A stretch of 63,852 bases of DNA, counting the filler, from Octopus bimaculoides (Eukaryota), in NCBI RefSeq assembly GCF_001194135.2. It is 5 parts of 5 records of this genome, joined end to end, with 100 filler letters (N's around TTAATTAATTAA, not from the genome) between each part and the next. Parts side by side here need not be neighbours in the genome. Positions count along the whole stretch, not along the records: positions 38,622 to 56,566 come from NC_068990.1; 4 more parts are not named here. One strand, given 5' to 3'. Of the stretch, positions 1-63,852 are shown one piece after another (within the stretch, counting starts at the first letter, position 1; each line of letters starts with the position of its first letter). The position numbers were made by a program, and so were the translations under genes. Below the pieces are notes generated by a model. That model had not been told where the DNA came from. It searched no databases and saw only the letters and a program-made list of their open reading frames with translations.

Positions 1-15354: not shown

Positions 15355-15662
15355 TGTTGTTGGCACTCCGTCGCTTACGACGTCGAGGGTTCCAGTTGAT
15401 CCGATCAACGGAACAGCCTGCTCGTGAAATTAACGTGCAAGTAGCTGAGTATTCCACAGACACGTGTACCCTTAACGTAGTTTTCGGGGATATTCAGCGT
15501 GACACAGTGAGACAAGGCTGACCCTTTGAAATACATGTACAACAGAAACAGGAGGAAAGAGTGAGAGAAAGTTGTGGTGGAAGAATACAGCAGGGTTCGC
15601 CACCATATCCTGCCGGAGCCTCGTGGAGCTTTAGGTGTTTTCGCTCAATAAACACTCACAAC
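15355..15662 (-). mobile_element. tRNA-derived SINE (same family as 37418-37798), head lost in N gap
   Basis: Reverse-complement alignment over ~300 bp to 37490-37798. Confidence 0.88.
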
Positions 15663-17159
15663 NNNNNNNNNNNNNNNNNNNNNNNNNNNNNNNNNNNNNN
15701 NNNNNNNNNNNNNNNNNNNNNNNNNNNNNNNNNNNNNNNNNNNNNNNNNNNNNNNNNNNNNNNNNNNNNNNNNNNNNNNNNNNNNNNNNNNNNNNNNNNN
15801 NNNNNNNNNNNNNNNNNNNNNNNNNNNNNNNNNNNNNNNNNNNNNNNNNNNNNNNNNNNNNNNNNNNNNNNNNNNNNNNNNNNNNNNNNNNNNNNNNNNN
15901 NNNNNNNNNNNNNNNNNNNNNNNNNNNNNNNNNNNNNNNNNNNNNNNNNNNNNNNNNNNNNNNNNNNNNNNNNNNNNNNNNNNNNNNNNNNNNNNNNNNN
16001 NNNNNNNNNNNNNNNNNNNNNNNNNNNNNNNNNNNNNNNNNNNNNNNNNNNNNNNNNNNNNNNNNNNNNNNNNNNNNNNNNNNNNNNNNNNNNNNNNNNN
16101 NNNNNNNNNNNNNNNNNNNNNNNNNNNNNNNNNNNNNNNNNNNNNNNNNNNNNNNNNNNNNNNNNNNNNNNNNNNNNNNNNNNNNNNNNNNNNNNNNNNN
16201 NNGCAATGTTAATTCTCTAAATGAAGTATTAACAGTAACTGCACGATAAAGTGTAGTATATTGCCACTTAAGTGTGGCTGACCCCTAGGGGTGGATGTTA
16301 CTGTTGCTTTTAGCCCCAGGAGGACATCTCCTCCAGCTGGCTTATCGACACACGACTGTGTCCTGTTTGCCAAGGGAAGTTATCCCTCTCACCATGATCT
16401 GCAGCACGAACGGATCCGGATTTCAGGGTTATTTCCCTTCATCGGCGTTCGATAGCTACTGACCTTGGTGAGAGAGACAAAAACCTGGCAATCTTATATC
16501 TACTTTTCCAGTGAAATTCTTCATTGTATTCAATACGCAGGCATTAACACAGCTATTAATATGTGTATTTTACAGCACCACTTTTTTTAACGGCATAATT
16601 TGTGCCACTCTTTTGCAATATGTGCACAGTGAGGTGGACTTAGACATATGAGATTAAACGTCAATTCCAGGGTTATGACTAATCACTGTTTAGTGGAGAC
16701 GAGCCAGTAATTAATCGAGTAATTTGTATACTTAACCACAGATAGTAAGAATTAAATTGAATATAAATTGACTGCAATTTTGTTTCTTGTCTTCAAAGCA
16801 CGGTGAAGTGTAGTTGAAAGCTACATTGAAATATATATTCCATAAAACATTAATTTCAGAGTATTGCTTTTCTTTTTAGCTATCCGCAACTTCACCTTAC
16901 TCTGTTGATTGTAACTATTGATCAAACCCTGTATATATAAAACCGGTTTAATCCTAATTGATTACACCGATCAATTAGGTACCTATATTAAAGTTGGCAA
17001 CACTTAGACGACTTGCCAATAATAACAGCTTGAAAATGTCGCTTTGCATAAGCTGGAATGAAATGCAATTAATAAGTCACGAAATGAATTATGCATTTGA
17101 AGATAATTACAAATATATTAAAATAAAAACAACACCCATAACAAAACCACTATAAGATG

Positions 17160-17227
<68 letters not shown>

Positions 17228-20200
17228 GATGATTATAATTATTATAATTGATCACAATTACTATATATATAATGCAATACTATCATATAAAAAGTTTACA
17301 ACATGGTGAATATATACGCACGCAAACATGCATACGAACACGGATATGGACACACACAAGAATGCACACATTTATACATAACAAATGTAATAGGAGAGAA
17401 AATATATTAATATGGGTTCAAAAAAAAAGCTCTGCACAAAAGAAATACGAACAATCCACGCACACAGTAGTTAGAAACCCAGCGACAACTACATCTTCGA
17501 TTACTTTGAAGCTTGAACTTTCGAAATTGATATTGAGCAGCCCTGCTCTTAACCGATTCCCTAGTTTGTTGTTTAGGATTTCATCAACAATTTTGTATTC
17601 GGTGTATTTCAATTATGCTTCTTCTTCAATAATTACAAAAGTTTTCTTTTTTTATTCAAAAATTCTATTCGGCCGTTTCAGTTAACTCGGATATCTGTGG
17701 AGTTTCTATATAACAGCTCGTTAGGTGCTAATTGTTGAGGGAACTGTAACGCTCCGTTTGTATTTAGCTTTTCCTCGTTATATTTGCTACTTCTTGTTTT
17801 GTCACTGTCCCCATTGGCTTCCCTGCTTTCAAGACTCTCCCCAATTTTCCCATTGCTACAGGACGGGACGGCATTGAATTGCTGCTCAAATCTACTAGCT
17901 GATATTGCTGAAGGAGGTAACCATTTCGAATTTTGACTCAGCTTTCCCTGTCATCAAGCCTCAGAGTTTGGTGACGATAAAGAAGGTTCGACACCATTCG
18001 GGCAGTCATGAAATTGCAGTTATTAGCATTCGGGAAAGGTGGTAGTGGCAGCAGCAGCCACAATCTTCACCTTAGTATTGAGTGGTTGTCATCGTCTCTT
18101 CTGCTGCATTCCAAAACCTTCATTTAATGTGAAGACTCTCATGTGATGCATATCACACATGCAACAAGTAGATGTTCTCAATGTACCACAGGTCTGGTAC
18201 GCTTCATTTACGCTGTCAAAAATTGTGCATAGATTTAAATTAGCCTTATTGTTTTCTGTCACCAGAACCTTATATTTTTTATGCTTATTCCAAAAGTTTG
18301 TTGGTTTCACTGAAGGCCAATTCAGCTAGACAAACTGATCTGAGGAATTAAGCATTTGTTTCTACTTTTACATCGACTACAAGCCATGAGTATTGACATC
18401 CCATATTCTTAGATGGATCATGTTCTGAGTGGTGAAGAAATTAACAAAATAATTCAAATATGATATAATTATAAATATAATTAAATATATTTAAAGCAGA
18501 ATGATCATTTACCCAGTAACTTTTTAATAATCAACGTCATTTGAGAAATGTTGTCTGAGGCTGATATACAGTCTTAGTACACTTCTCACCATTTGAGTTT
18601 CGATACTCTTTGATGGAAGTTCTATTTAAAGGTCTCACATATCATAATGATTTTGTCCTTGTAGGTCTGAATAACTGTTATCGACACGACTTCCACCAAT
18701 CATAGAAGCTGTAATTGAGGCTTTCGCTTGTAGATTTTTCCTGACGTGATTATCGCTTCTCTACTTGCTTTTACTACTGCGTCTTCATTTTGTTGCAGTT
18801 TAATTTGTTTATTCAGTCTGCGCTGTAACTGCTTTTGCTCTCTCTTATTAGGCTTGTTGTGGTCTGTTTTTCTGATGCTGTCTTTGTTATTGTTTATGTT
18901 ACTGTTTTGGGTCGCTTCTTGCTTTTGTTGTTATTTTTCACTCATTGTTTTGTCACGTTTGCTTGTTTTGTAATAGATTTGCTTCCACTAGAGACTTTGG
19001 ATTTAGAGGAATCAGTTTGCTTGTTGCTGATGTCCCACACATATGTTCTTTTGACGATCATTTCAATTTCTCTCATGTTTGTACGCTTTCTTGATGGTTC
19101 ATCATCTTACCCATCCAAAACATGGGATAATATTGATATTTGAGATACCAGGATACACGACGAAAAAGAATGCATATTTAAATTAACATCCAATCTTTCT
19201 CCTCGATTTTCATATATAAATCTTAAAAATATAAATGGAAACCCGAGCAAAATGATTATATTCTACAAATATTTTACAATAAAAATCTACTCACCAAGCA
19301 AAACCAGAATAATAGGCCTGGATAAAGTATCGGGAAAATATCTGGGAAGCCAACATAATGCAAGAATCCAACGATGTATCTTCATAAGGTCAGACATCTT
19401 GAGAAGATACATTCTCAAAGCAAATTAATATTAGAAAACGAAATATAACATTCAAAAGAAAGAATACACGAAGAAAAATATACAATGGGCACACAAAATA
19501 ATCAGCACAAATAGAAAATAATCGAGAACACAAATCGTTGCATGAAGTATATAGAATACATACAAAGCATAGCAAAAGCTGAACCTTGGAATATCAGTAA
19601 AATATAGAGGAACAAAAGGGTCCGACAAACACACACATGCACACACACACACACACACACTAACATATCTTTATCTTTTTTATCTTTCACTTGTTCCAGT
19701 CATTGGACAGTTGGCTTGCTAGGGCACGGTCTTGGGGGGTTTACTCAAATGCATCCACCTTTGTACTTAATCGTAATTCTGGAATATATTCTAGCAGTTT
19801 GTTTTGCTGAACCGTTAAGTTATGGGGGGGGGGCTAAATTAACGAGCGTCGTTTTTCTATCGCAAAATTTAACATTTATTTTCTCTCTCTCTCTCTCTCT
19901 CTCTTATACACACGCATACACACACACACACACACACACACANNNNNNNNNNNNNNNNNNNNNNNNNNNNNNNNNNNNNNNNNNNNNNNNNNNNNNNNNN
20001 NNNNNNNNNNNNNNNNNNNNNNNNNNNNNNNNNNNNNNNNNNNNNNNNNNNNNNNNNNNNNNNNNNNNNNNNNNNNNNNNNNNNNNNNNNNNNNNNNNNN
20101 NNNNNNNNNNNNNNNNNNNNNNNNNNNNNNNNNNNNNNNNNNNNNNNNNNNNNNNNNNNNNNNNNNNNNNNNNNNNNNNNNNNNNNNNNNNNNNNNNNNN

Positions 20201-20479
20201 NNNNNNNNNNNNNNNNNNNNNNNNNNNNNNNNNNNNNNNNNNNNNNNNNNNNNNNNNNNNNNNNNNNNNNNNNNNNNNNNNNNNNNNNNNNNNNNNNNNN
20301 NNNNNNNNNNNNNNNNNNNNNNNNNNNNNNNNNNNNNNNNNNNNNNNNNNNNNNNNNNNNNNNNNNNNNNNNNNNNNNNNNNNNNNNNNNNNNNNNNNNN
20401 NNNNNNNNNNNNNNNNNNNNNNNNNNNNNNNNNNNNNNNNNNNNNNNNNNNNNNNNNNNNNNNNNNNNNNNNNATACAT

Positions 20480-21700
20480 ATATATAATGATGGAATTTGA
20501 AAAACACTCAAGATTAAGAAATTCTAAAGGGGTAAAAAAGTAACAAATGCTATCTAAAACTGGATATTATCACATTTACAAACAAGACATTTTTCATATG
20601 GACCAATGTGAATGAATTCTGAAGATACAATTCAGCGATAAAATAGGATCATCAACGCAAATGTGATATCTTACTATTATAGATGTCAGGAAAATGATCA
20701 CGCACATCAATTTCAAAAGGTTGATTGAAACAATACAAGCAATAACGATTCTAGTTACAGGAGCAAATTTAAAACTCACTCAGATCCATACATACAGGAA
20801 TATCAAAACAGAAGAAGTAAAACATGGAAGTTAGAGAAAATATTTCTCACGCTTAAAGGAATGAGACGGCGGAAAATGGACAAAGGCGGTAAAAACTACA
20901 GAAGTACAAACCTGACAATAGAGGATTATAAGAAAACATGAAACGTTTAAAAAGTGAATGTCGCAAGTTCCTGTGAATATATCGATATATAAAACGAAAA
21001 TTATTGACTCAACAAAACGAAAATGACTCTCCAAGACCGATTGAAAGATAAATTAGAAATAAACGTAACAACAGATCGAAGAGTTGTATAAGAATGCCAA
21101 GGAAGAACGTGGGTAGTGAACGAATCATTCTGCACGAAATTGTAGGCTAAGAATATTTATAGATGGCGATTTAAATCATTCTCTGAAGCTAGGAGTAAAA
21201 ACAAAAACACGAGAACAGCACCAACTCTTCCCTGCACAGAGAAAACAAAACCTTCCTGTAAAATTGAAGCGTTCCATTAGATAGTCGAGAAAAGAAAAAC
21301 ATTATATAAACTTAGTATTCTTCTGTTTCCTCTATTACTTCAGATCCATGTATAGTGAAGGAAATCTTAAAGAAACTCAGTCATGATCCATTATTGATCT
21401 TTTTATCCCATGAGAAATGCATGGGAATTCGGTTGGCGATTCAGGTGATAATTATAGCTAAAAATCGAGAAAGCAATCCCCAACCAATATCAATGGAAGT
21501 GTTGCAGAACATAATAGTGCTATAGAAGTGCAGGACAGCAAATTGCTTTAATTGCAGACGCATTAATCAAATTAGAAATATTTCGGCATATTGTAAAAGA
21601 ATTGCACCACCGGAGTCCACTGCAACCAATAAAAATAATGAACAAAAAAATCAAGGAATGTTTTAAAAAAAAGGTACAACTAAGTGAACAAACAAAAATA
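20480..21700 (+). mobile_element. Highly decayed retroelement-like sequence with a possible gag-type knuckle
   Basis: A-rich strand and CFNCRRINQIRNISAYC near 21545-21595 resembling a degenerate CCHC. No intact ORF. Confidence 0.3.
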
Positions 21701-21915
21701 ATAGCAACAAGAAAAGGTTCGAAAGACAATAAAAAGAACAAACAAATCCTAGAAAAATGACCTTTCAGTATCTTCACAATTATTCTTCTTATATCATCAT
21801 CATCATCATCATCATCATCATTACCAACACCATTGTCGTCATCGTCATCGGTTTTTCTATTGTCATTCCTTAAGTTTGTCAATGAGGACAATGGAAATGA
21901 ATTACTAGCAAACAT

Positions 21916-21950
21916 TTAACTTGTAGCTGCTGCTGTTGCTGCTGCTGCTG

Positions 21951-21987
<37 letters not shown>

Positions 21988-21998
21988 CACTACTACTA

Positions 21999-22047
<49 letters not shown>

Positions 22048-22089
22048 CACTACTACTACTACCACTACTACTACTACTACTACTACCAG

Positions 22090-22125
<36 letters not shown>

Positions 22126-22223
22126 CACAACTACTACTACTACCACTACTACAACTACTACAACTACTACTACTACTACAACTACTACTACTACTACTAC
22201 AACTACTACNNNNNNNNNNCCAG

Positions 22224-22259
<36 letters not shown>

Positions 22260-22433
22260 CACAACTACTACTACTACCACTACTACTACTACTACAACTA
22301 CTACTACTACTACAACTACTACTACTACTACTACAACTACTACCACTACTACTATTGCTGCTGCTGCTGCTACTGCTATTACTACTGCTACTACTACTAC
22401 TACTACTACCACTATTACTACTACTACTACTAT

Positions 22434-22469
<36 letters not shown>

Positions 22470-22481
22470 AACTACTACTAC

Positions 22482-22516
<35 letters not shown>

Positions 22517-22630
22517 TTACTACTACCACTACTACTAATAATAATATTAATATTAATAATAATAATATTACTACTAAATCTGCTGCTACTGCAACAAAAA
22601 ATACTCTTCCTACTAATACAGCTACCACTG
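21916..22630. repeat. Compound (ACT/GCT/ACC/AAT)n trinucleotide array
   Basis: Direct reading; includes an exact 60-bp internal duplication. Confidence 0.95.
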
Positions 22631-23126
22631 CTACTATGATGTTGTCGAAGGCGTTGAAGACCATTCTGATAAAGAATTTAGACTAAATATTTCTTAAAGT
22701 ATGATATTCAAACTTACTTCCTCAAAGAATGTAATGTAGTTTTGTGATTTAATAATTCCGTGATAACATCAACGAATTATATATTCCAGCGCCTTCCACG
22801 CCTTAAAGAGAAGACTTTAGTTTGTTTGTTTATGTCAACTTCTCTTTAAAAATACCGTTGGCTTTGCTGATTGTGGAGTAGCTGATAATTTGAGAAAGAA
22901 AAGAAAATGGTTGGCTAAGCGAAAAGTAAGTCAAAATGCTGAATTCTTTAAGTATTTTCATTTCTGCCATTTCAGTGTTTGTCTTGGAGCAAATGTAGTC
23001 TTCGATGCCTTTAGAGTATTGAGAACATATCAAATCAATATCATGAATGTTATGGGTGTATGTATATGTACATACATACGTACATACATACACATGCACA
23101 CATACATACAACATATATACTTATAA

Positions 23127-23177
<51 letters not shown>

Positions 23178-23205
23178 AACACACACACACACACACAGAC
23201 ACACA

Positions 23206-23284
<79 letters not shown>

Positions 23285-23703
23285 NNNNNNNNNNNNNNNN
23301 NNNNNNNNNNNNNNNNNNNNNNNNNNNNNNNNNNNNNNNNNNNNNNNNNNNNNNNNNNNNNNNNNNNNNNNNNNNNNNNNNNNNNNNNNNNNNNNNNNNN
23401 NNNNNNNNNNNNNNNNNNNNNNNNNNNNNNNNNNNNNNNNNNNNNNNNNNNNNNNNNNNNNNNNNNNNNNNNNNNNNNNNNNNNNNNNNNNNNNNNNNNN
23501 NNNNNNNNNNNNNNNNNNNNNNNNNNNNNNNNNNNNNNNNNNNNNNNNNNNNNNNNNNNNNNNNNNNNNNNNNNNNNNNNNNNNNNNNNNNNNNNNNNNN
23601 NNNNNNNNNNNNNNNNNNNNNNNNNNNNNNNNNNNNNNNNNNNNNNNNNNNNNNNNNNNNNNNNNNNNNNNNNNNNNNNNNNNNNNNNNNNNNNNNNNNN
23701 NNN

Positions 23704-24107
23704 AGGCACCTACTATGATAGGAATTGTCTCTGTTTTTAGATTCCACATTCGAGTTATCTCTATTTCCAGGTCTTTGTATTTTGAAAGTTTTTCCATTTC
23801 TTTTAGAGAAACGTTGTCATCTGCTGGTATTGAGACATCAATTAGAAAGCATTTTTTTTCTTCATGATCTTTGACAACTATATCTGGCCTATTTGCCTTA
23901 ATTTCTCTTTCTGTGTGTATTGGCATATCCCAGAGTATGGTTGCTTTCTCTTTCTGTGACCTTTTCTGGCGTGTGTTTATACCATCTTTTTTCTGTTGTT
24001 ATTCCATAGTGTTGGCATAGCTTCCAGTGTATATAGGTCCCAGCTCTGTCGTGTCTGTGAATATATTCCTTCTTAGCCAGGACTGGGCAGCCAGAGATCT
24101 GGCTGCC
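23704..24107 (-). mobile_element. 5'-truncated R4/Dong-like non-LTR retrotransposon (C-terminal Zn finger remnant and restriction-like endonuclease)
   Basis: Stop-free frame ISGCPVLAKKEYIHRHD...WYKHTPEKV...WDMPIHTEREIKANRPDIVVKD...LIDVSIP...KEMEKLSKYKDLEIEITRMW...IPIIVGA contains the RPD and K..KY RLE motifs. It runs into an N gap and abuts (TAA)n. Confidence 0.9.
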
Positions 24108-24111
24108 AATC

Positions 24112-24224
<113 letters not shown>

Positions 24225-24504
24225 GCTGTTGTCGTCGTCGTCGTCGTTGTTGTTGTCGTTGTTATTATTATTATTATTATTCTAAGCTCCAGAAACATTG
24301 GTGTTGGTCCGAATGCCTATAGATGCATATGAAGTCATTTGGAAGAGCTTCCTGCAAGACATGGGAACCCCTAATGTAAAGGCCACGAGTAGGCTTTTAA
24401 AGGGGTTCCTAGAAGGAACCCCAGCAGCTCATGGACTTTGAACCACCTGACCTAGAGCGACACCTGAACGGTAAGTAGACGCACCTTTGTCTCTTCTCTA
24501 AATA

Positions 24505-25680
24505 CTGTCCGGTCTTTATGTGGTGTCTAAGAGAAGGTAATATAAATATTTGTGACCTGCGGTCGCCCTGGAGGTTGGGTTACCTGCTCAACGACCTCAA
24601 GTCATTATCTATGGATGTGGTAGCCGTCAGCAAAACCAGGTTTTCCGATACACGCGATCTGGCTCCCATTTTGGACGATTTCGAGACCTATGCATCTCTT
24701 AGTCAGCCTGGAATAGGAGCGGCGAGTCAGCAGTGCTGTTTAGGATAGACCTGGGCATCGAGATACGGTTGTTCTTCTGGACTCGGAAAGTAAGTTGGCG
24801 GCCCTGGATGTAAACAACAGCGGAGGTGGTACTTTCAGACTAGTCACTGTGTACGCCCCAACTGGGGCGGAGCAGCCAGATTTCTTAAGACATTTGAAGG
24901 TTTTCCTTGGGATGTCTCGCTGTTTAGTTCTACTAAGCGATCGGAGCGCCATTTTAGATGCACACCTGGATAGGGTGGGCAAGCCGACAGAAGAGTGGGG
25001 TGCAAAAGCCTCACAAACTTGCTCAGTCGTTTTCCATTGGCTGACAGGTACCGACTGAACTTCCCTAATACGCCAGTGTGGACATGGGCAAACAGCACAG
25101 TCTTCCACATCGTATTTAGATAGGATATTCTGTAGGCCAGTAGATAGAAGTAGCATAGGATGTCTACAGTTCAAAGTTGTTGGCTACAAAGTTGTCGTCC
25201 TCGCATGTGTTAGAGCTAGGGCGTGTGCTCTAAGACATGAGAGGACGAAAGCAATTCGATGGGCCCGGGTGGTAGAGTTGCAACGTGGCAATAAATCCAC
25301 AATTGGGTCTTTGACGGGTCGGGACGGGTGTATGCTACACGAATATAAACAGATGTGTACGGAGTTTCAGAAGCACGTCAGCGAACTGTTCGGAGCACGT
25401 GGTGTGTCGGGGATGGAGGTGGATTTCACCTCCTACCTCGATAGTATGCTATGCCTTTCGACCAGGGATGCAGAGTTCTGCAAAATGTCGATAACAGCCG
25501 AAGACATACGGACGCGATGACAAGCTACACAAGGGAGAAGTCTCCGGAGTTGAATAGTCTACCCTTTGAGTTTTATCTTCATATGTCAGACTTGTTCTTA
25601 GATCTCTTGGCGGTTGTCTACCAAAACCAGTAACAAAACGGGAGAATACCCAGTGCTGTGAGCTGTGGCGTGGTGGTGTT
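24505..25680 (+). mobile_element. Decayed L1/Tx1-like LINE (apurinic endonuclease and start of ORF2)
   Basis: LREGNINICDLRS...DVVAVSKTR, FRLVTVYAP, WTW...SYLDRI and SPELNSLPFEFY motifs across frameshifts; homologous to 59150-60100. Confidence 0.85.
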
Positions 25681-25689
25681 ACGTTATGG

Positions 25690-26056
25690 GGTCAAATTTG
25701 CCTTTCATCATATCGGTGTCGATAAGATAAGTACCAGCGAAATACTGGAGACGATATAATCGACTAACGCCCTCCCCACACAATTCCAGGCCTAACATTT
25801 GCGTCTAGAGCAGAAAGGATAATTATAACTATTAAAGGCGTTAAGCTGACTGAATGGTTAGCACACCGAAGAAATTACTTGGCAGCATTTCGTCCGTTTT
25901 CACCTTTTATATTCAAATTCCCCTGAGGTCGATTTCGCACATCATTCCTAAGGGCCAATAAAATCATCACCATTTGAACACTGGAGTCAAAGTAATCTGC
26001 TAGCTCCTACCACCAAATTTCCAGGCCTTGTGCCGATAGTTGAAACGATTATTACT
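25690..26056 (+). mobile_element. Two tandem SINE copies (GGTCGA..TTTGCCTTTCATC family), first 5'-truncated
   Basis: Similarity to 57529-57995. Confidence 0.7.
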
Positions 26057-26068
26057 ATTACAATCATC

Positions 26069-26100
<32 letters not shown>

Positions 26101-26575
26101 TGAGTGAGAGAGCAGTGCATGTCATCAAAGTGACACTGAGGTAAAATATACGAAGCCCATTATACCCATCATGACTACCCGTCTGATAAGGGTACACCAG
26201 GCACATGCATCACAACCATATGTGCACGACATGGTGATCTCATATGAAGATAAACAGCGCATGACCTCGCAGGTGGGGCTCAGTTAGAATTTTCTTCCAG
26301 TCGAGTGGCCCATTCCGCTCAAAAAGTCCCTGAATAAGGGTTGTTTAAGGACACTGAGCAAAACATCTATGTTTTCAAAGGCGAATTATGCAAACCCCAA
26401 AGAATTCCTCTCAACACATGGCTATGATGTTCCCTCACTACTTCTGCTCATAATCAGACATGCAAATATCGTCAGTCACCAAGGGACATGCTCAATTGGT
26501 TATGGTCAAACAACTGACAAGCAAATCTGTGGTATTAAGCAGAATATTTGCTGTAAGTCCATCTTTTATACCAAG

Positions 26576-26819
<244 letters not shown>

Positions 26820-26934
26820 TAGTTTTATTTTTATNNNNNNNNNNNNNNNNNNNNNNNNNNNNNNNNNNNNNNNNNNNNTTAATTAATTAANNNNNNNNNN
26901 NNNNNNNNNNNNNNNNNNNNNNNNNNNNNNNNNN

Positions 26935-26973
<39 letters not shown>

Positions 26974-27725
26974 GTACACATTTCTATTCATTTACTTCTC
27001 TTTCGTTTTACCACTTCATAGCCACCGCCACTACCATTCTTTTATTGATCGTTGATATGTTCGCAACTTTTTTCCTGCATGTTTACAATATCAGGACTTG
27101 AACCTACATGGTTAAAGTCCTTAGGATTGCACCTAAGGACTTATGGACTTATTTCTATAACATCAGAAATTTGAAGTCTGAACTTTTTTGCTTCTTTTTT
27201 CTTCTCTCTCTTCATCTCCTTATCCCTGTGTATAGTATAGCATTTGTATCCTGTCCCCTGTGTAAAGTATAGCATTTGTAGGAAGTGTATACTATCAGCG
27301 TATAATATTACCTGCCGATGCTATACACTTCCCTCAAAATATAAAATGATTATTTAATTTGCATTCGCTCTTTTTTGAACCCTGAAGACGTCCTACCTCA
27401 ATATAGTTTGAATGTAGCAACTTCCTTTGCATTAAACAGTATGCTTCAAGATTCCCATCATCTAAATGGTAAAAGTGAAACATATATGTAGGTTGTTTTT
27501 TCTGTGGTTATCTTGATTTTTTTGAGCTTTTAGCTTCCTATCAATTTATTTATTTGTAATGGTTTTTTTTTTTTAAATCATCTTTTTATAACTTGCAAAT
27601 AAATTAGTAATTACATCCATTTATTCTCCATTTTCTTCTCTTTTTCCCACCTCAATATATATATACACACACACACATACATATGTGCACACATCTGTAT
27701 GCATATATATATATATATATTTATG

Positions 27726-27763
<38 letters not shown>

Positions 27764-28772
27764 TATATATTGATTATAATTTATGTACATATGTCAACTG
27801 TAGCGTATACACATCTGTGGATATTGCATGATCTTTGTAAGCAAATAGTTTGACCATATAACATTGCTTGTCTCCAGTTCTCTATGTAAACATGTCCGGC
27901 CTATTCATTGTTCAATAAAATGAGAGTTTATATCTCACTCGGAACCAACTGTGTGTTGGCAACAGTAAGCGTATCTGGCTTTGGAAAACTCTACCCATTA
28001 CATATACTACAAGCATGGAATAGTAAGTTAAAACAATGATGATGACGATGATGATGGTGATGGTAGTGGTTGTGGTGGTGTTGGTCGTGGTGGTGATGAT
28101 AATGGGGATGATGGTCTACAAAGTATAATCAATATAGTACATGATATATATATATATAATATACTGATTACAATTTTAACTTTGTCTAAATCAATTTGTA
28201 TCAAAATATGTTCATTAGTTATCTTATTTATAGAGGAAGTAATTAATTTTCCAAAATCTTTTTTGAAACTCATTAAATTTGGTTGAAGGAGACAAGTTTA
28301 CCGATATTTATGGAGAAATTATCTTTCAGGCAATACTGAAACAATGTTTGTAAACATACTATAGCAATATTCATGTATCTACATTGTATGACTTAATCTA
28401 AGTTTATTTATTCAAACACACACTTACAAACAAATATTCTCTTCCCTCTCCAGCCCTTTCTCCCTCTCCCAGTCACTCTATGTCTAGATTATATACATGT
28501 GTGTATAGTTACTCAGATCTGTGCAAGGATATGTTGTGTTTATAATGTCTGTTTCATTACTATGATGTCCTTGTTTTGATCAGTGTACATGTTTACTTGA
28601 GCAGGTGTTTTCTATTGTAGCTTCTATTTGACCTTAAGTGGAATTTCATAGACAGGCAGAAAATTGTGTAGAAAGCCTGTCATCTGTGTGTGAGTGTGTG
28701 TGAATTTTCTGACTGTTAATTTCCATGTTAAATTCTCTACATCTTGTATGCACAAATATAAGCAAATATAGA

Positions 28773-28935
28773 TGCAGGTGTGGCTTTGTGGTAAGTTTAC
28801 TTCCTGACCATATGTTTCCATATTCAGTCTGAGTACATTGTACCTTGAGCAAGTGTCTTCTACTAAGGTTTTGGGCCAACCAAAACTTTGTGAGTAGATT
28901 TGATAAACAGAAACTGAAAGAAGCCTGTTTTGTGT
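28773..28935 (+). mobile_element. CpG-decayed CORE-like SINE
   Basis: CCTTGAGCAAGTGTCTTCTACT...GAAACTGAAAGAAGCC. Related copies at 31459-31562(-), 33590-33730(+), 38725-38893(-), 43410-43560(-) and 50955-51120(-). Confidence 0.75.
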
Positions 28936-28942
28936 GGATATA

Positions 28943-28994
28943 TCATAATCATCATTATCATCATCATCATCATCATCATCATCAACATCATCAA

Positions 28995-29051
<57 letters not shown>

Positions 29052-29395
29052 AATCATCATCATTTAACGTTCGCTTTCCCTGCTGGCATGGGTTGGACAG
29101 TTTGACTGAGGGCTGGCAAACCAGAAGGCTGCACCAGGATCCAATCTGATCTGGCAAAGTTTCTACAGTTGGTTGCCCTTCCTAACACCAACCACTCCGA
29201 GAGTGTAGTGAGTACTTTTTACGTGTCACCAGCATGAAGGCCAGTCAGGAAGTACTGGCATCGACCACACTCAAATGGTGTTTTTTACATGCCACTGGCA
29301 CAGGAGCCAGTCCGGTGGCATTGGCATTGACCACGTTCGAATGGTGTTTTTTACGTGCCACCGGCACAGGAGCCAGTCAGGTGATGCTGGCAACA
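28943..29395 (-). mobile_element. Retroposon ending in a (GAT)n tail (expanded to a microsatellite) with internal ~65-bp units
   Basis: Reverse-complement match to 35520-36005. Confidence 0.8.
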
Positions 29396-29879
29396 ATTAA
29401 GCATGTCTATATATATATATAAACATATGTGTGTTCCTGTGTGCGTGTGTGTCTTTTTGTCTGTGTTTTCCCCTACCACTGCTTGACAGTAAACTTAGCA
29501 GTTTGGCAAAAGACAAAAAAAAAAAAAAGAAAAAAAGATACTGGGGTCAGTTCATTCAAGTAAAATTGTTAAAGGTGGTGCCCCAGCATGACCACAGTCT
29601 AACGACTGAAACAAGCAAAAAAATAAAAGATTAAAAATAAATATTTTATCTCTCTTTGGACAAAAAAGTATATGACTGTCTTGACTAGTTTCATTTCCTT
29701 TTGGAGACTCATTAAGAATATTTTCTGCTGAGGGAGAAACTGATAGCTTAAAAATATTTATACAACAACAACAATATGCACACATTTGAAAAGAATTTCC
29801 TTGCTAAAACAGAGGTTAGCCATATAAACTCCATGATTATCAGTTTTGCTTCCAACTCTATATTCCCCTGCGGAAACCT

Positions 29880-41993: not shown

Positions 41994-42023
41994 AGCTGTA
42001 GACATTCCGTTGCTATCAACATA
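41994..42023 (-). CDS. RAB18: Candidate 30-nt in-frame alternative mini-exon of Rab18 (YVDSNGMSTA)
   Basis: Minus strand: aactaataccctgtctttttacag|TATGTTGATAGCAACGGAATGTCTACAGCT|gtgagt. Branch-like CTAAT, pyrimidine tract, phase 0-0, no stop. No transcript evidence available. Confidence 0.55.
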
Positions 42024-43639
42024 CTGTAAAAAGACAGGGTATTAGTTGACAAAAGGGTAATAACAAATCATGCAAACAGCAGCCACTAAAACAAAACACT
42101 TGTTATCAGTAGTAATGAAAGAACTGTTGTTGTTAGTGATAAGTTACAATTTTGGGTTACCAATCCTTTAATGACAGAATTCAGAAGTTATATCAGTATT
42201 AAAAATTAAATAATGGTAAGCACATCATATTACTAATGTCACAATATTGCACTATCAATGTTATAATATTGTGTTACAGAAGTACAAAATCATATTACTG
42301 ATAATACAATATCGCGTTTCTTCCTTGGGTATGAAACCCCGTCTTTCACAAAATTAGTAAAATGGTAGCAACTTTCAGTCATTAACGATAAGAATAATGA
42401 TGACAATATCAGTTTCGCATTCTATAACTACAGCTTCAAGTTCAATCTCAATGGACTGTTTCTTGGACAAGTGTCTTCTACCATTACTTCAGATTAATGA
42501 AAGCTCCATGAGTTAAATTTGTTGGACAGAAGATTGTGTGGAAGCCTGCTGGGGAAGAGGGGTGGGGTTAATTTGCTCTTCTTGAATGTCTTTAGTTGAG
42601 TTCATATCTGTGTTCTTCAAACCAGTCTTAACAGCTCTGAAAAAACTACCATTCCTCCTCTATCTGCTGATAAATGCAATTTTTGTTTATTTAGCAGAAT
42701 CTGAGAAGATTCATTCATTTTTATGTCTGTTTCTCCACATTTGCATAGGTTGGATGAATATATTATCCTGACATTGTTTTACAGGCAGTTGCCCTTCTTG
42801 TCACCAACCCATACCTGTTTTACAAGTTAGGGATGTTCTTATCTCATATGTCTTTGAAGATGCAAAGTCAGTAGATGACCTGTTGAAAGGGAAAAAGACA
42901 GCAACATCACTGCATGTGTATGTTGGGCTTCTTTCAGTTACTGTCTACTAAATCCTCTCATAATATTTTGATTGGCTCAGGACTATAATAGAAAATTCTT
43001 GCTTGTGCCATCCAATAAAACTAAACATAATACATGAGGTTCAGAAGCAAACACCTTAAACATGCAGCCATCCTGAGCCCTAATATACTGAATGAACAAA
43101 AAAACAAAAAGAAAAGATACTAAATGAAACAAGCATTAAAACTGCACATCAAAATTGTCTCAACATAACCACACCCTACAACTCCAACACAGTCATAACG
43201 TCTAAAACACCACCACTCCTTGCAACCCCAATACAAGTGAGCCAACAATAGTCTTTATTTGGTTACTCATGGTGCTAGAAATAGCAGCCAAATCTCATTC
43301 AAATCACAACCTACCATCTTGTATAATGCAGTCTATGCTTGAGAAAAGGAAAAAAAGAGATGTACAGATAACCTGTTGACAAAGAAAAAGAGAGTAACCT
43401 CACAACATGCAAACATATGGGCTTCTTATAGTCTCAGTCTACCAAATCCACCCACAAGGCTTTGATTGGCCCAGAACAATAGTAGAAAATTCTTGCCCAA
43501 GCCTTATAAGACTGAACATGATCCACAAAGTACAGAAGCAAATACTTTCAATCATAGACCTTCTTCATCAAGTTTGACTTGGGGTTAAACCGCAACAACC
43601 AACCCCATTGCACCCACCACTGTCCCTATTAGAACTTAC

Positions 43640-43758
43640 CTTATCAATCTTGTTGCCTACGAGCATCTTGACCAGGTCGTGTTTAGTGGCAAAGGTCTCC
43701 AATTCATTCAGCCAGGCATCAAGCTTGCTGAATGACTGTTTACTGCACACATCATAAA
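43640..43758 (-). CDS. RAB18: Rab18 coding exon 5 (V|YDVCSKQSFSKLDAWLNELETFATKHDLVKMLVGNKIDK; G4 box)
   Basis: 119-nt exon with cag acceptor and gtaagt donor. Contains KLD.WLNELET and GNKIDK; ends in phase 0. Confidence 0.96.
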
Positions 43759-43833
43759 CTGAAACAAAAATAAGGAGAAACTGTAGAGTTCAATAAGTTA
43801 GCAATAGACAGAACCAGCCCACAGTTGTGGTTT

Positions 43834-43874
<41 letters not shown>

Positions 43875-43887
43875 TAATAATAATCCT

Positions 43888-44095
43888 TTCTACTGAAGGC
43901 ACAAGGCCTGAAATTTTGCAGGGAGGGGACTAGTTGATTACACTAACTCCAGTGTTTAACTGGTACTCAATAATCGGCCCTGAAAGGATAAAAGGCAAAG
44001 TCAACCTTAGCGGAATTTGAACCCAGAACATGAAGACAGACAAAATACTGCTAAGTACTTTGCCCAGTGTACTAATGATTCTGCCAGCTCACTGT
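43888..44095 (-). mobile_element. CpG-decayed SINE (same family as 57529) embedded in (TAA)n
   Basis: AAAGGCAAAGTCAACCTTAGCGGAATTTGAAC...GATTCTGCCAGCTCAC. Confidence 0.8.
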
Positions 44096-44096
44096 C

Positions 44097-44137
<41 letters not shown>

Positions 44138-44285
44138 CAACATTAATAATAATAATAATGGTGTGACAATAGTAAATAAACCACAAGATATAACTGTCAA
44201 ACCAAGACAGAATACTCTATGTAATCATTCACTCTAAAAGAAATAGCAACCAAATCTCCTCCTTAATACACTGCTATTTTAAACT

Positions 44286-44460
44286 TATGGCATTCAGATT
44301 ACTCTCTCAAATGTAAGGTTTATTTATTCACATTTAAAAAAAAATTAATATGTTATTGCAAAGCTTCAAGATTTTGATGATGTAATTGTTTATTTATTGA
44401 ATGATATTGTTGGGCAAGTGTGAGAGGATACATCTGGTCAGTTTAAACATTAAACAGCTG
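44286..44460 (+). mobile_element. Short non-autonomous element sharing the piggyBac relic's 3' subterminal sequence
   Basis: ATGATATTGT...TGAGAGGATACATCTGGTCAGTTTAAACAT aligns to 40601-40655. Confidence 0.6.
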
Positions 44461-44985
44461 ATTGGTAAAACTGATAAGTCATTTTTAGCATGTATTACTG
44501 AGTTCAATTCCTAACAAGGAGATATATGCCTTTGATACTCTGCCATATCCAGGGAAAGATATGTAACATCTGTTAACACTGCAAGAGCTAGAGATAAAAA
44601 CATACCCAGTGGAGTGCAGAGATTAGTGGGGAAACAAACTGTATGGAGTAGATTTAGTTAACTTTTATTTACCCTTGAGATTATCAGAATTGTATCTAGT
44701 TAAAAGAATACAGTGAGTTTTGAATATTAGGAGAGGATTGACACCTTTTATACAAACTGGTATTAATTTTATCAACCTGTGAAGGATAAAAAAAGCAAAG
44801 TTGATATCACCAGAAGTTGAATACAGAATGTAAAAGGTCATAATGAAATATCACTAGATATTTTGTCAGAGACTCTACCAATTATAATATTGGCCAATGC
44901 AATAATGCCAAAGTTAAGAAAAGAATGAATATCAATAAATTAAATTTAAAAAAAAAAAAAAGGAGAAAGTGTGCAAATATCTTAC

Positions 44986-45058
44986 CAAGAATAACACCTT
45001 GTGCACCTCTGTAATAGCTTGGAGTTAAAGTGCGAAATCTTTCTTGACCAGCAGTGTC
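44986..45058 (-). CDS. RAB18: Rab18 coding exon 4 ([24 protein letters not shown]|V; G3 box/switch II)
   Basis: 73-nt exon with cag acceptor and gtaag donor. [15 protein letters not shown] is the Rab18 signature. Confidence 0.97.
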
Positions 45059-45278
45059 CTGTAAATATCACCAGGCACAGAATGGATACAATGGTTCGAT
45101 AAGGAATAACTGGGAAACATTGGACAGGTATAAATAAATTCATGTAATACAGAGGTTTGAGTCACCAACCACAAATACTATACTGATTATGCCTACAATC
45201 CATTTGATCACACATATAAACTGCAGTGACAAGTTTAATCAATCACGGACACTTTAACACACCAGCTTACCACCTTAC

Positions 45279-45311
45279 ATAAAGATTCCCTCTTTTTTTC
45301 TTTTGTCCGAC
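45279..45311 (-). CDS. RAB18: Candidate 33-nt alternative exon of Rab18 (VGQKKKRGNLY), with a second donor 8 nt further giving 41 nt
   Basis: Minus strand: ttttcatttacctag|GTCGGACAAAAGAAAAAAAGAGGGAATCTTTAT|gtaaggtg|gtaagc, in the phase-0 intron between exons 3 and 4. Confidence 0.4.
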
Positions 45312-46727
45312 CTAGGTAAATGAAAATTATGCATACAGAACAAATCAGCTTTAACATTAAATTTCGTGCCACTTAGAAGTCTGTCTACATATATATTTGC
45401 TATTCCTATATTTGCTATTTCTGTATAATGCCAAGTTTATAAATTAGTAATGCGAGAATTAACACTGACAGAATTATTGTACAGCAATACATCTGATGAC
45501 AGTCCTACCCTGAATTTTGCCAAGAGGCTGTGTAAATCACTTTCACTTATGCTGAATCAGGTATAAAGCTACAGTAATCCACTTTATATCAATACTCTGG
45601 ATTTTGTTTGTCTTAACCTCTGTAAACAAGGCTTCTAAAAACTTGTTTTGTAGGAATGAGTTCCAAGATTTGATGTATTTCTATGAGTGCTTTACAACCT
45701 ATTTCATTCTTTTAACAAAATTGAGCAAAGGCATGTCCATGAAGTGTGTTATAGAGTTACTGTTTAGACTCAGCTCAATACTGGTGAAGTAACCCTATGA
45801 TCAGTAGCAGCTCAACCATGATCATCTTGGTCTTACCTCATGTATTTTGTTTCTAGGACTACACTAGTCAAAGTGTCCCACCTTTCAAGAGATTAGGTTG
45901 TAATTTAAGGGAAAGTTGAACTATGTTCTTTTCTGGGCCTCTTCTATTTTAATTGTTTGTTCATTTTCATATCCACTATACAATGATAGTAATGGAATTA
46001 AAAGTAGTATCATACTTTTAGCTCCCATTCAGTTAAAATCCATAAGAATCGAATTCAGAACTATGATCTTAAAAAATTCATCAATTTTACACTGCTCCCT
46101 CTACCTGCAGCAAGGTGAGTTGGATCATTAAGAATTGAACATGATAGCCATTGGTACACTATAGGACTAGTAAGAGGACACAAGTCACTGACCCCACCTC
46201 ACCGCCCTAGCCTCTTGGCTACTATCCAATCCCTTAACAGCTTGTCATCCACAGCTATCTTACTACAACTATACTGGCCTTAGCTCCCCTCAATTTGAAA
46301 CCTCTATACTTCTGGCCTTCACTCTCCTCAATCTGAAACTTCTATACTTCCCATTTAAACACCCTCATTTCATTCAAATCTTATACATTATATGAAAATA
46401 CTAAGTTCCACAGAATTGCATCCTTTTGGAACTTCCACACCATCCATGTCTTATCCAACACATTCAAACCTACAACAATTCATATTAAATAATCTACACT
46501 GACCTCATTCAGTTTTCCCCCTTAGATTTCTTAGGGTAATCTAAGAAGGCATTAAATTAAGCTTTGCTCTTCATATTAACAAACAAAAATCATCTGATAT
46601 AAATTTACCAGTTCTCATATTACAAAATTAACAATAGATATGCATGCTTGAGAAACATAAGTAGGAGAAATAGCAAAATAGCAAACTGCACTACTAGAAG
46701 GAAAGCCAGCATTAGTTTCTTACTCAC

Positions 46728-46789
46728 CCAGATGGCAAGCTTTGCTTTATTTCCATCCACTGCCAAAGTCTTAACTTTGAAGTCAACAC
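46728..46789 (-). CDS. RAB18: Rab18 coding exon 3 (G|VDFKVKTLAVDGNKAKLAIW)
   Basis: 62-nt exon with cag acceptor and gtgagt donor. Translation is near-identical to Rab18 VDFKVKT.VDGNKAKLAIW; ends in phase 0. Confidence 0.96.
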
Positions 46790-46873
46790 CTGTCAAAATA
46801 TGTTATTCTAGTCAGTCAAAATATCAACAGGTACAGAAGAAAGAGACTATTCAGTTAGTCTGTCTATTTGTTG

Positions 46874-46874
<1 letters not shown>

Positions 46875-46969
<95 letters not shown>

Positions 46970-47013
46970 ATACATACATACACACAATCATACTTATACA
47001 AATAGGTGCATGC

Positions 47014-47057
<44 letters not shown>
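46875..47057. repeat. (GT)n microsatellites flanking the 5' side of Rab18 exon 3
   Basis: Direct reading. Confidence 0.95.
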
Positions 47058-47058
<1 letters not shown>

Positions 47059-47525
47059 TTTATAGGTGAACACAGTGTAAACTAGAAGAGTGCTCAATAC
47101 AGAAGTTATATCATATTTACTGGAAGCTAAAAGCTTCATGGACTGTTATTCTTGCTTCCATTTTAAAGATGATAATGATGAACAGAACAAGGAAAGAAAC
47201 CATACATAAGCAAGAAAAAAGGCATGCACACAATTACATTGTACATAAAACATTAAAAATGCAAACTGCTCAAGGAAATTAACAACGAAATATAAAGTGT
47301 TTAATGCAGCTGGTAATGAATCATATGATAAAGCTCATCAGCATTGTTTTACATCAGTTTTCCATTGGACAGGTCATGTCAGTTCAAGTCAGCTCCTATT
47401 TAGAGTTACTGCATTTCTAGAGAAATTAGAAGACCATGTCATGTTCATATGTTTCATTTTTAGTTTGTTTTCTATGGCTATAAAAGTACATTTCATTTCA
47501 AACTTGATTTACAAATATATATATA

Positions 47526-48418
47526 CGAGATCTGATAACAAGTATTCGGACTGTTGCCATAGTTACAAAGCTAAAGCATGCAGAGTGAAGCAGCTTAGCA
47601 CATACTGACCTTGAACTCTGTTGTACCTGCACACTAAGTTTTAACATTCTAGCTCACTTCCCCTGTTTACAGCAGTGCTTGGAAAGAAGGTGTGTAGCAT
47701 GTGATCATCACATTGACCATGACAGAGAAAGTTGCCATGGTGATACCTACTCAGAGGCCTACGCAAAGTTGTAGAAAGTGTATGGAGAGGAGTGCATGAG
47801 CTGCACACAAGTGTTTGAGTGGTTCAGACGTTTCCAAGATGGCCAAAAAATGTTGATATTGGCGAATGTTCTGGGAGACCCGCAACCAGCATAAGTGAGA
47901 AAAACATCGCAGATGTGTGTGCAGCTGTGACGGGAACTTGTCGAATCACCATACATGAGTTATCAGAGAATGTGCAGATTAGTTACGGTTCATTTCAGAC
48001 CATTATCACTAAAGATTTGGGTATGAGACATGTGTCTGCCAAGTTTGTGCCAAAACTGTTTCCAGCTCACCAAATGGACACTGAGGTTTCAGTTGCACAA
48101 GATCTCCTTGATTGTGTCAAGAACAATGAAAATTTTTTGAAATCTTTGTGCAGGCCTCTGAGTAGGTATCACCAAGCTTTTGACAAAATCTGATGCAGAT
48201 TCTCTACTCAACTTTGTCTGTCATGGTCAATGCGATGATCACACACCACACACTTTCCTTCCGAGCACTGTTGTAAACAGCGGAAGTGAGCTAGAATGTT
48301 AAAAGTTAGTGCGCACGCACAGCAGAGTGCAAAGTCAATCTGTTCCAAGTGGCTTAATTCTCCATGCTTTAGCTTCGTTACTATAGCAACAGACCAGATA
48401 CTTATTGATCAGACCACA
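47526..48418 (+). mobile_element. Second copy of the long-TIR mariner derivative (opposite orientation to 33955-34848)
   Basis: TA|CGAGATCTGATAACAAGTATTCGGAC ... GATACTTATTGATCAGACCACA|TA; same internal HTH fragment and junctions. Confidence 0.92.
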
Positions 48419-48430
48419 TATATTTAGCAT

Positions 48431-48474
<44 letters not shown>

Positions 48475-48548
48475 AATATATAATTATATTAAAGGGTGTG
48501 GATAAACCCCACCAACACGCTAGAAATAGACACACCCTTTAATATATT

Positions 48549-49092
48549 ATATATTATATATTAGTATAAATTGTTACCCATATGGTTTTATTACATGCTG
48601 GTCACTTAATAAAATCATTAAAATGGTTTTATCTTTAATTTTGTATAAATACATATTTTTACTCCTGATCAAATTACATTCACTGTGATATTATTTTGAT
48701 CGTAAAAGCACGTGGTTGAGATATAAAAAAATTAGATTTATCTAGTGTATATGTGTATGTATATAATCATGCAGATATATGTTGTTCATATGGGTATGTA
48801 TAAATATTTGCATTTATATACTACGGGCATATTGTACTGATGACAACAAGTGGTATCACAACCCTTAACCAGAAATTGATCTACAATTAATCACTTTTAA
48901 AAAATGTTATTCATTTATTCATCTGCCTGGTTACAACCTGTGCTAACGGAGTGTAAATGCGGTTTTTAGAGCCATTTGGCATCTATTTCTAATATATAAT
49001 TATATATTAGTATAAATTGTTATCTGTACGACGGTTTTATTAAACGATGGTCACTTGATAAGATCATTAAAATGGTTTTATCCTTAATTTTC
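48549..49092. repeat. ~95-bp imperfect direct repeat, offset 446 bp
   Basis: TATATTAGTATAAATTGTTA...GGTCACTT.ATAA.ATCATTAAAATGGTTTTATC.TTAATTTT at 48555-48642 and 49001-49092. Confidence 0.85.
48831..48887 (+). ncRNA. Minimal type I hammerhead-like motif
   Basis: ATTGTA-CTGATGA-(28 nt)-GAAA-T-TG-A-TC-TACAAT: perfect 6-bp stem I, intact core, 2-bp stem III; stem II is irregular. Confidence 0.6.
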
Positions 49093-49145
<53 letters not shown>

Positions 49146-50094
49146 NNNNNNNNNNNNNNNNNNNNNNNNNNNNNNNNNNNNNNNNNNNNNNNNNNNNNNN
49201 NNNNNNNNNNNNNNNNNNNNNNNNNNNNNNNNNNNNNNNNNNNNNNNNNNNNNNNNNNNNNNNNNNNNNNNNNNNNNNNNNNNNNNNNNNNNNNNNNNNN
49301 NNNNNNNNNNNNNNNNNNNNNNNNNNNNNNNNNNNNNNNNNNNNNNNNNNNNNNNNNNNNNNNNNNNNNNNNNNNNNNNNNNNNNNNNNNNNNNNNNNNN
49401 NNNNNNNNNNNNNNNNNNNNNNNNNNNNNNNNNNNNNNNNNNNNNNNNNNNNNNNNNNNNNNNNNNNNNNNNNNNNNNNNNNNNNNNNNNNNNNNNNNNN
49501 NNNNNNNNNNNNNNNNNNNNNNNNNNNNNNNNNNNNNNNNNNNNNNNNNNNNNNNNNNNNNNNNNNNNNNNNNNNNNNNNNNNNNNNNNNNNNNNNNNNN
49601 NNNNNNNNNNNNNNNNNNNNNNNNNNNNNNNNNNNNNNNNNNNNNNNNNNNNNNNNNNNNNNNNNNNNNNNNNNNNNNNNNNNNNNNNNNNNNNNNNNNN
49701 NNNNNNNNNNNNNNNNNNNNNNNNNNNNNNNNNNNNNNNNNNNNNNNNNNNNNNNNNNNNNNNNNNNNNNNNNNNNNNNNNNNNNNNNNNNNNNNNNNNN
49801 NNNNNNNNNNNNNNNNNNNNNNNNNNNNNNNNNNNNNNNNNNNNNNNNNNNNNNNNNNNNNNNNNNNNNNNNNNNNNNNNNNNNNNNNNNNNNNNNNNNN
49901 NNNNNNNNNNNNNNNNNNNNNNNNNNNNNNNNNNNNNNNNNNNNNNNNNNNNNNNNNNNNNNNNNNNNNNNNNNNNNNNNNNNNNNNNNNNNNNNNNNNN
50001 NNNNNNNNNNNNNNNNNNNNNNNNNNNNNNNNNNNNNNNNNNNNNNNNNNNNNNNNNNNNNNNNNNNNNNNNNNNNNNNNNTATATATATATAT

Positions 50095-50126
<32 letters not shown>

Positions 50127-52451
50127 AAAATACATACACACACACACACACACACACAGGCTTATATATTTTACAAGACATGTCACGGGACTATGGTTAA
50201 CTAGGTATATTTCATTTTGGCATAGCTTTTATTGCTGGATGCCCTTTCTAATACCAATCATCTTATAGAGTGCACTAGGTGCAATTTCTCATAACACCAT
50301 TACTAGACAAGTTGTCTTGTTTTTAGCAAAAGTGTCTTCCCAACTTTATGGTGTCTCATTCACCAGCCACTTCATAGAGTGTACTGTTTGCCTTGTATTG
50401 TGATACCACCACTGCAAAACAAAACAGCCTTCTCTAAATGAAGTTGTGGCTGTTCATTCAAAGTATACATGACCAAGAGAGTAAATCAAAGAAAAAAAAT
50501 ATGTATATGAATGTGATTTGTTAGACAGAGTGAAATTTTGAAAGTGTGGACCATAAAAACTTGTGAATAAAGTATGCATTCAATTAGATTGTAAAGCAAT
50601 TAAACTGTAAACGAAATATAACAATGCAAAATCATGTAAGAAAGTTATGTATATGCATATATTTCTATATATGAAGCGCTATTTTGTCGCTAGCAGAACA
50701 GAAAAGCAACATCATTGTCATTATTGAACAGCAGCTTTTCCATGTTTGCATGGGTTGGATGGTGTTTATTTCAGGCAGATTTTTCTATGACCAGATGCTT
50801 TTCCTGTCACTAGCCCTCACCTGCTTCCAAGCAAGGTAATATTGGAAATAAAAGACACTGAATATTGGAAATAAAAGACACCGCTTGTGTAACAGTGACA
50901 CTCATTTCCACCTTTAAATGAGGTCAAGACAAGGACACACACACACACATATACAACATGCTTCTTTCAGTTTCTGTCTACCATATCCACTCACACAGCT
51001 TTGGTCATCCCAGTCCACGGCTATCATAGAAGACACTTGACCAAGGCGCCACGTAATGGGACTGAACCTAAAACTAAGTGGTTGGGAACCAAACTTCTTA
51101 CCCTACACCCACACCTGCACCTAAAAAAAGGCAAAGGTTTGATAGTGTACAGCAAAATCAAATAAATACATTATAGTTTTATCAATAAGACAGCTTATTA
51201 TGGTACTTGGTGGAGGGATTTACATCAAAGTTCAAATTTTAAGTTCAAGTCATAAGAACACTGGGATTGAATGAGCAGCTTTTCACATAGACATGGCTGA
51301 CAACAAAGCTTCAACCTGGAACTTCTATGGCAATAGAAATGGGCTCAATCCAAGACTGACAAATTGATATTGAATGTATGCTACTTTTTCTCGAAGCAAA
51401 TATATTTCTGAAAAGCAGTTACAAATTTTCTTTCTGGCTGACGAAAAGCCAATCTGATAAATCCAAGTTTGGAAATTACGTTCAGTCAATCTAATGCTAA
51501 ATTTCAGTCTTGAACCATCACTCAAATATTACCTTAGTGCTATACAATAATAATTTTGCCTGGTAATTATGATCACGAAGGCAATTTTCCATGATGACAT
51601 TATATCTTTTAACTTGTAAAGGAATAAGCAAAGTCTTTACATGCAGAATAGTTCACTTTAATATGATTTCAGTTGAAGATTTTATGGTACTTTGTGATTT
51701 ATTTGAAAATGATAAGAGATCAAGCCAAGAAACTCTTTTGCTATGTTAGATTTCACATTTAAGCTGAACACAGGGTTATATCACAGAATTTTACATCTCC
51801 TGTTTCTGCACTTCAAGGTATTAGATCCTGGTGGATATTGTATCTTCTCAAAGAATTCTTTGTTTTTGAGGGCTGTGTTATAATAGTGAGAGACACTTAT
51901 GAATGTGGATTTATCTGCAAGTAAAGACGATATACACACAGACTAATGCTAGAGACTAAATTATACAAAATTCTAAGTGTATAGTTAGAACTCTTATTTC
52001 TATAACAATTTGTTATTAAGCATATTCTGTAGTTTAAGCTAATTTGTATAAAGATCCAGGCTGATGTCTAAAAACATTGACATTATTAAAATTAGCGCCT
52101 TCAGTAATACATAATCTTAATTCACTAAATAGCTTTATTAGTTTCTTTTTAAATGTTTCTAGGCCGTGTCTATTGATATATCTCAAAATGAATAATCCAT
52201 CATCTTTATAAATACCTCTAACAGTAAGAAATTTTTTATGTCTGCTCTTTTGCCTGAGATCCCATTGCATCTTTTGTGTACCCTAGAACTTGCAGCCCAA
52301 TTTAGTTTGTCTATTAGAATGGTTTCTTTTATAAAGCTAACACCCTGAATTAAGCCAGCAATGTTAAAACTTTCTATAATCCTTTATTTTAAACTCATGG
52401 CACTTCAGGCCGAGGAGAATTATTTGCAAAACAAAAAAAGGCATCACTTAC

Positions 52452-52507
52452 CTATAGTGGAAGCTTGTTCTGGATCAAATGTATCATCAGTAAAACGTAG
52501 TAACAGA
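52452..52507 (-). CDS. RAB18: Rab18 GTPase, coding exon 2 (S|LLLRFTDDTFDPEQASTI|G)
   Basis: Minus strand reads tttttcttctctttcag|TCTGTTACTACGTTTTACTGATGATACATTTGATCCAGAACAAGCTTCCACTATAG|gtaagt. It is 56 nt and matches the Rab18 LLLRFTDDTFDP motif and exon phase. Confidence 0.95.
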
Positions 52508-53524
52508 CTGAAAGAGAAGAAAAATTGTGGTTAGGAGAGAAATATTATAAATATGATCTTACAAAATTTAAGTGACTGTCTGTATGTGTCAGAAGTATAA
52601 CACACATCAGCAGATCATCTAAGCAAAAGAAAGGAAGATTTGTAGTAAACTAGATAATTATGATACAGAACATCTGAAGTGGATGTGTCAAAGTGTCATA
52701 CTTAAAGGTATAACATGACTGGTGAAACAGAAAACATGTAGTGATCAATAAACAATAATTATAATTTTGCAGAACAGTTAAATCTACAATACTGTACCAA
52801 CATTAAAAGCAGAGCAATTTTCATTGACTGGAAATGAACATAATTGTATGACAGAACAATTAGGAAGAAATGAGTTGAATATAGTTTTACAAGTGTGGAA
52901 CTCAAATATGAAAAGAAACTAAGTAAAGATCTATTGAGAAAGAGTTTACATATTAGAAACATTGGTTAGTGGATTCAAATGTGTAGTGATAATGATTGAA
53001 AGGAAATAACCAGATTAGATTTTGGTTAGTTAACACTGACAAATAAGTTGAAATAAAACACAGTCAACTGAAGACAGATCTGTCTAACATATACCAGTTT
53101 CAAAAGTGAACTTTAAGACAATGAATGGAAAATAGAAAATTTAAAAAAGATAAATGTTGGAAAAAATATGAGATTATTTTGAATACAATTATTTAGAGAA
53201 AATACCATCAGTTTTAGTTTTAATACATTGCAGAAGTTAAAATAAACTGTCTACTACCAATGTTTACTTAAAATTTGGCAGGATTACACTAAAATATAGG
53301 TACACAAAGAAGAGCAAAAATCAGCTAACTCAAAACAAACTGCCATACAGTTATGTACACAGTTCCAAAATATTTTCACAAAATCAAAACATTTGCAGGA
53401 TAATCAAAGTTATTGTAAATGATCACCACCTTATCTTCTTATTTTATATTTCATCTTTCTCTATTCACAAAAAGAAAAAGAAAATCACTGGTATGATTTA
53501 TAAAGAACCAGATCTTATGTCACA

Positions 53525-53850
53525 CAGGAGCACTCCGTCAGTTATGACGTTGAGGGTCCCAGCTGATACGATCAACGGAACAGCTTGCTCATGAAATTAA
53601 CGTGAAAGTGGCAGAGCAATCCACAGACACGTGTACCCTTAACGTAATTCTCAGAGAGATTCAGCGTGACATAGGGTATGACAAGGCTGGCCCTTTGAAA
53701 TACAGGTACTACTCATTTTTGTCAGCTGAGTAGACTGGAGCAACGTGAAATAAAGTGTCTTGCTGAAGGACACAACGCGTCACCGGGAATTGAACTCACG
53801 ACCTTACAATCGTGAGTTGAAAGCCCCTAACCACTAAGCTCCGCGCCTTC
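53525..53850 (-). mobile_element. tRNA-derived CORE-like SINE sharing its 3' half with the 37418 family
   Basis: Head and core match 1-120; 3' part matches 37620-37798. Confidence 0.88.
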
Positions 53851-54232
53851 ACTATGTCACACACAAATGGTTTCTTTTCTTTGAAACTTTAATGAAGGAA
53901 AATTGTAGATCTTGACAGCAATACAAATGCCAACAGTGTCAGGCATAAGGATCTGATAAAATATTTGCCAATGTGCTGCATGCATTACTAATAATCTAGA
54001 TTTAAAATTTCCTGATAGAACCAACCAACACAGCACTGACAAAATTCTGTACCATCCTCATCCTATCAGTAAAGTTCAGTCATTTCTCTCGCACTTGTCC
54101 TTCTTCTTTACATTAATGGCTTAGTAAATGCCAACTCTCACTTCATGTACACCTATATGGATGGCATGGCACTTCAACCCTTTCTCTTGTTCAACATCTC
54201 TATATAAAAATACACAAATTACTGAATAGAGA

Positions 54233-54266
<34 letters not shown>

Positions 54267-54269
54267 TTT

Positions 54270-63852: not shown

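Follow-up and report, generated by a model that had tools for sequence, protein, structure and literature searches.

Octopod Rab18 very probably contains a bona fide, frame-preserving cassette exon of 30 nt that is alternatively included within intron 5. This exon, hereafter exon 5a, encodes the ten residues YVDSNGMSTA, which are placed right after the residues NKIDK that end exon 5. Its inclusion gives a 214-aa isoform, and its skipping gives the canonical 204-aa Rab18. The exon lies in a window of 63,852 nucleotides from Octopus bimaculoides (the whole stretch of DNA that was analysed, made of five parts of the genome assembly joined end to end), and was originally predicted from the sequence of that window as a candidate mini-exon of a possibly lineage-specific, tissue-regulated Rab18 isoform. 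The real in-frame alternative exon and, as far as tested, its restriction in lineage have both stood. The isoform itself is not an unrecognised one, and we rate exon 5a as already known because it is identical to existing RefSeq and UniProt models, in which it has been present for years.

Rab18 is among the most conserved Rabs, with ~85-90% identity between octopus and human across the G domain; in humans, loss of RAB18 function leads to the neuro-ophthalmological Warburg Micro syndrome. Given this deep conservation, an optional 10-residue loop amounts to a small natural experiment in the surface changes that a Rab tolerates. Exon 5a is also a candidate case of cephalopod-specific proteome diversification via splicing, not RNA editing. 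Its value as a discovery is small, the isoform being present already in RefSeq and UniProt, and it would be of more than moderate-to-low interest only if a switch between tissues and a biochemical effect came to light. Those database entries, which are automated models, make no comment on exon 5a, its conservation, its regulation or its structural position, and the literature searched on octopus or Rab18 microexons gave no description of the exon. What is new in the present analysis is an Argonauta orthologue of exon 5a, the absence of the exon from three other mollusc classes, a conserved intronic island around it, and the predicted structural placement of the insert at the position of the Rho insert.

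Gene structure and splice signals

The piece of the window that holds Rab18 was 100% identical to Octopus bimaculoides GCA_001194135.2 chromosome CM046610.1 (locus L002) on both sides of an assembly gap. Exons 2-5 were located by tblastn with a human RAB18 query, and the following features were placed on the window.

52452..52507, minus strand: Rab18 exon 2, SLLLRFTDDTFDPEQASTIG
46728..46789, minus strand: Rab18 exon 3, GVDFKVKTLAVDGNKAKLAIW
44986..45058, minus strand: Rab18 exon 4, 24 encoded residues
43640..43758, minus strand: Rab18 exon 5, VYDVCSKQSF…MLVGNKIDK, which carries the G4 NKxD motif
42069..42074, minus strand: TGCATG, an Rbfox-type hexamer 51 nt upstream of exon 5a
42024..42050, minus strand: 3' splice region of exon 5a, with CTAAT, the pyrimidine tract ccctgtcttttt and the acceptor cag
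42023..41994, minus strand: Rab18 exon 5a, a 30-nt alternative cassette exon encoding YVDSNGMSTA, phase 0 to phase 0
41988..41993, minus strand: 5' splice site gtgagt of exon 5a, the donor beginning at 41993, with an A-rich stretch after it

Exon 1 and exons 6-7 were absent from this piece in tblastn and motif scans; exon 6 lies at L002 46478, ~9.0 kb further downstream and outside the piece, and the complete Rab18 intron 5 of O. bimaculoides measures 10.7 kb. The encoded protein matched the Pfam Ras family (PF00071, E = 1.2e-57), and its top PDB match was human RAB18 (1X3S, E = 1.7e-94), with Rab1, Rab8 and Rab10 at ~1e-46, in keeping with Rab18 orthology. Public entries name the octopus protein Rab-18A.

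The 3' end of exon 5 reads ...AAG ATT GAT AAG/gtaagt, i.e., it is in phase 0 after NKIDK, and 1616 nt of intervening intron separate it from exon 5a. On the minus strand, exon 5a and its borders read cag/TATGTTGATAGCAACGGAATGTCTACAGCT/gtgagt, and the wider context is ...gtcaaCTAATaccctgtctttttacag/TATGTTGATAGCAACGGAATGTCTACAGCT/gtgagtaaaaaaa... The codons are TAT GTT GAT AGC AAC GGA ATG TCT ACA GCT, free of stops. The acceptor reads ...caaCTAATaccctgtctttttacag/ with its last base at 42024, a branch-point-like CTAAT (42045..42041, minus strand) lies ~18-21 nt upstream of the acceptor AG, and upstream of exon 5a the closest AG is ~60 nt away. The AG acceptor, GT donor and frame-preserving stop-free body of a cassette exon are all in place. 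The original prediction is thereby upheld in its particulars, since the strong acceptor with CTAAT, the 30 stop-free nt and the gtgagt donor were all found on the minus strand where they had been described, TGCATG is present at 42069-42074 (-51 from exon 5a), and the phase-0 end of exon 5 with YVDSNGMSTA inserted after NKIDK was confirmed by the exon borders, the translation and the RefSeq isoforms.

Annotated isoforms

The inclusion junction NKIDK-YVDSNGMSTA-ERREV is found in three records, namely XP_014777795.1 from O. bimaculoides (Rab-18A isoform X1), XP_029640398.1 from O. sinensis and UniProt A0A0L8GV00_OCTBM. The protein common to these records (P0121 in our protein set, 214 aa), which reads ...MLVGNKIDKYVDSNGMSTAERREVSKEEGLKF..., was the best match to a query that joined exons 2-5 to the ten residues and a generic C-terminal part of Rab18, and the concatenation of exons 2-5 with the 30 nt translates exactly to its residues 24-137. 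The skipping form (P0122, 204 aa) is XP_014777796.1 (O. bimaculoides isoform X2), XP_029640399.1 (O. sinensis) and CAI9729420.1 (O. vulgaris). Both the inclusion and the skipping isoforms are therefore annotated, at the level of gene models, in O. bimaculoides and O. sinensis. Transcript support for exon 5a is taken over from these RefSeq and UniProt models, and it is very unlikely that a 30-nt exon would enter gene models without transcript evidence.

The annotations of O. vulgaris (CAI9729420.1) and Argonauta (GAB1603057.1) hold the skipping 204-aa form only, though both genomes have an intact exon 5a, and the missing inclusion form is likely an annotation gap. The label 'isoform X2' in the name of the Argonauta protein is probably a transferred name and no evidence of an X1. 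An exact-sequence lookup of a hypothetical Argonauta protein with exon 5a in the protein collection gave no match. A search with a 74-aa query returned only short fragments, and those with >86% coverage were rejected as intron read-through ORFs, not exon 5a forms. Tissue-specific splicing in O. bimaculoides has been analysed with multi-tissue data in a 2026 preprint (10.64898/2026.09.05.749416), and a study of that scope would contain PSI values relevant to exon 5a.

Conservation in octopods and other molluscs

Alignment of the orthologous introns in related species, put forward with the original prediction as a check on it, showed that O. sinensis, O. vulgaris and Argonauta all retain exon 5a together with its splice sites. 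Within the genus Octopus, not one nucleotide of exon 5a, of its acceptor or of its donor differs in O. sinensis (L001 53588-53617) or O. vulgaris (L004 52893-52922), and the exon sits within a longer conserved stretch of the intron.

41760..42212, minus strand: conserved intronic island of ~450 nt around exon 5a (O. bimaculoides vs O. sinensis)

Identity between O. bimaculoides and O. sinensis is 98.5% in this island, against an intron mean of 92.4%. The 453 nt of the island hold 7 differences where ~34 would be expected (binomial P ~7e-9), and a 276-nt stretch inside it is interrupted by a single 1-nt indel (binomial P ~1e-8). The 200-nt flanks of exon 5a are 95.0% and 98.5% identical, whereas the flanks of the constitutive exons 3-5 are 57-94.5% identical. 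When the flanks of an alternative exon are better conserved than those of its constitutive neighbours, this is classically taken as a sign that the exon is regulated. Over an evolutionary distance as short as that among Octopus species (~92% intron identity), the conservation of the island may also be due to local variation in mutation rate.

In Argonauta hians, the exon is found at L003 22295-22324 as TATGTTGATAGCAATGGAATGTCGACGAAT, which translates to YVDSNGMSTN, and the region L003 22263-22353 keeps TTTGTGAATTAATAACCCTCTTTGTTTTACAG/TATGTTGATAGCAATGGAATGTCGACGAAT/GTGAGTAAC. The splice sites ACAG/ and /GTGAGT are kept, the GTGAGT being the same in O. sinensis and O. vulgaris, and the branch-point site reads TTAAT in place of CTAAT. 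The exon 5a region is the sole non-repeat part of intron 5 that could be aligned to Argonauta, in which the introns are otherwise unalignable, interspersed repeats aside; only exon 5a and its immediate splice signals are kept, and the wider island is gone. Between Octopus and Argonauta 25 of the 30 nt match, and the codon changes comprise three synonymous and one non-synonymous. This pattern is similar to that of the constitutive Rab18 exons, which are 86.3% identical at the nucleotide level with 71 synonymous and 8 non-synonymous codon changes. The probability of obtaining at most one amino-acid change and no stop from five random substitutions is P = 0.008. Exon 5a is therefore under protein-level purifying selection, and it is at least as old as the last ancestor shared by Octopus and Argonauta.

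The limpet Patella, the scallop Pecten and the chiton Liolophura also have an intron after NKID(K), in the same place and likewise in phase 0. In none of these three does the homologous intron hold a related open 30-mer or a 10-mer resembling YVDSNGMSTA. Lineage specificity, which had been proposed as a possibility, is consistent with this pattern as far as tested, with exon 5a in Octopus spp. and Argonauta and absent from the intron of Patella, Pecten and Liolophura. Judged from the octopod, limpet, scallop and chiton genomes compared, the exon would be octopod-wide at least and possibly of older origin; the protein collection contained no annotated decapodiform or Nautilus Rab18.

Three further Rab18 proteins of 205 aa (P0159, P0160 and P0162) came from Logan RNA-seq contigs L009-L014 (SRR27666063/71/74, SRR24189493/498/501). 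They have the octopus-like termini MDDQDILTTLK... and ...GSYSACGGYCVI, are plausibly from decapodiform cephalopods, and are all of the skipping form NKIDKERREV.

A 15-aa insertion at the same site in Rab18 of Ridgeia piscesae (P0143) was considered as a parallel case and rejected. The intron after NKIDK in this species (L008 4971-5476) holds a 33-nt tandem repeat in ~14 copies, which translates to QDQCDVRSYWL and of which one copy is in P0143; the insertion, carved from this intronic repeat, was in all likelihood created by gene prediction. Vertebrate Rab18 proteins of greater length (241-248 aa) were also set aside, as they have N-terminal extensions and no insertion at the exon 5a site.

Placement of the insert in the Rab fold

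Against human RAB18 (PDB 1X3S), the inclusion form gives a collinear alignment with one clean 10-residue gap right after NKIDK. The original prediction held that canonical Rab18 is without this segment, and indeed no counterpart was found in 1X3S or in ~360 other Rab18-like proteins retrieved; a regex scan of 359 retrieved proteins found the insert in P0121 only. The segment had also been assigned to a surface loop after β5. This agrees with an AlphaFold2 model (32-sequence alignment), in which residues 128-137 are predicted as coil between β5 (117-123) and α4 (144-153) with the rest of the Rab fold kept; confidence in the model is modest, with a mean pLDDT of 66.8 overall and ~60 across the insert. 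The ten residues start one residue after the NKID aspartate that reads the guanine base, within the short surface loop that joins β5 to α4.

In topology, the site coincides with that of the Rho insert of Rho, Rac and Cdc42, which also lies between the G4 (N/T)KxD at the end of β5 and α4. When canonical octopus Rab18 is aligned with Rac1, an 11+2-residue gap, i.e., 13 gapped positions, falls at the Rho insert, and the exon 5a isoform fills most of this 13-position gap. However, the Rho insert is constitutive, ~13 residues long and helical, whereas the exon 5a insert is optional, 10 residues long and predicted as coil, and no sequence similarity was found between the two. We therefore regard the likeness as one of analogy, not homology.

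Rac1b offers another known system for comparison. Its optional exon 3b adds 19 in-frame residues near switch II, and nucleotide cycling is altered. Octopod Rab18 resembles Rac1b in that an optional cassette exon adds a short in-frame segment inside a Ras-superfamily G domain while the fold stays intact, but the octopus insert follows G4 whereas that of Rac1b lies beside switch II.

We infer that the extra loop would leave the GTPase fold intact and alter the surface beside the nucleotide base, where it could tune nucleotide exchange, hydrolysis or partner choice (GEF, GAP, GDI or effector) in those cells that include the exon. A bolder proposal is that splicing has given octopod Rab18 an optional insert loop at the Rho effector-activation site. 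If inclusion is cell-type specific, e.g., neuronal, and alters nucleotide cycling or the choice among partners of Rab18 (the Rab3GAP GEF, the TBC1D20 GAP and the ER/lipid-droplet tethering effectors), this would amount to a lineage-specific, splice-switched re-wiring of a deeply conserved Rab, and to a convergent echo of the Rho insert; we consider this proposal rather unlikely.

Possible regulation of inclusion

The conserved intronic flanks of exon 5a may direct a tissue- or cell-type choice between the two forms. One version of such regulation is that exon 5a belongs to the neural microexons that bilaterians control by the SRRM (eMIC) and/or Rbfox programme, and that UGC/UGCAUG elements near the 3' splice site cause it to be included in neurons and skipped in other cells. 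This would be a refinement of the cassette-exon explanation and is compatible with it; we hold it as a doubtful possibility. Exons that depend on the eMIC feature a UGC near the 3' splice site, a UCUC-rich tract, a strong branch point of the CUAAY type and a long zone free of AG (PMC8797185).

Exon 5a shares part of this profile. Like the neural microexons of SRRM3/4 (PMC8797185), it is very short and frame-preserving and encodes surface-loop residues beside a functional site, here the G4 motif, although its 30 nt exceed the strict limit of the 3-27 nt length range and fit only the looser definition of <=51 nt. It also has the highly conserved flanking intron of this class, as well as the CUAAY branch point and long AG exclusion zone, which take the form of CTAAT and ~60 nt in O. 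bimaculoides. In contrast, the splice sites look strong and not weak by crude scores, and no CTCTCT or TCTCTC is present upstream of exon 5a, the polypyrimidine tract being without UCUC repeats.

The UGC elements are likewise divided in what they suggest. UGCUG at -58 and UGCAUG at -51 are conserved in three Octopus species, which favours the neural programme, but both lie upstream of the branch point, and no UGC comes closer to the acceptor than -51 in Octopus or -134 in Argonauta. The original prediction had remarked that the UGC falls outside the usual SRRM4/eMIC window, and these distances prove it correct. Exon 5a has neither the UGC near the 3' splice site nor the UCUC-rich tract of eMIC exons (PMC8797185). 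As regards Rbfox, no GCATG was found within ±300 nt of the Argonauta exon 5a, and the TGCATG is weak evidence because it is conserved only within the genus Octopus and is absent in Argonauta. The 2015-era UniProt entry, which models the inclusion form only, is a further point in favour of the neural microexon. To judge from its sequence, exon 5a appears to work like a regulated microexon while lacking two testable, defining features of the eMIC class.

Chance background and other explanations

Intron 5 of O. bimaculoides offers many sequences of this general form. It contains 17 windows in which an AG, 30 stop-free nt and a GT follow one another, and 271 AG..GT candidates of 9-60 nt that keep the frame and lack stops; six of these score at least as high as exon 5a by crude donor and polypyrimidine scores. 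TGCATG occurs six times in the intron (~0.56 per kb). The bare sequence pattern of exon 5a is no better than chance, and the exon stands above chance because of public annotation and cross-species conservation, not because of its motifs.

This background lends some weight to the view that exon 5a is a cryptic pseudo-exon, i.e., splicing noise caught by automated annotation, with no protein-level function and only incidental conservation. The exon is omitted by two annotations (O. vulgaris and Argonauta), and no independent transcript-derived protein with the insert was found, as it was absent from the Logan, JGI and ENA transcript-derived proteins of a 5.8-billion-protein collection searched with an 84-aa junction-spanning query. 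However, in Argonauta, where the remaining intron is unalignable, the exon shows coding-like substitutions and intact splice sites; it lies in an island of near-identity in Octopus; and it was modelled independently in the RefSeq annotations of two species and in the original genome annotation. We consequently find a pseudo-exon highly improbable.

In the Rfam scan there was no match near threshold, the best being a plant miRNA model outside the island that scored 23.8 bits where the gathering score is 98, and the RNA folding of the island was no better than that of shuffled sequence (z = -0.20). On these two results a hidden ncRNA is unlikely, and so is a long duplex for editing. More generally, that the island is another functional element (an intronic enhancer, a small RNA or a double-stranded RNA-editing substrate) with the 30 nt as a by-product is scarcely credible, since its one support, conservation that reaches ~200 nt on each side of exon 5a and so beyond core splice-signal needs, has to be set against these Rfam and folding results, the retention in Argonauta of exon 5a and its immediate splice signals but not of the wider island, and the codon-structured substitution pattern.

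The match mentioned above belongs to a weak hairpin-like similarity to the plant miRNA families MIR2600 and MIR1511 at 42241-42315 (minus strand), which scored 23.8 and 20.6 bits where the gathering scores are ~98-100. This similarity, a short way beyond the island, almost certainly arose by chance.

Other features of the locus

The assembly gap lies in Rab18 intron 2 and spans 936 N (window 49146-50081). On both sides, at ~49070-49145 and 50082-50200, it is flanked by TA/TATATA-type and CA-type microsatellites, which probably explain the break in the assembly. Long (CA)n/(TG)n arrays also occur at 46860-47140, directly upstream of Rab18 exon 3, and yield spurious ORFs of 91-145 aa on both strands.

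Intron 2 contains, in addition, a 124-aa ORF (MVQTFPRWPKNVDIGECSGRPATSISEKNIADVCAAV...) at 47819-48193 on the plus strand, i.e., opposite to the gene. On visual inspection it resembles the DNA-binding N-terminal region of a mariner-type transposase, and it had no Pfam match at E <= 0.01.

A gene with a Spindle_Spc25 domain is positioned head-to-head directly upstream of Rab18 in the scallop Pecten maximus (L006 1-239) and the tubeworm Ridgeia piscesae (L008 1-182), which suggests that the two genes have been a conserved pair for a long time.

Finally, an interspersed repeat of ~147 bp lies in Rab18 intron 5 at window 38746-38892, with its core at 38746-38831. Several copies of the ~147-bp repeat, in both orientations and with 89-93% identity, are present in the O. 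sinensis Rab18 locus, and the 86-bp core is found in at least five copies in the Argonauta locus at ~85% identity. The repeat is probably a SINE-like element common to octopods.
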